From: a virus
Lineage: Duplodnaviria > Heunggongvirae > Uroviricota > Caudoviricetes
Virus record (IMG/VR): IMGVR_UViG_2740892444_000003
Location: 1 to 45,219 of that record
DNA length: 45,219 nt
Strand: one strand, 5' to 3'
The position numbers and the translations under genes were made by a program. Each line of letters begins with the position of its first letter. Within the stretch, counting starts at the first letter, position 1. This document shows, in pieces, positions 1 to 45,219 of the stretch. The notes under the pieces were generated by a model that did no database searches, was not told the DNA's origin, and worked only from the letters and a program-made list of their open reading frames with translations.

Positions 1-933
1 ATGGACAACGACAAAATTGATCAACACAGCGACGAAATTGAAGTTGAGAGCGAAGAAAAAGAGCGCGGCAAAAAAATAGAAATAGATGAAGACCGACTCC
101 CCTCCCGGGCGATGGCAATTCATGAGCATATCCGCCAGGATGGTGAAAAAGAGCTGGAACGCGACGCAATGGCGCTACTGTGGTCAGCCATTGCGGCGGG
201 TCTGTCGATGGGCGCTTCGTTACTGGCAAAAGGGATATTTCATGTCGAACTGGAAGGTGTGCCGGGCAGCTTCTTACTGGAGAATCTCGGTTATACCTTT
301 GGTTTTATTATCGTCATTATGGCCCGCCAGCAATTATTTACCGAAAACACCGTGACTGCGGTACTACCCGTCATGCAAAAACCGACAATGAGCAACGTCG
401 GCTTACTTATGCGATTATGGGGCGTCGTGCTGCTGGGTAATATTCTCGGGACAGGTATTGCTGCATGGGCATTTGAATATATGCCTATCTTCAATGAAGA
501 AACTCGCGATGCATTTGTCAAAATCGGCATGGATGTGATGAAGAACACCCCCAGCGAGATGTTTGCCAACGCGATCATTTCCGGCTGGCTGATCGCCACT
601 ATGGTATGGATGTTTCCTGCAGCAGGTGCGGCAAAGATTGTGGTGATTATATTGATGACCTGGCTTATTGCCCTGGGTGACACCACCCATATCGTGGTCG
701 GTTCTGTTGAAATCCTCTATCTGGTGTTTAACGGTACGCTGCACTGGAGCGATTTCATCTGGCCCTTCGCACTACCTACTTTAGCGGGGAACATCTGCGG
801 CGGCACCTTTATCTTCGCGTTAATGAGTCATGCACAGATTCGTAACGACATGAGCAACAAGCGTAAAGCAGAAGCACGCCAAAAAGCAGAACGTGCGGAA
901 AACATTAAGAAAAATGATAAAAACCCGGCATAA
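1..933 (+). CDS. yfdC: Inner-membrane formate/nitrite-transporter-family protein YfdC (310 aa)
   Basis: Full-length ORF from the track; hydrophobic multi-helix protein recognised as E. coli YfdC, the gene that precedes argW in K-12. Confidence 0.8.
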   Translation: MDNDKIDQHSDEIEVESEEKERGKKIEIDEDRLPSRAMAIHEHIRQDGEKELERDAMALLWSAIAAGLSMGASLLAKGIFHVELEGVPGSFLLENLGYTFGFIIVIMARQQLFTENTVTAVLPVMQKPTMSNVGLLMRLWGVVLLGNILGTGIAAWAFEYMPIFNEETRDAFVKIGMDVMKNTPSEMFANAIISGWLIATMVWMFPAAGAAKIVVIILMTWLIALGDTTHIVVGSVEILYLVFNGTLHWSDFIWPFALPTLAGNICGGTFIFALMSHAQIRNDMSNKRKAEARQKAERAENIKKNDKNPA

Positions 934-1008
934 ATGGCGAGGGTTTAAGCAATCGAGCGGCAGCGTACTTACCCCGCACTCCATTAGCGGGTATACTCAT
1001 GCCGCATT

Positions 1009-1083
1009 GTCCTCTTAGTTAAATGGATATAACGAGCCCCTCCTAAGGGCTAATTGCAGGTTCGATTCCTGCAGGGGACACCA
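1009..1083 (+). tRNA. argW: tRNA-Arg (anticodon CCU), attachment site of the prophage
   Basis: 75-nt sequence GTCCTCTTAGTTAAATGGATATAACGAGCCCCTCCTAAGGGCTAATTGCAGGTTCGATTCCTGCAGGGGACACCA read directly; cloverleaf-compatible with anticodon loop CTCCTAA (CCU), T-arm GGTTCGATTCC and CCA end. Confidence 0.9.
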
Positions 1084-1244
1084 TTTATCAGTTCGCTCCC
1101 ATCCGTACCAGTCCGCAAAATTCCCTGAATATCAAGCCTTCCGTAGATTCACAGTTCGTCATGGTTCGCGTCAGATCGTTGACAGCCGCACTCCATGACG
1201 GGTAAAAAGTGGATAAAATAATTTTACCCACCGGATTTTTACCC

Positions 1245-2402
1245 ATGCTCACCGTTAAGCAGATTGAAGCAGCAAAGCCGAAAGAAAAACCATACCGCCT
1301 ACTCGATGGTAATGGACTGTACCTTTATGTCCCTGTATCCGGGAAAAAGGTATGGCAGCTTCGCTACAAGATTGACGGTAAGGAGAAAGTCCTAACCGTA
1401 GGAAAATATCCGCTAATGACTTTGCAGGAGGCAAGGGATAAGGCATGGACTGCGAGGAAAGACATCTCGGTTGGCATCGATCCGGTAAAAGCGAAAAAGG
1501 CTTCGTCTAACAACAATTCCTTTAGCGCCATTTACAAGGAATGGTACGAGCACAAGAAGCAAGTCTGGTCAGTAGGCTATGCAAATGAACTTGCCAAAAT
1601 GTTTGATGACGACATTTTACCCATCATCGGCGGCCTTGAGATTCAGGATATTGAGCCGATGCAACTGCTGGAAGTAATCCGCAGATTCGAAGATCGCGGT
1701 GCAATGGAGCGAGCCAACAAAGCCCGCAGAAGATGTGGCGAGGTTTTCCGTTACGCTATTGTCACCGGAAGGGCTAAATATAACCCAGCACCTGACCTTG
1801 CTGACGCCATGAAGGGATACCGCAAGAAGAACTTCCCGTTTCTTCCTGCAGACCAGATCCCGGCATTCAACAAAGCACTGGCAACATTTTCAGGAAGTAT
1901 CGTATCGCTCATTGCCACCAAGGTTTTGCGCTATACAGCCCTAAGAACGAAAGAGCTTCGTTCCATGCAATGGAAGAACGTCGATTTTGAAAACAGGATT
2001 ATCACCATCGACGCCAATGTGATGAAGGGACGCAAAATTCATGTGGTTCCTATGTCAGACCAGGTGGTTGAACTTCTCACTACGCTAAGCTCAATCACCA
2101 AACCAGTATCAGAGTTTGTTTTTGCCGGGCGCAACGATAAGAAGAAGCCAATCTGCGAGAATGCGGTATTGCTTGTGATCAAACAAATCGGCTATGAGGG
2201 TCTGGAAAGCGGTCACGGATTCAGGCATGAATTCAGCACGATTATGAACGAGCACGAATGGCCTGCTGATGCTATTGAAGTGCAACTGGCACATGCCAAC
2301 GGCGGATCTGTGCGCGGTATTTACAACCATGCTCAGTATCTAGATAAGCGCAGAGAAATGATGCAGTGGTGGGCGGACTGGATTGATGAAAAGGTGGAGT
2401 GA
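1245..2402 (+). CDS. intS: Tyrosine-recombinase integrase (P4-type)
   Basis: ORF immediately downstream of the tRNA; track ORF begins at a GTG at 1209, likely ATG start at 1245 (MLTVKQIEAAKP...); integrase-like C-terminal region; matches K-12 IntS from memory. Confidence 0.85.
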   Translation: MLTVKQIEAAKPKEKPYRLLDGNGLYLYVPVSGKKVWQLRYKIDGKEKVLTVGKYPLMTLQEARDKAWTARKDISVGIDPVKAKKASSNNNSFSAIYKEWYEHKKQVWSVGYANELAKMFDDDILPIIGGLEIQDIEPMQLLEVIRRFEDRGAMERANKARRRCGEVFRYAIVTGRAKYNPAPDLADAMKGYRKKNFPFLPADQIPAFNKALATFSGSIVSLIATKVLRYTALRTKELRSMQWKNVDFENRIITIDANVMKGRKIHVVPMSDQVVELLTTLSSITKPVSEFVFAGRNDKKKPICENAVLLVIKQIGYEGLESGHGFRHEFSTIMNEHEWPADAIEVQLAHANGGSVRGIYNHAQYLDKRREMMQWWADWIDEKVE

Positions 2403-2551
2403 TCCACCTTAACTATCGAAGAGCACAAAGTCTTGCAATCCAGTGCAAAGCTTTGCGTACCAGAGTTTTTCCTCATCAACTACCGCAAGTATCGATCGAT
2501 TGAGACTTGGATGATAGACTTCATGTCTTTCAGAACTCATTGATTAAATAA

Positions 2552-2914
2552 ATGTTAAAGCTATTTGCAAAGTACACCTCGATTGGTGTGCTGAACACAC
2601 TTATACACTGGGTGGTTTTTGGTGTATGTATCTATGCCGCGCATACCAATCAGGCTCTGGCAAACTTCGCAGGTTTCGTTGTGGCTGTGAGCTTTAGCTT
2701 CTTCGCGAATGCAAAATTCACATTCAAAGCATCGACTACAACGATGCGCTACATGTTATATGTCGGGTTCATGGGAACACTGAGTGCTACTGTTGGATGG
2801 GCTGCTGATAAGTGCTCGCTTCCTCCAATTATCACTCTTATCACCTTCTCCGCCATCAGCCTGGTGTGCGGTTTCGTCTATTCAAAGTTCATTGTCTTTA
2901 GGGATGCGAAATGA
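2552..2914 (+). CDS. gtrA: GtrA flippase-like bactoprenol-glucose translocase (120 aa)
   Basis: Small four-helix hydrophobic protein directly upstream of and overlapping (ATGA) the GtrB gene; canonical gtrABC organisation. Confidence 0.8.
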
Positions 2915-3840
2915 AAATTTCTTTAGTCGTTCCGGTCTTTAACGAAGAGGCCACGATACCTATTTTTTATAAAGCCGTGCGCGAATTTGAAGGGCTTCAG
3001 CAGCATGAAGTCGAGATAGTCTTCATAAACGATGGCAGCAAAGACGCTACAGAATCAATTATCAACGAGCTTGCTGTTGCCGACCCGCTTGTGGTTTCGC
3101 TGTCGTTCACACGTAACTTCGGCAAAGAACCTGCCCTGTTCGCAGGTCTGGACCATGCTACCGGGGAGGCAATTATCCCGATTGACGTTGATCTGCAAGA
3201 CCCTATCGAAGTTATTCCTCACTTGATAGAGAAATGGCAGGCCGGTGCAGATATGGTTCTGGCTAAACGCTCTGACCGCTCCACTGACAGCAGGCTGAAG
3301 CGTAAATCTGCTGAGTGGTTCTATAAACTTCATAACAAAATCAGCAACCCTCAGATAGAAGAGAATGTTGGCGACTTCCGGCTCATGTCTCGCGAAGTAG
3401 TAGAAAACATTAAGCTCATGCCAGAACGAAACCTGTTTATGAAGGGGATACTATCCTGGGTAGGTGGTAAGACAGATGTGGTTGAATACGTAAGAGCCGA
3501 AAGAGCCGCAGGAAAAAGTAAGTTTAATGGCTGGAAGCTTTGGAATCTGGCGCTTGAAGGGATAACGAGTTTTTCTACCTTCCCGCTGAGAATGTGGACG
3601 TATATCGGTCTCTTCGTAGCCGGTTGCTCATTTTTTTATGGGGCATACATGATTGTGGATACCCTTTGTTTTGGCAATCCGGTGAAGGGATATACATCGA
3701 TAATGGTATCGATGCTATTCCTTGGCGGCGTTCAGCTGATAGGTATTGGAGTGCTCGGCGAATACATTGGCCGCATTTACATCGAAACAAAGAACAGACC
3801 AAGATACATTACGAAAAGGGATAATGTTGAACATGAGTGA
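2911..3840 (+). CDS. gtrB: GtrB bactoprenol glucosyltransferase (GT2 family, 309 aa)
   Basis: N-terminal GT2 fold (VPVFNEE...DGSKD...DxD region) with C-terminal membrane helices; follows gtrA. Confidence 0.85.
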
Positions 3841-5317
3841 TTCAGCGTTAAAAAACGATAAATTCCAGCGAATTTTTAGAATTGTTTTGCCATTGTCCAT
3901 TTTATACATATCTTGGATTGTTTTTACTGGCAGACTTTACATTGATGACTTAGGCCGTTCTCTTTACGGTTATACATCGTGGGGACAGGACGGCAGGCCA
4001 GCCTCTGATCTATTAATGTCAGCCTTGAGTTTTGGCACGCCAATCCTAGACATTACACCCCTTCCCCAGATTTTATCTGTCATTGCCTTAAGTGCAGTTC
4101 TGTCACTTTGGGGGGTAAAGTATCTGCCAAGAAAAGGCACAACCTCTTCTGCTGTATGTGTTTTATATTTTATTCTATCACCATTTTTCCTTGAGAATAT
4201 CTCATATCGTTATGACTCACTACCTATGTCTTTGAGTCTTGTTGCACTATTATTGCCATATGCATTGAAGAAAAAACCTTGGTCTCCTTTTCTACATTTC
4301 ATTTCTGTTATCGCTTCCCTGTCTTTTTATCAGGCATCAATATCGTTATTCATATTACTTATGATTATTGATGTAATTCATCTTTATTTTTCTAAAAAAG
4401 ATGATTTAAGACATCTAGAAATAATCAAGTCAATTGCAATTAACACGCTTGCCTTTGCTGCTGGATTTGTTTTTTATAAGGTATTAATTGCTAGCTCCTT
4501 TGCGTCAGGCTCTTATTCTGATGAGCACTCAAAAATTATAAACGTTGACCACACCTTTTTTGATGTACTGTATAATAATACAGTTGTCATATTTACGTGG
4601 CTTTTAAACCCGCTTTATAAGTGCTCACCTTTTCTCTTTAAGGGGTGCGCATTGATCTTGCTAGTTAGCATCATAAAGATATCAATGACATCCAAAGATG
4701 TGAAATCCAGAGTTATTAACTTATTTTTACTTTCCGCCTTGATTACTGCGGGCTTTTTCTCTTGCTTTGCACACATTGCACTTCTTAAAACCCCTGTGCT
4801 AGCGCCTAGAGTATTAATATCTTTCACAGGATTCTTCCTGCTTTTTGCATACCTAGTAGTCCAAGCCTTTGAAAGTAAAAAAATTCAGCTGATACTTTTG
4901 GCCCCTGTTGTTTTTTTTAGTTTCATACTTTCATTTTCTTATGCAAACGCATCAAGCTCCCAAAAGGAGCTAGATAAATTAATTTCCACCTCAATTTATA
5001 ACGACATTTCTCATCAAGATTTGAGTTTTAAAAATGTTTTCATTCATGGCGTTATGCCAACATCGAAGCAGAGGGCATTGATAGTCGAGAGACTTCCGAT
5101 AATGAATTCTCTGATACCTATTTATTTAAATAACAATTGGTCTTGGGGGGCTATGATTCTTAAGCATTACCTTCTCGACTACAATGTGGACGCAACAATT
5201 ACAGATCCAAAAAAGGAAATCTGCTCCTTAACACCATTCTCCAGGTCTAAGGATTATTCACTATACAGCAAAGGTGATACCTTAATAGTATCATTTGATA
5301 AGACTGGATGCCGCTGA
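3824..5317 (+). CDS. Serotype-specific O-antigen glucosyltransferase (GtrC-type polytopic membrane protein)
   Basis: Long very AT-rich ORF encoding a multi-pass membrane protein directly after gtrB; the track ORF starts upstream inside gtrB, most plausible start is ATG 3824 (or 3833) with an AAGGG RBS. Confidence 0.7.
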
Positions 5318-5325
5318 TTAAAGTC

Positions 5326-5355
5326 TAGGCCGCCATGCGGCCTACTTTATTTTGG
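5326..5355 (+). terminator. Intrinsic terminator between convergent glucosyltransferase and tail fibre assembly genes
   Basis: Perfect inverted repeat TAGGCCGC-CAT-GCGGCCTA followed by CTTTATTTTGG. Confidence 0.5.
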
Positions 5356-5748
5356 CCAGTCAATATCAGGTGCCTTGGAAGTATCAACCCGGCTTAAAAG
5401 CACGCGATATTTTTTCAGTGTAGTTAACTGTGTTCTTTCTTCATCTGTCGCCATGTCTAGGTCGACCGCATCCTGTAGCACGTCGATGCGCTGGCTGGCG
5501 TCATCCATTAGCATCTTCTTCATTGCTACGTTTGACTGGATTTTTGCCTGGGTTAGATCTTCCTGCTGCTGCTCGGTCAAAGGTGGGCGCGAAAAATTAG
5601 CGCCGTCATACAGATAGCCAGGCCCGGCAATGTTGCTTTCATCGTATTCAACAACAATCGTCCCAGCATCATGCTGGTATTCTCCTTCCCCATCCCAAAG
5701 GAAAGTATTTTCCACTACTCCATCACGAACTAATGCCCATGTTTTCAT
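5347..5748 (-). CDS. Tail fibre assembly chaperone (Tfa)
   Basis: Small ORF immediately downstream of the tail fibre gene with start overlapping its stop; start taken at internal ATG (MKTWALV...). Confidence 0.65.
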
Positions 5749-6758
5749 TACGCATACTCCCAAATAATAACCAGCCCAGGTGCGCCATCACCACCAGCCA
5801 CAGCAGCATTGCCCGCTGTAACGGATGATGGGCCGCCGCCAGAACCGTAACCCGAACCATTGATGCCATGAGCATTGTTGGCTGTAATGTATCCTCCTGC
5901 GCCGAAGCGAGACGATCCACCAGGGGCGTCGACAATTATTGAAGAACTGATAACGACGGAGGAGCTGGCGCCTTCACCTGGAGTGCTAATTATGTTCGCC
6001 CCGGTAGCACCGCCTGAAACTACCGCCGCCACGGTAGAAAAAGGGAAATTGTTAGTTGGCCCTGCTGGTTCCCCTGAACTGCCACCTGCCGCCGTCATCA
6101 GGCTGCCGAAAGATGATGTGCCGCCGACAGAAGGATATACATCGGAAACCGTTCCACCCAAACCCTTGCCGCCAACAGTAACCTGAACCCCACTAAATCC
6201 AGAAGTGAACTGCCCTTTAGCGTAAGATCCAGCGCCACCGGCACCACCAACGGATACCTGGCCAGGTCCTGCGGCGCGCGCTCCAGCGCCCCCCCCTCCC
6301 CCGCCAACCATTTCAACAATTACTTTTTTCGTGCCGGGAGTAGCATTATAAATACCGGAACTGTAGAAAACCCGCACGTTCAGCAGGCGACCAACGTATC
6401 CGCTCTCATCTCCCAAACCGAGGTTTTCGAGAGCCGTTTTCACCGTGCCATCCGATTTGATATCGCCAAACGGATTCTTGCGGCTCAGGTATTCAACAGC
6501 AAATCCCGATCCCAGCAATTCAACAAAACCGGGCAGATCACCATTATCAAGCACATCCCGTTGCGTTTTGTCACTTACAAACTGGGCCAGAGCTGCAGCA
6601 ATAAAGCTGGCCTGCCGAATAACCTTATTGACTTGCGCACTGGATGCTTTCCCTGCTGTAAATCCGGATAAAAGCGCAGGCAACGCTTCCCATTCCTCCT
6701 GCGACATAACATTGGCATTCCGATCAGTTGCAAACGCTTTAAAGTCATTTTTCGCCAT
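5748..6758 (-). CDS. Tail fibre protein with glycine-rich repeat region
   Basis: ORF with long Gly/Ala/Ser-rich tracts ([25 protein letters not shown]...) between baseplate genes and Tfa; start taken at ATG overlapping the upstream stop. Confidence 0.65.
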
Positions 6759-7438
6759 CAGAGTAATACTCCCCATGCCCCTACATCAAAACCACTGATG
6801 AATTCGTTATCCATATCAAAACCAAAAAATTTTGAGCCTTCCGATGGAGTTTCCACCGAAGGTGTTTCAATGCCCCCCGCCCATACCCCGGCGGCTTTTA
6901 CTGTTAGATACCCCTGTTTAATTGCCGCAATTAACTCACGCGATACATCTGAAATATCAGTATCAGGAAAGACCCAGACCGATATCGTCATGTCCTGGTT
7001 ATCGACTATCTGCATTCGCAGCCCGGATCCTGCTGTTGCAGCGTCAAGAATTGCTGGAAGCGAATCATTCCGTCCGTCCCAGTTATTAATCGCAATCTTC
7101 GCTTTAAGGATGACACGATAAGTTTCATCGCTGAGGTACATGTATCCGGAATCAGGATCGTATGGCCCCTGCCATACACCCTGATCATATCCAAGCCCGT
7201 CGGTATCCCAGCTGAAATAGACACCTGAGATAGGCTGGCTGACAACACGGCTACGCCCGATCCACAATCCCAGAATGTCAAGTTGCACACCAACGGCAGA
7301 GTCAATATCAAATGCAGTAATCAGCCCTCTGGTGGCAGCCGCAACATCAATAAGCGGCCGGGTCATCAGATCAACATGTGCAAGAAATTTAGGTTTGGTG
7401 GCGTGGTAGTTCGTGATTAGTTCGGTGTATTTGCTCAT
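6758..7438 (-). CDS. Baseplate protein (P2 gpI-like)
   Basis: Position between baseplate J-like and tail fibre genes in a V-W-J-I-H-G gene order; 226 aa. Confidence 0.5.
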   Translation of the reverse strand: MSKYTELITNYHATKPKFLAHVDLMTRPLIDVAAATRGLITAFDIDSAVGVQLDILGLWIGRSRVVSQPISGVYFSWDTDGLGYDQGVWQGPYDPDSGYMYLSDETYRVILKAKIAINNWDGRNDSLPAILDAATAGSGLRMQIVDNQDMTISVWVFPDTDISDVSRELIAAIKQGYLTVKAAGVWAGGIETPSVETPSEGSKFFGFDMDNEFISGFDVGAWGVLL

Positions 7439-8634
7439 GACTCCACCGTTATAACGATATTTTCCGGGGTACAGGACGCAGATTCGTTGTATCTGATATC
7501 AATGTTTGATGACGACAAAGCCCCCGGGGATTTCCCAATCGTCAGTTCCTGAATATCGTAATAGCGTGCATTCCCGCCACTCACCACGCCAAGATTCGCC
7601 GGTGAGTAAATGCGACTTAAAAGGACCGAATCACCGATCGTCAGACTATTGATATAGTCGGAAATAGCCTGCTGGATCTGCTGCCCTATCTGTGAGGTAT
7701 AACCCGTAAAAACTTTTAATTTAATCCGGGCATAAACAGGCACATCACTGGAACGCGAGAATTTGATTACATGGGGATTGCCGTATTTATCCGGAACCGT
7801 AACGGATGTTGTACCGTGAGTGGCTGTACCCTGGCCTTTATTCCCTCTGATAGCCTGAGCAATATCCGTCACATCACCGCCATCCACAATTACAGCAACA
7901 GAGTGTGGCGGTAACCCGTTACCGTCCTCCGAACCAGTATCGTTTTCATAGAGTTTGTGGCGGGTTACACCGGTAACATTAGAAACAGCACCATCCAGTG
8001 CTTCAAATGGGGTTATTGATGGCAACGCAACACTTTGCGACTGGCGGATACGTAACTCAGCATCATTTTCTGCCGGAGAGCCAACAGTAGCCGCAGCAGG
8101 ATTAGTTACCGAAACCCAGCCACGGGTTGGCGTATTAATTTCAGTGATAGTTCCAGCCAGCGCCGCCACTGCACCACTGACGGAACATGTTGCGGTCACC
8201 ATCACTGTACCATCCACGCCGACCACCACTGAAGCAGGCAAACGCCATATCACATTATTACTGTCTTTCACGCTGCCATTAATGATGGTTGTTCCGGCAG
8301 TTCCTGTAAGAAGCAAATCAACCGTAGAGTTCGTCGCGCCTTTACGTGAAATACCATTTATTTTCACGTTACTGGTCAGTGCAGCCCCATAGCCGGTTGC
8401 CGGTGAAAAACAGTTGTAGACAGTTATCGCCATATTATTGGTATCATGAATCGCCAGCGCCATCAGAGCCACCATCTGGCCGTCTTTGCTGTCCGGTTCG
8501 AGGTAGGCATCACTGCCATAAATCTGCTGAAAATAGCTAATCAGGGTGCTGAGTATCGTCTGATAATCAGGCGCACTGATCCCCTCCGCGGTTACCTTTG
8601 CAGATAAACCGAGAGAATCAAGGTTCAGAGCCAT
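7435..8634 (-). CDS. Baseplate J-like protein
   Basis: 399-aa ORF in the conserved position after the gpW-like gene; size and order typical of baseplate J/gp47. Confidence 0.55.
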   Translation of the reverse strand: MALNLDSLGLSAKVTAEGISAPDYQTILSTLISYFQQIYGSDAYLEPDSKDGQMVALMALAIHDTNNMAITVYNCFSPATGYGAALTSNVKINGISRKGATNSTVDLLLTGTAGTTIINGSVKDSNNVIWRLPASVVVGVDGTVMVTATCSVSGAVAALAGTITEINTPTRGWVSVTNPAAATVGSPAENDAELRIRQSQSVALPSITPFEALDGAVSNVTGVTRHKLYENDTGSEDGNGLPPHSVAVIVDGGDVTDIAQAIRGNKGQGTATHGTTSVTVPDKYGNPHVIKFSRSSDVPVYARIKLKVFTGYTSQIGQQIQQAISDYINSLTIGDSVLLSRIYSPANLGVVSGGNARYYDIQELTIGKSPGALSSSNIDIRYNESASCTPENIVITVES

Positions 8635-8987
8635 TACGCCTCCGATGTAACAGTCGTTATTCCATAAAGAGTGTCGATTTCAGCGGAAAACATGACACGT
8701 CGGGTCGTGGTATCCACCGTCGTATTGAAAGAGAGGATTGATTTAACGCCCCGCGTTTCGAGGATGCGCTTACGGATCGCCAGGTTGTAGGTTTCCGGCT
8801 TCTGCTTACCGAGTACGGACTGGATCCACGGAGTCCCCTCGGTGGTGTCGAGAAACCATTGCCCATACCACAATTCGAATCGCGTTTTTACCGCCTGCGC
8901 CACGGCCTCCGGTGAGTTAATCAGCCAGGTATCATCGCCGCTGCCAAAGGTGTAATCGCCATCGGCGTCTTCACGTCTGTATCGCAT
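8634..8987 (-). CDS. Baseplate protein (gpW/gp25-like)
   Basis: 117-aa ORF between spike and J-like genes; overlapping start/stop coupling. Confidence 0.5.
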   Translation of the reverse strand: MRYRREDADGDYTFGSGDDTWLINSPEAVAQAVKTRFELWYGQWFLDTTEGTPWIQSVLGKQKPETYNLAIRKRILETRGVKSILSFNTTVDTTTRRVMFSAEIDTLYGITTVTSEA

Positions 8988-9742
8988 CAGTTAGGCGCTC
9001 CTGTGTTACCGCCGCCGGTCTGTACTCCGCCGTGCGTGTGCGTCATCAGGCTCTTACCACCAGCTTTTACATCGTTAGTCACCGTGACAGGGCCAAGCAT
9101 CGTCGCGGTGCCGCCGCTTTCGCCCATCCCCTGAGAGAGATTCCCGTTTATTGTCACGTTGCCGTTTAGCGTGATGGTGGGTGATGTGATCGTGGTTCCT
9201 CCTTCTGCTGTCGCCGTCAGCGCGCCGGGGGTTTTAACCGTGATGTTATGGCCTGCGGCCACTTCCACAAACGCAGCGCCATCATCAGTACGCAGTTGCG
9301 CGGCGCTGGTGCTGATTCCGCTGATTTTCTGCGCCTGAGACTGCGGACCGACGATACAGAACGCATCCGATAAATCATGCATTCTGTCATCAACCGTCTC
9401 CTGTATCCCGCCGCTCTGCCACCAGAAATCAATACAACGATCGGCAAAAACGACAAGACACTCATCCCCAGCCTTTACCGGAAAAGTCAACGTACAGCCT
9501 CCGCCGCGTGGGAATACCACCGGCACATCCACCAGCAGCGGGTAATTTTTGGTAACGCGATTGCCGTCGTTATCCGTTTCAACCGAACGGATAGAAGGCT
9601 GCACAACCGCCGTCACAGCGTCAGGATCGAATGACTGGACGATGCCAGGCAAAGCGACTCGGATCTGGTTCTTTGTTGTTTCCCGTTCAGATTTGAATGT
9701 TTCAGCAAGGTCGCCGCTGCGGGTCTGGTCAGATACTGCCAT
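8987..9742 (-). CDS. Baseplate assembly/spike protein (gpV-like)
   Basis: 251-aa ORF with Gly/Thr-rich C-terminal beta-repeat region typical of spike proteins; position before gpW-like gene. Confidence 0.55.
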   Translation of the reverse strand: MAVSDQTRSGDLAETFKSERETTKNQIRVALPGIVQSFDPDAVTAVVQPSIRSVETDNDGNRVTKNYPLLVDVPVVFPRGGGCTLTFPVKAGDECLVVFADRCIDFWWQSGGIQETVDDRMHDLSDAFCIVGPQSQAQKISGISTSAAQLRTDDGAAFVEVAAGHNITVKTPGALTATAEGGTTITSPTITLNGNVTINGNLSQGMGESGGTATMLGPVTVTNDVKAGGKSLMTHTHGGVQTGGGNTGAPN

Positions 9743-9761
9743 TTAGTAGGCTCCAGAAAGC

Positions 9762-9786
9762 AAAAAACCCGCCGGGTGGCGGGTTT
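9762..9786 (-). terminator. Rho-independent terminator ending the two-gene moron cassette
   Basis: On the minus strand, stem CCCGCC/GGCGGG with a 4-nt loop followed by TTTTTTG, directly after the stop of the 9785..10201 gene. Confidence 0.7.
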
Positions 9787-10201
9787 ATGAATCGTAGGTT
9801 TTCAATTTTTCGAGTTCATCAGGAGGAAGTTCTATGAAGGTTTCCTCTGCTAATTTTATCAGCCGGGGAAGCATCGAATCAGCTTGCTGATGAGCGTTTG
9901 GGCTGATGATTGCCAATATCTGATAGTGTTCATCGATATAAAGATGCTGAGCATATACCAAAAAATTATCACATGTCCGTTCACTCAGAGATGCTTCTGG
10001 AGGCCAGGGTTTATCGCCAGGTAGCTTTAAGTGAATTTTCCTGATGTTGGCAGCCATCGCATCATAGTTACGTTCAAAACCGCCTAACGAACCAAAACAC
10101 CAGAACTGGGAACCCTTTGAAATATAATCGGCAAGCATTTGAGCATACTTATGTGCTGCAGCTAAATGACGCAATTCTCCCGTGATACTGACTTTTGCCA
10201 T
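9785..10201 (-). CDS. YafO-like toxin candidate (138 aa), moron gene
   Basis: Motifs FERNYD, KIHLKL, LVYAQH, LAIISPNAH resemble the conserved blocks I recall for E. coli YafO (FGRDALYDD, HIHL, HLVYCQG, LIAILKPEPH); lower GC than flanking tail genes; start overlaps the upstream gene stop. Confidence 0.45.
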   Translation of the reverse strand: MAKVSITGELRHLAAAHKYAQMLADYISKGSQFWCFGSLGGFERNYDAMAANIRKIHLKLPGDKPWPPEASLSERTCDNFLVYAQHLYIDEHYQILAIISPNAHQQADSMLPRLIKLAEETFIELPPDELEKLKTYDS

Positions 10202-10202
10202 G

Positions 10203-10775
10203 TCACATCCATTTAGGGGCGTTGGCTCCCAGCATCTTATGCGATGTTGAGATCAGTTCAATAGCCTCTTCACGGGTAACATTATCTGACAAGAGTTCAG
10301 CCTGGAAAGGCTGCGATTGCCTAACTTCAGCGGCCAACTGAGTTGCAGTGTTCTCGACGGCGGTCAACGCACGAACATATTTGCGTTTTAATGGGCGCAA
10401 CATTTGCAGATGGCCTTGCCACATAGGGGACCTTTCCGCTTCAGAGAACATATCCACTAAATGTCCTTTAGCATTTCGGCATGCCTTGGCAAGACCTTCG
10501 AGATGGGATAAAAACCCTTCCGGAAGCTCATCAACAATGATTCTCCCATTTCGAAAAGCTTCGAGATGAGACATGCCTTCCTTCGCGGTATTTTCGATTT
10601 CTTGAGCGCGTGCAGCAATCGCGGTACAACGACGAAATGCCTCTTCAGCATCTAATCGTTGTGGCAGTTCACAAGCATTAGAGATCAGGGGTTTGAAAGC
10701 ACCGTTAACAGCTTCCTGAACCTGATTCATTTGTTGTGTAATTGTTGCCAGCGCAAATGCGTAGCTAATCGCCAT
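10203..10775 (-). CDS. Hypothetical alpha-helical protein (190 aa), upstream partner of the YafO-like gene
   Basis: ORF with GAGGGA RBS before ATG at 10775 (track ORF begins 2 codons earlier at TTG); no recognisable domain; coupled to the downstream toxin-like gene. Confidence 0.5.
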   Translation of the reverse strand: MAISYAFALATITQQMNQVQEAVNGAFKPLISNACELPQRLDAEEAFRRCTAIAARAQEIENTAKEGMSHLEAFRNGRIIVDELPEGFLSHLEGLAKACRNAKGHLVDMFSEAERSPMWQGHLQMLRPLKRKYVRALTAVENTATQLAAEVRQSQPFQAELLSDNVTREEAIELISTSHKMLGANAPKWM

Positions 10776-10781
10776 ACCCAA

Positions 10782-10943
10782 TCCCTCTGTCGTTTTAAAC
10801 GACTATACACCACTTATTCAAAGTTAGCTGAGCGCTAAAAGTTCGCAAAGTTTAGTGATCATGCAACCACCTAGCAAGCGATAAAAAATCATTATTTAGT
10901 GAATGTGAACAAACTCAACACTATGCAGAAATGTAACTTTTGG
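10782..10943 (-). promoter_or_regulatory. AT-rich intergenic region, probable promoter of the moron cassette
   Basis: 162-bp AT-rich gap inside an otherwise tightly packed, translationally coupled tail operon, immediately upstream of the cassette. Confidence 0.35.
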
Positions 10944-11276
10944 TTAACCAGAAACCTTTTTGCATGGAAAGGAACCGATGATTTTCGGCGCATCCATGCT
11001 GTTCTGCAGCAGTTGGACATTCAGGAAAGCTTTTCCGTTACGTTTCACAAACTCAAAGCCGTAATTGTTACCATCACGGGAAGGCATCAGGCCCATGTCC
11101 ATTTTTATGTTTGAATAGTCACCATCTTTTCCCAGAAATTTTATCTTCTGTGATGTGACAGTTTCACCGTTAATAACAGTCATTCCGTCACCGGTCATCG
11201 TGTAGTTGCCGCACTGAATTGCAGCCATCGCCGGAGCAGTAACCATCATAACTAACGCCAAACATAACCGTTTCAT
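10944..11276 (-). CDS. Small secreted protein with Sec signal peptide (about 110 aa)
   Basis: N-terminus MKRLCLALVMMVTAPAMA followed by a soluble domain; start overlaps the stop of the gpD-like gene. Confidence 0.5.
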   Translation of the reverse strand: MKRLCLALVMMVTAPAMAAIQCGNYTMTGDGMTVINGETVTSQKIKFLGKDGDYSNIKMDMGLMPSRDGNNYGFEFVKRNGKAFLNVQLLQNSMDAPKIIGSFPCKKVSG

Positions 11277-12340
11277 TAAAGCCCTCTTTCCCTCGCTGAT
11301 GAGGAAACAAGATCCGCCGCGCCACGCGCTTCGCACATCATATCCATGTACCACGCCTGGCCCCTTGTATCGCCAGTGTACATAATCCCGCGCACAATAT
11401 AAACGCCATCCGTTGCGATGCTGGCAGGCTGCGATGTGGTGCCGCTTAGCGTGATATTTCCATCCGTGTTCTGGTCGGTGATCTGACCACCAGCCATCGC
11501 AATATCGTTGTTCGACAAGGCGGTACGATACACGGAAGCCTGATCCAGCTGAATAAGTCCGTTAACCCGGATGTTCGGATTAATAAGCGCGCGGACGTTT
11601 ACGCCGTTACCGATAGTCTGCTGCGGCATGCCAATAAGCCCGGTAGCGCTGTTGAGCACAATCGCTTCATGAACATATTCGTTATTCGCCACCATCTGGC
11701 GCTGACCGTCCACGAATTGCCATGTTGCGCCACATTGCCCGGCTACGTTATCCATTAGATGCCGCGTCATGCCAAAGAGTACCCGCCCCCGGGGGAATAC
11801 AGTAGCAGGCATTTCAGGCGTCAGGCCTTCGGTCGCGCCTTTGGCTTCGAAGTCTTTCATCAGCGCACGGTTTACATCAGCGACCGTGTAACCGGCAGCC
11901 AGCGTCTGTGAGGTTATACTGGTGGCAAAAGCCAGATCAGTATCTGCTGCCTGAATCAGGACGTAGGAATCAACCGGACTGTCTTTTCCTGTGACCGAGT
12001 AGCGAATTTCACCGCTGAAAATCAGTCCGTAGTTGCGGCCATCACTCTGACCCACGTCCGCCGCGTCAACTTCCCGCACGGTCCCGACGTCGCTTGCCGA
12101 CACCTCCGGCGCGATACCGTCGTAACCGGCAATCAGACGCACTTTCGAAAACTCCTGCCCGGTGATTCGGTTCACAGTATCTGCCGAGAGGTTATAAATT
12201 TTGATAGTCCCTACCCGGGACGCGCTGCTGATGTTGAACCAGTCGATCGTAAAGGTGACTTTAAAATCACTTAGCTCAATTCCCTGACCGTTCCCGTCCA
12301 CAAGCTGCAGCTCGAAATGTCTCATCCAGTTCTGTGACAT
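11276..12340 (-). CDS. Tail protein (P2 gpD-like)
   Basis: 354-aa ORF in the T-U-X-D order after the tape measure gene. Confidence 0.5.
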   Translation of the reverse strand: MSQNWMRHFELQLVDGNGQGIELSDFKVTFTIDWFNISSASRVGTIKIYNLSADTVNRITGQEFSKVRLIAGYDGIAPEVSASDVGTVREVDAADVGQSDGRNYGLIFSGEIRYSVTGKDSPVDSYVLIQAADTDLAFATSITSQTLAAGYTVADVNRALMKDFEAKGATEGLTPEMPATVFPRGRVLFGMTRHLMDNVAGQCGATWQFVDGQRQMVANNEYVHEAIVLNSATGLIGMPQQTIGNGVNVRALINPNIRVNGLIQLDQASVYRTALSNNDIAMAGGQITDQNTDGNITLSGTTSQPASIATDGVYIVRGIMYTGDTRGQAWYMDMMCEARGAADLVSSSARERGL

Positions 12341-12342
12341 GC

Positions 12343-12645
12343 TTACTCCGTTGATACCAGTAAATGGCTGCGACCGCCTAGGTCAGTTTTTGTGGGGTAA
12401 TCCTGTGTGTTGTCATCACAGACCACCACCAGCTTAAAACCAAGCCCCATACAGGCGTACTGCGCCAGCAGGTCAGCACCGGTGACGAGAGGAATACCGG
12501 AGATTACCGGCTCCCCTCTGTCGTTCTGCAGGTCCATAATCCAGTAAAGATCGCGCCATATGATGTTAATCCGCCAGGTGACACCACCCAGGACGATACT
12601 GAACTGCTGGTTATCCGCTGTCAGCGGAATTTCCTGAATTGTCAT
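12343..12645 (-). CDS. Small tail protein (gpX-like)
   Basis: 100-aa ORF between gpU-like and gpD-like genes. Confidence 0.4.
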   Translation of the reverse strand: MTIQEIPLTADNQQFSIVLGGVTWRINIIWRDLYWIMDLQNDRGEPVISGIPLVTGADLLAQYACMGLGFKLVVVCDDNTQDYPTKTDLGGRSHLLVSTE

Positions 12646-13232
12646 TATCCGCCTCCCAGTAATGACGCCACGTTACCCGTGATGCTTTTCAGCAGTGAAG
12701 TATCTGGAGGCTTTGTGGTTTTGTTGCCGCTATTCTGTACCGCCGACGTGCTGGCCCCTTCCTTCATGTTGGTTTTATCCGCGACGGTAATCTGCTGTGT
12801 CCGGGAGATAATGACCTCCCTCAGGGTGAGGACGGCGGACAGGACGTTTTCGGTTGTCTTGTCCGTCGTCACTTCCAGCGCCCGGATCAACATGTTGCTG
12901 TACAGCCGTTTACCGGTTACCACATCGAAGGGGATACGGCTTTCCTGCAGATCCAGTAGCTCCTGATACGTCTGCTGAGGACTCAGGCCGAGCAGGCTGG
13001 TAGCCGTCAGATTACTGGCAAAATCCAGCAATGCGCCGCCACCGGCGAAACCAACCTCCATCACCACTTCTGACGGTTTTTTATAGGCATGATCAGCGAC
13101 AGCGGCCCCAACCTCTACCGGATGCTCTGTTATTTCAAGCATATCTGTATGCTTCTCTGAAATAACAACACTGGGAACAATCATTCCTATTTTTCTGCTC
13201 TGCTGATGAAAAAGTGTAGAGAGAATATCCAC
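12645..13232 (-). CDS. Tail protein (gpU-like)
   Basis: 195-aa ORF immediately after the tape measure gene; apparent GTG start. Confidence 0.4.
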   Translation of the reverse strand: MDILSTLFHQQSRKIGMIVPSVVISEKHTDMLEITEHPVEVGAAVADHAYKKPSEVVMEVGFAGGGALLDFASNLTATSLLGLSPQQTYQELLDLQESRIPFDVVTGKRLYSNMLIRALEVTTDKTTENVLSAVLTLREVIISRTQQITVADKTNMKEGASTSAVQNSGNKTTKPPDTSLLKSITGNVASLLGGG

Positions 13233-15220
13233 TAACCCACCCTCACCTGATTACTTCGCATGACCTGAGCATTTGCAGACTGTTGCCGACGTGCAACCTC
13301 ATTACCGACAGCGTGCGGATCTCCGCCACCGTAAATGTGGTAAGTATTTTGCTGGTTAACCTCTGTCATTTTGCCACTAATTCCCGCCACGGCAGCCTTA
13401 TTAATCAGCTCTCGAGAATAGATATTTCTTCCATTTTCATGCTGGATAATGCTGCTCATCAATGCTGACATGGTTTGCGGATCGCTCATATTCAGGGCAG
13501 CCCGGGGATCCACTCCCAGTCGTTGCGATACAGCCCTGATATACGCAGTTGTGTTGTTATTATCAGACGCAGGTGCCCAGGTAGAGATAATTTTCTCCAC
13601 GCTGTTTATTCCCCGTCCGGCGTACAACATTAACTGACGAGCAAGAGCCCGTAATCCATCAAAAGCAGTTTCAAATCTGGCAAATCGCCCGCCCGGGCGT
13701 TCAAGAGAAGCCCCTGCCTGACCAGCAAAATTAAGGTTTCCCGGATTGTTATTCCGTTCTCCTCGTTTCGTAGCCTGTGCATATTGTTCCGGCTCATCAT
13801 CACCAAACCAGCCGCGTACCGTCCGGCCCACACTGCGGGGATCGAATCCCCAGTGCTCTTTAATCCAGTCGGCAGTACTGTTAGCGCTGTCTGTAACCAT
13901 CGGCATCGCTGACGGATTTTCGCTGCCCTGATTAAGTATCTGTTTGCCGATGCTGACGGCATCAGCCCAGCGGCCATCTTTGATAGCGTTGAGCAGGTCG
14001 GCGATCATGTTCAGCATTTTGCTGAATTCGCCCATCTGGTCGATGAAGTTGCTGAAATCCCACTTCAGGGACCATGATTTGGGGTCAATATTGAGCAGTT
14101 TCGCCAGCGCTTTCGCCAGTTCATTAACAGACCCTTTCAGGTCACGAACCATCTTCAGCGCGGCATCGACCTCCGGCTTCCACTTGCCCCAGTCAATCAG
14201 GCTGTCGCCGCCTTCCTTCCAGGTCTGATAGTCCTCCCACAGAAGGGCAATCCCCGCCGCCAGCGCGGTAATGAGGCCAATCGGCGACATCCAGAACGTA
14301 CTGTTCAGAATGCGCAGCGCAATCGTCAGCGCGCCAAACAGCGAGATGAGCTCCCGCGTTTGCTTATCCAGCGATTGCCACCAGGTGATGAGGCCTGATG
14401 TTCCTTCAATCAGTCTGAAGAACAGCCGCCCGATAATATCCCCGAGCGCCAGAATGCCTTTTATGGCTTTCGTCAGGGTCTGCTCGATACGCGGGAGGTT
14501 GTCCAGGATATGGCGGCGCAGAGTGTCCAGCGAACCCGCAAGCCCACCCGCAAGATTAGAGCCGATTTTGTCACGGGCCATGCCTGCCATCGCGCCAAAC
14601 TCACGCAGGGAGGTCATAAATTTGTTGGAGCTTCTGGCCGCCTCGTCAGCATTGAAGCCGATAGCTTTCGCCATTGCGCTGTACTGCCCGGAGAAATCAC
14701 CCACACCCCGGCGCATCGCCATGAGGGTATTTTCGTCAATGCCCAGCATCTGCGCATACTGGTTAGCCCGGTAATACGGCATGCTGCTGAGCTTCTGTCC
14801 GACACCCGTAAAGATAGCGGCCATGTCACGCATGTTACCGCTGGCATCACGGGTCTGTACGCCCAGGCGATTCAGAAAGCCTTCTGCACCGGGATTGTTG
14901 CGAATAAACCGGGAGAGGCTTTCCAGAGAAGAGCGCGCAGCGTCCACGCTGCCGCCAACCTGCGAAACCGCATAGCCAATAGACTGAATCCCCTGAACCG
15001 TCGCGCCGGTGCGCTGTGACGCCCAGTAGAGATTATCCAGACCGGAGGCGATCTTAGCCGTGAAGGCCACCACGGACAGCGCAGCTCCTTCAACAGCCAG
15101 CCCCATTTTGATGACATTTGCAGTTGTACCGGCGAGGACAGAACCGAACTTTTTCGCTCCTGCATCATCCACACTGAAGCCAAGCGAGACGAGGAAATCT
15201 TTAATAGTTTCAGCGTTCAT
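13232..15220 (-). CDS. Tail tape measure protein
   Basis: Long ORF rich in Ala/Gly/Leu helical segments located after the chaperone gene; track start is TTG at 15241, ATG with GGAGAGAGG RBS at 15220. Confidence 0.75.
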   Translation of the reverse strand: MNAETIKDFLVSLGFSVDDAGAKKFGSVLAGTTANVIKMGLAVEGAALSVVAFTAKIASGLDNLYWASQRTGATVQGIQSIGYAVSQVGGSVDAARSSLESLSRFIRNNPGAEGFLNRLGVQTRDASGNMRDMAAIFTGVGQKLSSMPYYRANQYAQMLGIDENTLMAMRRGVGDFSGQYSAMAKAIGFNADEAARSSNKFMTSLREFGAMAGMARDKIGSNLAGGLAGSLDTLRRHILDNLPRIEQTLTKAIKGILALGDIIGRLFFRLIEGTSGLITWWQSLDKQTRELISLFGALTIALRILNSTFWMSPIGLITALAAGIALLWEDYQTWKEGGDSLIDWGKWKPEVDAALKMVRDLKGSVNELAKALAKLLNIDPKSWSLKWDFSNFIDQMGEFSKMLNMIADLLNAIKDGRWADAVSIGKQILNQGSENPSAMPMVTDSANSTADWIKEHWGFDPRSVGRTVRGWFGDDEPEQYAQATKRGERNNNPGNLNFAGQAGASLERPGGRFARFETAFDGLRALARQLMLYAGRGINSVEKIISTWAPASDNNNTTAYIRAVSQRLGVDPRAALNMSDPQTMSALMSSIIQHENGRNIYSRELINKAAVAGISGKMTEVNQQNTYHIYGGGDPHAVGNEVARRQQSANAQVMRSNQVRVG

Positions 15221-15397
15221 TATCCTCTCTCCATTTCTCAATGCGCCGCTGGTTATCCGCTTTTACCGCCAGATGGTCATTCAAGAGAGCAATGTCGTAC
15301 AAATCGACAGAGCCATCTTTAAGTGCTGTATAAGGAATTAACCCGGCGTCAACCGGATTGAGAAGGTAAGACAGCCCGTCCGGCAGGCTGTTAAACG

Positions 15398-15850
15398 TCA
15401 GCCCTGTTGCAGGCTCTGCGTCGTGCTGGTAAGGGGTGTAGGCAAAAAATTTCCCAGCGAATCGGCGACCACCCGCGCCACCAGATGCAGCATGACCAGC
15501 AAGTCAATATCATCAAACATCAGTTCGCCCTGGGTAAATACCGGAACCCATCCGTCCATATGACGCCGCGATACCACCGCAAGACAGGGATGAATAATCG
15601 CACTGGTGTCATCTTCGGTCAGGGAAGACAGTTCCTCAGCGATACGCGGGAGCATGGTTTCAAACACCGGTTTTAACTGCTCGAATTTCACGGTGTCGAT
15701 TTTGCCATCAGCAGGCAAACGGGAGCGAATGCTCCCGAAATCTGACATCATTCCTGCCAGCACCGGCAGAAGTTTGCGGGTCACTTTCAGCTGATCAAAA
15801 ACGCTGAGTTTTGCCGCGCGATATTTCACGCCTTTGATTTCGAATTCCAT
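15398..15850 (-). CDS. Tail assembly chaperone (probable -1 frameshift partner, extension to about 15215)
   Basis: 150-aa ORF between tail tube and tape measure; slippery T_TTT_TTG near its 3' end and an open -1 frame running to the tape measure start. Confidence 0.6.
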   Translation of the reverse strand: MEFEIKGVKYRAAKLSVFDQLKVTRKLLPVLAGMMSDFGSIRSRLPADGKIDTVKFEQLKPVFETMLPRIAEELSSLTEDDTSAIIHPCLAVVSRRHMDGWVPVFTQGELMFDDIDLLVMLHLVARVVADSLGNFLPTPLTSTTQSLQQG

Positions 15851-15853
15851 GTA

Positions 15854-16294
15854 TTAAAACTCCCCGAGAACCTGGTCAATCTTGCCGCAGTCAAACACCC
15901 ACGGCATCGTATTACCGGTTTTAGCGTTGGCATTATCCGGTTGTTTCTGGAACGCAACACTACGTGCCGTGATGATGTCGCCGCTGACCTTGTTTCGGAT
16001 CACAATAACGTTATTCCCCCATGTGGCAGAAGACTGGCTCTGTGCGTTATACGCCAGCGACAATTTTTTATTTGTCGGTGATGTCTTCAGAAGGTTAACG
16101 GTAATCGTCCCGCTTTTATCTGCATGGAGACTGTGCATCACTTCGCCATCAGCACCGATGGTCATGGTGTTTTTAGGACCGCCCATCGCAACCACAATCC
16201 CCTCTTCAGAACTTGCAGAACCGTACCCGAGGTCAATCGAACCGGTCGGGCCGGTCAGCGTCGCAGTGACATCCATAAAAGAATAGGTAGACAT
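15854..16294 (-). CDS. Tail tube protein
   Basis: 146-aa ORF immediately downstream of the sheath gene; conserved sheath-tube-chaperone-tape measure order. Confidence 0.6.
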   Translation of the reverse strand: MSTYSFMDVTATLTGPTGSIDLGYGSASSEEGIVVAMGGPKNTMTIGADGEVMHSLHADKSGTITVNLLKTSPTNKKLSLAYNAQSQSSATWGNNVIVIRNKVSGDIITARSVAFQKQPDNANAKTGNTMPWVFDCGKIDQVLGEF

Positions 16295-16304
16295 TCACTT
16301 CCCC

Positions 16305-17450
16305 TTAGCGAACAACGTTAATCTGTACGTCAGCGTAATGAACCGCGCCTGCAAGTTTTATTGCAGCCTGAATCACCGGAGCCTTACGGGCTTCACGTTC
16401 TGATTGTGCCTGTTCATCCAGCGGCTGGGCGTATACGTAATAACCTTTGGGCAGCGTGTCACCTGATGACAACTGACCAAGGTCGCCACCGTTCCATACG
16501 CCCGGAGCAATCAGTCCATTCTGAACGGCCTGATCCAGTGATTTTTCAACATTTGATAACAGTCGGGTAATACCGGCTTCAGTCTGGGGAACTTTCGTGG
16601 TGCTGGTATAAAGCAGGTTATAGAGGTTGGTCTGCACATAATTCTGTAACCAGTCCAGGCCGTGGCGTTCATCAAAGAAATCGCCGTTAGCCATCACTCC
16701 CTGCTGGAGGATAGCTGTATCATTCTGGTAGTACACGAACACATTGCAGTTTTTTGCATCAAGTGCCGATGCCTGGCTGACTGTCAGTGTTTCATACCCG
16801 ACACCAGGCTCCTGCTTAAACTTGAGCGTAATCGCGGTATTACTGCCATTGAAATTAACCGTGAATGCCCGGCCAAATGCAGATAACGCAGCGTATTTAT
16901 TACCAGATGAATACTGAATAAAACTGCGTGAATATCCGGCGGTTTTCAGTTTTGATGCCAAATCATCGCTGGATGCAGTCTGCAGGCATTTTTCATCGCT
17001 TGTCGTAATCGCCAGAATACGGCTTACAGAAGAGGATTCGATCGCCGCAGCCACTTTCAGCCAGTCTGCATCCGGAATATCTGCATCGTCTGCAATCCCC
17101 AGCCCATACCATGAAGTATAATCGAGCATGGCATTCACAGCCTGCTCCAGCGTCTCAGGCGTGGCCTGTTCGCTGTCTCCCTTCGTTTTCACCCAACGAC
17201 CAACAAAAACCTCCTGAGGTTTCGGTGATTGTGAGAAAAACACCTGCGCAGCCTTATATTCTGGTGATTCCACGCCAAAATCTTTTCCAATATCTTCCGC
17301 GGCAGAATAACGACGAATGCGCTCACTTACCGGAATGATTGTGGACGGGCCGAGAATGAGTAATGCACCAAAATTTCGCCCTGATGCTGCACGCGGCGAC
17401 ATGATCACATCAACATTAACAACGTTTGATACAGGCAAGCCCTGTGCCAT
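16305..17450 (-). CDS. Contractile tail sheath protein
   Basis: 381-aa ORF preceding the tube gene; size and position typical of myovirus sheath. Confidence 0.6.
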
Positions 17451-17453
17451 AGC

Positions 17454-18020
17454 TTAATCTCCGAAAAAGATGACTGGTGCTTCCACCAGCGATTTAATAC
17501 CGTACTCGCGCACAACCTTCCGGCGCAGACGCACCGTCATATCGTAGCGGCGGACCCATTGCTGATTAATAAGTTCAGGGAAGGGAGTCAGACCTGTGTA
17601 ATCGCCAAGAGACAGCCCCAGCGCATTCAGTGCTGCGTTGTTCTGTGGTACAGATATACCGTCACGAAACCGGGACGCATACACCATCCCCGCCGGACCA
17701 TAAAACGAAGCCATACACTCAATCGTTTCATGCCGCCAGAGCTGAGAGCCATCATCGGTCTGTCTGGTGAATGCCGGACTGTCATCACCTGACCATCCGA
17801 TAACCCCAAACGCACACCAGTTCGTTTCAACCGGTAGCAGTGGCGGCTGCTCTTTCTGCCAGCGCGGACGAACCATCCCGGCAGACAGACCGGAAACGTT
17901 ACGCATCCACTGGCTTAACAGCCTGTCGAGCGCTTCGTCATAATCCGGATCGCCACTGGTTGGTATTAACCATCCGCGCTCTGTACTGGTGTTATTGCTC
18001 AACCGGAGTTCCCCCATCAA
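17454..18020 (-). CDS. Phage structural protein (tail completion or head-tail joining candidate)
   Basis: 188-aa ORF in the head-tail joining region. Confidence 0.35.
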   Translation of the reverse strand: MMGELRLSNNTSTERGWLIPTSGDPDYDEALDRLLSQWMRNVSGLSAGMVRPRWQKEQPPLLPVETNWCAFGVIGWSGDDSPAFTRQTDDGSQLWRHETIECMASFYGPAGMVYASRFRDGISVPQNNAALNALGLSLGDYTGLTPFPELINQQWVRRYDMTVRLRRKVVREYGIKSLVEAPVIFFGD

Positions 18021-18381
18021 ACGGCATCAACTCACAATGCGCCTGAACGAATCCGGCCCCATAAGCTGTATACGGGTCGACGAAGGTCACACGATAATCA
18101 CGGCCCTGATACGTCACGATATCGGCATCACGGCCAGTCTGCCCCTGTGTCAGCCGCTCATTTGTCACGATAAGAATCGCGCCACTGATAACTTGCCCGG
18201 ACTGCATACGGCGGTTCTCCAGGGAGCGGTCAACGGTAACAACTCCGGCAAACTGCGTTTTAACTTCGCTGTCGCTGCCGATCCCGTCATCGTCCACCGT
18301 TTGCACGCGACGCGTTACCCACAGGTTGAAGTCGCAAAAATCGGGGTCAAAAAGCACGTCTGTTACATCAAGAGTCGGCAT
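17992..18381 (-). CDS. Phage structural protein
   Basis: 129-aa ORF, translationally coupled to neighbours. Confidence 0.35.
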   Translation of the reverse strand: MPTLDVTDVLFDPDFCDFNLWVTRRVQTVDDDGIGSDSEVKTQFAGVVTVDRSLENRRMQSGQVISGAILIVTNERLTQGQTGRDADIVTYQGRDYRVTFVDPYTAYGAGFVQAHCELMPFDGGTPVEQ

Positions 18382-18922
18382 CTTTATCCCTCACTACATG
18401 GGTAATAGCTCTGCGGTACTGTCCGGTGTCAATTAGCGGTTTCACCAGATCGGTTCCGGGTGACTCGCCAGCAGCGCGTCGGGCAAGCTCAGCTTTCGCC
18501 CCTTTGCGCCCTCGACGTGCACGGGCTTCAACAGTGCTGTCAGCAAGCGGCGTAAAGCCGGTAATAGTCATGTAACGCCTGACGCCATTAGCGGCCAGCG
18601 TTCCGGCGCGGTTGAGCGCTCTTTCCGCCCCCGCCGCATTTCCATCAAGCGCAGCCTGCGCCGCTGCTTTGAGCTGCGGCACTGTCTGTCCCTCTACCGA
18701 TTTAACGCCGGGGGTCAGGTGCGGGCGTGGGGGGATGTTTTGCGCTGGTGAGCCGTATTCGTTGACATAGCCGATCCCGGCATTACCAAACGGAACATCT
18801 TCACGCTCGCTGTCTTCCGAAGGGATGCCGACCAGCACATCCTTTTTGGTTAGCGACCTGAGCGCATCCAGAATGGCCTGAGCGTTATCCACCCTCGTTG
18901 TTACACCGCTTTTGAAGCTCAT
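18368..18922 (-). CDS. Phage head-tail joining / virion morphogenesis protein
   Basis: 184-aa ORF with basic C-terminal region, in the connector region. Confidence 0.35.
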
Positions 18923-19326
18923 AGCTGGCGACCGCCCGCACCGAACATCGTGATCAGCTGATAAAATTCAGCGCCATATCGGGTGTTATTCCAGAAACCT
19001 GCATCAGGATTCAGCGTCGCGCTGGTGTCATAACTGACGCTTACCTTATCCACGGACTTTGAGGACTGAACACCATTGGTTGAACCGCCAGGGCCGCCAA
19101 CCAGCATCGCCCGGCTGTCTGCCGCCCAGAGCGTCATGTAGTGTGCAACGAACAATCCGGCAAAGTACGGAAACAACTTTTTGCCGGTGACGTTTTCGCT
19201 CAGCAGTTCATCGGCCAGATTCAGACGAAACTGGATTTGCGCTTCGGGATATTTGGCAGGGTCAGCAAACTGCGGGAAGTCGCGGCGAAAATCACTTACC
19301 GCTGGCAGACTTTGATTCTTTGGCAT
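18919..19326 (-). CDS. Head-tail connector protein
   Basis: 135-aa ORF following the capsid-proximal small gene. Confidence 0.35.
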
Positions 19327-19513
19327 TTTTTACCTCGTTACGCGCGTCTGTAGCTTTGCCAACGGATACTTCCGCGTGCGCACGAGTGAACCAGTGCGTG
19401 GCAACGTCTTCCTCCACTGCATGACGGCCTTTAACAAACTCGCGCCGAGAACCGTCGGGAAGCGTGAGCACAAACGGGGTATGTACGTGTATTACTGCAT
19501 TATTTTTTGCCAT
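19292..19513 (-). CDS. Small phage protein (73 aa)
   Basis: Track ORF extends upstream into the capsid gene; plausible start is internal ATG at 19513 ([10 protein letters not shown]...). Confidence 0.3.
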
Positions 19514-19553
19514 CGGGTCATCCTTAATGGCCCCGCCAGGGGCCATGTGGCTG

Positions 19554-20495
19554 TTAAATGCCATCAACGTACGAAATGGTTTCTTTGTACACTGGCTCGA
19601 CTGCACCCAGCTTGCCGTAGTAGGTCGCAATCTGATACAGACCACGATACTGGATAGGAACGCTCTGCAACGGCACCAGCGGATAGCGCACGTATTTCTT
19701 GTCGTTGGTGTACGCAACCATGCGATCCTTATCCCCCACACCACGGCCTTTCAGCCATTTAACCGCGCGGATATTCAGCGGAACACCGTTCTGGTGATAG
19801 CTGATGGTGTTGGTCTGAAGATACGTCAACAGGGACTGGTTACCCGCAGATGAAACGATGATGCTGGACAACAGAGCAAACTGCTCAGGCGGGATCAGCA
19901 AATCACGCGGAACCACAGAGTAACCGGAAGCGGCCCACGCATCAGACAGCACCTGGTTAATGCTTGCGCGGATTTCGTCCGGTGTTGAGGTTGCCCACGT
20001 TTTGGCAGCGTTGTTGACAGGAACACCGTTCAGGGTAACAAGGCCTTTCAGGTTTAATGCGGAATCGCCAACATACACCTGTTCATCGTTATCCATCTGC
20101 CATTTCAGTTGCATCCCGTCATACTTCTGCGTATCAATCGGGCGTCCGACCTGCTGAGCAGCCTGCAATTCTATGACCGTCCAGCCAAGTTCCATCCCCC
20201 ACAGGTTCAGCGGGTTACCGGATTTGCCGATATCCACGTTTACGCCAGCAATAGCGGTTGAGTCTTTGCCTACCCAGTTTTTGCCATTCGGATTTGCGCC
20301 AGTACCCGCAGCGGCGAAGCTGGTATTCGTCCAGCTGGAAATGTCATCTGCGATAGAGACATCTTCACGCAACTGAATATCGCGGGTCCATGTGTACCCC
20401 ACCAGTGGCAGGTTCAGAGTCTGGTCGAGTCGCTCCAGCTCTCCGATGAGAAAGGCACCAGAGCTGTCAACGGTTGCCTGATCAAAAGTAATCAT
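19554..20495 (-). CDS. Major capsid protein
   Basis: 313-aa ORF after the scaffold/protease and small structural gene; size and position. Confidence 0.6.
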   Translation of the reverse strand: MITFDQATVDSSGAFLIGELERLDQTLNLPLVGYTWTRDIQLREDVSIADDISSWTNTSFAAAGTGANPNGKNWVGKDSTAIAGVNVDIGKSGNPLNLWGMELGWTVIELQAAQQVGRPIDTQKYDGMQLKWQMDNDEQVYVGDSALNLKGLVTLNGVPVNNAAKTWATSTPDEIRASINQVLSDAWAASGYSVVPRDLLIPPEQFALLSSIIVSSAGNQSLLTYLQTNTISYHQNGVPLNIRAVKWLKGRGVGDKDRMVAYTNDKKYVRYPLVPLQSVPIQYRGLYQIATYYGKLGAVEPVYKETISYVDGI

Positions 20496-20506
20496 TCGTC
20501 TGTTCC

Positions 20507-21010
20507 TTAAATCTTCCAGGAAATTTCTGCATTGCCGTTAGCATCACCGGCACCTGTGAATTCAGCGTTGGTCAGCACCACGTTTTTGCCACTGACTGAC
20601 GTGGCCATGAATCCACCCAGCGGCACTTTGATGGATCCATCAGTGGAGACGACAACGTATACCGGGTCGCCTTTTTTGATGGTGCTGGCATCAAAATCAG
20701 AACCGAGATTAACGGTCACGTAGCCACGCTTCATTGCGTCGCCCGGGAAGTTCTTGCCACTCCCCACCTGGCGAACCATGTCCGGCTGCGACGTGGTCGG
20801 ATAAGGGCGCACATAGATCCCCTTCACCTTGTCTGCGGTATCACCATCTGCCAGCGGTACGAAAAAACCGTCAGCATCGTATTTACCAGCCAGCCCATAG
20901 GCAGCAAAGGCGTTATCGGATTTAAGGACCACCGGTTCGACGGTTAAGTCCTGCGGGCGAGAGATAGCCCCGGCAATGCCAACAGGCATCCGGTACAGAT
21001 ATGCAGTCAT
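20507..21010 (-). CDS. Capsid-associated structural protein (decoration candidate)
   Basis: 167-aa ORF between scaffold/protease and capsid genes. Confidence 0.4.
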   Translation of the reverse strand: MTAYLYRMPVGIAGAISRPQDLTVEPVVLKSDNAFAAYGLAGKYDADGFFVPLADGDTADKVKGIYVRPYPTTSQPDMVRQVGSGKNFPGDAMKRGYVTVNLGSDFDASTIKKGDPVYVVVSTDGSIKVPLGGFMATSVSGKNVVLTNAEFTGAGDANGNAEISWKI

Positions 21011-21014
21011 TGTA

Positions 21015-22235
21015 TTATCCTTTGCGGTTAGACCAGAATTCGGCGTTTTGTTTGTTCAGGGAAGCGATGCTGGTCATGCCCATGTTTGGGCGCTGTGCAT
21101 CGCCGGTGGTGGCGCGGGTGTTTCGCCCTTTGGCAATCTCAGACACGGCATTAAACGCCATGTTGACCGATTGTTTCGGTAATTTGCGGATATCCGCATC
21201 ACCGACTATCTGGCGAACCAGCGTTTTATCTGCGGAAGCCAGAACCTCGCGTTTGAACGCGGTCGGTTTCATCTTACGGCTCAGATCGATACCCGGAACG
21301 ATAACTTCGGCACGCCAGGCTGAGTCACCAGTAATCGTGGTTTCCTCTTCATCGTCCTCGCCGTCACCGGTCGGATTATCGTCAGGCTTATTGTCGTTAT
21401 CGCCCGTCGCATTTCCTTCCAGCTTAGCCAGCAGGGCTTTCAGTAATGTTTTGAGGTCATCATCACTGTCGCCGGTTGGACCTCCACCCATCTCTGGTGC
21501 TTTGTCCGGTAGTGGTTGCTGCGGGGACAGGTTGATGTTGAGATTAACGCCCTGCGGCAAATCCCCCTCATCTCCTGTAACCGATGCGGGAGCCGACTCC
21601 ACCAGTTCGTTCATGGTGTCGGCATCTCCTGTCTTGATGGCTGCACGCATGCGGTTCCACCAGTTTTTCTTTTGATTTGCCATTGTGTCTCTGTCTCCAA
21701 TTGCACAACGATTTCCGGCTCTGCCTTTGGGGACAAGAGCCACATGGTTTCCGGTAATATCGACCTGCTCGGCTTTACCTGGCTCGGTCTGCTCGTACTC
21801 CGCGTCATAACCGCACGACACTTCACGCAGGCCATCTTCGATAAGCTGAATGGCGTTTTCGTCTTTGACGATAAGGTCAGCCAGCATCAAATCAGACTGC
21901 TCACCCGTCCCGCGCCGGACATTCTGGAGGTGCCCGACAGCAAGCTCTTTCCAGTTCTCGGGATTTACCAGCCGCACATTCCCGTTTTCATCTTCAGGAT
22001 GCAGGATCGTGATGCTCATCCCTTCGAATGATGCGAGCGTGGCCGGATGGAATACCTGCTCAGGAGAACGCGTTACGACTATCTCACCGAGCTTGTCGGG
22101 TTTGAGGTTTGGCAGATCGGCAGCGCCGTAGAGCTGCTTACCCGTTCGACCTATCGGCACGTCTTTGCACAGCAGCGAGCCGTCAGCCAGCTGATAGCGG
22201 GTTTCCCCCAGCCGGGTATTGAAAAAATATTTCAT
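21015..22235 (-). CDS. Prohead protease / scaffolding protein
   Basis: 406-aa ORF with an acidic low-complexity central region (DNDNKPDDNPTGDGEDDEEE) typical of scaffolds; follows the head morphogenesis gene. Confidence 0.55.
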   Translation of the reverse strand: MKYFFNTRLGETRYQLADGSLLCKDVPIGRTGKQLYGAADLPNLKPDKLGEIVVTRSPEQVFHPATLASFEGMSITILHPEDENGNVRLVNPENWKELAVGHLQNVRRGTGEQSDLMLADLIVKDENAIQLIEDGLREVSCGYDAEYEQTEPGKAEQVDITGNHVALVPKGRAGNRCAIGDRDTMANQKKNWWNRMRAAIKTGDADTMNELVESAPASVTGDEGDLPQGVNLNINLSPQQPLPDKAPEMGGGPTGDSDDDLKTLLKALLAKLEGNATGDNDNKPDDNPTGDGEDDEEETTITGDSAWRAEVIVPGIDLSRKMKPTAFKREVLASADKTLVRQIVGDADIRKLPKQSVNMAFNAVSEIAKGRNTRATTGDAQRPNMGMTSIASLNKQNAEFWSNRKG

Positions 22236-22249
22236 GGTTTACCTGCGAT

Positions 22250-22858
22250 TCAGGCGAGATAAGAATGAGGGTTGGGGAAGACGATTTCTTTGTAACAGCG
22301 GCAGTTCGGGAGTTCGCCAGCGTGACCGGTCATGCCATCAAGCGTTGGAGGTTTGCCCCATTCGACAAACTTACCTTCCATCTCCCGATGAGAATGCCGG
22401 ACGTCGCCATCTTCGGCTGTACGCCAGATATAACCATTCGAGCCGATTGACAGCGCACGCGCCTGATCGAGCGCGCCGGTTGCGCGTCCAAGCTCGGTAC
22501 GGGCGATAAGGTTCGCTCGTGAGCGTGACACGTCACCGGACGCAGCTATCTCTTTCGCGAATGGCTCAGCGCGGCCACCAGACACAACGGCCTCGATGGC
22601 CTTGTTCTGAATGTCATACACCCGATCGGCGGCCTCAAGAGGCAGTGACTTGATGTACTTAATTTGCTCGGCGACGATGGATTTCATCACCTGGCCTACC
22701 GGGGCGCGGTCGACCATGTTGCGCAGCTCTGCGCTGATGTTCCGGCTGTGCTGACGCCACTGCTTTTCATTCTGGCGTGCAATGTCGGCGGTAAAGTTCT
22801 CAGCAACCTTCGTCGCCCAGGGGGTGATGATTTCGCTGTAGCGCTCCAGCGCATCCAT
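22250..22858 (-). CDS. Head morphogenesis protein (Mu F / SPP1 gp7-like)
   Basis: C-terminal H-x-C..C motif (HSHREMEGK...NCRCY) typical of this family; track ORF extends to 23023 overlapping the portal by ~150 nt, so the internal ATG at 22858 is preferred. Confidence 0.6.
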   Translation of the reverse strand: MDALERYSEIITPWATKVAENFTADIARQNEKQWRQHSRNISAELRNMVDRAPVGQVMKSIVAEQIKYIKSLPLEAADRVYDIQNKAIEAVVSGGRAEPFAKEIAASGDVSRSRANLIARTELGRATGALDQARALSIGSNGYIWRTAEDGDVRHSHREMEGKFVEWGKPPTLDGMTGHAGELPNCRCYKEIVFPNPHSYLA

Positions 22859-22874
22859 TATTTCGGTGACACTG

Positions 22875-24341
22875 TCATTTGAACCATCGTAGCGACCATT
22901 TACGATATCCCCGACCGCCCGCGCTATCTGCCGTAGGCTCGTTCGATATCGGATCTCCGCCTGGCGACTCTGGCGGTTTGTCGCCAAGTTCGCCGATGCC
23001 TGGCGGCGCTTCGTCTTCGGCATTCTCTATGTCCTCGTCGGTAATTGACGCCCCGATGCCGGTTACGTCAGAATTTTCGCGCAAATCGGTCATAGCGGCT
23101 TTCAGTGTCATCAGACCATCACCCAGCGCCGTACTGATTGCGTTGGTAGTGTTTAACGCCACCGTTGAGCGATCGACATCAGACATTTGCCAGAGCGGGT
23201 TAAACTCAAACGTGAAATCGTCCGGCAGCGGCTTACCGAGTTCCGAGCGGTGCATAATGTCCAGTATCCGGCGCATCGGCATCCGTAAGCGGCGCTCCTG
23301 CAATGAGCTCACCCGGTCGTAATAGTTGGCAAGATCTGCATCACCGGTAGAAAATCCTTTCGGGGACTGTCCGAACAACCGCACCAGTGGGATACCAACA
23401 GCGCCACTAATCTGTTCTGCAAACTGTGAAAGGATGTCATCCAGACCACTGAAGCTGTACTGATGGGTTTCGAACTTATCCCGCGAGTCCATGAGCGTCA
23501 TGCCTTCATTGCTCTGGAACTGTCGAATCAGGTCGATATTCTTCAGCAACGCTTCATACGCAGGACCACCAAGTGCGATAAGCTCACGTAGCTTCTCCAC
23601 GCTGTAGGTACGCAGATGCGCCTTGTAGACCAGCTGCGCCGCACCGACAGTAGCGCTGTCGAACGCGGTAAGACGATCCCAGATACGCTCTACAACCGAC
23701 ATTCCCCATTCGTTCTCGGTCATCTTCTGCTGGAATGGCAGCGTCACCCCGTCGAAGCGAATCAGGCGACTGTGATGGATGCGCCAGGCCGGAATGCCCG
23801 TTGCGGTGGTCACCACGTCGTAAAACTCAGGCTTGCCGAGGTCCGGCCCCATCTCTTTAATGCGGCGTGTCAGCACCGGGTTAATCATCCAGCGGTCGAG
23901 CGGGAGAATGCCCTTAAACTTGCCCTCGCCAATGGTTTCGAGTCGCAGCGGGGTCATTGGTGCCTGCCCCTCGATCATGATGAAGCCAACCGCACCGCCA
24001 TAGAGACGAGACCATTTCAGCACGTCATTCAGCGCATCCCAGATTTGCAACTCATCCAGTTGTGATTCGAGAATGCCGCGATCTTTTGCATCAATTTCCG
24101 AAGTGATGCGAATGCCTTTGCGGGTCATATCATCCGGGATAGCATCGACCGCTTCGCCGATAACCCAGGATGAACGATAGGACCATTCCACCAGCATGCG
24201 GTTACGACTGGTGAAATTAGCCCGGTAGGTGGATGCTGAGTGCTGGTTAGGTGTCTGCATTCCCACGCGGGCGACAAAGTTCTCATAGCCATCAGCGGTG
24301 GCCTGTGCCGTTCGCCGCGTGGCTTGTTTGTTTCGTGCCAT
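22875..24341 (-). CDS. Portal protein
   Basis: 488-aa ORF immediately downstream of the terminase large subunit gene with ATGA-type coupling. Confidence 0.65.
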   Translation of the reverse strand: MARNKQATRRTAQATADGYENFVARVGMQTPNQHSASTYRANFTSRNRMLVEWSYRSSWVIGEAVDAIPDDMTRKGIRITSEIDAKDRGILESQLDELQIWDALNDVLKWSRLYGGAVGFIMIEGQAPMTPLRLETIGEGKFKGILPLDRWMINPVLTRRIKEMGPDLGKPEFYDVVTTATGIPAWRIHHSRLIRFDGVTLPFQQKMTENEWGMSVVERIWDRLTAFDSATVGAAQLVYKAHLRTYSVEKLRELIALGGPAYEALLKNIDLIRQFQSNEGMTLMDSRDKFETHQYSFSGLDDILSQFAEQISGAVGIPLVRLFGQSPKGFSTGDADLANYYDRVSSLQERRLRMPMRRILDIMHRSELGKPLPDDFTFEFNPLWQMSDVDRSTVALNTTNAISTALGDGLMTLKAAMTDLRENSDVTGIGASITDEDIENAEDEAPPGIGELGDKPPESPGGDPISNEPTADSAGGRGYRKWSLRWFK

Positions 24342-25963
24342 CAGGCCTGTCTCCCTAGCAGCTCCCAGATATTCAGGGCTGAATTCATTGGCGCATAGTT
24401 GATCATCACCGAGTCGGCAAGGTTTGGCGACCGGGTTCCATCAGGCTGTTTATCAATAACGATTTTTCCCACACCATTAATGGAATAGGTCGGCTGCGAA
24501 AGCTCGATGATGAGTTTATCTTTGAGTGCCATGCTACTGCTGATTGAGATGATTTCGTCCGGGTTGTAAGCCATACCTTCAACCACGGCACGCCAGGTGT
24601 TCTGAAAAAGTTTACGTAACCGCCACCAGCTCTGGGCTTTGGCGTTAGCGAAGAAGTCCTTGTTCAGGCGTGCGGCCTGTCCGTTGTCCCCGCGCACCGC
24701 TTCATCGTCCGGATCAAATACCGCGCCGCTACCACGAAACGGTGTGGCGAGTATTGACGGTCGGCGCGCTGCGTAACGCAGTTCGTTGATGGCGCGCGCA
24801 TCGCCGCGAACGCCAGCACCCAGGCCGTCCTCGTCGAAGCGAAACTCTTCGAGGTTGTCCTGTTCGCAAAAGCCGAAGACCTTCTCAACAGACTGGTAAA
24901 TGTCGCTGCCAACGCCGGACCATTCACGCACGTTCTCCAGAAGGAAGCCGTGACGGGTCGAAAAGGCATTTTTGTCCCGGCCTTCGTCGGCGACGTCCAT
25001 CGCGCCCAGTCGCTTGCCCGTTGGCTGAATACCAAGTTTGATATGCGCGTCGACGGCAGCCTGTACCCAGTCGGACGGGATCAGGACGCCTTCCGCAGAT
25101 GCGCTGTAGTTCAGGTCAAGTTCCTGCGCCACCACCACCGGATTGTCGATTTTCTCGCACTCCCTGCGATACCACTCTTCATCCTTGCGCGGGTCATCTC
25201 GCCAGTGGAACGTGAATACTGGTATTTTTCCGCCGTGGCGCTTCTGAGCGAACGGGTTCGCCATGCCGTTAACTGAACTCAGGTCAATACGGCAACGCGT
25301 CGTTTGTGACAACGCCGCATCAATCAGCAGAGGACGCTGAAGGAATGCAGCCTCATCCACCAGATAAAGCGTGGTACGGTCACCACGTCCGATATTGTCG
25401 CCAGCCTCGCCTTTGATAACCGCGCCAGTATCTGGAAACTCAACGCGCATATACGGCGCATGCTTCTTCTCGTCCCACGAACCACGAAACTCGATGGGCA
25501 GTGTTTCCACGAACTTTCGCGCCTTCCAGAACAGCGCCTTCGGGTCACCGGTGCTGTCGACGTATTCCTCTTTACGGGAGCCGAAACCGATAACCATTTC
25601 TTTGTTGAAGAGACAAAGCGAGCAGGCCAGCCCGATCGCGGTCCAACTGAGCCCCATTTCACGGGATTTTTCGGTAATACCATTCTCCCGATTACCCCAG
25701 CGTTCCATAATCCAGTGGATCCACTCCTCCTGCTTAGGGAAGAGTAAAAACGGAATGGTCACCGGCAGGCCATAATCAATATTACGCGGGTCCGTTGTCA
25801 TGCCCCAGTCGATGATGAACTGAGCCGGATTGGTTCGGTAAAACTGTTTTAGTGCAGGCAATATTTCAGGATTCTGGCGAATGCGCTGTAGGCGTTCCAT
25901 CCGCCATTCAAAAACCATCTGGTAATCAGGATGTTTAAAATCGAAGGGGAATGGTAACGGCAT
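24341..25963 (-). CDS. Terminase large subunit
   Basis: 540-aa ORF following the small terminase gene; size and position. Confidence 0.75.
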
Positions 25964-25965
25964 AC

Positions 25966-26517
25966 TTAGCCCATCATTTTTTTATACGCTTCTGCAGCCT
26001 GCTCCGGCGTTAAGTTGGTAATTTCTGTTCTGACTGGTCCTCCGTCAGCACCAGTCACTTCATTTTTGACGTTGTCTTTAAACGCCTGAACAGAAACATG
26101 ACGCCCGAGCAACTCAAGGTTTTTAACCTTATCAGGCCATTTGATTTTCTTCAGGAGAGCAGCACTATCTGCTGATGCCATCTCGACGACATCCATTCCT
26201 GATAGCGTTGTACGCCACACCTTAGGCCAGTCTTTAATGGGCTTCAGTTCGCCATTGGCAAGCAGAATGTCAAGCACGTCCATCTGATCGATTTCAATAA
26301 GGCGATTAAGTACATATTCTGCATTAATACTAACAAGATCATTGCGTTGCGCTTTCAGTTCGGCGATTCTTAACTTGATGTCAGGTTTTGACAGGTTTTC
26401 GGATGCGGTACGGTTAGCTGTCTTTGCGCTGTACCCCGCCCGAATAGCCGCTTGCGTGGCGTTTAAATCGATGAGGTACTCGCGACAGAACATTTCTTGC
26501 TTGTCGGTGAGTGCCAT
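25966..26517 (-). CDS. Terminase small subunit
   Basis: 183-aa ORF beginning [15 protein letters not shown]...[12 protein letters not shown], an HTH-containing N-terminus typical of small terminase subunits. Confidence 0.7.
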
Positions 26518-26541
26518 AGTTTTCTCTAGAGGATTTCTTTA

Positions 26542-26778
26542 ATGAACTCAAAGCAAATTTTTTACCGAAATACAGGTCATGATAATGAAACTTATATATT
26601 CCTGGACAAATTGGACAATGGCTCCTACCAAGTCAGGGCTGGTCATTCGTCACCTGTGAGCCATTTTGAATGGAAGGGTGATGAAACCATTCAGACAGTG
26701 GAAGAGTTTCTAGGTTCTAACCCATCATATACTGAACGTGTTCATCAACTAATTTCTGAGTTTGAAGCAGAATCGTAA
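26542..26778 (+). CDS. Hypothetical small protein (78 aa) encoded opposite to the late operon
   Basis: ORF with GAGGA RBS 9 nt upstream of ATG; lower GC than flanks; no recognisable family. Confidence 0.35.
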   Translation: MNSKQIFYRNTGHDNETYIFLDKLDNGSYQVRAGHSSPVSHFEWKGDETIQTVEEFLGSNPSYTERVHQLISEFEAES

Positions 26779-27199
26779 TCACCACCCAAGCGACTCAACT
26801 GATATCTAGTTCATCATTACTAGGACTAAAAGTAGATTCCTGACATTGAGAACCTCTTTATCCGCTTGTGGGGATATCAGTTAAGTTATCCCGTGTAGGG
26901 TATAAGCCATTGTCGAGACCACTCATTGAATGGCCTCTGCAATAACCGATGTCTTTCCATCAGTCCGCCACCACAAAGAATCTTTTTTGCCATAAGGCAG
27001 GAGGTTCATCTTTCAGTGGCTGCCAGTGTTATTTCCCCACTTACTGGCTTGGGTTGTTTCGCTGTACTGCCGTTAACTGGTGGCGCACAGATTTAGTTAA
27101 ATCCGTTCTCGCATGATCCAGCTTTTACATACCTGGATTGTGAGGGATGTAAATCACGGTTTCATTATCAAGCCCACCAGTAGATGGGCTTTGTAATGG

Positions 27200-27457
27200 C
27201 TACTTCGCTTTTGCTTCCGCTCGCTTACGCCGGCGCTCTTCTTTCCTCTCGGCTTTTGCCATGTCCATGAATGCCTGCATGATCGAGTTACGCATCATGT
27301 AGCTAACAAAGTGATGATTGACACAGCCGTTGAGGCGCAGCTGCTCGCCAAACTCATCCACCGAGGCCAATGCTTCCATCATGCCCTTCTCGCCTTTCAT
27401 GAACTCTGAGAAGTCGCGCCCCGCTCTGGAGGCGCATTCAATAACACGATCACTCAT
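27200..27457 (-). CDS. Hypothetical protein (85 aa) with basic C-terminus
   Basis: ORF coupled to the upstream KilA-N gene (start overlaps its stop); C-terminal KEERRRKRAEAKAK. Confidence 0.45.
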   Translation of the reverse strand: MSDRVIECASRAGRDFSEFMKGEKGMMEALASVDEFGEQLRLNGCVNHHFVSYMMRNSIMQAFMDMAKAERKEERRRKRAEAKAK

Positions 27458-27951
27458 CCCGGAAGCCCGGGGATCGTAATCTGCAGCTGGTTAGCCAGGG
27501 AGTTAATCTCAGCGACCAACACTGGCTTCGTATAGCGCCATGCTGCCAGCCCTTGTCCGCAGAAGCTCGCCATGTCTTTCTTCTGGTCAAACTCATGACA
27601 TTTCATGTTGAGCTGCGCACTTAAGCTGTTGCGATGCTGAAGTTCTCCGGTGAAGTAGTCATCGAGGACTTTATAGGCCGCGTACTTGAACCCGGGGTTT
27701 AACCAAGCCGCATAATCGTAAGCAACAAACTTCCCGCCATATGTTCCACCGTGTACACCGCGCTCAGTAAAAACCACAGATTCGTGGTTTTTCTCCAGCT
27801 CGGCTAAGAACTCTTTGGTCTGCTTGTTTCGCAGGTAGTGGTACGGAGATTCAGATTCACTTTTACCACTGGCTTTCCACATATCAGTGAGGCAGATCAT
27901 TCCTGATTCATCAACACGGATCGGTGTATTAAAAAGCGTGATTGCTTTCAT
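27454..27951 (-). CDS. KilA-N domain protein
   Basis: 166-aa ORF (ATG at 27951; track ORF extends to 27987) with sequence pattern recognised as a KilA-N DNA-binding domain. Confidence 0.5.
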   Translation of the reverse strand: MKAITLFNTPIRVDESGMICLTDMWKASGKSESESPYHYLRNKQTKEFLAELEKNHESVVFTERGVHGGTYGGKFVAYDYAAWLNPGFKYAAYKVLDDYFTGELQHRNSLSAQLNMKCHEFDQKKDMASFCGQGLAAWRYTKPVLVAEINSLANQLQITIPGLPG

Positions 27952-28093
27952 AGCGTCTTTACCTTTTAGAAAGTGAGCCTGTCTCACAGAAAAGCCGCCC
28001 GAGAGAGGTCGCCACCTATAACGGCATTTCTCAGGCTCGCTTACTGAAAGGCTCTCGTTAATATGCGCGTGAGATGCGCGTTTACTGCGGACA

Positions 28094-28120
28094 TAAAAAA
28101 GCCCCGCTTTTCGCGAGGCT
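28094..28120 (-). terminator. Probable intrinsic terminator downstream of the lysis cassette
   Basis: On the minus strand, AGCCTCGCG-AAAA-GCGGGGCT hairpin (one mismatch) followed by TTTTTT. Confidence 0.5.
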
Positions 28121-28151
28121 CATTAAATTGACTTTGTGATTTGCAAAAAAA

Positions 28152-28589
28152 TTATTTCAGGCACTGAGTCCTGATGTACTCCTGCAGGTAGTTAACCTGC
28201 GCGGTTATCCTGTCGATTCCACTTCGGAGACGGTAATAATTGAGTTCAGCATCTGCTGTAAGTCTTGGGCTTTCTCCATCGCCCATGCTGCTGGCTCCGG
28301 CCGTTGACTTTGCACAGGTGGCGGCGACTTGCAGGCGCTTACGACCAGCAGAAACATCAGCACGGAGACTTTCGATAGTAGCGTTAGCATCAGCAAGCTC
28401 CTTTGTGTATCTGGCGTCAAGTTCTGCTACATCACGTTGACGCTTCTGCATATCAGCGATGATGGACGTGGCTTTATCGCGCTGTTCTTTATAGGCGATG
28501 GCGTTATCACGGTAATGATTAACAGCCCATGACAGGCAGACGATGATGCAAATAACCAGAGCGGAGATAATCGCGGTTACTCTGCTCAT
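28152..28589 (-). CDS. Rz: Rz i-spanin
   Basis: 145-aa ORF with N-terminal TM helix and coiled-coil body, overlapping the endolysin stop; lambda-like. Confidence 0.8.
28205..28390 (-). CDS. Rz1: Rz1 o-spanin lipoprotein embedded in Rz (+1 frame)
   Basis: Embedded ORF with signal peptide and lipobox (LLVVSAC) followed by a proline-rich stretch ([13 protein letters not shown]); start at internal ATG chosen. Confidence 0.65.
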
Positions 28590-29062
28590 ACCTCAATCTC
28601 TCTGACCGTTCCGCCAGCCTCTTTGAATTTTGCAATCAGGCTGTCAGCCTTATGCTCGAACTGACCATAACCAGCGCCCGGAAGTGAAGCCCAGATATTG
28701 CTGCAACGGTCAATTGCCTGACGAATATCACCGCGATCAATCATTGGTAAAGCGCCACGCTCTTTAATCTGTTGCAGTGCCACAGCGTCCTGGCTTTTGG
28801 GGGAGAAGTCTTTCAGGCCAAGCTGCTTACGGTAGGCATCCCACCAACGTGAAAGAAGCTGATAGCGACCGGCGGCTGTTGATTTGAGTTTGGGGTTTAG
28901 CGTGACAAGTTTGCGAGGGTGATCTGAGTAATCAGTGAATAGCTCTCCGCCTACAATGACGTCATAACCATGATTTCTGGTTTTCTGACGTCCGTTATCA
29001 GTTCCCTCTGACCATGCCAGCATATCGAGGAACGCCTTACGTTGATTATTGATTCCCACCAT
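28586..29062 (-). CDS. R: Endolysin (lambda R-type lytic transglycosylase)
   Basis: 158-aa protein nearly identical over its length to lambda R as I recall it ([53 protein letters not shown]...). Confidence 0.9.
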
Positions 29063-29369
29063 CTTCTACTCCGGCTTTTTTAGCAGCGAAGCGTTTGATA
29101 AGCGAACCAATCGAGTCAGTACCGATGTAGCCGATGAACACGCTCGTTATATAAGCGAGATTGCTACTTAGTCCGGCGAAGCCGAGAAGGTCACGAATGA
29201 ACCAGGCGATAATGGCGCACATCGTTGCGTCGATTACTGTTTTTGTAAACGCACCACCATTATATCTGCCGCGAAGGTACGCCATTGCAAACGCAAGGAT
29301 TGCCCCGATGCCTTGTTCCTTTGCCGCGAGAATGGCGGCTAACAGGTCATTTTTTTCTGGCATCTTCAT
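29046..29369 (-). CDS. S: Holin (lambda S-type, dual-start MKM motif)
   Basis: 107-aa protein beginning MKMPEK with three TM segments; near-identical to lambda S as recalled. Confidence 0.9.
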
Positions 29370-29828
29370 GTCTTACCCCCAATAAGGGGATTTGCTCTAT
29401 TTAATTAGGAATATGGTCGGTTACTGATAGAACAAATCCAGGCTACTGTGTTTAGTAATCAGATTTGTTCGTGACCGATATGCACGGGCAAAACGGCAGG
29501 AGGTTGTTAGCGCAACCTCTTGCCACCCGCTTTCACGAAGGTCATGTGTAGAAGGCCGCAGCGTAACTATCACTGATGAATTCAGGATAGCCAGTGGCTA
29601 CGGCTCAGTTTGGGTTGTGGCGGCCGGAATCGAACCGGCTTCCATCGGTGCGCTGCCGATTGCAGTACGCGCGGCGGTCAGCTACATGACTAGTATTTCA
29701 CTGTCGCCTATCTGCTAGCTCGCCATTGAGCTTCACCACAACGATAAGAGCACTGCGCGGCACCTTTCACCAATTCCGCGAGGTCTGCGGGTTCAATGCT
29801 CTTACCTGTTGTGCAAACAAAAAAAGCC

Positions 29829-29860
29829 ACCGTTGCAACTTAAGAGTCACTAACGGCAGC
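29829..29860 (-). terminator. Possible terminator/hairpin just downstream of Q
   Basis: Minus-strand palindrome around GTTGCAACGGTGGC followed by TTTTTTTG about 45 nt after the Q stop. Confidence 0.3.
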
Positions 29861-29877
29861 TTACCTTCTAATTATGG

Positions 29878-30396
29878 CTAAATGGATAATTGCATGTCAA
29901 GGCTTTTAACAGCAACATGCTTAACTTTCTCAACACGTTTACGCATTTTGAAAGCATTTTGCATTGGCTGGTACAAAACAAATAACGACGCTTTCAGGAT
30001 GTCGTCAATTTCGTTTCTACAGGTTGCCAGTGAAGGTTTTCTCCATCCCTCGCCACCACGTCCACACATCTTGCGTGGCTTTGCAGTCGCGTGATAGTAG
30101 GATGCAATTGCTCGCTTAGATGAACCATGAGCGTAGTAGCTGAGGAGGATGCCAAAGGCTTTCTTGTCAATGTACATGACGGAATCGACGACCTGAGAAA
30201 TCAACATTCCATCATCATCATTGCACATTGGCCTTGTCATAACTCTTCCCGGCTCTACGCTCTCCATGAACTTCGCTATTACGCTGCTCATGCGCTTTTC
30301 CAGACGACCTGAATAAACCCATGCGCCCCACAGTTCAAGCCAGCAATTCAGCCAATCGTGCTGTTCTTTGGTGAGGTTTAGCTCTCTTATGCTCAT
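29878..30396 (-). CDS. Late-gene antiterminator Q (QuuD/phage 82 Q-like)
   Basis: 172-aa ORF upstream of the lysis cassette; sequence recognised as close to E. coli DLP12 QuuD. Confidence 0.75.
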   Translation of the reverse strand: MSIRELNLTKEQHDWLNCWLELWGAWVYSGRLEKRMSSVIAKFMESVEPGRVMTRPMCNDDDGMLISQVVDSVMYIDKKAFGILLSYYAHGSSKRAIASYYHATAKPRKMCGRGGEGWRKPSLATCRNEIDDILKASLFVLYQPMQNAFKMRKRVEKVKHVAVKSLDMQLSI

Positions 30397-30581
30397 CGTC
30401 TTCCCCTTTTGCCCTGTTTGACCATCAGGACGCCGTTAACTATTACGTGACGCTCGCCTTTTCTGTCTCGGTTGTACTTGAGCACTGTTCCTCTTGCGCA
30501 GGAAAGCATCCTCGCCACTTCGGTCTGATTGCCTCGCGTCTGGATAAGAAGCTCTGGTATCGTTTGAATTGTGGCATTCAT
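30393..30581 (-). CDS. ninH: NinH-like protein
   Basis: 62-aa ORF with motif GNQTEVARML.C.RGTV.KY resembling lambda NinH. Confidence 0.6.
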   Translation of the reverse strand: MNATIQTIPELLIQTRGNQTEVARMLSCARGTVLKYNRDRKGERHVIVNGVLMVKQGKRGRR

Positions 30582-30940
30582 ACGTTCTCCAGTTCGGTGA
30601 TTTTTATTCCAAGCCTTCCGCCTGGTACTTTCACGCCACGAATTACGCGAATGTCATCGAATTGCTCGTCGTCTTCCGCAAATCCGGCGTGGATAAGGGA
30701 GTCGAGTAAACCTTTCAGGATGTTGTCGAGGTCGCGGCGGCGGGAGTCTGGAACGTCTGCGATGACTTTGATGCGGAGTCGTGATTTGGTGAAAATGTCT
30801 AACTTAAGTTGGCGGATGATTTGCTGAACGTCTTTTCGGTATTTCTGGCCTTTATCGCTTATGTAATATTGGCTTCCCCGTCTTCGCCAGTAGGTGTTCA
30901 CCGACGGCGGGTATGGAAGCACAAACTGATATTCGTTCAT
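30578..30940 (-). CDS. rusA: Holliday-junction resolvase RusA
   Basis: 120-aa ORF with PDxRRRDLDN motif characteristic of RusA. Confidence 0.8.
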   Translation of the reverse strand: MNEYQFVLPYPPSVNTYWRRRGSQYYISDKGQKYRKDVQQIIRQLKLDIFTKSRLRIKVIADVPDSRRRDLDNILKGLLDSLIHAGFAEDDEQFDDIRVIRGVKVPGGRLGIKITELENV

Positions 30941-31227
30941 GACTTAATCTTCCCCTCCTTCAGCAGTATCGCCTGCGTCCTGATTACGCCTTCGAGGTGG
31001 TAAAGTCTGGCGTCTTTGTTGTCGAGATTATGGGTGCGTCGGTCGATCTCCGCGTGGCAGTCACTACAAGCCCATGCGCCGATCAGGTCGTCAGGCTTCA
31101 TTCCCGTTCCGCAAATTCCAGCCATCCGGTAATGTGCCAGAACTGTAGTTTCAGGGTTGCCATTGCATACGCCGTAAATACGTACCTGGCATTCTCTGCC
31201 GCGCGCTTCTTTGCGTAGGTTAGCCAT
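30937..31227 (-). CDS. DUF1364/YbcO-like Cys-rich putative nuclease
   Basis: 96-aa ORF with spaced Cys/His residues (C..C...CSDCH); located upstream of rusA as in DLP12. Confidence 0.5.
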   Translation of the reverse strand: MANLRKEARGRECQVRIYGVCNGNPETTVLAHYRMAGICGTGMKPDDLIGAWACSDCHAEIDRRTHNLDNKDARLYHLEGVIRTQAILLKEGKIKS

Positions 31228-31949
31228 TAAGCAGCCTCCCCTGTTACTTTCAGCATTCCGTTATCGAGCAGCTTTCTGGTCAGCCACTGTTGACCACGCC
31301 CGGTGATTTTTGTGGTGAACGATATCTGTATTCCGTGATTTGTGTTGACCGCTGTTTCTTTCACTGTGAAATAGCCGCGATCCATATATTCCTGCATTGG
31401 CACATTTCGCCGGGAACCTGAAGCAATAAGGATTTTGTGATCGCGCATCCATGCAAACAGTTTGTTTTGACCAATACCGACAACCTTTGCAAAGTTTCCA
31501 ATCAAAATTCCGCTGGCCTCGCCAACGCGATCGGCAAACTCAACTTTAGGTGCGGCAATTGCGAGCTGGTTTTCCAGTTGCATTTTCTGCTCAGCAAGAT
31601 CAGCAGCAAGGCGCAACGCTTCTGGTAGCGTTTTGGGGATATTAACCGCAGCTTCTTCAAGCTCTCGCCAACGGTCAACAAGACGAGCGGTGAATTCCGG
31701 CGACAACTGAGCGACGACAATAATGCTGTCTCGCTTACCTTGTTCGCCCTCAAAAACGTAAGCCTCTACGCCACGAAGTAATCCTAAGTTATTGATTTTT
31801 TCGAAAACCACCATTGGGGGATTTCGGATCACACCTCGAGCCGCCAGTCGTTCAATAGATTGTTTCACCTTGTCATGACGACTTCCCACCAACTCAGCGA
31901 TTTCAATGCTTGTCATTTTGATGGCATTGCCATTTATTAACTCATTCAT
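31227..31949 (-). CDS. Phage antirepressor (Rha/Ant family)
   Basis: 240-aa ORF with N-terminal HTH-like region and antirepressor-like C-terminal domain. Confidence 0.55.
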   Translation of the reverse strand: MNELINGNAIKMTSIEIAELVGSRHDKVKQSIERLAARGVIRNPPMVVFEKINNLGLLRGVEAYVFEGEQGKRDSIIVVAQLSPEFTARLVDRWRELEEAAVNIPKTLPEALRLAADLAEQKMQLENQLAIAAPKVEFADRVGEASGILIGNFAKVVGIGQNKLFAWMRDHKILIASGSRRNVPMQEYMDRGYFTVKETAVNTNHGIQISFTTKITGRGQQWLTRKLLDNGMLKVTGEAA

Positions 31950-32118
31950 CGTCTTCTTCCTCGTACATTGAGCTATTCGGATCGCTCATCAGTTCTGCGC
32001 AGCAATCTGAGCACACGTGAACTTCCAGCACATGCAGCTTCTGACCGCATTTAGCGCACGTTAAAGCTCGCTCGACGCTTTCTTTCTGGTATTGAAGGGA
32101 TTGGGATGGGCTAAGCAT
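31942..32118 (-). CDS. Small zinc-ribbon protein (58 aa)
   Basis: Hand-translated ORF (not in track, below 60 aa) MLSPSQSLQYQKESVERALTCAKCGQKLHVLEVHVCSDCCAEL...; CxxC...CxxCC motif; overlaps neighbours by a few nt. Confidence 0.35.
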   Translation of the reverse strand: MLSPSQSLQYQKESVERALTCAKCGQKLHVLEVHVCSDCCAELMSDPNSSMYEEEDDE

Positions 32119-32494
32119 TATTGGCGTCCTGCATCATGAGAAAGACAATCATGGCGGCACGGAGTGGATTGTCATATGCGACACCAACATTCGGTCCGGC
32201 ATCATCAAACAAGTCCCTTGCGTTGTCTGTAGCGCACGGCATTGAGGGATTGTCTAAAATTATGCTGATGTTGTTTTCAGTGATAATCGGCCATGCGTCT
32301 GCTGGGTTTGCGCATGGGTTAAAGGATCCGCGCTCAACCTCTACTTCAACTGCGTCTCCGTTTACAATGTCTCCCTCAAATGAGATAAACACCATCGCGC
32401 CATTCTCACCTTCTTTGTAATCCGGTGATCCGTTATGAATGGCTTCGAATACCGCCACGTTAATTTCAAAATCACTTAACTGTGAATAATCCAT
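32111..32494 (-). CDS. NinX-like phage protein
   Basis: ORF starting at internal ATG (MDYSQLSDFE...); nin-region position. Confidence 0.4.
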   Translation of the reverse strand: MDYSQLSDFEINVAVFEAIHNGSPDYKEGENGAMVFISFEGDIVNGDAVEVEVERGSFNPCANPADAWPIITENNISIILDNPSMPCATDNARDLFDDAGPNVGVAYDNPLRAAMIVFLMMQDANNA

Positions 32495-32496
32495 TG

Positions 32497-32673
32497 TCAC
32501 TTCCTCGCACGATGTCTTAGCCACCGGATATCCCACAGGTGAGCCGTGTAATTGAAGGTTTTTACGTCAGATTCTTTTGGGATTGGCTTGCGTTTATTTC
32601 TGGAGCGTTTCGTTGGAAGGTATTTGCAGTTTTCGCAGATGATGTCAGTGATGCTTCGTCGCTGTCGTCTCAT
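32497..32673 (-). CDS. ninE: NinE-like small protein
   Basis: 58-aa ORF from internal ATG ([23 protein letters not shown]...), recognised as NinE-like; overlaps the Dam gene stop by 4 nt. Confidence 0.4.
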
Positions 32674-33196
32674 GCAGCCCTCCTGACGCCCTGCCCGATC
32701 GCCATCAATGCCGCTTTGGATACGGTAGTAAACATCCGTCGAGGACTGATGAACGGTCGCCAAATCAGCAGCATGGAGCCTTTGCTGTTTCCCTTCTTCT
32801 CCAGCCCTGTCGATGGTTCGATAAAATTAATCCGTCCATCAGTGATGATGCGAACTTCGTCAACACTCTCCAGAGCCTTGCTGAACCATCCGACTGACAT
32901 ATCCTCTGGCACAAGCATAACTACCGTCTGTCGCTGTTGTATGCACTGCTCAGCGGCTTTTTCCACCCACGGCCTGATATTGCTGTACGGTGGGTTATTC
33001 CAGATTGCACCGTGGCTTATCCACTCAGAATTTAGCGCGTCGTCGGCCTCAGTTAACCAGTGAGCGCACAGAGCATTTTTGTCGCTCGCTGCCGAATCCA
33101 GCCAGAATCCAAACTCAATATCCAGTGCATCAAAAAGCCAAAGCGGCGTTTGCCAGCAGTCCTTGTCGTGTGCTGGCGTATTTGATTTGATAGTCA
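32670..33196 (-). CDS. Phage DNA N6-adenine methyltransferase
   Basis: ORF from ATG (MTIKSN...) containing the catalytic NPPY motif (WNNPPYSN). Confidence 0.65.
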
Positions 33197-33634
33197 TGCA
33201 GCCCGATCTCCCCATCTCGCTTTCCATTCCAGAGCCAGTCGCGCTTCGTCTGACCACTTAACGCCACGCTCTGTACCGAATGCCTGTATAAGCTCTAATA
33301 GCTCCGCAAATTCGCCTACACGCATCCTGCTGGTTGACTGGCCTATTACCACAAAGCCATTCCCGGCAAGGTTAGGAACAACATCCTGCTGCTTTAATGC
33401 TGCGGTAAACACACACTTCCAGCTTTCTGCATCCAGCCAGCGACCATGCCATTCAACCTGACGAGAGACGTCACCAAGGCAAGCCCAAAGCTTTCGATTC
33501 TGGTCTAAGCTGCGGTTGCGTTCCTGAATGGTTACTACGATTGGTTTGGTTGGGTCTGGAAGAATTTGCTGTACCGCGTGAATAGCGTTTTGCTGATGTG
33601 CCGGAGATCGAATTTCAAAGGTTAGTTTTTTCAT
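33194..33634 (-). CDS. ninB: NinB recombination protein
   Basis: 146-aa protein from ATG (MKKLTFEIRSPAHQQNAIHAVQQILPDPTKPIVV...), essentially lambda NinB as recalled. Confidence 0.85.
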   Translation of the reverse strand: MKKLTFEIRSPAHQQNAIHAVQQILPDPTKPIVVTIQERNRSLDQNRKLWACLGDVSRQVEWHGRWLDAESWKCVFTAALKQQDVVPNLAGNGFVVIGQSTSRMRVGEFAELLELIQAFGTERGVKWSDEARLALEWKARWGDRAA

Positions 33635-33710
33635 GACTTCCCTCTCCCCCAAATAAAAAGGCCTGCGATTACCAGCAGGCCTGTTATTAGCTCAGTGATG
33701 TAGATGGTCA

Positions 33711-35147
33711 TCAGAATCCTCCTTTCTTCTTGGACTGCGGCTCCTCGCGTTCACGGCGGCGCATTTCAGCAGACTGTTGGTCTGTGTCATAAATAGCGCC
33801 ATTTGCCTGAATGCAATACACCGTGCCGGTATTGCCATGACGATTGAGACGAAGGATTAGTTCAGTTTCACCAGGTGGAACACTGTCATCAAAAGCGCCT
33901 TCACGATGGATCCCGACCCAATAATCGCAATCCTGTTCAATCTGCCCTGTATCCCGTGAGTCACTTGGTAATGGGCGTTTATTGGTTCGGCTTTCCAGTG
34001 CGCGGTTAAGCTGCGTCAGAAGCACAACAACGCAATCAAGCTCTTTGGCAAGGTTCTTCAGTCCTTTGGTGATCATGCCGTAGGCAAGGTCGTTGCGATC
34101 GGCCTTCTCAGCGGTCATTAGTGTCAGGTAATCGACCAGAATCATGCCAACGCATCCTTTTTCTCGCTTGATTCGACGGCTTTCGCTGACGATTTGAGCC
34201 AGAGATAATCCCGGCGTGTCGTCGATGTAAAGCAGGTCGATTTCACTCAAACGATTAGCTGTTTCGATCGCCCTGTTGAAGTCACCATCGTAATCACCCT
34301 GATAGCCGTCATCAGCGTCATTTGTCGCCGGAAGGTAAAAAATATTCGGGTTAACACCTGACTTCTGTCCCACCAGTTTTTCCAGTATCTGGTCACCTGG
34401 CATTTCAAGGCTGAACATCAGAGCGGGCTTTTTCTCATGCACTGCGCAGTTGATTGCCATCTGGCTGTATAGCGTCGTTTTCCCCATCTTAGGGCGAGCG
34501 CCAATGACAAACAGAGAGCCTTTCACCAGACCTTTCGGTGACAGCATCCTGTCCAGCGATGGGATCCCCGTGCTCATTCCTCGTTGTTCGCCTGACGGGT
34601 CAAATCGCTTCTCAAGGTCGCTAACCCAGTCTTCCATGACCTCACCAAATGAGCGAAGGCCGCGACGCGATCCGGTTTTTGCATGGTCTGTCAGTTGCGT
34701 GAAAATCGCCTGAATAGCTTCGTACTTCTGCGTTGCAGTCATTCCGTTGCGGGAATAGAGCAATTCCGTCGCTTCAGTCATGCGGTTTATGGCGTAGCGT
34801 TCCATTGCGGTTTCACGAACCTGCATTGCATAGGCAACGATGTTTGCTGCGCTTGGCGTGTTTTTTGCGATCTCAGCGATATAAGCAAAACCGCCAACAG
34901 ACGCCGTTAACGATTTACGCTCCAGTTCATCGAAAAGCGTCAGGCCATCTACTGGCTTTTGCTCCCGGTGCATTCTGGTTATTTCTTCGAAAAGGATTTT
35001 GTGTGGTCGGCCGTAAAATGAATCAGGCTTCAGCATCGCCAGAACTTTCTGGACGCGCTCACTGCTGTCATCATCCAGAAGCAATCCACCAATCACCGCC
35101 TGCTCTGCCTCGATGCTATGGGGCGGCGCATAAAAATTATCGGTCAT
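33711..35147 (-). CDS. Replicative DNA helicase (DnaB family)
   Basis: Helicase signatures: Walker A GARPKMGKT and conserved DnaB-type blocks; ATG start chosen at MTDNFY (track ORF starts at a GTG at 35162). Confidence 0.8.
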   Translation of the reverse strand: MTDNFYAPPHSIEAEQAVIGGLLLDDDSSERVQKVLAMLKPDSFYGRPHKILFEEITRMHREQKPVDGLTLFDELERKSLTASVGGFAYIAEIAKNTPSAANIVAYAMQVRETAMERYAINRMTEATELLYSRNGMTATQKYEAIQAIFTQLTDHAKTGSRRGLRSFGEVMEDWVSDLEKRFDPSGEQRGMSTGIPSLDRMLSPKGLVKGSLFVIGARPKMGKTTLYSQMAINCAVHEKKPALMFSLEMPGDQILEKLVGQKSGVNPNIFYLPATNDADDGYQGDYDGDFNRAIETANRLSEIDLLYIDDTPGLSLAQIVSESRRIKREKGCVGMILVDYLTLMTAEKADRNDLAYGMITKGLKNLAKELDCVVVLLTQLNRALESRTNKRPLPSDSRDTGQIEQDCDYWVGIHREGAFDDSVPPGETELILRLNRHGNTGTVYCIQANGAIYDTDQQSAEMRRREREEPQSKKKGGF

Positions 35148-36036
35148 CGTGTTCACCCTCACGAACTTTCAGGTAGGTATTGTCGTTAAGCAGGAAATCA
35201 AATCCCTTTTTGTGCCAGACGGTTCCGCGTTGATGGTTTGGACGCTCTTCGAACATCCATCGGCAATTTTCGCCTACGTAGCTCAAATAATTTCTCCAGT
35301 CCTGCATCGTGAACCCATGCCCGTCAAGCTGGCGGGTTATCACTCCGGCTTTGCGCCAGAACGTTCGGATCTGGTTTTTACGCTTGTCATTCAGTGCGCG
35401 GATTCTTGGCGCTTCAGGAAGGATTTCGTGGTAAGCATCAACAACATCCTGACAGCTAACGGAAGGTTTTTTCTTGTCAGACTTTTTGTCTGCTGCGGTA
35501 CTCTCTAATACGTCAGTATTAGAGATAATATTATTATATTCTTTATCTGTGGTAATTTGCTGGTAATCTGCTGGTACAGTATTGCTTGCAGGCATTGGTA
35601 TTGCTGGCTTTGAGGTGGTAATTTGCTGGTAATCTGCTGGTACAAAATTTGACTGATAATCGTCATATTTCTCTACCGAGAAAACTGAGAATTTACCGTG
35701 TGAAACCCAGTCAATCATGCCGAGTTTTTTGAACTTTCTAAGCAGGTACTGAACGCGATCTGGTTTGAGTCCTGTTTCAAACGCCAGAGAGTTTCTACCG
35801 CCAAGTAGCTTCCCTCTGCCTACCAGAATTTCTCCTGCGTCAGTCATTACATACTCAGGCGTATGCTTTGCTTTGAGGATTAAGTGAACCCACAGATGCG
35901 CAGCTTCTGCGTCCTTGTAAAACGGCACATCCATAATTTTACGGTGCAGCAAGGCATACCCCTTACCGCTGCTTTGATGCGGTTGTTGTAGCCTTCTGGC
36001 CTCTCTGGCTTCGGCTAGATTAGATATGTTACTCAT
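35137..36036 (-). CDS. Replication initiation protein (lambda O-like) containing the origin iterons
   Basis: 299-aa ORF upstream of the helicase; encodes the duplicated peptide [10 protein letters not shown] corresponding to DNA iterons. Confidence 0.7.
35521..35644. repeat. Putative origin of replication: two ~30-bp direct repeats built from TGGTAAT(T/C)TGC iterons, adjacent to an AT-rich block
   Basis: GGTAATTTGCTGGTAATCTGCTGGTACA at 35548..35578 and 35614..35644; AT-rich AGAGATAATATTATTATATTCTTTATC at 35521..35547. Confidence 0.6.
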
Positions 36037-36207
36037 GACCTTTCTCCTTCTGCATCAGCTTCACTTTTTCCAACTCAGCCCGGAATCGACCAGGCTGCTT
36101 GAAGCTGGACAGGAAGCGATCACGTAGTATGTGTTTGTGAATTTTGTCCTGGTAAGGACTGAGTTGTTTTGTCATAATGACTCCTGTGGATTGATCCAGT
36201 AATTCCC

Positions 36208-36504
36208 TCAGAATTGCATATCAATTTGCTTAAAATCCTCGGTGGCGGCCGGGGATTTTTTCTTTGTGATTTCATCAAGCGCATACTTAAAAGCCCTGCT
36301 AATCGGACTGATGTCTGATGCCATTCCGAAAGCACACAAGACCGAAGCAATAAATCTCCAGTCCGTTCTGCTTATCTTCGATTCATGACAGCCAATCATC
36401 TTTGCCAGACCGCGCTGGGTAATAGCTGACAGATTGATAAGTAAATCTGTTTCTGCGCGATCAACGTCACGCTGTGATAGTTTGCTGTAACTTGTTCTTT
36501 CCAT
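36208..36504 (-). CDS. cII: CII-like transcriptional activator
   Basis: 98-aa ORF with HTH and C-terminal [18 protein letters not shown] resembling lambda CII (KKRPAATERSEQIQMEF). Confidence 0.7.
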
Positions 36505-36589
36505 TTCTTAAGATTTCCAATAGTGAATAGTTAGTTGAAAGGTATGCGTGGAAACGCATATGGCCTTAGTTGGTCAGATATCTTGGGGC

Positions 36590-36635
36590 TCGCTTTTCAG
36601 CGACGTAGGACGAATGTCCATTGTTACAAAGAGCG
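36590..36635 (-). promoter_or_regulatory. nutR-like site (boxA CGCTCTTTG and boxB hairpin TCGCT-GAAAA-AGCGA)
   Basis: Read on the minus strand between cro and cII; boxB has a 5-bp stem and GAAAA pentaloop like lambda boxB. Confidence 0.55.
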
Positions 36636-36642
36636 GGGTTAC

Positions 36643-36876
36643 TTATGCTGCTGATGCTCTACGCGATACGAACACCAGATTTTCCTTTTTCACAGGTTTA
36701 TAACCCGTGAAATTACGAGTGGCTTCTTCGATTGCATTCGCTTTATCTGGGGAAGCTCTTCGAAACCCATATGCAATCTGATCAAGATAGCCAACTGAAG
36801 TATTCGCTAATGCGGCGAGTCGCTTCCATTCCTCACTAGAAGCCTCTTTTCGCCAGCGTAGTAGTTCATTACTCAT
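36643..36876 (-). CDS. cro: Cro-like repressor (HTH)
   Basis: 77-aa ORF divergent from cI across the operator region; first gene of the rightward early operon. Confidence 0.6.
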   Translation of the reverse strand: MSNELLRWRKEASSEEWKRLAALANTSVGYLDQIAYGFRRASPDKANAIEEATRNFTGYKPVKKENLVFVSRRASAA

Positions 36877-36989
36877 TAGTGCCTCCGTTTATCACACAGA
36901 GCAACTTTACCATTTTGATAAATAAACTGCAATGGAGATTTATCAAAATGCGTATTTATCCATTTGCTAAATAGAGGGAGAATCGTGGG
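36877..36989. promoter_or_regulatory. Divergent immunity promoter/operator region (OR/PR/PRM analogue)
   Basis: 113-bp AT-rich gap between cro and cI with repeated TTTATC(A/C)/GATAAA half-sites, e.g. TTTACCATTTTGATAAA at 36906..36922. Confidence 0.55.
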
Positions 36990-37694
36990 ATGGAAAACAA
37001 AGATATTCGCAAATCGAATCTGGCGTTTTTGCTAGATGAGCATAAAAAAATCGCTGGTAACACTAATGCAAGCTTTGCCGATAAGCTTGGAGTTAGCCCT
37101 TCTCAACTCACGCAAGTCTCCGGTGAAAAAAGCACTCGAAACATAGGGGATAAACTAGCAAGAAAATTCGAAGCCGCACTTGGGTTACCTAATGGGTGGC
37201 TTGATTTGGTACATGATGTAACACCAATTGCATCATGCTCAGATTCTTTAACTTTTGTCGGTCAGGTAAGAAAAGGGTTAGTGCGCGTGGTTGGTGAGGC
37301 AATTCTTGGTGTTGATGGTGCCATCGAGATGACCGAAGAGCGCGATGGGTGGCTCAAGATTTATAGCGATGATCCAGATGCCTTTGGTCTTCGTGTGAAA
37401 GGAGACAGCATGTGGCCTAGAATAAAATCAGGAGAATATGTACTCATTGAGCCTAACACCAAAGTATTCCCGGGTGATGAGGTGTTTGTCAGAACCGTTG
37501 AAGGACACAACATGATCAAAGTTCTTGGCTATGACAGAGACGGAGAATACCAGTTTACAAGCATCAACCAGGACCATAGGCCAATAACGTTGCCTTATCA
37601 TCAAGTAGCAAAGGTGGAGTATGTGGCTGGTATTCTGAAGCAATCTCGCCATCTGGATGACATCGAGGCAAGGGAGTGGCTGAAAAGTTCGTGA
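36990..37694 (+). CDS. cI: CI-like repressor with LexA/S24 autopeptidase domain
   Basis: N-terminal HTH and C-terminal S24 domain (GDSMWPRIKSGEYVLIEP...), divergent from cro. Confidence 0.85.
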   Translation: MENKDIRKSNLAFLLDEHKKIAGNTNASFADKLGVSPSQLTQVSGEKSTRNIGDKLARKFEAALGLPNGWLDLVHDVTPIASCSDSLTFVGQVRKGLVRVVGEAILGVDGAIEMTEERDGWLKIYSDDPDAFGLRVKGDSMWPRIKSGEYVLIEPNTKVFPGDEVFVRTVEGHNMIKVLGYDRDGEYQFTSINQDHRPITLPYHQVAKVEYVAGILKQSRHLDDIEAREWLKSS

Positions 37695-37860
37695 CTTCAT
37701 CGTCACATAGCTGATAGCCAGTGGCCTGAAGAGACGTTTGGGTAATTCCAATTGTTATTTATGAACAGTCAATTCCGCCAGATTGGTGATGATGACAAGC
37801 CGCTATGGCTTAGCTTCAACATGAATACATTCATCGTAACCACAGCAGGGAGTTTAACGA

Positions 37861-38865
37861 ATGAATTCTATTGAAAATCATGATGTTTATGTGTATACAG
37901 GCGATATTCATCGTGATGGTTATCTTGATCTCACCAATGAAATCAAGAAACGTAAGTCACAACATGGATTAAAAGAAAATGTTATCTTCTGTGTTGCTAC
38001 TTATGGCGGTGATCCAAATGCAGGTTATCGTATAGGTAGAGCTCTACAGCACCATTATGAAACGGTAACACTTTTAGTTGTTGGACCATGCAAAAGTGCT
38101 GGTACACTAATAGCTATAGCAGCCAATAAACTTGTTATTGGCGACATGGGGGAGCTTGGACCATTAGATATCCAACTGAAAAAAAACGATGAAATAGGTG
38201 AAATGAGTTCTGGTTTAGCTATCATGACAGCTCTTGATGCTCTAAAGGAACGCTCTATTTCAGCGTTTAACTCACACCTTGTTAAGATAAGGTACGAAAA
38301 TCAGATCAGTACTAAAATGTCTGCTGATATCGCAACCAGACTTACAGAAGCGTTGATAGCACCTATGGCCGCACAGATAGATCCTATAAAGCTTGGTGAA
38401 CATCAGCGCGCAATGAGTATAGCTATCACTTATGGTCAACGATTAGCAGACAAACCAAGCAGCCTAAAAGAAGGGGCGTTAGGCAAACTAATAGCCTCAT
38501 ATCCTTCACATGGATTTGTTATCGACAGAAAAGAAGCCAAGGAACTTTTCAAGTGTGTTGAACATCCTGAAGGCATAACAGAAATACTCTATAATCTTTT
38601 CTGTGACAAAATTCATAGTGGTGAAATTCCAACATTTGGAAAGCCAAGAGTAATGGATTTCACTGTTTCCCAACAAGATAAAGAGGAATACACTAATGCC
38701 GAAGAATCTGCAACCGGAGATGGAAGTTCTCAACAGGATGCTGGAAAGCCAGATCCAGGAAGGTCGCGATCTGGCAAGAAAAGCGGAACAACACCTGAAC
38801 GAGATCAAGAAGGAATTGGAGCCGTATCAATTCAACCACCAGATGAACAGCAACCTAATGCGTGA
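37861..38865 (+). CDS. ClpP-fold serine peptidase (SDH/S49-like) in the rex position
   Basis: Motifs VATYGGDPNAGYRIGRAL and VVGPCKSAGTLIAIAA resemble the oxyanion/active-site Ser region of SDH/SppA/ClpP-clan peptidases; last ~55 codons are Gly/Ser/Pro-rich and overlap another ORF. Confidence 0.55.
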   Translation: MNSIENHDVYVYTGDIHRDGYLDLTNEIKKRKSQHGLKENVIFCVATYGGDPNAGYRIGRALQHHYETVTLLVVGPCKSAGTLIAIAANKLVIGDMGELGPLDIQLKKNDEIGEMSSGLAIMTALDALKERSISAFNSHLVKIRYENQISTKMSADIATRLTEALIAPMAAQIDPIKLGEHQRAMSIAITYGQRLADKPSSLKEGALGKLIASYPSHGFVIDRKEAKELFKCVEHPEGITEILYNLFCDKIHSGEIPTFGKPRVMDFTVSQQDKEEYTNAEESATGDGSSQQDAGKPDPGRSRSGKKSGTTPERDQEGIGAVSIQPPDEQQPNA

Positions 38866-38881
38866 TCTCTTTGCTCTGTAA
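38696..38881 (+). CDS. Small helical protein (61 aa) overlapping the 3' end of the peptidase gene in the +1 frame
   Basis: AAGAGGA RBS 8 nt upstream of ATG 38696; protein-like helical sequence; followed directly by a terminator. Confidence 0.4.
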   Translation: MPKNLQPEMEVLNRMLESQIQEGRDLARKAEQHLNEIKKELEPYQFNHQMNSNLMRDLFAL

Positions 38882-38895
38882 TTAATTCCTCACAT

Positions 38896-38922
38896 CCCGG
38901 CCTCAGCGCCGGGTTTTCTTTG
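38896..38922 (+). terminator. Intrinsic terminator after the cI-peptidase operon
   Basis: CCCGGC-loop-GCCGGG hairpin followed by TTTTCTTTG. Confidence 0.6.
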
Positions 38923-39089
38923 CCTCACGTTCGCCCCAAAACACATAACCAATTGTATTTATTTGAAAATTAACAGATACAACTCACTAAAACGCGCAAT
39001 TCTGATCCCCCTCAAGTCTCTTTATTCCTTCTGATAAATTCCTGCAATCAAATAAAAAACCATAATAATCAACAGGATATTTGAAAACA

Positions 39090-39140
39090 AAAACAATTTA
39101 TCATTTTGCTATTGCCATTAATTTATCATTTCGATAAAGT
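39090..39140 (+). promoter_or_regulatory. Leftward operator/promoter region (OL/PL analogue)
   Basis: 17-bp dyad ATTTATCATTTCGATAAAG (39121..39139) plus another TTTATCA at 39097, same half-site family as the cro-cI region. Confidence 0.5.
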
Positions 39141-39186
39141 TAACTCATCAGCAGGACGCTGGAAGCCAAACGGAACAGACTGGCAG

Positions 39187-39232
39187 GCTCTTTAAACAAC
39201 GTCGAACACTCGACTACGTGGCTGAAAAGCCA
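39187..39232 (+). promoter_or_regulatory. nutL-like site (boxA GCTCTTTAA and boxB hairpin TGGCT-GAAAA-AGCCA)
   Basis: Located ~100 nt upstream of the N-like gene; boxB stem-loop with GAAAA loop mirrors the nutR hairpin. Confidence 0.55.
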
Positions 39233-39330
39233 GATCACCCAACCACATAAGCTGTGGGATGCAATGCCGAAGCAACCGTCTCAGGAGGGGCTTCGAGATT
39301 GCATCGCCAAAGTTTATTCGGGAGGAATCT

Positions 39331-39603
39331 ATGTCCAGAAAAACAGAATTTAAAGGCACCTCAGCTTCTCGCCGTAGAGCTCGTCGCGCAAACCTGCAAA
39401 GTCAGGAGGCGATCAGCTCCGACAAGCTACACAGGCCAACCCCTTCACGAGTGGTCTTGCAATGCAAGCGCAAACCAGCAATGAGAGCAGAAGTGATAAC
39501 TCTGACAACGTTGACCAGAAAATATGAAGGTTCAACTTGTCTTCCGAACGTAGCCATTTACGCGGCAGGCTACAGGAAATCAAAACAACTGACAGCAAGG
39601 TGA
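39331..39603 (+). CDS. N: N-like transcription antiterminator with arginine-rich motif
   Basis: 90-aa basic protein with N-terminal ARM (TSASRRRARRANLQSQ) and GGAGGA RBS; first gene of the leftward operon after nutL. Confidence 0.6.
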   Translation: MSRKTEFKGTSASRRRARRANLQSQEAISSDKLHRPTPSRVVLQCKRKPAMRAEVITLTTLTRKYEGSTCLPNVAIYAAGYRKSKQLTAR

Positions 39604-39666
39604 CTTGTGTTGGTCGCCAGAAACAACGCGGAAAATCAATTCCAGCTTATTACGATTGAGGTAGTC

Positions 39667-39831
39667 ATGCTCAAGAAAGTCAAACGCCGACTTTACAAAG
39701 AAGGTAGATATTCATGTCAATTGCCAAAATGCGACACAACAAAATGGAGTGTCGATGATTGGTGTAACTGGATAGATAGATACGGAACTTGGTGGGAGCG
39801 TATTTATTTTCGCAGCAAACCACTTATTTGA
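39667..39831 (+). CDS. Small Cys/Trp-rich hypothetical protein (54 aa)
   Basis: ATG with GAGG RBS; track ORF begins upstream at a GTG. Confidence 0.35.
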   Translation: MLKKVKRRLYKEGRYSCQLPKCDTTKWSVDDWCNWIDRYGTWWERIYFRSKPLI

Positions 39832-39839
39832 GGTGAGAT

Positions 39840-40091
39840 ATGGAGTTTCATGAAAGTGCGATTTGTGATTTTCGCGCTAACGCAAATTCAGTAAAACCAC
39901 AGCCAATTGCAGTTCTTTTTAAAACAATGGGTGCGTGGGCTGTTTTATGCTTCGCCTCTGATGACACTGACGCAAGAATGGCAATAGGCCAAGAGATGGA
40001 GATGGACCCGACAAACGATGAATTCATAATTTATGGCGCTCCATCTAATTACTTACTTGATACCTGCAACATTTACAACAAGGCTGCCTGA
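39840..40091 (+). CDS. Hypothetical protein (83 aa)
   Basis: ATG with GAGGTGAG RBS; early-left operon. Confidence 0.4.
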   Translation: MEFHESAICDFRANANSVKPQPIAVLFKTMGAWAVLCFASDDTDARMAIGQEMEMDPTNDEFIIYGAPSNYLLDTCNIYNKAA

Positions 40092-40227
40092 TGGTGGCCT
40101 TCATTTTTGGCATAAACAACAGAATAAACACTGCACTGTGTATTCATTCCAACGAGTGAATACACGGAGCAATGTCGCTCGTAACTAAACAGGAGCCGAC
40201 TTGTTCTGATTATTGGAAATCTTCTTT

Positions 40228-40252
40228 GCCCTCCAATGTGAGGGCTTTTTTA
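40228..40252 (+). terminator. Intrinsic terminator within the early-left operon (tL1-like)
   Basis: GCCCTC-CAATGT-GAGGGC hairpin followed by TTTTTT. Confidence 0.65.
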
Positions 40253-40317
40253 TATGCATACCAATAACGCTTCAATTGAGGCGTTTTCGTTATGCAATCA
40301 AACAGAAGGAGTTACCC

Positions 40318-40452
40318 ATGATGCACTTTCAGTTCGCGGGTAGCGGCGTCATGTCCGCTTTCTACCCGCACGAATCTGAATTATCACGCCGAGTTAAACA
40401 ATTAATCAGAGCAGCAAAGAAACAACTGGAGGCGTTATGCGCAATGAAATAG
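40318..40452 (+). CDS. cIII: CIII-like protein (44 aa)
   Basis: PHESELSRRVKQLIRAAKKQL resembles the amphipathic helix of lambda CIII (PSESLLERITRKLRDGWKRL). Confidence 0.5.
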   Translation: MMHFQFAGSGVMSAFYPHESELSRRVKQLIRAAKKQLEALCAMK

Positions 40453-40589
40453 CCATCAATCACCAGGTGCTTCGTGCAGCACAAAACAAAGCAGTAATAG
40501 CCAGATTTATTGGTGATTCCAAAATGTGGCTTGAAGCAAATAAAGCGATGAAATCAGCTATCAACCTTCCATGGTATCGCAGGAAATGA
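40437..40589 (+). CDS. Small hypothetical protein (50 aa)
   Basis: Hand-translated (below the track's 60-aa threshold): GGAGG RBS, ATG 40437, MRNEIAINHQVLRAAQNKAVIARF... Confidence 0.3.
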   Translation: MRNEIAINHQVLRAAQNKAVIARFIGDSKMWLEANKAMKSAINLPWYRRK

Positions 40590-40756
40590 GTTTTACAGAT
40601 AACTGGTCAGACGAAGAATTCATTCGTCAGATGAAAGAATTAATCGGTAACGAAGGAGATATTCATGTTACTTGCAACCACAGTGAAGGAGAGCAAGTTA
40701 CAGAGGCGCATGTACACGCAGCAGGCGTTAATGTATCGCCAGAAGGGAGATCGTGA
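40586..40756 (+). CDS. Small hypothetical protein (56 aa)
   Basis: ATG overlapping the upstream stop (ATGA); track ORF begins at 40571. Confidence 0.3.
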   Translation: MSFTDNWSDEEFIRQMKELIGNEGDIHVTCNHSEGEQVTEAHVHAAGVNVSPEGRS

Positions 40757-40845
40757 AGGTGTTCGCGTATTTTTAAATGCGGCAAAGACTGAAGTATTAA
40801 ATCAGCGTTATTTACTTGGGCCGTGTCCATTCTGAGAACAATCAT

Positions 40846-41451
40846 ATGAGCAAAGAATTTTACGCAAGACTGGCAGCTATTCAGGAGAATCTGAACGCGC
40901 CAAAGAATCAGTACAACTCATTCGGTAAATATAAATACAGAAGCTGCGAAGACATTCTTGAAGGCGTTAAGCCGTTACTGAATGGCCTGTTTTTATCAAT
41001 CAGCGATGAAGTTGTGTTGATTGGTGATCGGTATTACGTGAAAGCCACGGCAACTATTACCGATGGCGAAAACAGTCATACAGCAACCGCTCTTGCACGA
41101 GAGGAAGAAAGCAAGAAAGGAATGGATTCTGCACAAGTTACGGGCGCTACAAGCTCTTATGCACGCAAGTATTGCCTCAATGGTTTGTTCGGCATTGATG
41201 ATGCGAAAGATGCAGATACCGACGAGCATAAACATCAGCAGAACGCAGCAGCAAAGCAATCAAAACCATCACCTACACCTGAACAGGTTCTAAAAGCATT
41301 CACTGACGCAGCAATGCAGAAAAACACCGTAGAAGAGCTTAAACAGGCGTTCGCCAAAGCGTGGAAGATGCTCGAAGGCACACCGGAGCAGCACAAAGCG
41401 CAGGACGTTTACAACATCAGACGAGACGAATTAGAAGGGGCAACTGCTTAA
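40846..41451 (+). CDS. erf: Erf-family single-strand annealing recombinase
   Basis: N-terminus MSKEFYARLAAIQENLNAPKNQYNSFGKYKYRSCEDILEGVKPLL recognised as P22 Erf-like. Confidence 0.75.
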   Translation: MSKEFYARLAAIQENLNAPKNQYNSFGKYKYRSCEDILEGVKPLLNGLFLSISDEVVLIGDRYYVKATATITDGENSHTATALAREEESKKGMDSAQVTGATSSYARKYCLNGLFGIDDAKDADTDEHKHQQNAAAKQSKPSPTPEQVLKAFTDAAMQKNTVEELKQAFAKAWKMLEGTPEQHKAQDVYNIRRDELEGATA

Positions 41452-41834
41452 TGGCACATTCGATTACAGTAAGACTAAACAAACCCGCAAGAGAGTTTCA
41501 GGCCGGGGAAAATATCGGATTCAACATCCGTGCTGGCGTTCAGTATTACGATCGCCAGACAAAAAAGAAAGAATGGACAAACTACAGCGCCGTTGTATTT
41601 GCCAAGCCGGGAGCGCGAGCGGATTACTACCGTAGTGTTCTTGTTGAAGGTGGCATTGTGGAAATTACCGGAGAAAACATCAGGGTTGATGTTTATCAGG
41701 GGCAAAATGGTCAATCAATCACTCTTGAATTACTGAATGCAAAGATTGGATTTGCAACTTCAGGAAACAGCCAACAGCAGCAAAGTAGCAATCATCAAAA
41801 TCATCCTGTATACGACGATTCCATCCCATTCTGA
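41451..41834 (+). CDS. Phage single-stranded DNA-binding protein
   Basis: 127-aa OB-fold-like protein ending in the acidic tip DDSIPF (compare E. coli SSB DDDIPF) preceded by a Gln-rich linker; start overlaps the erf stop. Confidence 0.6.
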   Translation: MAHSITVRLNKPAREFQAGENIGFNIRAGVQYYDRQTKKKEWTNYSAVVFAKPGARADYYRSVLVEGGIVEITGENIRVDVYQGQNGQSITLELLNAKIGFATSGNSQQQQSSNHQNHPVYDDSIPF

Positions 41835-41857
41835 TTTAGAAAAATAAGGATTTAATT

Positions 41858-42151
41858 ATGCCAGCGCCTCTGTATGGTGCGGATGACGCGCGCCGCTGTT
41901 CCGGCAATTCCGTATCGGAGGTGCTGGATAAATTCAGAAAAAACTACGATCGGATAATGTCGCTACCGCAGGAAACGAAAGAGGAAAAGGAATTTCGCCA
42001 TTGTATATGGCTTGCAGAGAAAGAAGAACTCGAGCGAATTTACCAGACATCAATCCGACCATTCCGCAAAGCCACATATACCCACTTCCCTGAAATTGAC
42101 CCGCGCCTGCGTAATTACCGCTCACGCTATGGCGCTATCAGTAATGACTGA
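41858..42151 (+). CDS. abc2: Anti-RecBCD protein Abc2
   Basis: 97-aa protein ([31 protein letters not shown]...) recognised as P22 Abc2-like. Confidence 0.7.
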
Positions 42152-42161
42152 GGAATTTACC

Positions 42162-42329
42162 ATGAGAGGACTTGCATACAATCCCGGCATTCTTCCGGCA
42201 GAAATGATTATTCGCCAACGCGTAAAGCCAATGCCATCGAGAGAGGAATTGCTTAAAAGAAATAGTTTCGGTTCTGTTAATGACAACAAATATCTGAATG
42301 CGATGTTGCGCAAAGGAGGCAACCGGTGA
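42162..42329 (+). CDS. Small hypothetical protein (55 aa)
   Basis: ATG with GAGGAA RBS; track ORF extends upstream in another context. Confidence 0.35.
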
Positions 42330-42459
42330 CTGGACATGCAGCGATCCTCGACATGTGCTGTGGCAGCCGCATGTTCTGGTTAGATAAGAATGACGAACGG
42401 GCGAGATAAGCGATCGGTTAAGTGCTATAGTAATGCGCTTTTGTATTTATGGAGTGAAT

Positions 42460-43158
42460 ATGAAAAATATCATACTGGCATCATTGTTAGTGGCATCGCC
42501 GGGTGCATTTGCAGCCAGCTTTGACTGCCAAAAGGCTTCGACAGCAATCGAACATAAGATCTGCGATAACGAACGGCTGTCAAAATTAGACGAACAGCTT
42601 AGCTCTGCCTATTCTAGTGCCCTCAAAGAAAACCCAGAGAACGCAGACACCCTAAAAATGGTTCAACGTCAGTGGGTAAATATGCGTGGAAAACTCACTG
42701 ATAATAAGGCTCTGGAGCTGGCTTATCTTATCCAAATTAATGGCCTCAAAGGTTTGGGGAGTTCAGTCAGCGTAACAGCGGCCAATGAGATACCCACGTC
42801 GACGCAGAAACATTCTGAAGAGCAGGAAGAAACAAGTAAGGCAGAAGTTAAGTCGGTCAAGAACGGCAATAAGCTAACCTTAGAGTCATTCCGAGCTAAA
42901 TATGTAGAAGTAGATGGTGAGTATTACAGCACGACATCCATTCCTAGAGGCAGTTCGTTCTTGTTCACTTGCGCCAGTCGTATTGCTGATGACCAAGTGA
43001 ATGTTTGGAAGAAACATGCAGCCAAAGAGGGCAAAATCGACCTATTCTTTGAGGTTGAGAATCACTTACACACTGCTATGTTGAACGCCAATTTCCAGAA
43101 GTTGAATTCAGACCCTGCCAAAAGAGGTATTTGTAATCTGATTAACGCAGTGCCGTAA
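42460..43158 (+). CDS. Secreted DUF1311/LprI-like protein (lysozyme-inhibitor-like fold), moron
   Basis: Signal peptide MKNIILASLLVASPGAFA; mature N-terminus FDCQKASTAIEHKICDNERLSKLDEQLSSAY matches the LprI-type pattern (C-x-A-x-T...E..IC...L..LD..L...Y). Confidence 0.55.
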   Translation: MKNIILASLLVASPGAFAASFDCQKASTAIEHKICDNERLSKLDEQLSSAYSSALKENPENADTLKMVQRQWVNMRGKLTDNKALELAYLIQINGLKGLGSSVSVTAANEIPTSTQKHSEEQEETSKAEVKSVKNGNKLTLESFRAKYVEVDGEYYSTTSIPRGSSFLFTCASRIADDQVNVWKKHAAKEGKIDLFFEVENHLHTAMLNANFQKLNSDPAKRGICNLINAVP

Positions 43159-43167
43159 GTAAATTTA

Positions 43168-43197
43168 GGGCCACAGTTGTGGCCTTAAATATTTTTT
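43168..43197 (+). terminator. Intrinsic terminator after the LprI-like gene
   Basis: GGCCACA-loop-TGTGGCC hairpin followed by TTAAATATTTTTTC. Confidence 0.55.
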
Positions 43198-43394
43198 CAG
43201 CCTTTTCTTATTTGTAATAAGCAGTACTTAGTAGTGCTTATAAAACAGAATAAAAAACATATGACTTTGGCGATTACCCAGTAAAGATATTCGAAATAAA
43301 TGTAAATATCGGCAATGAATAACAATCCTCGCACTCGCGGGGATTTCTTTTATCTGAACTCGCTACGGCGAGTTTTGTTTTATGGAGATGATAA

Positions 43395-43562
43395 ATGCAC
43401 TTCCGAGTCACAGGTGAATGGAATGGAGAACCATTCAACAGAGTTATCGAAGCAGAGGACATCAACGACTGCTATGACCACTGGATGATATGGGCGCAGA
43501 TAGCACATGCAGACGTAACCAATATTCGAATTGAAGAACTGAAAGAACACCAAGCCGCCTGA
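43395..43562 (+). CDS. Small hypothetical protein (55 aa)
   Basis: Hand-translated MHFRVTGEWNGEPFNRVIEAEDINDCYDHWMIWAQIAHADVTNIRIEELKEHQAA; followed by a terminator. Confidence 0.35.
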   Translation: MHFRVTGEWNGEPFNRVIEAEDINDCYDHWMIWAQIAHADVTNIRIEELKEHQAA

Positions 43563-43577
43563 TGGCGGTTTTTTATT
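43553..43577 (+). terminator. Intrinsic terminator
   Basis: GCCGCC-TGAT-GGCGG hairpin followed by TTTTTTATT. Confidence 0.55.
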
Positions 43578-43619
43578 GCCTGATTTGCAGGTTCGATTCC
43601 CTATTCGGAGATAGCACTC

Positions 43620-43820
43620 ATGCAACACGAACTACAACCTGATTCACTGGTTGATTTGAAATTCATCATGGCTGATACTGGCTTCGGTAAAACCTTCATT
43701 TATGACCGGATTAAGTCCGGCGACCTGCCAAAAGCCAAAGTTATCCACGGGCGAGCAAGATGGTTATATCGTGACCATTGTGAATTCAAAAATAAGCTCT
43801 TAAGCCGCGCCAATGGGTAA
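43620..43820 (+). CDS. torI: Excisionase / recombination directionality factor (TorI/AlpA family)
   Basis: 66-aa protein (MQHELQPDSLVDLKFIMADTGFGKTFIYDRIKSGDLPKAKV...) recognised as KplE1 TorI; lies ~75 nt inside attR. Confidence 0.75.
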   Translation: MQHELQPDSLVDLKFIMADTGFGKTFIYDRIKSGDLPKAKVIHGRARWLYRDHCEFKNKLLSRANG

Positions 43821-44349
43821 AATAGCGGGTAAAATATTTCTCACATCTAAAAAATACCATTCCAATCAATCCCCTGCTGCCTCAAGTAGATGTCTGCAGG
43901 GGACACCAGATACCCTTCAAACGAAATCTACCTTCACCCCGTAAAAGATGGGTTTGGCAGCACACTTGCCTTATATCTACTCATTTTTACTGCAACAGGT
44001 TGAAATCTCAGCACTGTCAGAAAGCGCTGATGACTAAACAGCCCTGGGCCGGGCGATGTAACCATCACACAGAATCCTGATAGCGAAATATGGCGTGACT
44101 CGATACTTCACTCCGCAATGCATTCCTTGATGAATTCGCAGGACCGTGATACACGGGACAGGTCACTGAATGACGACAATGTCCTGGAAATCAGCGAACC
44201 GCGCATCTGAAGTACATTTGAGCGACTGTACCAGAACATGAATGAGGCGTTTGGATTAGGCGATTATTAGCAGGGCTAAGCATTTTACTATTATTATTTT
44301 CCGGTTGAGGGATATAGAGCTATCGACAACAACCGGAAAAAGTTTACGT

Positions 44350-45219
44350 CTATATTGCTGAAGGTACAGGCGTTTCCATAACTATTTGCTCGCGTTTTTT
44401 ACTCAAGAAGAAAATGCCAAATAGCAACATCAGGCAGACAATACCCGAAATTGCGAAGAAAACTGTCTGGTAGCCTGCGTGGTCAAAGAGTATCCCAGTC
44501 GGCGTTGAAAGCAGCACAATCCCAAGCGAACTGGCAATTTGAAAACCAATCAGAAAGATCGTCGACGACAGGCGCTTATCAAAATTTGCCACGCTGTATT
44601 TGAAGACGGATATGACACAAAGTGGAACCTCAATAGCATGTAACAGCTTCACTAATGAAATAATCCAGGGGTTAACGAACAGCGCGCAGGAAAGGATACG
44701 CAACGCCATAATCACAACACCGATAAGTAATGCATTTTTTGGCCCTACCCGATTCACAAAGAAAGGAATAATCGCCATGCATAGCGCTTCGAGTACCACC
44801 TGGAATGAGTTGAGATAACCATACAGGCGCGTTCCTACATCGTGTGATTCGAATAAACCTGCATAAAAGACAGGAAAAAGTTGTTGATCAAAAATGTTAT
44901 AGAAAGACCACGTCCCCACAATAAATATGACGAAAACCCAGAAGTTTCGATCCTTGAAAACTGCGATAAAATCCTCTTTTTTTACCCCTCCCGCATCCGC
45001 CGCTACGCACTGGTGATCCTTATCTTTAAAACACATGTTGATCATCATAAATACAGCGCCAAATAGCGAGACCAACCAGAAGTTGATATGGGGACTGATA
45101 CTAAAAAATATGCCGGCAAAGAACGCGCCAATAGCATAGCCAAAAGATCCCCAGGCGCGCGCTGTTCCATATTCGAAATGAAAATTTCGCGCCATTTTTT
45201 CGGTGAAGCTGTCAAGCAA
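44350..45219 (-). CDS. cscB: Sucrose:H+ symporter CscB (LacY-family MFS), 3' part; N-terminus lies beyond the window
   Basis: 289-aa C-terminal fragment recognised as CscB; ORF runs to the window edge. Confidence 0.8.
   Translation of the reverse strand: MLDSFTEKMARNFHFEYGTARAWGSFGYAIGAFFAGIFFSISPHINFWLVSLFGAVFMMINMCFKDKDHQCVAADAGGVKKEDFIAVFKDRNFWVFVIFIVGTWSFYNIFDQQLFPVFYAGLFESHDVGTRLYGYLNSFQVVLEALCMAIIPFFVNRVGPKNALLIGVVIMALRILSCALFVNPWIISLVKLLHAIEVPLCVISVFKYSVANFDKRLSSTIFLIGFQIASSLGIVLLSTPTGILFDHAGYQTVFFAISGIVCLMLLFGIFFLSKKREQIVMETPVPSAI

What the first reader, a model, noticed from the sequence alone, without database searches (positions are those of the whole stretch)
36590..39603. Complete N/nut antitermination circuit with GAAAA-loop boxB hairpins on both arms
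A boxA-like CGCTCTTTG/GCTCTTTAA element plus a 5-bp-stem boxB hairpin with a GAAAA loop occurs downstream of cro (nutR, 36590..36635) and upstream of the N-like gene (nutL, 39187..39232). The N-like protein carries an arginine-rich motif. The sites were identified by direct inspection and mirror lambda nut architecture, although the stem sequences differ from lambda.
Basis: partly seen in the sequence, partly recalled or inferred. Interest (0 to 1): 0.45.

Follow-up and report, generated by a model that had tools for sequence, protein, structure and literature searches.

The report
N antiterminator with tetraloop nut sites
This is a genuine but ordinary lambda-style N/nut transcription antitermination module of an E. 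coli prophage, nearly identical to that of the Shiga-toxin phage VT2-Sakai; its one unusual detail is that the N-binding RNA hairpins carry a four-base GAAA loop, not the five-base loop of the studied phages.

Summary
The sites are real. A boxA, spacer hairpin, UACG and boxB unit occurs exactly twice in 45 kb. One copy lies downstream of cro (36590-36635, minus strand). The other lies between pL and an N gene (39186-39232, plus strand). A covariance model scores them 68.5 and 63.5 bits; the next best hit scores 9.7.

The protein at 39331-39603 matches Pfam N_peptide (E 2.3e-31). It is 97.8% identical to VT2-Sakai N and 41-43% identical to H-19B/933W N.

One correction: a 5-bp stem leaves a GAAA tetraloop (5+4+5 = 14 nt), not a GAAAA pentaloop.

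Both hairpins are conserved with compensatory changes in loci encoding nine other N proteins (53-98% identical): 95% of cells paired, 7 of 10 pairs co-varying.

Loop type tracks the arginine-rich motif (ARM):
- 109 of 115 viral contigs with the tetraloop motif encode the RRRxRRAxLQ motif.
- 65 of 65 contigs with the GACAA motif encode the H-19B motif.

The window is a mosaic of H-19B-like cI/cro/operators with Sakai-type N, nutL and nutR.

This is a member of a known system and is common in E. coli. Its tetraloop boxB class appears uncharacterised. Antitermination activity itself is inferred, not tested.

The parts
39331..39603 (+). N antiterminator gene (90 aa), with ARM SRRRARRANLQSQE at residues 13-26 and C-terminus CLPNVAIYAAGYRKSKQLTAR
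   Evidence: Pfam PF25694 E 2.3e-31. PHROG 271. 97.8% identical to VT2-Sakai N. The start at 39331 is favoured by the Shine-Dalgarno sequence GGGAGG and by the conserved MSRKTEF/MTRRTQF N-termini.
39186..39232 (+). nutL: boxA 39186-39199, spacer hairpin 39201-39214, UACG 39215-39218, boxB 39219-39232 (GAAA loop at 39224-39227)
   Evidence: 68.5 bits. Conserved with covariation.
36590..36635 (-). nutR: boxA 36635-36621, spacer hairpin 36619-36608, UACG 36607-36604, boxB 36603-36590 (GAAA loop at 36598-36595)
   Evidence: 63.5 bits. Differs by two bases over the 52-nt unit from VT2-Sakai nutR.
39112..39140 (+). pL candidate (TTGCCA-17-TAAAGT) overlapping the OL operator TTTATCATTTCGATAAA at 39122-39138
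   Evidence: The region is 84% identical to H-19B OL/pL.
36903..36931 (-). pR candidate (-35 TTGCAG at 36931-36926, 17-nt spacer, -10 TAAAGT at 36908-36903) among the OR operators at 36888-36904, 36906-36922 and 36955-36971
   Evidence: Read directly from the sequence. Operator pattern hits. The scanner did not list it.
36643..36876 (-). cro (77 aa), first gene of the pR transcript
   Evidence: 96% DNA identity to the H-19B cII-cro-cI block. PHROG 35 transcriptional repressor.
36990..37694 (+). cI repressor (234 aa, S24 peptidase domain)
   Evidence: Pfam PF00717. H-19B-like.
36505..36589 (-). tR1-equivalent region between nutR and cII, the presumed Rho-dependent termination zone that N must override
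   Evidence: Differs at only three positions from H-19B nutR/tR1, which served as a Rho-dependent terminator template in PMC3526286. Assigned by homology only.
36208..36504 (-). cII, the first gene whose expression depends on readthrough of tR1
   Evidence: Pfam PF05269 E 4.9e-31.
40228..40252 (+). Intrinsic terminator downstream of N (tL1-like): GCCCTC-6-GAGGGC followed by TTTTTT
   Evidence: Conserved in VT2-Sakai and H-19B at 97.5-98%.
39247..39317 (+). Long N-leader hairpin between boxB and the N ribosome-binding site
   Evidence: The leader folds with z = -5.3. The base of the stem is conserved, with 6 compensatory pairs in 10 loci. Its function is inferred by analogy with the lambda N-leader RNase III site.

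Best explanation
This is the early-gene antitermination module of a lambdoid E. coli prophage whose map runs inverted in the window.

Proposed mechanism:
1. After repressor loss, pL (plus strand) and pR (minus strand) fire.
2. Each transcript soon contains a nut site made of boxA, a small spacer hairpin, UACG and a boxB hairpin.
3. N is translated from the pL transcript.
4. [quoted passage not shown]
5. Its conserved C-terminus (CLPNVAIYAAGYRKSKQLTAR) engages RNA polymerase, and its middle region (similar to lambda N residues 34-47) plausibly engages NusA.
6. The modified polymerase reads through the Rho-dependent tR1 zone into cII, O and the DnaB-like replication gene, and through the intrinsic terminator at 40228 into the leftward early genes.

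Shown here: the parts, their placement, their conservation and covariation, and a strict pairing of ARM type with loop type.

Inferred: binding, Nus-factor use and readthrough.

The module belongs to the VT2-Sakai specificity class. That class differs from its sister H-19B/933W class by one loop nucleotide (GAAA against GACAA) and by a different ARM.
For: Protein: Pfam N_peptide E 2.3e-31. 97.8% identical to VT2-Sakai N. 43% identical to H-19B N, sharing the ends but not the ARM. 34% identical to lambda N over residues 13-61, covering the ARM and the adjacent region.

Sites: only two in the window, far above background.

Conservation: every locus fetched through the nine other N proteins of this ARM type (53-98% identical to the window's) has a tetraloop boxB on both arms, where the contig reaches that far. 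The loops are GAAA, or GCAA in one nutR.

Covariation on 17 distinct nut sequences: 95.3% of cells paired, 7 of 10 pairs with a change on both sides, 0 of 500 shuffles as good, and the signal collapses when partners are slid.

Specificity coupling:
- 109 of 115 viral contigs found through the tetraloop nutL motif encode an RRR.[RQH]R[ASL]..[LVM]Q ARM just downstream.
- 83 of the 120 contigs retrieved also show a tetraloop nutR, and none shows a pentaloop nutR.
- 65 of 65 contigs found through the GACAA motif that have an N downstream encode the H-19B ARM.
- L022 has an H-19B-like nutL leader and N body, but a Sakai-like ARM and a GAAA boxB.

Context: operators and promoters lie upstream of both sites, and terminators lie downstream. 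tR1 differs at only three positions from the experimentally used H-19B nutR/tR1.
Against: - No functional data exist for this N class in anything I could find.
- The closing U-A pair and the C-G pair next to it never vary, so covariation cannot separate a 5-bp stem with a tetraloop from a 4-bp stem with a UGAAAA hexaloop.
- boxB hairpins in relatives were collected by requiring perfect 5-bp complementarity, which biases helix 2. Helix 1, the spacer hairpin, was not selected that way.
- The minimum-free-energy fold of the whole 61-nt nut RNA prefers a boxA:boxB pairing over the boxB hairpin.
- The tR1 assignment rests on homology only.
- pR was read by eye and was not called by the scanner.
Confidence: 0.85

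Rival explanations
1. The boxB is not a tetraloop in the complex. The closing U-A opens, so N sees a 4-bp stem with a UGAAAA hexaloop or a lambda-like GAAAA pentaloop register. The recognition mode would then be that of lambda rather than a distinct one.
For: The U-A pair is invariant in 17 of 17 sequences, so it has no covariation support. The ARM core RRRxRRAxxQxQ resembles lambda's. phi21 N uses a hexaloop (PMC12550061).
Against: Folding predicts 5 bp plus GAAA for both sites. In lambda the homologous closing U-A pair is required for high-affinity binding (PMC12027372). The homologous H-19B site is U-GACAA-A, so the loop between the same U and A is one base shorter here. The natural variant is GCAA, still GNRA. 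No register with a GAAAA loop leaves more than scattered pairs.
Confidence: 0.12
2. The N-like protein acts as a Nun-like exclusion or termination factor, or only as a translational autoregulator at nutL, and not as an antiterminator.
For: Nun of HK022 also binds boxB through an ARM and sits at the N position (established knowledge). A conserved leader hairpin next to nutL is compatible with autoregulation.
Against: The C-terminal 21 residues are almost identical to those of H-19B N and of P22-type N proteins. H-19B N is an experimentally shown antiterminator (PMC3526286). A second cognate site sits downstream of cro, ahead of the terminator zone and the replication genes. That is where an antiterminator is needed and an autoregulator is not.
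Confidence: 0.03
3. The nut RNA works as a switch. boxA (GCUCUUU) pairs with the 3' half of boxB (GAAAAGC), and this alternative fold, not the simple boxB hairpin, is the regulated structure.
For: The minimum-free-energy folds of both 61-nt sites use this pairing. 85% of cells pair across the 17 sequences. The title of Neely and Friedman (2000) on H-19B refers to 'alternative NUT RNA structures'; it is cited in PMC3526286, and I could not read it.
Against: There is almost no covariation: 1 pair, a score of 0.075, close to the slid controls. The complementarity follows from two independently conserved motifs. L022 nutL and H-19B nutL lack a boxA yet keep boxB.
Confidence: 0.1
4. The two hairpin units are chance or generic structures, such as Rho or RNase sites, unrelated to the N-like ORF.
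For: None beyond the small size of the hairpins.
Against: and the two-way association of ARM type with loop type.
Confidence: 0.01

Closest known systems
VT2-Sakai (Stx2 phage Sp5 of E. coli O157:H7 Sakai) N gene and flanking nut regions
   Same: N is 97.8% identical. nutR differs by two bases over the 52-nt unit, and nutL differs by two or three bases in the spacer-hairpin loop. O, cII and tR1 are 98% identical.
   Different: The immunity region differs: the window's cI, cro and operators are H-19B-like. The Sakai record annotates N as 'N-like' from an upstream ATG, and no nut feature is listed in the fetched region. I found no functional study.
Phage H-19B (and 933W) N with nutL and nutR
   Same: Homologous two-hairpin nut sites (spacer hairpin, UACG, 5-bp boxB) at the same map positions. 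Model R1 hits them at 53 and 35 bits. The nutR stem UCGCU/AGCGA is identical. The tR1 differs at only three positions. The N termini are the same. [quoted passage not shown]
   Different: The H-19B loop is a GACAA pentaloop, and its ARM is RRRERLKAKALANGVLAR with 7 extra residues. N is 127 aa against 90 aa. The H-19B nutR boxA is CGCUAUUUUCACAA, and its nutL has no boxA.
Phage lambda N with nutL and nutR
   Same: Same map logic: pL-nutL-N and pR-cro-nutR-tR1-cII. boxA is CGCUCUU. boxB is a 5-bp stem closed by U-A with a G..A purine-rich loop. The ARM core TRRRERRAEKQAQ aligns with SRRRARRANLQSQ. The proteins are 34% identical over residues 13-61.
   Different: Lambda boxB has GAAAA and GAAGA pentaloops with the fourth base extruded (PMC12027372). 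It has no spacer hairpin. Trp18 of lambda N corresponds to Glu here. The C-terminal halves are unrelated. R1 does not hit the lambda nut sites.
Phage P22 gp24 (N) with boxB
   Same: Same Pfam family and same C-terminus (P0055 and L005 proteins).
   Different: The P22 ARM is GNAKTRRHERRRKLAIERD, and its loop is a GACAA pentaloop with the third base extruded (PMC12550061).

Membership tests
Lambdoid N/nut processive antitermination system | Small N protein with an N-terminal arginine-rich motif | tested here: met
   Pfam PF25694 E 2.3e-31. SRRRARRA at residues 13-20. The ARM aligns with that of lambda N.
Lambdoid N/nut processive antitermination system | A boxB hairpin on each early transcript, downstream of pL and of pR/cro, in the sense orientation | tested here: met
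   Promoter and operator context.
Lambdoid N/nut processive antitermination system | boxA (GCUCUU-type) 5' of boxB | tested here: met
   CGCUCUUUG in nutR and GGCUCUUUA in nutL, against lambda CGCUCUUA. Binding of NusB/NusE was not tested.
Lambdoid N/nut processive antitermination system | Terminators downstream of the nut sites that gate delayed-early genes | tested here: inconclusive
   An intrinsic terminator at 40228-40245 is found. tR1 is assigned only by near-identity to the H-19B nutR/tR1 region.
Lambdoid N/nut processive antitermination system | N- and Nus-dependent readthrough | not testable with these tools
   Needs reporter or in vitro transcription assays.
Lambda/P22-type boxB (GNRA-like pentaloop with one extruded base) | Five-nucleotide loop, GNRNA or GNNRA | tested here: not met
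   The loop is 4 nt, GAAA (GCAA in one relative), in all 17 distinct nut sequences from the loci fetched through N homologues. All 83 nutR sites detected among the tetraloop-motif viral contigs also had 4-nt loops.
Lambda/P22-type boxB (GNRA-like pentaloop with one extruded base) | G at the first and A at the last loop position, purine at the stacking position, closing U-A pair | tested here: met
   U-GAAA-A in both sites.
H-19B-type two-hairpin nut site | Spacer hairpin, then UACG, then a 5-bp boxB | tested here: met
   the spacer helix has 4 of 5 pairs with compensatory changes; homology to the H-19B sites.
H-19B-type two-hairpin nut site | GACAA loop with the cognate RRRERLKAKALANG ARM | tested here: not met
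VT2-Sakai-type N specificity class (defined here) | ARM RRR-x-[RQH]R[AS]-x-[LVM]Q together with a GNRA-tetraloop boxB on both arms | tested here: met

The most novel reading that the evidence does not exclude
The VT2-Sakai class of N proteins, to which this one belongs, recognises a true GNRA tetraloop boxB with no extruded base. That would be a fourth natural N-boxB recognition mode, beside the lambda pentaloop (base 4 out), the P22/H-19B pentaloop (base 3 out) and the phi21 hexaloop. It would use a lambda-like ARM that lacks the stacking tryptophan. Specificity against the co-circulating H-19B/933W class would be set by a single loop nucleotide plus an ARM swap. Because lambda's extruded base has been linked to NusA recruitment (established knowledge, not tested here), such a complex might assemble with different host-factor needs.
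Probability: 0.5. Interest if true: 0.5.

Novelty: new member of a known kind. Interest (0 to 1): 0.3.

Why it matters
As found, this is a correct annotation of a standard lambdoid early-regulation module. It is useful for mapping the prophage's transcription units but not surprising.

The modest added value is a natural experiment. Two sister N classes carried by Shiga-toxin phages (Sakai-type and 933W/H-19B-type) share nut scaffolds that differ by one loop base and an ARM cassette. The loop/ARM pairing was kept in every locus examined, including mosaics such as this window: H-19B-like immunity with Sakai-type N, nutL and nutR.

This gives a compact system for studying how ARM-RNA specificity evolves and how recombination keeps three separated parts matched. 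It would also supply an orthogonal N-peptide/boxB tethering pair if binding proves specific.

Tried and rejected
- Rfam (E up to 10, 35500-41000) gave only three chance-level hits near 36172-36291 and nothing at the nut sites. No match for nut or boxB reached even this lax threshold.
- A PDB sequence search with N found nothing. The solved N peptides are too short or too divergent.
- NCBIfam has no model that hits this N.
- The genome-contig scan with the N alignment returned only 11 loci. Most were other N types, so diverged relatives were fetched through the look-up of encoding contigs instead.
- My first pattern for the sites had the wrong spacing and found nothing. It was corrected.
- The first MAFFT alignment, which included H-19B nutL, misplaced the loop insertion. 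It was redone without the H-19B sequences.
- The boxA:boxB alternative pairing was tested and set aside for lack of covariation.
- Four literature searches found no description of a tetraloop boxB or of the VT2-Sakai nut sites. The held library lacks most subscription papers, including Neely and Friedman (2000), so absence there is weak evidence.
- PADLOC found nothing for the protease-like neighbour.
Full report
**What is in the window**

Positions 33.7-41.5 kb are the early region of a lambdoid prophage, with the map inverted relative to the usual lambda drawing.

On the minus strand lie:
- a DnaB-like gene (33711-35162)
- an O-like gene (35137-36036)
- cII (36208-36504, Pfam Phage_CII E 4.9e-31)
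- cro (36643-36876)

On the plus strand lie:
- cI (36990-37694, S24 peptidase domain)
- a ClpP/SDH-like protease ORF (37861-38865)
- a terminator (38896-38913)
- a promoter/operator cluster
- a 90-codon ORF at 39331-39603

The 90-codon ORF matches Pfam PF25694 'Transcriptional antitermination N peptide' over its whole length (E 2.3e-31). It also matches PHROG 271.

**Checking the observation**

On the minus strand downstream of cro, nutR reads CGCUCUUUGUAACAA-u-GGACauucGUCC-UACG-UCGCU-GAAA-AGCGA (36635-36590). On the plus strand between pL and N, nutL reads GGCUCUUUAAACAA-c-GUCGAacacUCGAC-UACG-UGGCU-GAAA-AGCCA (39186-39232).

Two independent patterns each hit exactly these two places, against 0.02 and 0.00 expected by chance. 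A covariance model built from 17 related nut sequences, with filters off over all 45 kb, scores them 68.5 and 63.5 bits. The next hit scores 9.7 bits. The window's own two sites were part of the training set.

Each isolated boxB folds as five pairs plus a four-base loop. The hairpins are 14 nt, and a 5-bp stem therefore encloses GAAA, not GAAAA.

**Relatives**

The N protein is 97.8% identical to N of the Stx2 phage VT2-Sakai. It is only 41-43% identical to N of H-19B and 933W.

The window is a mosaic:
- 35384-36636 (O, cII, tR1, nutR) is 98% identical to VT2-Sakai.
- 36168-37746 (cII, nutR, cro, OR, cI) is 96% identical to H-19B.
- The OL/pL block is H-19B-like.
- The sequence from just after pL through N is Sakai-like.

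The Sakai match stops at 36636. That falls in the six bases between the cro stop codon and boxA.

At the homologous place, H-19B nutR has the same stem but a GACAA loop and a different boxA. H-19B nutL likewise carries GCGCU-GACAA-AGCGC. The model hits both H-19B sites with a one-base insertion in the loop. It does not hit the lambda nut sites.

The same arrangement occurs in about 15 complete E. coli genomes at 80% coverage or more. The 101-nt nutR stretch matches in 1040 of 5426 genomes, a count that includes 90-95% identical variants.

**Conservation and covariation**

I fetched loci encoding nine other N proteins of the same ARM type, 53-98% identical to the window's. They come from E. coli, Cronobacter and metagenomic contigs.

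Each has the cII-cro-cI-N layout. Each has both a nutL and a nutR of the same design wherever the contig extends that far.

Stem variants are compensatory:
- boxB: UGGCU/AGCCA, AGGCU/AGCCU, UCGCU/AGCGA, UCACU/AGUGA, and later UAGCU/AGCUA
- spacer hairpin: GUCGA/UCGAC, GGUGA/UCACC, GGAC/GUCC, GAUUC/GAAUC

The loop is GAAA, or GCAA in one nutR, which is still GNRA.

On the 17 distinct sequences, 95.3% of cells pair and 7 of 10 pairs show changes on both sides. None of 500 shuffles reaches this, and sliding the partners abolishes the signal.

Two caveats apply. The boxB hairpins were collected by requiring perfect complementarity, whereas the spacer helix was not. The closing U-A pair and the C-G pair next to it never vary, so covariation says nothing about them.

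**Coupling of ARM and loop**

The ARM of this class is RRR-x-RRA-x-LQS-x-E. H-19B has RRRERLKAKALANGVLAR.

Starting from the RNA side, I retrieved 120 viral contigs containing TACG-N-GGCTGAAAAGCC. Of the 115 with enough downstream sequence, 109 encode an ORF with the Sakai-type ARM directly downstream.

Among the 120, 83 also show a tetraloop nutR on the opposite strand. None shows a pentaloop nutR. Most of the rest are truncated contigs.

Of 120 contigs containing TACG-NN-GCTGACAAAGC, 65 have an N gene downstream. All 65 carry the H-19B-type ARM.

Locus L022 is especially telling. Its nutL leader and N body are H-19B/933W-like, but its ARM is Sakai-like and its boxB is AGGCU-GAAA-AGCCU. Loop length and ARM therefore travel together, as expected for a cognate RNA-peptide pair.

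**Comparison with lambda**

Lambda N and its nut sites were read from NC_001416.

The ARM cores align: lambda TRRRERRAEKQAQW against window SRRRARRANLQSQE. Lambda's Trp18 corresponds to Glu here.

BLASTP extends the similarity through residues 13-61 (34% identity, E 1e-4 for the single comparison). This covers the lambda segment known from the literature to bind NusA. That part is inference.

The C-terminal 21 residues are instead those of the P22/H-19B family.

Lambda boxB has GAAAA and GAAGA pentaloops that fold as a GNRA tetraloop with one base extruded. P22 uses GACAA with a different base extruded. phi21 uses a CUAACC hexaloop (PMC12027372; PMC12550061). The H-19B nutR is described as having two hairpins (PMC3526286).

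I found no paper describing a natural four-base boxB loop or the VT2-Sakai nut sites. The searchable library omits most subscription journals, so this is weak evidence of novelty.

**Mechanism**

The best-supported reading is standard N antitermination:
1. Transcripts start from pL (TTGCCA-17-TAAAGT, 39112-39140, overlapping a perfect TTTATC-N5-GATAAA operator). They also start from pR (TTGCAG-17-TAAAGT, 36931-36903, among three operator-like sites) (pR was read by eye).
2. Each transcript acquires a nut RNA.
3. N binds boxB, and the complex renders polymerase resistant to termination.
4. On the pR side, polymerase passes the tR1 zone ahead of cII, which differs at only three positions from the experimentally used Rho-dependent H-19B nutR/tR1.
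5. On the pL side, it passes the intrinsic terminator at 40228-40245, which is conserved in both Sakai and H-19B.

The parts, their order, their conservation and the ARM-loop pairing are shown. Binding, Nus dependence and readthrough are inferred.

**Rivals**

- A hexaloop or pentaloop register cannot be excluded by covariation. Folding, the required closing U-A pair in lambda, and the one-base difference from H-19B between the same U and A all argue against it.
- A Nun-like or purely autoregulatory role is unlikely, given the H-19B-type C-terminus and the second site ahead of tR1.
- A boxA:boxB alternative helix is favoured by minimum-free-energy folding of the whole site. It has essentially no covariation.

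**Verdict**

The element is a member of a well-known system, and its sequence is already present in many genomes, including a famous Stx2 phage.

The one point of interest beyond routine annotation is the tetraloop boxB class and its strict pairing with a lambda-like, Trp-less ARM. That class appears uncharacterised and is easy to test.

Noticed in passing
window 37861-38865 (+), terminator 38896-38913: A 334-aa ClpP/SDH-like serine protease ORF sits between cI and pL, where lambda carries rexAB. It has weak Pfam SDH_protease and CLP_protease hits, a full-length match to PHROG 21683 (function unknown) and no PADLOC hit. It may be a lysogen-expressed moron or exclusion gene.
   Followed up: partly
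window 39247-39317 (+): A long hairpin lies in the N leader between boxB and the N ribosome-binding site. The leader folds with z = -5.3. The base of the stem is conserved, with 6 compensatory pairs across Sakai-type and H-19B-type loci. Its position matches the RNase III-processed N-leader stem of lambda.
   Followed up: partly
window 36232-36259 (+): A strong terminator-like hairpin (12 pairs followed by a T-run) lies on the plus strand inside the 3' end of the minus-strand cII gene. This is the position and orientation expected for the terminator of an oop-like antisense RNA. The only Rfam matches there were chance-level.
   Followed up: no
window 36593-36634 (-) and 39187-39230 (+): boxA GCUCUUU is complementary, with one mismatch, to the boxB 3' half GAAAAGC. 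The minimum-free-energy fold of each whole nut site uses this pairing instead of the boxB hairpin. Across relatives 85% of cells pair, but without covariation.
   Followed up: yes
window 36636/36637 and about 39160: Mosaic joints bracket the immunity region. VT2-Sakai identity ends within the six bases between the cro stop codon and nutR boxA, and it resumes just after pL. An H-19B-like immunity cassette is thus flanked by Sakai-type nutR on one side and Sakai-type nutL and N on the other.
   Followed up: yes
window 39259-39330; L001 3929-4000: The VT2-Sakai record annotates N as 114 aa from an upstream ATG, equivalent to window 39259. That extension overlaps the leader hairpin. The conserved MSRKTEF/MTRRTQF N-termini and the GGGAGG Shine-Dalgarno sequence favour the 90-aa start at 39331.
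   Followed up: partly
L008 4893-5165 (Winslowiella arboricola): This N homologue has a lambda-like N-terminus (MNAQEKRRKARAEKQAAWKQANPLSVGVKAKPV, including the Trp). It is joined to the P22/H-19B-type C-terminus CLPQVAIYAAGHRKSENVTAR. It links lambda N to the PF25694 family by domain shuffling.
   Followed up: no
window 36029-36175 (-): A 48-aa ORF lies between cII and O. It matches PHROG 1913, labelled 'tail protein'. Relatives at this position carry DUF2740. The 'tail' label looks like a misannotation for an early-region gene.
   Followed up: no

Follow-up and report, generated by a model that had tools for sequence, protein, structure and literature searches.

A ClpP-fold peptidase gene and an overlapping small gene as predicted exchangeable cargo between cI and N of a lambdoid prophage

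The window, the whole stretch of DNA analysed (45,219 nucleotides; IMG/VR record IMGVR_UViG_2740892444_000003), includes the immunity region of a lambdoid prophage. On the repressor strand, the order of elements is cI, a two-gene cassette, an intrinsic terminator and N, and the same layout occurs in relatives. The first-pass annotation had assigned the cassette to the position that rexAB occupies in lambda, and it does sit between cI and N. Head and packaging ORFs are located at about 19–26 kb of the window, far from the peptidase gene in the immunity region. The features of the locus are as follows:

36208–36504, minus strand: CII
36643–36876, minus strand: cro-like ORF, divergent from the repressor
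36990–37694, plus strand: cI-like repressor with a helix-turn-helix (HTH) and an S24 autopeptidase domain (Pfam Peptidase_S24, E 3.8e-16)
37695–37860, plus strand: leader from cI to the peptidase gene, with a GGGAG Shine-Dalgarno sequence at 37848–37852
37861–38865, plus strand: peptidase ORF, 334 aa
37861–38691, plus strand: folded part of the predicted serine peptidase, residues 1–277 (AF2, Foldseek and invariant columns)
38683–38688, plus strand: Shine-Dalgarno sequence GAGGAA of the small ORF, 7 nt 5' of its ATG; reads Glu-Glu in frame 0
38692–38865, plus strand: C-terminal tail of the peptidase, residues 278–334 plus the TGA stop; predicted disordered, pLDDT <50
38696–38881, plus strand: small ORF in the +1 frame, 61 aa, unannotated
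38896–38923, plus strand: intrinsic terminator (hairpin 38896–38913 with a 6-bp all-GC stem, then a T-run)
39331–39603: N antiterminator

The cI-like repressor is named a LexA-family regulator in RefSeq (WP_000428098.1) and is the presumed promoter donor to the cassette. The leader (37695–37860) was scanned for promoters and terminators, and neither a terminator nor a strong sigma-70 match was identified. Because no terminator or evident promoter separates cI from the cassette, co-transcription with the repressor in lysogens is probable. The intrinsic terminator, located 15 nt beyond the stop codon of the small ORF and found 3' of this ORF in most relatives, probably closes a cI–peptidase–small ORF transcription unit. 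A 40-aa ORF at 37752–37874 was considered as a third gene but discarded, since an in-frame stop interrupts it in UMNK88 (L006) and it has no family match.

The larger gene of the cassette already has an SDH-type/Clp-fold serine peptidase name in RefSeq. Its AF2 model has an overall pLDDT of 79.8, with values mostly above 90 over residues 10–100 and 190–270, and divides into a ClpP-like alpha/beta core (residues 1–105) and a helical domain (residues 118–275). Foldseek comparison with the PDB matched the model to ClpP, to SppA of B. subtilis (3rst, 4kwb) and to the archaeal 1510-N/NfeD protease (3bpp, 6m4b), with a probability of 1.0 and E-values from about 2e-4 to 1e-3, at TM scores of only 0.37–0.52. 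These matches support the ClpP-fold serine peptidase that had been proposed from the letters of the sequence, and the modeled structure is best described as a ClpP/SppA-fold serine peptidase that is predicted to be a distant SDH-type relative, an assignment that holds at the fold level. Profile searches gave only a weak match to the family. PF01972 scores 29.6 bits, under its cut-off of 31.3 bits, and covers residues 44–108 alone (~65 residues), and NCBIfam NF047768 scores 36.7 bits against a cut-off of 250. Because these scores fall under the cut-offs though all 73 aligned relatives match PF01972 at E ≤1e-3 (best 1e-10), the protein is a distant relative of PF01972 and NF047768 and not a curated member of either.

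Both motifs singled out by the first-pass annotation are present, GGDPNAG at residues 49–55 and GPCKSAGT at residues 75–82. S79 (codon 38095–38097) aligns with the catalytic serine of ClpP and is the predicted nucleophile. Five residues, K78, S79, D103, H181 and H217, are invariant across 73 sequences, and the candidate triad is assigned from alignment. The Ser-Asp-His order defines the SDH type in the Pfam description. The folded core has a pooled pN/pS of 0.19.

The small ORF shares 170 nt (38696–38865) with the peptidase gene and stops 16 nt past the peptidase stop codon. Conservation across 13 lineages extends to its start, its Shine-Dalgarno sequence and the position of its stop. GAGGA is found 7–9 nt 5' of the ATG in 10 of 12 Enterobacterales relatives, with variable flanking bases, and the stop codon switches between TAA and TGA without a change of position. 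The ORF is intact in all of the Enterobacterales and Aeromonad relatives examined, down to 58% peptidase identity. The good ribosome-binding site originally noted for this ORF is thus conserved, and the reading frame behind it is under purifying selection (see below). Comparative evidence of this kind argues that the small ORF is a genuine protein-coding gene with its own initiation site, and we place high confidence in the anatomy of two overlapping genes.

AF2 predicts that the small protein is helical over residues 3–60 (pLDDT 86, from a shallow alignment of 9 close sequences), in line with the earlier description of a helical peptide whose gene ends at the terminator. It is likely to form one long amphipathic helix and lacks a DNA-binding domain. 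Peptides of the small protein include NLQPEMEVLNR and ELEPYQFNHQMNSNLMR. The ORF is absent from the RefSeq/PGAP annotation and, among 5.8 billion proteins, gene calls include it in only 9 clusters; the gene is missed by annotation because it lies almost wholly inside another gene.

The pattern of substitution in the overlap follows the small ORF. The pN/pS of this ORF is 0.13–0.30 in 5 independent pairs and 0.41 in the pooled comparison. Substitutions per site at the three codon positions of frame 0 are 0.32/0.15/1.38 in the core of the peptidase gene and 0.74/0.31/0.37 in the overlap, so that the fastest-evolving sites of the overlap are third positions of the small ORF and the 3-nt periodicity tracks that ORF. 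The openness of the +1 frame was discarded as evidence for a gene by itself; given the amino acids of the tail, it is expected from composition (P 0.2–1.0) and is uninformative. RNA structure was also considered as the cause of the high nucleotide conservation of the overlap and was rejected, given a fold z of 0.29 and the 3-nt periodicity of the substitutions. In the MFE fold, the Shine-Dalgarno sequence of the small ORF pairs with an ATTCCTC past its stop codon, a pairing that is not conserved in Pantoea and Edwardsiella.

The peptidase tail that covers the small gene is 57 residues long and predicted to be disordered by AlphaFold2. Its pN/pS is 0.89–3.11 in 5 independent pairs and about 1.15 when pooled, with pS depressed to 0.30, and its amino acids change as they would without selection (pN/pS about 1). 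The tail is found family-wide. Most homologues keep it, and those that stop early retain the small ORF, which is the opposite of a peptidase that normally terminates near codon 280 with no downstream ORF. Given the sequence of the small protein, the chance that frame 0 would remain open was estimated at P <5e-5 to 0.024 per lineage for 12 lineages. Because this is improbable by chance in every lineage, the open frame of the tail appears to be maintained by selection, and the suggestion that the last ~55 codons are out-of-frame sequence does not fit these values. Since selection maintains both frames, the 170 shared bases can be considered truly dual-coding, as judged from the comparative data. 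Peptides of the tail include DQEGIGAVSIQPPDEQQPNA.

Two rival explanations of the overlap were considered. One is a programmed +1 (or −2) frameshift that yields a peptidase isoform in which a helical C-terminus replaces the disordered tail. In its favour, the alternative frame is nearly always +1 at long overlaps, and a shift might in principle be promoted by the internal GAGGAA, which resembles a Shine-Dalgarno sequence, as happens in prfB. However, the conserved GAGGA-N7-9-ATG is a canonical initiation site, and no slippery or hungry-codon motif is conserved. In relatives with an overlap of only 11–29 nt (L027, L034, L040), the ATG is at the peptidase stop, and three tail-less relatives (L030, L037, L073) have the small ORF in the +2 frame or downstream, a layout that a shift cannot yield. 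The frameshift product raised in the first-pass annotation is therefore very unlikely. The other explanation, for which we see hardly any probability, is artefact or decay, with the small ORF a side effect of the composition of a hydrophilic tail, or the tail itself produced by a frameshift error or mutation in a gene that ought to stop near codon 280. The disorder and near-neutral evolution of the tail, and a +1 frame that its amino acids would leave open by chance, are what such a history would predict. Nevertheless, identical full-length architecture is found in 28 complete E. coli genomes, and the same architecture in Klebsiella, Serratia, Pantoea, Edwardsiella, Pectobacterium, Brenneria, Kluyvera and an Aeromonad, which speaks against both a sequencing error and a degraded gene. 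Purifying selection and codon periodicity in the small frame, the conserved ATG, Shine-Dalgarno sequence and stop position (with its TAA to TGA replacement), and an openness of frame 0 far beyond chance are likewise at odds with decay.

Two overlapping genes are also the arrangement encountered in the wider peptidase family, which comprises about 1,400 clusters at 50% identity from many phyla and prophages. An ATG-started +1 ORF occurs in 63 of 70 scorable genome loci and 71 of 80 viral loci (about 90%), and a Shine-Dalgarno-like motif is associated with it in 45 of these 63 and 52 of these 71 loci, respectively. The ORF starts roughly 165–215 codons past the GELGPLD motif (167–213 in the genome set), with a median length of 60 aa. 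The roughly 60-aa +1 ORF of these loci is tied in position to the end of the folded domain. Clade-specific conservation of the peptide runs past the peptidase stop. The small partner evolves fast, and the small proteins of different clades have no detectable homology to one another. Small proteins from ten clades matched no family in Pfam, NCBIfam, PHROGs or PADLOC, and the reach of an HMM of the enterobacterial small protein ends at the Aeromonad relative. Position, size and character suggest that the same partner may be present family-wide.

The cassette has clear mosaic boundaries. The left boundary is at about 37716–37746, with homology to UMNK88 (L006), which has a different repressor, from about 37746. 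The right boundary is at about 38884, 3 nt past the stop codon of the small ORF, where similarity to H-19B/Stx phages begins (query base 1285). The same peptidase allele is found behind two different repressors, and identical cI/cro alleles are found with a different gene in the slot. By these comparisons, the cassette is a self-contained, exchangeable two-gene cargo placed between cI and N of the prophage. The gene directly 5' of the peptidase encodes an S24 repressor in 34 of 66 viral loci and 12 of 79 distant genome loci. No conserved third partner gene was identified; the largest cluster of neighbours was the repressor, in 12 of 79 loci. Because many of the distant homologues adjoin housekeeping genes, the family is perhaps not conflict-specific.

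Overall, we consider a dual-coding two-gene cargo cassette with a role in prophage conflict to be the best explanation, with a probability somewhat better than even. The helix protein would most likely be a dedicated partner of the peptidase, acting as an inhibitor, adaptor or substrate. One effect of the long overlap may be to fix how much of each product is made, as ribosomes that read the tail would cross the start of the small gene without terminating beside it. The pair would most likely aid the prophage against other phages, with regulated proteolysis leading to exclusion or abortive infection. The conflict function itself is tentative and less likely than not; an exclusion or abortive-infection role is proposed because of position alone, by analogy with other genes in this slot. 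A search of the literature on PF01972-type, SppA and Clp-fold serine proteinases for a prophage or anti-phage role found nothing relevant, and PADLOC-DB v2.0.0 returned zero families at E ≤1 for the peptidase, the small protein and the upstream ORF. More speculative still is the generalization that pairs of an SDH peptidase and a single helix could constitute a widespread protease-based conflict system under the repressor promoter, in which the helix would gate or target the peptidase and the overlap would serve as control logic, either by fixing the ratio of the products or by coupling synthesis of the partner to translation of the tail.

Other roles for the same two genes were assigned a low probability. 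The pair could be an addiction (toxin-antitoxin-like) module that stabilizes the prophage or mobile element, with a toxic product neutralized by its partner and phage exclusion not its main role. A compact two-gene unit with apparently tightly linked expression and no third conserved gene would suit such a module, as would the fast evolution of the small partner and a highly variable genomic setting with transposases and toxin-antitoxin (TA) genes. Similarity to known TA families is lacking, however, as is a DNA-binding domain in the small protein, and the tie to the 3' side of a repressor in about half of the viral loci (34 of 66) is what defence cargo expressed in lysogens, such as rexAB and bstA, typically shows; TA and abortive-infection roles can also coexist. 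Just as doubtful is a function in the biology of the phage itself, either in processing of the S24 repressor or an antirepressor so as to adjust induction, or as a ClpP-like head-maturation protease that has been displaced, with the helical protein as its scaffold-like partner. The family recurs beside S24 or XRE/ImmA repressor modules, head-maturation proteases related to ClpP gave weak profile matches (NF045542, E 2e-8; phrog_1684, 53, 94 and 2976), and lambda has nested protease and scaffold genes (C/Nu3). However, the NF045542 score of 34.4 bits is far under the 120-bit cut-off, the gene belongs to the immunity region, at a distance from the head genes, and many homologues have no phage genes nearby. 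Because an identical cI/cro pair functions beside unrelated cargo, and different repressors are found ahead of the same peptidase, the peptidase is probably not part of the switch.

Standard annotation has missed a conserved protein-coding gene here, and the same arrangement is found across the family. The locus is a clean case of dual coding, in which the hidden frame bears most of the selection and the annotated one is maintained as an open frame for a disordered tail, and is useful for gene-finding methods and for the study of overlap evolution. The cassette is also a concrete and cheaply testable candidate for a new protease-based phage exclusion system. Even without a phenotype, the annotation of a recurrent prophage gene is corrected.

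The closest comparison for the larger protein is with SDH-type ClpP-fold peptidases (PF01972, NF047768; MEROPS S49-like), with which it shares the ClpP/crotonase-like alpha/beta core. The predicted nucleophile serine is in a G-x-x-K-S-A-G turn aligned with the ClpP serine, and is followed by an invariant aspartate and then histidine, in Ser-Asp-His order. Unlike these families, the peptidase described here has a large helical domain and a disordered tail, and in contrast to SppA and NfeD it is soluble, with no membrane segments. According to the title of PDB entry 4kwb, the C-terminal segment of SppA sits in its own active site and is self-processed, which may provide an analogy for the tail. 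The overlapping small gene appears to be obligatory here, whereas we found no such gene described for the PF01972, ClpP, SppA or NfeD families.

The slot between cI and N is a documented hotspot for the abortive-infection genes rexAB and bstA (PMC8585504). Lambda rexAB and bstA of Salmonella phage BTP1 occupy the same slot (cI, cargo, terminator, PL/N) on the same strand as the cassette, and in each case the repressors are of many sequence types and the cargo can be swapped. Neither in sequence nor in fold is the cassette similar to RexA, RexB or BstA, and the chemistry predicted here is that of a serine peptidase. Prophage e14 encodes the Lit protease, a single-gene zinc metalloprotease that a phage peptide activates and that blocks T4 through cleavage of EF-Tu. 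Lit could be considered a precedent for a prophage protease that acts as an exclusion effector and is inactive until infection, although its fold and gene organization are unrelated. In the C/Nu3 genes of lambda, a protease and a scaffold are encoded by in-frame nested genes, and out-of-frame overprinted genes are also known in phages. As in C/Nu3, the 3' portion of a ClpP-like protease gene would yield a second protein, with both products conserved, but the second frame here is +1 rather than in-frame, and the overlap spans nearly the whole small gene. In contrast to other overlapping phage genes, the arrangement is not confined to one phage lineage and spans bacterial phyla.

The window contains a lambdoid immunity region that is organized as follows.

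Features of the immunity region (window positions, strand)
36208-36504, minus: CII
36643-36876, minus: cro-like ORF
36990-37694, plus: cI-like HTH/S24 repressor
37861-38865, plus: peptidase, a 334-codon ORF
38696-38881, plus: small ORF of 61 codons, in the +1 frame relative to the 334-codon ORF
38896-38923: GC-rich hairpin with a T-run
39331-39603, plus: N antiterminator

The first-pass annotation had described a peptidase with an overlapping +1 ORF in the rexAB position. Both ORFs, the Shine-Dalgarno sequence and the terminator are in place, and the position is matched exactly, between cI and N, a slot that is a known hotspot. Its interpretation of the pair (protease-based exclusion, frameshift product or degraded gene) is only partly supported, as discussed below. 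A promoter and terminator scan found neither a terminator nor a sigma-70-like site above background between cI and the peptidase ORF.

Other features of the window were also noted. A 40-aa ORF with a TTG start (37752-37874) overlaps the peptidase start, and is probably not a gene given an in-frame TAG in E. coli UMNK88 (locus L006) and no family match. In every E. coli relative, PGAP places a "frameshifted hypothetical protein" pseudogene between the terminator and N (~39134-39353), across the presumed OL/PL region; it may be an operator-region annotation artefact. The early-left operon includes a 241-aa ORF (42433-43158) with a weak match to the LprI (lysozyme inhibitor) domain (E 1.7e-5), an unusual gene to find there. 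The left end of the window has a tRNA-Arg(CCT) (1009-1083) followed by a tyrosine integrase (1209-2402; Phage_integrase, E 2e-39). This is probably a prophage/host junction, and on the map the integrase sits at the end with the tail genes instead of adjoining the recombination genes.

The peptidase gene was already annotated as "SDH family Clp fold serine proteinase". In profile searches, PF01972 (SDH_protease) matched residues 44-108 only, at 29.6 bits versus a gathering score of 31.3, and NF047768 scored 37 bits versus a cut-off of 250. The protein is thus below curated family thresholds, and membership at those thresholds is unsupported. Weak matches to ClpP, NfeD and ClpP-like head proteases were also found, and the only full-length match is phrog_21683 (E 1e-179), listed as function unknown in PHROGs. 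All 73 aligned relatives match PF01972. The fold-level evidence is stronger. The AlphaFold2 model (mean pLDDT 79.8) has a confident alpha/beta core (residues 1-105), a helical domain (118-275) and a disordered tail (278-334), and its Foldseek neighbours are ClpP, B. subtilis SppA and the archaeal 1510-N protease (E ~2e-4, TM 0.37-0.52). The motifs quoted in the first-pass annotation are present (GGDPNAG, residues 49-55; GPCKSAGT, residues 75-82), and S79 aligns with the ClpP nucleophile. The fold match, this alignment and the invariance of S79, K78, D103, H181 and H217 in 73 sequences support the proposed ClpP-fold serine peptidase, probably of a distant SDH type.

The small ORF begins with an ATG 7 nt after a GAGGAA motif (38683-38688), in agreement with the good ribosome-binding site claimed for it. 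All 13 sequences compared, 12 from Enterobacterales and one an Aeromonad MAG, keep it intact at 60-61 codons, with peptidase identities of 58-100%. Its start position is constant in these sequences, usually behind GAGGA. Its stop lies 7-28 nt beyond that of the peptidase, with a terminator after it, and Klebsiella has TGA at this site in place of TAA. The small protein has the conserved motif EM..L...Q.....L...A..N...L.K.LEPYQ..NQM and is modelled, from a shallow alignment, as one long helix (residues 3-60, pLDDT 86) with 3-4 hydrophobic spacing as judged by eye. Pooled pN/pS is 0.19 in the peptidase core (pS 0.77), 1.15 in the frame-0 tail (pS only 0.30) and 0.41 in the small ORF (pS 0.67), and five phylogenetically independent pairs give 0.13-0.30 for the small ORF versus 0.89-3.11 for the tail. 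Counted by frame-0 codon position, the minimum number of substitutions per site is 0.32/0.15/1.38 for the core and 0.74/0.31/0.37 for the 170-nt overlap, where the wobble signal is shifted to the third position of the small ORF. No RNA-structure signal was detected in the overlap (z 0.29). These patterns indicate that the small ORF is a real gene whose frame dominates the overlap.

Selection also keeps the peptidase frame open. When small-protein amino acids were fixed and synonymous codons shuffled using the codon usage of the peptidase core, each of 12 lineages (22-27 stop opportunities each) gave P <5e-5 to 0.024 for frame 0 being open to its observed stop. The reverse test showed that +1 openness is expected from tail composition (P 0.2-1.0), and it is therefore not counted as evidence for the small ORF. 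The overlap is thus, by these comparisons, truly dual-coding: the sequence of the hidden frame is conserved, and the annotated frame is held open while its sequence drifts.

The peptidase family comprises 1,380 representatives (50% identity, E <=1e-30), and the pairing with a ~60-aa small ORF is family-wide. An ATG-started +1 ORF occurs in 63 of 70 scorable genome loci (one per species, many phyla; median 60 aa, median overlap 116 nt, Shine-Dalgarno-like motif in 45/63) and in 71 of 80 viral contigs (median 60 aa, median overlap 158 nt, motif in 52/71). Overlaps in the genome set range from 11-200 nt, and first-ATG ORFs reach 314. In that set the ORF starts where the folded domain ends, 167-213 codons downstream of the GELGPLD motif; in viral contigs it was sought in the same 160-215-codon window. 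Almost nothing comparable occurs in the +2 frame of the genome loci, and frame-0 openness has P <0.05 in 16/63 loci versus ~3 expected. Tail-less peptidases keep the small ORF, which starts at the peptidase stop in three loci (L027, L034, L040) and is in the +2 frame or just downstream in three others (L030, L037, L073). Within clades the peptide is conserved past the peptidase stop, as in Acidobacteria (RRLRE.RE.EA.EE.AR.EHVRRRL), beta/gamma-proteobacteria (QMDKA.EFARM), and Cellvibrio and Bacteroidota relatives, a pattern that composition cannot explain. Between clades, small proteins share neither detectable homology nor a Pfam match.

The cassette formed by the two ORFs occupies its slot as exchangeable cargo. 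One peptidase allele (WP_001084325.1) is found behind two different repressors, and E. coli TUM12357 has the cI/cro alleles of the window with an unrelated gene between the same flanks, encoding a 126-aa hypothetical protein (WP_021539111.1; locus L176, 2613-2993) from cI to the terminator. Another E. coli prophage has a DUF2335 gene in the slot behind another repressor (locus L177, 2897-3430). Both proteins are uncharacterised candidates for the same positional class. Similarity to H-19B/Stx phages resumes 3 nt past the small ORF stop, so the small gene belongs to the mobile unit. In Serratia, Brenneria, Kluyvera and Klebsiella, relatives follow a repressor of the S24, Phage_CI_repr or plain HTH type; others occupy different moron positions, beside integrase/DinI or tail-fibre genes. 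A gene with an S24 domain lies directly upstream in 34/66 viral contigs and 12/79 distant genome loci, and no other neighbour is conserved. Defence genes (BstA, Mrr, PD-Lambda-1, PDC candidates) are sporadic, once or twice each among 140 neighbours. Serratia (L087/L088, 3732-3854) and Kluyvera (L094, 3522-3620) prophages have a 32-40-aa YoaK-like ORF (PF28021), missing from the window, between repressor and cassette. In Klebsiella phage ST13-OXA48phi12.4 the cassette adjoins a divergent XRE/ImmA pair, not an S24 repressor, and an annotated 71-aa ORF (L002, 3802-4017) overlaps the peptidase start by 14 nt, with no similarity to the window sequence upstream of the peptidase.

An artefactual overlap of small ORF and tail was considered, since the tail is disordered. 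Yet across homologues, from E. coli through Bartonella, Neisseria and Malonomonas to Chlorobium, the length is 320-340 aa and a polar or acidic tail of 55-70 residues is always present, its sequence not alignable from one to another. Two complete E. coli genomes carry the cassette DNA at 100% identity, 28/5,426 genomes match it at 91% or more along its whole length, and a Klebsiella phage has an 81%-identical copy. This recurrence excludes the sequencing error or gene decay raised in the first-pass annotation, and the tail is real. Production of the small protein by frameshifting from the peptidase is an unlikely alternative, as the small ORF has its own start signal. In a metagenomic 55-aa protein (P0129), the first half of the small protein is fused to the second half of the tail, implying a 2-nt indel in an allele with the A7 run GCAAAAAAAGCG (locus L004 ~4070-4085, window ~38770-38785). 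Either a homopolymer error or a natural variant could account for it. Read in the frame of the small ORF, A_AAA_AAA would form a classical -1 slippery heptamer, which the window allele, GCAAGAAAAGCG, is without.

As judged from comparative evidence, the cassette comprises two co-oriented, co-terminal genes with separate start signals, both selected, behind a repressor and ending at a terminator. We hold this anatomy with high confidence. We rate the cassette as putative prophage cargo expressed in lysogens and made up of two overlapping genes. The helical protein is probably a dedicated partner of the peptidase (inhibitor, adaptor or substrate), and the overlap may tune their ratio. Where the overlap is long, peptidase-frame ribosomes would cross the small gene start and terminate only at its end, so that the small protein would depend on de novo initiation; in tail-less relatives with short overlaps, termination-reinitiation coupling is likely. 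By regulated proteolysis upon superinfection, the pair might act in conflicts between phages or between phage and host; we advance this conflict or exclusion role tentatively, at somewhat less than even odds. The cassette could instead be an addiction module, or serve the phage's own switch or assembly.

No PADLOC models exist for the cassette, and targeted literature searches found no description of the small gene in the overlap, of its conservation throughout the family, of the selection pattern that marks both frames as coding or of the strong tie between this peptidase family and repressors. By likeness to SppA, whose self-processed C-terminus is bound in its own active site according to the title of PDB 4kwb, the peptidase tail could be a pseudo-substrate. 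In lambda, rexA-rexB occupy exactly the same position as the cassette, which is probably co-transcribed with cI in lysogens, like rexAB and bstA (PMC8585504).

Follow-up and report, generated by a model that had tools for sequence, protein, structure and literature searches.

A mobile phage gene for a predicted periplasmic two-domain DUF1311 protein: anatomy, distribution and possible function

The LprI or DUF1311 domain (PF07007) takes its name from the Mycobacterium tuberculosis protein LprI, a membrane-anchored lipoprotein in which it is accompanied by a MliC domain (PF09864) (PMC7933661). The MliC domain has been reported to be sufficient for lysozyme resistance, whereas for PF07007 itself the lysozyme-inhibitor annotation stands ‘with yet no experimental evidence’ (PMC7933661). 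ScwA, a soluble and disulfide-bonded periplasmic protein with DUF1311 as its only domain, has no lysozyme phenotype; it controls the levels of MltD, which it raises, and causes lysis when overproduced (PMC7933661). Other members of the family have been linked to T6SS immunity. The toxicity that the cell-wall effector Etse4 exerts in the periplasm is relieved by Etsi4 (PMC12981562), and orphan immunity genes encoding an LprI domain have been described whose homologues are found directly 3' of genes for lysozyme-like T6SS effectors (PMC9796082).

Phages also encode periplasmic proteins that act on wall-cleaving enzymes. One of them is T4 Spackle, a small, disulfide-bonded, helical periplasmic protein that inhibits the tail lysozyme of superinfecting phages (PMC7677548).

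Here, we describe a gene from an E. coli prophage whose product combines an N-terminal DUF1311 module with a C-terminal domain of no known family. The window referred to throughout is the whole stretch of DNA analysed, 45,219 nucleotides of the IMG/VR virus record IMGVR_UViG_2740892444_000003. RefSeq already carries an annotation for the gene, with a name that is probably misleading, and the product is experimentally uncharacterised. The protein is best regarded as a two-domain DUF1311 variant specific to phages. We are highly confident of the anatomy of gene and protein set out below and offer a function for the protein much more tentatively.

The gene, its neighbours and its expression signals

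The gene is located near the right end of a prophage whose structural genes resemble those of vB_EcoM-606R2/SEN34-type lambdoid myoviruses. At both of its boundaries the prophage has a 15-nt copy of the 3' end of argW (positions 1069-1083 and 43894-43908). A first-pass annotation made from the sequence of the window had placed the gene in the early-left operon, between the Abc2 region and the excisionase, and gene order and coordinates agree with this placement (Table 1). The operon label is correct, since a cI-like repressor, cIII and kil are all found upstream on the same strand.

Table 1. Features of the gene and its surroundings, in window coordinates
Feature	Position	Strand	Basis
cI-like repressor	36990-37694	+	
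cIII	40318-40452	+	
kil	40437-40589	+	
erf	40816-41451	+	
ssb-like gene	41451-41834	+	
abc2	41858-42151	+	Pfam Anti-RecBCD_p2, E 7e-62
DUF2737 small gene	42162-42329	+	Pfam DUF2737, E 1.6e-31
Conserved upstream region with candidate extended -10 promoter and Shine-Dalgarno sequence	42391..42459	+	SSU5 alignment, sequence reading
CDS, secreted two-domain protein, 232 aa (stop included)	42460..43158	+	ORF, Pfam, PHROG, dN/dS, PGAP
Signal peptide, residues 1-18 (MKNIILASLLVASPGAFA), type I cleavage A-F-A/A	42460..42513	+	Sequence reading, family alignment
N-terminal DUF1311/LprI-type three-helix module, residues 19-100	42514..42759	+	
Disordered acidic variable linker, residues 101-137	42760..42870	+	pLDDT, dN/dS, family variation, pI 5.1
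C-terminal domain of no known family, residues 138-232	42871..43155	+	AF2, conservation, dN/dS
Intrinsic terminator, 12-bp stem, 4-nt loop, T-run	43163..43197	+	Scan and folding
Two tL4-like hairpins	43324-43375	+	Homologous stretch is the tL4 terminator in the HK022 record
phrog_676 small ORF	43395-43562	+	PHROG
Further terminator-like hairpin	43552-43571	+	Scan
TorI-type excisionase	43620-43820	+	Identical-position gene annotated torI in E. coli 2018-01-1CC

The 232-codon ORF, which had been proposed to encode a protein with a signal peptide, is real: the product has a leader ending in A-F-A, its domains are under selection (see below) and the whole protein matches the PHROG family phrog_4675, of unknown function, from end to end (E 1e-94). 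The start at 42460 is also that used by PGAP in E. coli genomes, in phage ev099 and in SSU5. A longer, 241-aa version starting at 42433 was rejected, as it has no Shine-Dalgarno sequence, adds residues in front of the signal peptide and disagrees with the PGAP start. PGAP gives the product the name ‘lysozyme inhibitor LprI family protein’. Searching NCBIfam with the protein returned no meaningful match, and Rfam found no element within window positions 41800-44400.

Upstream of the gene, a Shine-Dalgarno sequence (GGAG, 42451-42454) is found 5 nt 5' of the ATG, preceded by a candidate promoter, read by eye, that consists of an extended -10 element (TG at 42423-42424, TATAGT at 42426-42431) and a weak -35 element (GAGATA, 42403-42408). 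The extended -10 sequence TGcTATAGT (42423-42431) is kept across backbones in a four-way alignment, in which the 45 nt preceding the ATG show only three differences from SSU5, against a dS of 0.68 for the gene. A consensus promoter scan did not call this element because its -35 is weak; own-promoter activity there is nevertheless plausible from the sequence. Downstream, the terminator claimed by the first-pass annotation was recovered both by scanning and by folding. Its 12-pair stem (43163-43190, core GGGCCAC/GTGGCCT) begins 5 nt past the stop codon and is followed by a T-run, with a folding energy of -18.3 kcal/mol (z = -3.6) that none of 200 shuffled sequences equalled. The core of the stem is kept in SSU5, where similarity to the window stops just past the stem.

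Transcription would probably run from the conserved extended -10 promoter to the gene's own terminator and, since the gene probably has a promoter as well as a terminator of its own, expression in the lysogen is possible. During lytic growth, antiterminated read-through from PL would provide additional expression.

Two conserved domains joined by a neutrally evolving linker

The predicted cleavage site of the product separates MKNIILASLLVASPGAFA from ASFDC. With its basic n-region, hydrophobic core and A-F-A cleavage motif, the leader is by its sequence of the classical Sec/signal-peptidase-I type, and in most of the deep-search matches listed an FDC motif likewise lies directly after the leader peptide, at around residues 15-35. 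The possibility of a lipoprotein was considered and rejected: there is no lipobox, since the first cysteine is located five residues into the predicted mature chain (position +5, with S-F-D before it). The protein would therefore be expected to be exported by Sec, cleaved by signal peptidase I and soluble in the periplasm.

The N-terminus had been suggested to be of the LprI type, and the Pfam LprI profile (PF07007) does match residues 23-78 with a score of 25.7 bits against a curated cutoff of 22. Fold recognition, which the first-pass annotation had put forward as a check, identified the LprI/DUF1311 three-helix fold for this module and so confirmed the assignment; sequence and profile searches of the PDB with the module returned only a weak match to 6AR7, the Burkholderia thailandensis protein that, together with 3GI7 (Pseudomonas putida PP0307), is a solved example of PF07007. 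The match covers positions 1-70 of the 106 in the profile. Of the four cysteines that characterise DUF1311, the module has only Cys23 and Cys35; the third and fourth are absent, with KLTDNKALELAY occupying the position of the R.xC....C..AY motif that is found in most relatives, and it is this replacement that brings the Pfam alignment to an end at profile position 70.

An exhaustive profile search of a library of 1.84 billion proteins identified 7460 proteins at E ≤ 0.001, and nearly all of the 150 best align via residues ~1-100. PF07007 is assigned to 121 of the 125 top N-module relatives, in which the module generally follows directly after the signal peptide. The C-termini that come after it are diverse (Sel1, ankyrin, SH3 and protease domains occur amongst the 125 top matches, most being unannotated). 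Set against the PF07007 family as a whole, the window protein is distinguished by the linker and unique C-terminal domain that follow its module. Full-length relatives are rare in the 150 best matches, being limited to P0054, P0058, P0081, P0122 and P0146, with P0087 a borderline case.

Comparison with the SSU5 copy of the gene, which shares 83% DNA identity and 81.5% protein identity with that of the window (whole-gene dS 0.68), reveals how selection is distributed along the protein. For the N-terminal domain (residues 20-100) dN/dS is 0.08 and for the C-terminal domain (138-232) 0.055, compared with 0.88 for the linker (101-137), whose length and sequence also vary within the family. Both domains are under strong purifying selection and the linker is neutrally evolving. 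These per-domain values rule out a chance ORF or a decaying gene.

The same division is seen in an AlphaFold2 (AF2) model built from 15 sequences that included distant full-length homologues. An earlier model, made from close homologues alone, had a pLDDT of 47 and it was the addition of the distant homologues that gave usable domains; the interdomain orientation is undefined (pTM 0.45). The N-terminal domain comprises helices at residues 38-57, 59-76 and 82-99 (pLDDT about 80-89), residues 101-136, in the linker, are disordered (pLDDT about 25) and the C-terminal domain is made up of a short helix, a beta-hairpin at 148-157 (GxYYST) and helices at 166-189, 193-217 and 219-230 (pLDDT 81-93). 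On this model, three helices would make up the DUF1311 module, which a floppy linker of 37 residues would join to a helical C-terminal domain specific to phages. Of the four cysteines in the mature protein, two belong to the N-module (Cys23 and Cys35) and two to the C-terminal domain (Cys171 and Cys225). Because each pair is kept in distant homologues, two intradomain disulfides, 23/35 and 171/225, are likely. In addition to the C-terminal cysteine, the distant full-length homologues keep G153, S157, T158, C171 and N209. Conserved residues of the N-module include Y51, Q69, W72 and R76.

No relative of the C-terminal domain or of the whole protein was found by phmmer and profile searches of the PDB. 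Foldseek searching of the PDB gave nothing below E = 1, fold matches to the C-terminal domain being to generic helical bundles only, and a word-indexed search with the C-terminal domain profile recovered only fragments of its own family. The profile and word-indexed searches turned up no instance of the distinctive C-terminal domain from a context that was neither phage nor mobile. The idea that it represents a degenerate second DUF1311 module was discarded, hhalign giving a probability of 0.07% for the comparison with the N-module.

What do these features say about lysozyme? The main interpretation offered by the first-pass annotation was protection of the lysogen from lysozymes, which would make the protein a periplasmic inhibitor of c-type lysozyme from the host or the environment. 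The Pfam LprI match above cutoff, the PGAP name and the predicted periplasmic location are all consistent with this. However, in LprI resistance is ascribed to the MliC domain, and ScwA is without a lysozyme phenotype (PMC7933661). The window protein has no MliC match (Pfam PF09864, E ≤ 0.1) and no lipobox, its C-terminal domain is helical rather than of the MliC-type fold, MliC is not among the families listed for 125 close N-module relatives, and there is no obvious need for a lysozyme inhibitor in the lytic Aeromonas phages that carry homologues (see below). Lysozyme protection is therefore not supported and we consider it very improbable. This has implications beyond a single gene, as hundreds of genes in phages, prophages and plasmids bear the RefSeq/Pfam label ‘lysozyme inhibitor LprI family protein’ and, for the subfamily to which the window protein belongs, it derives only from a domain for which experimental evidence of lysozyme inhibition is lacking (PMC7933661).

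A mobile cassette and its distant homologues in T4-like phages

The DNA held in common with SSU5 spans window positions 42391-43189, that is, from 69 nt before the ATG through the terminator stem. Judged by these alignments, this block of upstream region, gene and terminator stem is a mobile cassette. Copies of it are found in SSU5-like phage-plasmids and in lambdoid prophages whose recombination modules and attachment sites differ. The Red/Gam lambda-like phage ev099 has the cassette in the equivalent slot with 97.9% identity, strain EM20-18-50 has it within a prophage at att-lambda (bioA-ybhC) and it is also found in further argW prophages that resemble the Erf/Abc2 prophage of the window. 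In CUS-3 and HK022, the slot is occupied by different ea-type genes. One strain has an additional gene, encoding a 266-aa protein, inserted directly 3' of the terminator.

A search of 5426 complete E. coli genomes with the gene plus its flanks produced matches to part of the query in 2757, and the gene itself is present in 107 of these. There are also matches in 126 plasmid records, the full-length matches listed being to plasmids of 96-120 kb from Enterobacter, Citrobacter and E. coli, which we take to be SSU5-like phage-plasmids. A search of species-representative genomes with the single protein identified one genome only, on a 109-kb contig of Kluyvera.

Morons were reportedly defined in lambdoid phages by Hendrix and colleagues, from comparison of the HK97 and HK022 genomes. 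The first-pass annotation called the present gene a moron, a description that holds in so far as the gene is an extra one, variably present, mobile as a cassette and located with its own terminator in the ea/b accessory region. Two features fall short of it: the promoter is a candidate only and, unlike that of lambdoid morons, the base composition of the gene does not stand out from that of its neighbours (GC 0.44-0.47 against 0.42-0.48). With this proviso, we regard the gene as probably a self-contained moron, located distally in the early-left operon of a prophage of the lambdoid myovirus type that is integrated at argW.

More distant homologues are found chiefly in a different type of phage. 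A tblastn search of a phage collection identified 155 records, four of which are close temperate copies (two records each for ev099 and SSU5). Identity is below 60% in the remaining 151, and T4-like phages with genomes of 150-260 kb account for almost all of those listed. By organism, the records include 65 from Aeromonas, 49 from Escherichia and 25 from Klebsiella. At least 80% of the query is covered in 51 of the 155; apart from ev099 and SSU5, those listed are T4-like phages, chiefly of Aeromonas. A fold search of BFVD agrees with this distribution.

ORF027c, the homologue from Aeromonas phage 44RR2.8t, shares the signal peptide, the ASFDC motif and the C-terminal domain cysteines with the window protein. 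It is located in the early replication-gene cluster, in the order 41 - 61.1 - 61 - denV - ORF028 - ORF027 - 56 - dda. The corresponding T4 order is 41 - dmd - 61.4 - sp - 61.2 - 61.1 - 61 - dam - 56, so that the 44RR2.8t homologue and sp, the T4 gene for Spackle, occupy the same plastic replication-gene region. T4 gp61.2, the neighbour of sp, was considered as a relative and set aside, since it lacks a signal peptide and does not resemble the window protein. A metagenomic contig of T4-like type encodes a further full-length relative (P0146), preceded by uvsX, gene 41 and an ORF the size of a primase gene.

One relative, P0081, is found on a non-phage island. Its gene adjoins a restriction-modification system (an EcoRV-like endonuclease, a D12 methylase and a C-protein-like HTH gene) in an island of roughly 6 kb that has two serine recombinases and interrupts a ChlI/Mg-chelatase-family gene, which we take to be comM. 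The full-length relatives found are all in phage or mobile contexts, the contigs of P0054 and P0122 being too short to be of use in this respect. Neither the window protein nor any of four distant homologues matched a defence-protein model of PADLOC-DB.

This distribution bears on two further explanations. The first is that the protein modulates host peptidoglycan enzymes in the manner of ScwA and MltD, acting in wall remodelling or in the timing of lysis. A periplasmic protein made early could contribute to the control of lysis in T4-like phages, and the effects of ScwA on MltD and on cell lysis (PMC7933661) provide a precedent. Against this, the lysis cassette of the prophage is far from the gene, the timing of lysis is irrelevant on the restriction-modification island and ScwA has a different architecture, with DUF1311 at its C-terminus. 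We judge a role of this kind unlikely.

The second is that phages carry the protein as an orphan T6SS immunity protein that protects against the muramidase effectors of competing bacteria. DUF1311 proteins are known or predicted to confer immunity to wall-targeting effectors, orphan copies are common, and a cassette with its own candidate promoter in a temperate phage and a phage-plasmid would be well suited to such a purpose. However, in the contexts examined for them no T6SS or effector gene was found nearby, the neighbours there being phage genes; full-length homologues are present in lytic T4-like phages; and, in the profile and word-indexed searches, the distinctive C-terminal domain appears confined to phage and mobile contexts. 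This makes an orphan immunity protein decidedly unlikely.

Possible function and comparison with known systems

A function of value to a lysogen, to a lytic phage and to a restriction-modification island alike would most simply be protection from outside attack via the periplasm. The DUF1311 proteins described above antagonise or regulate wall-cleaving enzymes and Spackle provides a phage precedent, and for these reasons we propose an incoming muralytic enzyme as the target. The protein would be an analogue of T4 Spackle or of T6SS immunity proteins, binding incoming peptidoglycan hydrolases in the periplasm and neutralising them, a reading that we favour tentatively and rate at somewhat below an even chance. 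Under this proposal, the protein would bind and neutralise a peptidoglycan-cleaving enzyme arriving from outside the cell, the most likely target being the muralytic protein that a superinfecting phage carries in its virion. This would lead to superinfection exclusion or make the cell resistant to lysis from without, as with T4 Spackle and gp5. A muramidase-type T6SS effector, as for the DUF1311 immunity proteins, would be an alternative target. The C-terminal domain would contribute target specificity. No effector or muralytic gene is adjacent to the gene, which counts against a binder of this type, as do the negative PADLOC-DB search and the lack of similarity to Spackle described below. Furthermore, the N-module is joined to a wide range of unrelated C-termini and so may be a generic periplasmic scaffold instead of an inhibitory surface.

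A related explanation dispenses with peptidoglycan enzymes altogether: the protein could bring about exclusion by, for example, masking a step of DNA ejection in the periplasm or by binding an envelope protein that incoming phages use. The distribution of homologues argues for this in the same way as for the binder, and the presence of the N-module on many unrelated secreted proteins is also in its favour since specificity may then sit wholly in the novel C-terminal domain. The known blockers of this type, Imm, SieA, Cor and Llp, are, however, membrane proteins or lipoproteins, whereas the window protein is predicted to be soluble. We regard exclusion by this route as quite improbable.

Returning to neutralisation of incoming hydrolases, the distribution of Spackle itself offers supporting but weak evidence. 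Homologues of Spackle are found in 904 records, whose ten commonest organism words do not include Aeromonas, and would accordingly be rare at most in Aeromonas phages, the figures being summary counts rather than a genome-by-genome comparison; by contrast, 65 Aeromonas phage records match the window protein. Extending the proposal to the whole group, proteins with a signal peptide, DUF1311 module, linker and this C-terminal domain might form a new phage-borne class of inhibitors of virion peptidoglycan hydrolases, analogous to Spackle, that are encoded by own-promoter morons in temperate lambdoid phages and phage-plasmids and by early genes in Aeromonas T4-like phages without detectable Spackle, with the C-terminal domain determining specificity. 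We see this generalisation as rather doubtful.

Should the protein indeed block the wall-degrading enzymes of phages or T6SSs, it would represent a second, independent solution to the problem solved by T4 Spackle, with a bearing on superinfection exclusion, the host range of phages used in therapy and the fitness conferred by prophages. If not, the gene would be an ordinary uncharacterised moron. The first-pass interpretation, taken as a whole, is partly supported.

How, then, does the protein compare with its closest described counterparts? Like LprI of M. tuberculosis (Rv1541c), after which the domain is named, it has an N-terminal PF07007 module; unlike LprI, it has neither an MliC domain nor a lipoprotein signal. 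With ScwA of Salmonella (SL1344_0490) it shares a DUF1311 module, a predicted soluble periplasmic location and the lack of MliC, and disulfides, which are likely in the window protein, are functionally important in ScwA. The ScwA module, however, is C-terminal (residues 185-271 of 275), its gene is chromosomal and there is no similarity between the two proteins outside the module.

Etsi4 of EHEC and the orphan immunity genes of the Pantoea hcp islands likewise encode periplasmic DUF1311 proteins, and orphan copies are known. T6SS immunity proteins of the DUF1311 type antagonise wall-targeting toxins. The window protein differs from these in having a phage or plasmid carrier, no cognate effector or T6SS locus nearby and an extra C-terminal domain.

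Finally, no sequence or fold similarity was detected between the window protein and Spackle or solved inhibitor-enzyme complexes. T4 Spackle (gp61.3) is a single acidic domain of 75 residues (pI 4.6), whereas the window protein is a near-neutral two-domain protein of 214 residues. Nevertheless, like Spackle, it is phage-encoded and helical, with a signal peptide and paired cysteines, and its homologues are found in the same 41-61-56 region of T4-like genomes.

Prophage ends and neighbouring genes

The integrase and excisionase genes lie one at each end of the prophage, a layout that we take to be the KplE1/CPS-53-type IntS/TorI arrangement. The permease gene of the right flank is presumably cscB, and the gtr-like cassette directly follows the integrase gene.

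Features of the prophage and its flanks
Feature	Position	Strand	Context
tRNA-Arg(CCT) argW	1009-1083
15-nt att cores CTGCAGGGGACACCA	1069-1083, 43894-43908		flank prophage
Integrase	1209-2402		adjoins argW
gtrA-gtrB-gtrC-like O-antigen glucosylation (serotype conversion) cassette	2552-5317	+
334-aa ORF	37861-38865	+	between cI-like repressor and N/cIII region
127-aa product	41451-41834	+	between erf and abc2
Terminator-like hairpins	43163-43190, 43324-43345, 43356-43375, 43552-43571	+
Excisionase	43620-43820		annotated torI where the same context occurs elsewhere
LacY-family sugar permease gene, 3' part	44350-45219	-	forms right flank

Within the early-left region, the 127-aa product has a match at E 1e-27 to phrog_44, a PHROG family of single-strand DNA-binding proteins, and no Pfam match at E <= 0.1. 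The 334-aa ORF matches phrog_21683 (E 1e-179), a family of unknown function, and weakly resembles ClpP/S49-type protease families; in lambdoid phages, exclusion or defence genes are often found in this slot.

Hairpins downstream of the DUF1311 gene

Four terminator-like hairpins fall on the + strand within the 410 nt (43163-43571) that follow the gene for the secreted DUF1311 protein, and the 2.6-kb region scanned contains eight such sites against 2.7 expected. The second and third hairpins together match a stretch of HK022 annotated as the tL4 terminator.

Relatives of the DUF1311 protein

A full-length though distant homologue, P0081, is encoded on a Logan contig (L005, from SRR33853397), within a ~6-kb island (2009-8071) that interrupts a ChlI/Mg-chelatase-family gene, taken to be comM. 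Alongside P0081, the island encodes a D12 adenine methylase, an EcoRV-family endonuclease, an HTH controller and two serine recombinases. Further relatives, of about 250-266 aa, are found in Krischvirus (RB49-like) phages, namely Phi1 ORF262 (L011, 4001-4801) and RB49 Q7Y3G7, but these have only the signal peptide and the DUF1311 N-terminal module in common with the prophage protein. Their C-terminal halves are unlike its own, so T4-like phages reuse the DUF1311 module with other partners.

Follow-up and report, generated by a model that had tools for sequence, protein, structure and literature searches.

A conserved copy of the argW T-arm segment in the torI excisionase leader of an HK620/Sf6/KplE1-type prophage

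Why does a prophage integrated in argW carry two separate pieces of the 3' end of that tRNA gene at its excisionase end, with a gene lying between them? The window analyzed here, a stretch of 45,219 nucleotides, contains a complete HK620/Sf6/KplE1-type prophage (~42.8 kb) integrated in argW, and the features annotated below all lie on its plus strand. The T-arm piece, TTGCAGGTTCGATTCC, and the acceptor piece, CTGCAGGGGACACCA, abut in argW, where the C at position 1069 is common to both, and are parted at the right end of the prophage by 293 bp (43601–43893) that contain torI. A sequence-only reading of the window had described this arrangement, with ~300 bp and a TorI-like gene between pieces that are contiguous in the tRNA, and our measurements bear it out with one correction: the T-arm piece is a real and exact copy of argW sequence but lies at 43585–43600, 3 nt to the right of the ~43582–43597 first given. 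The locus deserves attention because the KplE1/HK620/Sf6 module is a main model for the control of recombination direction in prophages with int and xis at opposite ends.

The integration target, the tRNA-Arg(CCT) gene argW (1009–1083), is the sole tRNA called in the window by ARAGORN and is intact at attL. The sequence CTGCAGGGGACACCA occurs exactly twice in the window, at 1069–1083 in attL and at 43894–43908 in attR (chance expectation 0.07), and the second occurrence, at the position given in the earlier reading, is an exact copy of argW 1069–1083. The att core of KplE1 was published as 16 nt, CTGCAGGGGACACCAT (PMC2951348); in the window, attL has T and attR has G as its 16th base. In prophage-free strains, the chromosomal flank from 43894 onward runs contiguous with tRNA-Arg. 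The acceptor piece is the attR copy of the known 15/16-nt att core. Members of the HK620/Sf6/KplE1 family have the order excisionase gene, attP, integrase gene; because attP lies between the two genes, integration leaves intS at attL and torI at attR. The integrase, TorI, the duplicated core and the attL sites all identify the module in the window as the argW module of this type, and with KplE1 (CPS-53), HK620, Sf6 and CUS-3 it shares these features as well as the gene order and the T-arm piece. The prophage in the window is full length, whereas KplE1 of K-12 is a 10.2-kb remnant. Panis, Mejean and Ansaldi reportedly studied the KplE1 argW recombination module in 2007.

The integrase end matches the published description closely. 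The intS gene (1245–2402) is transcribed away from argW, and its product contains the Pfam domains Arm-DNA-bind_3, Phage_int_M and Phage_integrase and is 97.9% identical to HK620 Int; together with the PintS promoter region and the arm-type sites, repeats of the form GGGTAAAA / TTTTACCC that contain TAAA, it occupies 1180–2402. The published TorI sites lie on attL and have the cores GTTCG, GTCCG and GATCG; intS is served by a promoter of its own, mapped in the P' arm, which TorI represses via I4 and I5 (PMC2951348). Mapped onto the window, these cores and the published spacing (two blocks, with 12-nt and 2-nt spacers) are reproduced in the P' arm at 1090–1180, where the five sites are I1 AGTTCGCT (1090–1097), I2 AGTCCGCA (1110–1117), I3 AGTTCGTC (1153–1160), I4 GGTTCGCG (1163–1170) and I5 AGATCGTT (1173–1180).

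At the excisionase end, the neighboring module closes with a 55-aa ORF (43395–43562) homologous to the lambda ORF directly upstream of xis (~96% DNA identity to lambda 29091–29300), followed by an intrinsic terminator hairpin with a T run (43552–43575) that forms a mosaic boundary common to lambda and other upstream modules. The T-arm piece starts ~10 nt past this terminator and ends 7 nt before the Shine-Dalgarno sequence of torI. Within it begins a conserved core, GTTCGATTCCC (43591–43601), hereafter the box core, which starts 29 nt ahead of the torI ATG. Twelve nucleotides after the GTTCG of the box stands ATTCG, a near-match to the TorI pentamer that runs into the GGAG of the Shine-Dalgarno sequence (43603–43611) and is replaced by GTTCG or GTCCG in other lineages. 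The 66-aa ORF at 43620–43820 matches PDB 1Z4H ('Tor inhibition protein') over residues 1–66 of 66 (E = 6.6e-43), and its near-identical matches carry the RefSeq annotation torI; it encodes the excisionase, or recombination directionality factor (RDF). Two copies of GGGTAAAATA at 43815–43836, found as repeats and corresponding to an attP repeat in the HK620 annotation, represent the P-arm integrase arm-type sites.

The T-arm piece TTGCAGGTTCGATTCC has exactly two occurrences in the window (chance expectation 0.04), one at 43585–43600 and one in the tRNA gene at 1054–1069, the right part of which, GTTCGATTCC, is the proposed B half-site of attB. Further copies of the box in the window are limited to argW and a near-match at 29625–29635, about the number expected by chance. 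Does this repeat belong to the attachment site? The attR, TorI and IntS sites of PMC2951348 and PMC3509656 were defined without it. We mapped the attR fragment used in vitro from the published methods (PMC3509656); its phage-side part, which includes the core, corresponds to 43797–43908, begins at primer attR-IHF2 (CTCTTAAGCCGCGCCAATGG) and contains the C half-site AGTAGATGT. This 135-bp attR suffices for excision in vitro (PMC3509656) and starts ~200 bp downstream of the T-arm piece. An influence of the piece on how Int and TorI are arranged at attR, as the sequence-only reading had envisaged, is therefore not borne out: attR works in vitro without it (PMC3509656), and the TorI sites are on attL (PMC2951348). 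Nor does the piece take any part in rebuilding argW, for which the 15-nt core suffices at attL. Judged as an att identity block, it is neither contiguous with the crossover nor included in the published excision substrate. Like tRNA-derived identity blocks at att sites, it is phage-borne, equals a 3' part of the target tRNA and has the same orientation; those blocks, however, adjoin the crossover and rebuild the tRNA, whereas the box is parted from the core by a gene. Such blocks were reportedly described by Reiter et al. in 1989, and Williams is said to have sorted tRNA att sites into sublocation classes in 2002. The 293-bp separation is also present in the free-phage attP regions of HK620 and Sf6. 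The T-arm piece is a separate phage-carried element and part of the torI leader.

The earlier reading had proposed that absence of the T-arm match from related attR sequences would mark it as fortuitous. We found it in K-12 KplE1, HK620, Sf6 and CUS-3, and it is essentially invariant in E. coli-type viral contigs (80/80 carry it), where at least three different modules precede it; the excisionase-attP-integrase module carries it along, whichever gene lies upstream. Among 116 distinct leaders from many genera, 97 have the core GTTCGATTYCC ~29 nt before the excisionase ATG, with an exact GTTCGATTCCC in 61, one to three mismatches in 36 and no box in the remaining 19. A comparison of 28 leaders from Enterobacter, Serratia, Citrobacter, Pantoea, Edwardsiella and others gave a mean pairwise identity of 0.89 over the box columns, 0.35 in the 5' flank and 0.43 in the 3' flank, and the third-codon positions of torI reach 0.60 in the same comparison, below the box. 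Conservation within the leader is confined to the box and the Shine-Dalgarno sequence; the 5–8 nt between them are scrambled. The box core occurs with three excisionase subfamilies, including the g341c type (~50% identical to TorI, with different arm-type sites), and in Erwinia phage phiEt88, which combines an excisionase only 36–39% identical and P' repeats devoid of GTTCG with a 74% identical integrase and an unchanged att core. Tandem boxes 16 nt apart are found in three leaders (L129, L130 and L132) and in Erwinia phage Midgardsormr38. The box is absent from phages of the Klebsiella phage Chronis type, from Dryocola and from several g341c-type phages that lack a 25–28-nt segment, so that alleles with and without this segment exist. 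Taken together, these alignments indicate that the GTTCGATTYCC core is kept by purifying selection across many genera and that the box is dispensable in some lineages, and recent recombination, instead of selection, could account for part of the high conservation of whole leaders from one excisionase subfamily to another.

How did the box come to resemble the tRNA, and is the resemblance alone enough to account for it? GGTTCGAWTCC is present in every tRNA gene and hence a very common word, but coincidence is practically inconceivable: the 16-mer is expected 0.04 times per window, and the same box stands at the same place in ~100 independent leaders, a degree of conservation that refutes a chance match. 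The likeness to argW also extends over 14–16 nt in many lineages (TTCCAGGTTCGATTCC or TTGCAGGTTCGATTCC), beyond the conserved core, which upholds the earlier view that the piece is related to the tRNA. Because the box equals what we propose as the B half-site of attB and ends at the proposed overlap edge, the two pieces resemble one cut tRNA 3' end, and an ultimate origin from the argW T-arm is likely; this ancient tRNA origin possibly lay in an older and longer attP. It is another matter whether the box is merely a neutral scar, in which an ~30-nt argW 3' end in an older attP was split by the excisionase gene and P arm or left by tandem integrations. The order and orientation of the pieces, their exact abutment in the tRNA and the extent of the likeness past the conserved core would all fit, as would the attP C half-site, still the T-loop-like TTCGAT in many relatives, and the alleles with and without the 25–28-nt segment. 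A scar should, however, decay as its flanks do, and the box does not (0.89 against 0.35–0.43); it is kept across excisionases only 36–50% identical, tandem duplication would not be expected of it, and an ancestral attP without a P arm beside the core would be unworkable for an arm-dependent integrase. In 5,426 complete E. coli genomes, no match to a junction of the tRNA 5' half, T-arm and torI reached 80% query coverage. A junction of the upstream ORF, T-arm, core and P' gave 16 matches at this threshold in the same genomes, all in two pieces over a span of ~556 bp, which identifies them as ordinary attP with torI in between, leaving no intermediate junction in the set. We consider a scar improbable, and the sequence-only proposal of a split remnant of longer att homology is not supported by these results, the position of the box going with the excisionase start codon and not with the core, and its sequence being conserved well above the neutral level across genera and excisionase subfamilies, with tandem copies; its other proposal, a history of tandem integration, meets with no sign of tandem prophages within the window. 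The Sf6 record labels the leader stretch bsq2, 'boundary sequence', which raises the prospect that the leader is a linker for homologous module exchange, its uniformity stemming from exchange and not from function. The terminator and TTGCCTG immediately ahead of the box mark the limit of homology to lambda and other upstream modules, and near-identical leaders precede excisionase genes only ~50% identical. We nonetheless think this quite improbable: the lambda-shared sequence TTTTTTATTGCCTG lies upstream of the box, lambda itself has no box, and the scrambled 5–8 nt between the box and the Shine-Dalgarno sequence are unlike what recent exchange of a whole block would predict.

Two readings would have the box act through transcription or RNA structure. 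In the HK620 record, a promoter for 'phage integration' corresponds to window 43575–43613 and a cII site to 43576–43588, so that the T-arm piece would be the second TTGC and spacer of a PI promoter reading through attP into int, placed like lambda PI at the start of xis and, as in lambda PI/cII, after the same terminator and a TTGC-containing sequence. Lambda cII sites, however, are TTGC-N6-TTGC, and the repeat here has N5 spacing. Moreover, the first TTGC is TTAC, once TTTC, in 19 of 80 E. coli-type contigs, and the second is TTCC, TGAC or other variants in other genera, such that the conserved part is the would-be spacer and not the hexamers. A scan of 43200–44100 detected no sigma-70-like pair of –10 and –35 hexamers, and the integrase promoter is the one mapped in the P' arm, downstream of attP (PMC2951348). 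With the scan empty and the cII box not conserved, we largely reject the promoter reading as very improbable. The box could alternatively act in the torI mRNA leader, its T-loop-like sequence serving as a tRNA mimic or as a mask over the ribosome-binding site: most lineages have it 5–8 nt ahead of the Shine-Dalgarno sequence, its UUCC is able to pair with GGAG, and a T-arm-like hairpin is possible in a few lineages (for example, GACAGG-TTCGATTC-CCTGTC in Edwardsiella). RNAalifold nevertheless returned no consensus structure for 19 diverse leaders, the window leader folds no better than its shuffles (z = –1.3), no significant Rfam match is present in 43300–44100, where ARAGORN likewise calls nothing (its only call is argW), and repeated changes affect the very base that corresponds to the invariant C56 of tRNA. 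The structure predictions and the Rfam search being negative throughout, we reject an RNA element as a highly improbable explanation.

What, then, would selection be acting on? In our judgment, the box may well be a tRNA-derived DNA site in the excisionase leader that is bound by the module's own integrase or excisionase, and as such it would tune excisionase expression. The core-binding and catalytic part of the integrase is the favored binder, because this part, the att core and the tRNA are constant wherever the box occurs; the other candidate is the excisionase, in view of the GTTCG cores of its published sites. From the symmetry of the sequence, we propose a partition of attB into B (GTTCGATTCC), a 7-bp overlap region O (TGCAGGG) and B' (GACACCA). 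In terms of the core-type half-sites C, C', B and B' of the lambda paradigm, the box would be B: it equals the proposed left half-site base for base, TGCAGGG comes next in attB, and the identity between box and attB stops at the proposed edge of the overlap. At position 4, the box has A in place of C in 6 of 116 distinct leaders. It is also here that the integrase C half-sites (TTCGATGTA, TTAGATGTA and GTAGATGTC) vary most, and excisionase sites never vary at this position; box positions 2 and 3 never vary. Unlike true core-type half-sites, however, the box stands alone, 293 bp from the real core and with no identical overlap region. A candidate partner half-site, GAGATA, lies 7 nt away in most lineages (5, 8 or 14 nt in others), matches the consensus at best in four of six positions and overlaps the Shine-Dalgarno region. 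Several considerations count against the integrase: an isolated half-site makes a poor target for a tyrosine integrase, the strongest conservation is in the distal part (GTTCGATT) and not in the 6 bp beside the would-be overlap, and direct tandem boxes are more in keeping with an excisionase-type array than with a core-type site.

The excisionase alternative takes its most specific form if the box is a sixth TorI-type site through which TorI would exert feedback on its own synthesis at the ribosome-binding region. As a small winged-helix excisionase acting at short repeated sites that overlap the signals of a recombination gene, TorI would then behave in the leader much as it does on the intS promoter (PMC2951348). 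The GTTCG at 43591–43595 fits the pentamer G[T/A][T/C]CG of the mapped sites (PMC2951348), and a second GTTCG or GTCCG overlaps the Shine-Dalgarno sequence 12 nt downstream in leaders L011, L019, L020, L127 and L131. Tandem boxes occur in some phages, the variant CAGTTCGATTTCC (L127 and L128) resembles the I-site consensus CAGTTCG, and the g341c-type excisionase likewise uses GTTC(G/T) sites. Compared with the mapped TorI sites, the box thus carries the core pentamer at the torI ribosome-binding region but differs in its flanks and its pattern of variation: the base after GTTCG is C or T in 15 of 15 P' sites examined and a conserved A in the box; variation in the box falls on position 4 and always spares 2 and 3, the reverse of the I sites; and the conserved block of 11–14 nt exceeds the 8-nt I site. 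In addition, phiEt88 retains the box although its excisionase has a different recognition helix and sites of the form CGATGTAAC or GCGTTAC. The case against an excisionase binder rests largely on this phage, whose leader could have been imported by module exchange. On balance, we regard a TorI operator as unlikely, if worth serious consideration. Regulation of this kind has parallels, in that P4 Vis is a repressor of the promoter from which it is expressed and P2 Cox and 186 Apl are excisionases that double as transcription regulators.

Returning to the integrase as the favored binder, a more elaborate and rather doubtful version would make the copy of the attB left half-site an integrase operator that holds the excisionase off. 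Integrase bound at the P-arm sites would reach back to the box and loop out or block torI, keeping the excisionase off in the lysogen and during lysogenization. Combined with the known repression of the integrase promoter by TorI, this would make a switch, built on mutual repression, that decides in which direction recombination runs. We know of no precedent for a core-type site serving as a regulatory site in an excisionase leader. A wider version would predict that, in modules on other tRNA genes too, the T-loop half-site of the respective target stands in the excisionase leader. Our search for TorI homologs reached only relatives at least 59% identical, which we took as the same argW-type family, and tblastn of the integrase against phages returned distant integrases; the one clear xis-attP-int case that we opened, Acinetobacter phage R3177, has no tRNA-like att sequence.

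The control of torI has so far been placed at upstream transcription and termination, and the box, by its position at the ribosome-binding region, is a candidate additional control point. In the part of the key papers on the module covered by our search, we found no description of the box as a conserved element. The box and argW make up a 16-bp direct repeat, which can readily be taken for the att core. The GenBank record of CUS-3 is delimited by this 16-bp repeat and consequently omits torI and the true attR, an error of a type that automated prophage-boundary callers can make as well.

The window holds a full-length prophage of the KplE1/HK620/Sf6 family in argW, 42,825 bp from core to core, as follows from the likeness of its integrase, the identity of its attP region and the junctions of prophage-free strains. 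A 385-residue tyrosine integrase (intS; 1245–2402), with arm-binding, central and catalytic domains and ~98% identical to that of HK620, lies directly after tRNA-Arg(CCT) (1009–1083, 3′ end ...CTAATTGCAGGTTCGATTCCTGCAGGGGACACCA), the sole tRNA that ARAGORN finds in the window. Positions 43515–43908 share 98–99% identity with the HK620 and Sf6 attP regions, 43570–43908 match KplE1, a cryptic prophage of K-12, at its right end, and in prophage-free strains tRNA-Arg is joined directly to the sequence from 43894 onward. The window module shares every defining feature of the family that could be tested. Members of this family have attP between the excisionase and integrase genes (HK620 and Sf6 annotation; PMC8787464), and integration leaves the two genes at opposite prophage ends.

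The sequence-only reading had proposed that the argW 3′ end is split near attR, and exact copies of both pieces are indeed found there. A 16-mer, TTGCAGGTTCGATTCC, occurs exactly twice in the window, in the tRNA (1054–1069) and at 43585–43600 (chance expectation 0.04), as does a 15-mer, CTGCAGGGGACACCA, at 1069–1083 and 43894–43908. The two adjoin in argW, where the C at 1069 is common to both; at the right prophage end they are set apart by 293 bp, which include a 66-codon ORF (43620–43820) whose 66 residues all match the solved 'Tor inhibition protein' (1Z4H), the product of the excisionase gene torI. The 16-nt T-arm piece is thus real, although it had been placed 3 nt too far left. The acceptor piece at 43894–43908 is the known att core, given as CTGCAGGGGACACCAT (PMC2951348), and needs no further explanation. 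The base after the core is T at attL (1084) and G at attR (43909), so the identity block is 15 nt in the window strain; published values are 16 nt (K-12) and 17 nt (Kapi1).

The T-arm piece (hereafter the box) is outside the working attR. The attR used for in vitro excision is 135 bp long (PMC3509656), and its phage-side primer, CTCTTAAGCCGCGCCAATGG, corresponds to 43797–43816, ~200 bp downstream of the box. The five mapped TorI sites, I1–I5, are all on attL and none is on attR (PMC2951348); placed on the window, they fall at 1090–1097, 1110–1117, 1153–1160, 1163–1170 and 1173–1180. Measurements so far thus lend no support to the suggestion that the piece shapes how Int and TorI arrange on attR.

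Absence of the T-arm match from related attR sequences had been named as the sign of a chance match. The box is instead present in KplE1, HK620, Sf6 and CUS-3 and in each of the 80 viral contigs of the E. coli type that were recovered with TorI; every variant is confined to one contig, although the box adjoins three or more different upstream modules among them. Homology to phage lambda runs through a small ORF that precedes xis, and through the terminator of this ORF, as far as the first TTGC. That TTGC lies 6 nt ahead of the box, and lambda itself reads on from there as TTGCGTGTAATTGCGGAGACTTTGCGATG; this places the box on the torI side of the mosaic junction. Among TorI relatives gathered from species-representative genomes and viral contigs, it stands 26–35 nt upstream of the excisionase start codon (ATG) in Enterobacter, Serratia, Citrobacter, Pantoea, Edwardsiella and other hosts. 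In 28 leaders (the stretch before the ATG) anchored on the box, mean pairwise identity is 0.89 over the 13 box columns (CAGGTTCGATTYC), 0.35 over the 17 columns to their left, 0.43 over the 6 columns to their right and 0.60 at third-codon positions of the excisionase gene. The box also accompanies excisionases of another subfamily, the Salmonella g341c type, which is ~50% identical to TorI and has arm-type sites GCGGGCATA as against GGGTAAAA in the TorI type, and it is found in Erwinia phage phiEt88, where excisionase identity is only 36–39%. Exact GTTCGATTCCC occurs in 61 of 116 distinct leaders and a version with one to three mismatches in 36, and 19 have no box. Two boxes stand in tandem, 16 nt apart, in three relatives' loci (L129, L130 and L132, ~1956–2000) and in Erwinia phage Midgardsormr38 (L246, ~1755–1800), reading ACAGGTTCGATTCCCGTCAGGTTCGATTCCC; locus L126 carries a similar pair, TGTTCGATTCCCGCGTTCGATTACC. 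Conversely, a box-containing segment of 25–28 nt is absent from L015, L323, L330, L331 and L335 when compared with L012 and L303, and in box-less leaders the terminator-proximal TTGCCTG is directly followed by the ribosome-binding site; both excisionase subfamilies show this presence/absence allele. Selection acts on the box, although its loss is tolerated.

The invariant core of the box consists of the equivalents of G53, the 7-nt T-loop and C61-C62. Its tRNA likeness extends to TTCCAGGTTCGATTCC in many lineages and to the full 16-mer in the E. coli type, and the extended box matches argW at 14–16 of 16 positions, longer than selection appears to hold. Because a functional word of 10–13 nt would be very unlikely to match the T-arm of the module's own target tRNA by coincidence, the box probably derives from the argW T-arm. 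This part of the earlier proposal stands, but the conservation of the box relative to its flanks speaks against a passive scar of the attachment site, as do retention across excisionases and the tandem copies, none of which would be expected of a neutral relic. A search of 5,426 complete genomes of E. coli turned up no intermediate of a split or of an aberrant excision. A structured RNA is rejected: 19 diverse leaders yielded no consensus fold, the leader fold had no significant stability, Rfam and tRNA searches returned no match for the box, and the equivalent of C56, universally conserved in tRNA, is the box base most often changed. The HK620 record annotates the stretch as an integration promoter (PI) with a cII site, TTGCCTGATTTGC. 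Against a recognisable promoter of this kind, a promoter scan found no sigma-70-like site, the annotated repeat has a spacing of N5, not N6, and its halves are not kept: the first TTGC (43576–43579) is TTAC, once TTTC, in 19 of 80 E. coli-type contigs (L036, L044, L049 and others), and the second is not retained in other genera. The integrase has a promoter of its own, mapped in the P′ arm on the attL side (PMC2951348).

Because the box moves together with the module, independently of the neighbouring sequences, it would most likely be a DNA site for a module-encoded protein. As binder, we rank the core-binding and catalytic part of the integrase slightly above the excisionase. The inverted symmetry of GATGTC and GACACC around TGCAGGG in attP leads us to propose a partition of attB into a left half-site B (...GTTCGATTCC), an overlap O (TGCAGGG) and a right half-site B′ (GACACCA). 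The box equals B base for base, and its tRNA identity ends exactly at the proposed B/O boundary, which would account for the 'clean cut' noticed between the two pieces; the integrase might thus bind the box as a candidate B-type half-site. What stays constant in all modules with the box is the att core, the tRNA and the integrase's C-terminal two-thirds, and the phiEt88 integrase, 74% identical overall, differs mostly in the arm-binding domain. The C-to-A change tolerated in the box is also the commonest difference among related attP C half-sites, left of the core (TTCGATGTA, TTAGATGTA, GTAGATGTC). Counting against the integrase, the box is a lone half-site, its strongest conservation lies away from the would-be overlap, and the possible partner, GAGATA, doubles as the ribosome-binding site. 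The excisionase is a candidate in that published TorI sites have the cores GTTCG, GTCCG and GATCG, the first of which lies within the box, a second such pentamer follows 12 nt downstream in several lineages, and the tandem boxes resemble an excisionase array. However, C or T follows the pentamer in 15 of 15 P′ sites examined, whereas the box has a conserved A; the P′ sites vary at positions 2–3 and never at position 4, the reverse of the box; and phiEt88 retains the box despite changed P′ repeats (CGATGTAAC, GCGTTAC) and recognition helix.

In phiEt88 (L244, 2010–2270), the core is the same as the window's, the arm-type sites are GCGGGCATA, and GTTCG is missing from the repeats at the I1–I5 positions, which read CGATGTAAC, GCGTTAC and GCGTAAA; excisionase specificity seems to have switched here within a single integrase family.

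Whichever protein binds, the location of the box between the terminator and the torI ribosome-binding site points to a role in control of excisionase expression. Integrase on the box, combined with the known TorI repression of the intS promoter, would give a mutual-repression switch within the module, an arrangement that we consider improbable.

The repeat has been noted before, in the CUS-3, HK620 and Sf6 records, without being understood. The CUS-3 GenBank record (CP000711) begins and ends with the 16-nt repeat, labelled attL core and attR core (L001 1706–1721, L005 1–16). Genomes with a right end 100% identical to CUS-3 run from the box straight into torI (for example, NU14, NZ_CP019777, 2648416–2648561), so the CUS-3 record omits torI and the true attR core. 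The Sf6 record names the region a boundary sequence. The searchable literature, with key papers on the module lying outside the search, gave no account of a conserved tRNA-identical box in an excisionase leader. For a system so well studied, the box is a new if modest detail, and it carries a practical warning, that prophage-boundary annotation may be misled by the repeat.

Further T-loop-like and TorI-site-like words occur around the attachment sites. In most relatives (L011–L020 and other loci), the attP half-site left of the core is (A)TTCGATGTA, so that another T-loop-like stretch, though diverged, is kept in attP itself; drift in the E. coli type has turned this half-site into AGTAGATGTC (43884–43893). 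The argW T-loop, GGTTCGAT (1059–1066), lies 31, 51, 94, 104 and 114 nt from the starts of I1–I5, and these roughly whole helical turns suggest that argW DNA itself might be an additional candidate TorI-type site on attL; its footprint could not appear in published work because the published attL substrate begins inside GGTTCGAT. Codons 3–5 of torI (CACGAACT; 43626–43633) read on the minus strand as AGTTCGTG, a TorI-site-like word, inverted and ~35 nt from the box, whose conservation says little because it falls in coding sequence.

An exact 11-nt direct repeat, CCGCACTCCAT, is present at 974–984, in the spacer of the argW promoter region, and at 1186–1196, in the intS promoter spacer of the P′ arm, with an extended alignment of CCGCACTCCATTAGCGGGTATAC versus CCGCACTCC-ATGACGGGTAAAA. 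An even closer match to the argW promoter region of E. coli occurs in a non-E. coli phage (L199, CCGCACTCTTTAGCGGGTAAAA), and the argW promoter regions of other hosts look different. The repeat may mean either that PintS and the E. coli argW promoter have a common ancestor or that the bacterial arm contains an arm-type-like GGGTA site. On the minus strand at 29612–29650, GCCGGTTCGATTCCGGCCGCCACAACCCA resembles a tRNA or tmRNA 3′ end with a perfect T-arm; ARAGORN makes no call there and the Rfam tmRNA match (10 bits, E = 0.059) is below threshold, and the stretch may be what is left of a decayed phage tRNA or of an att-like site.
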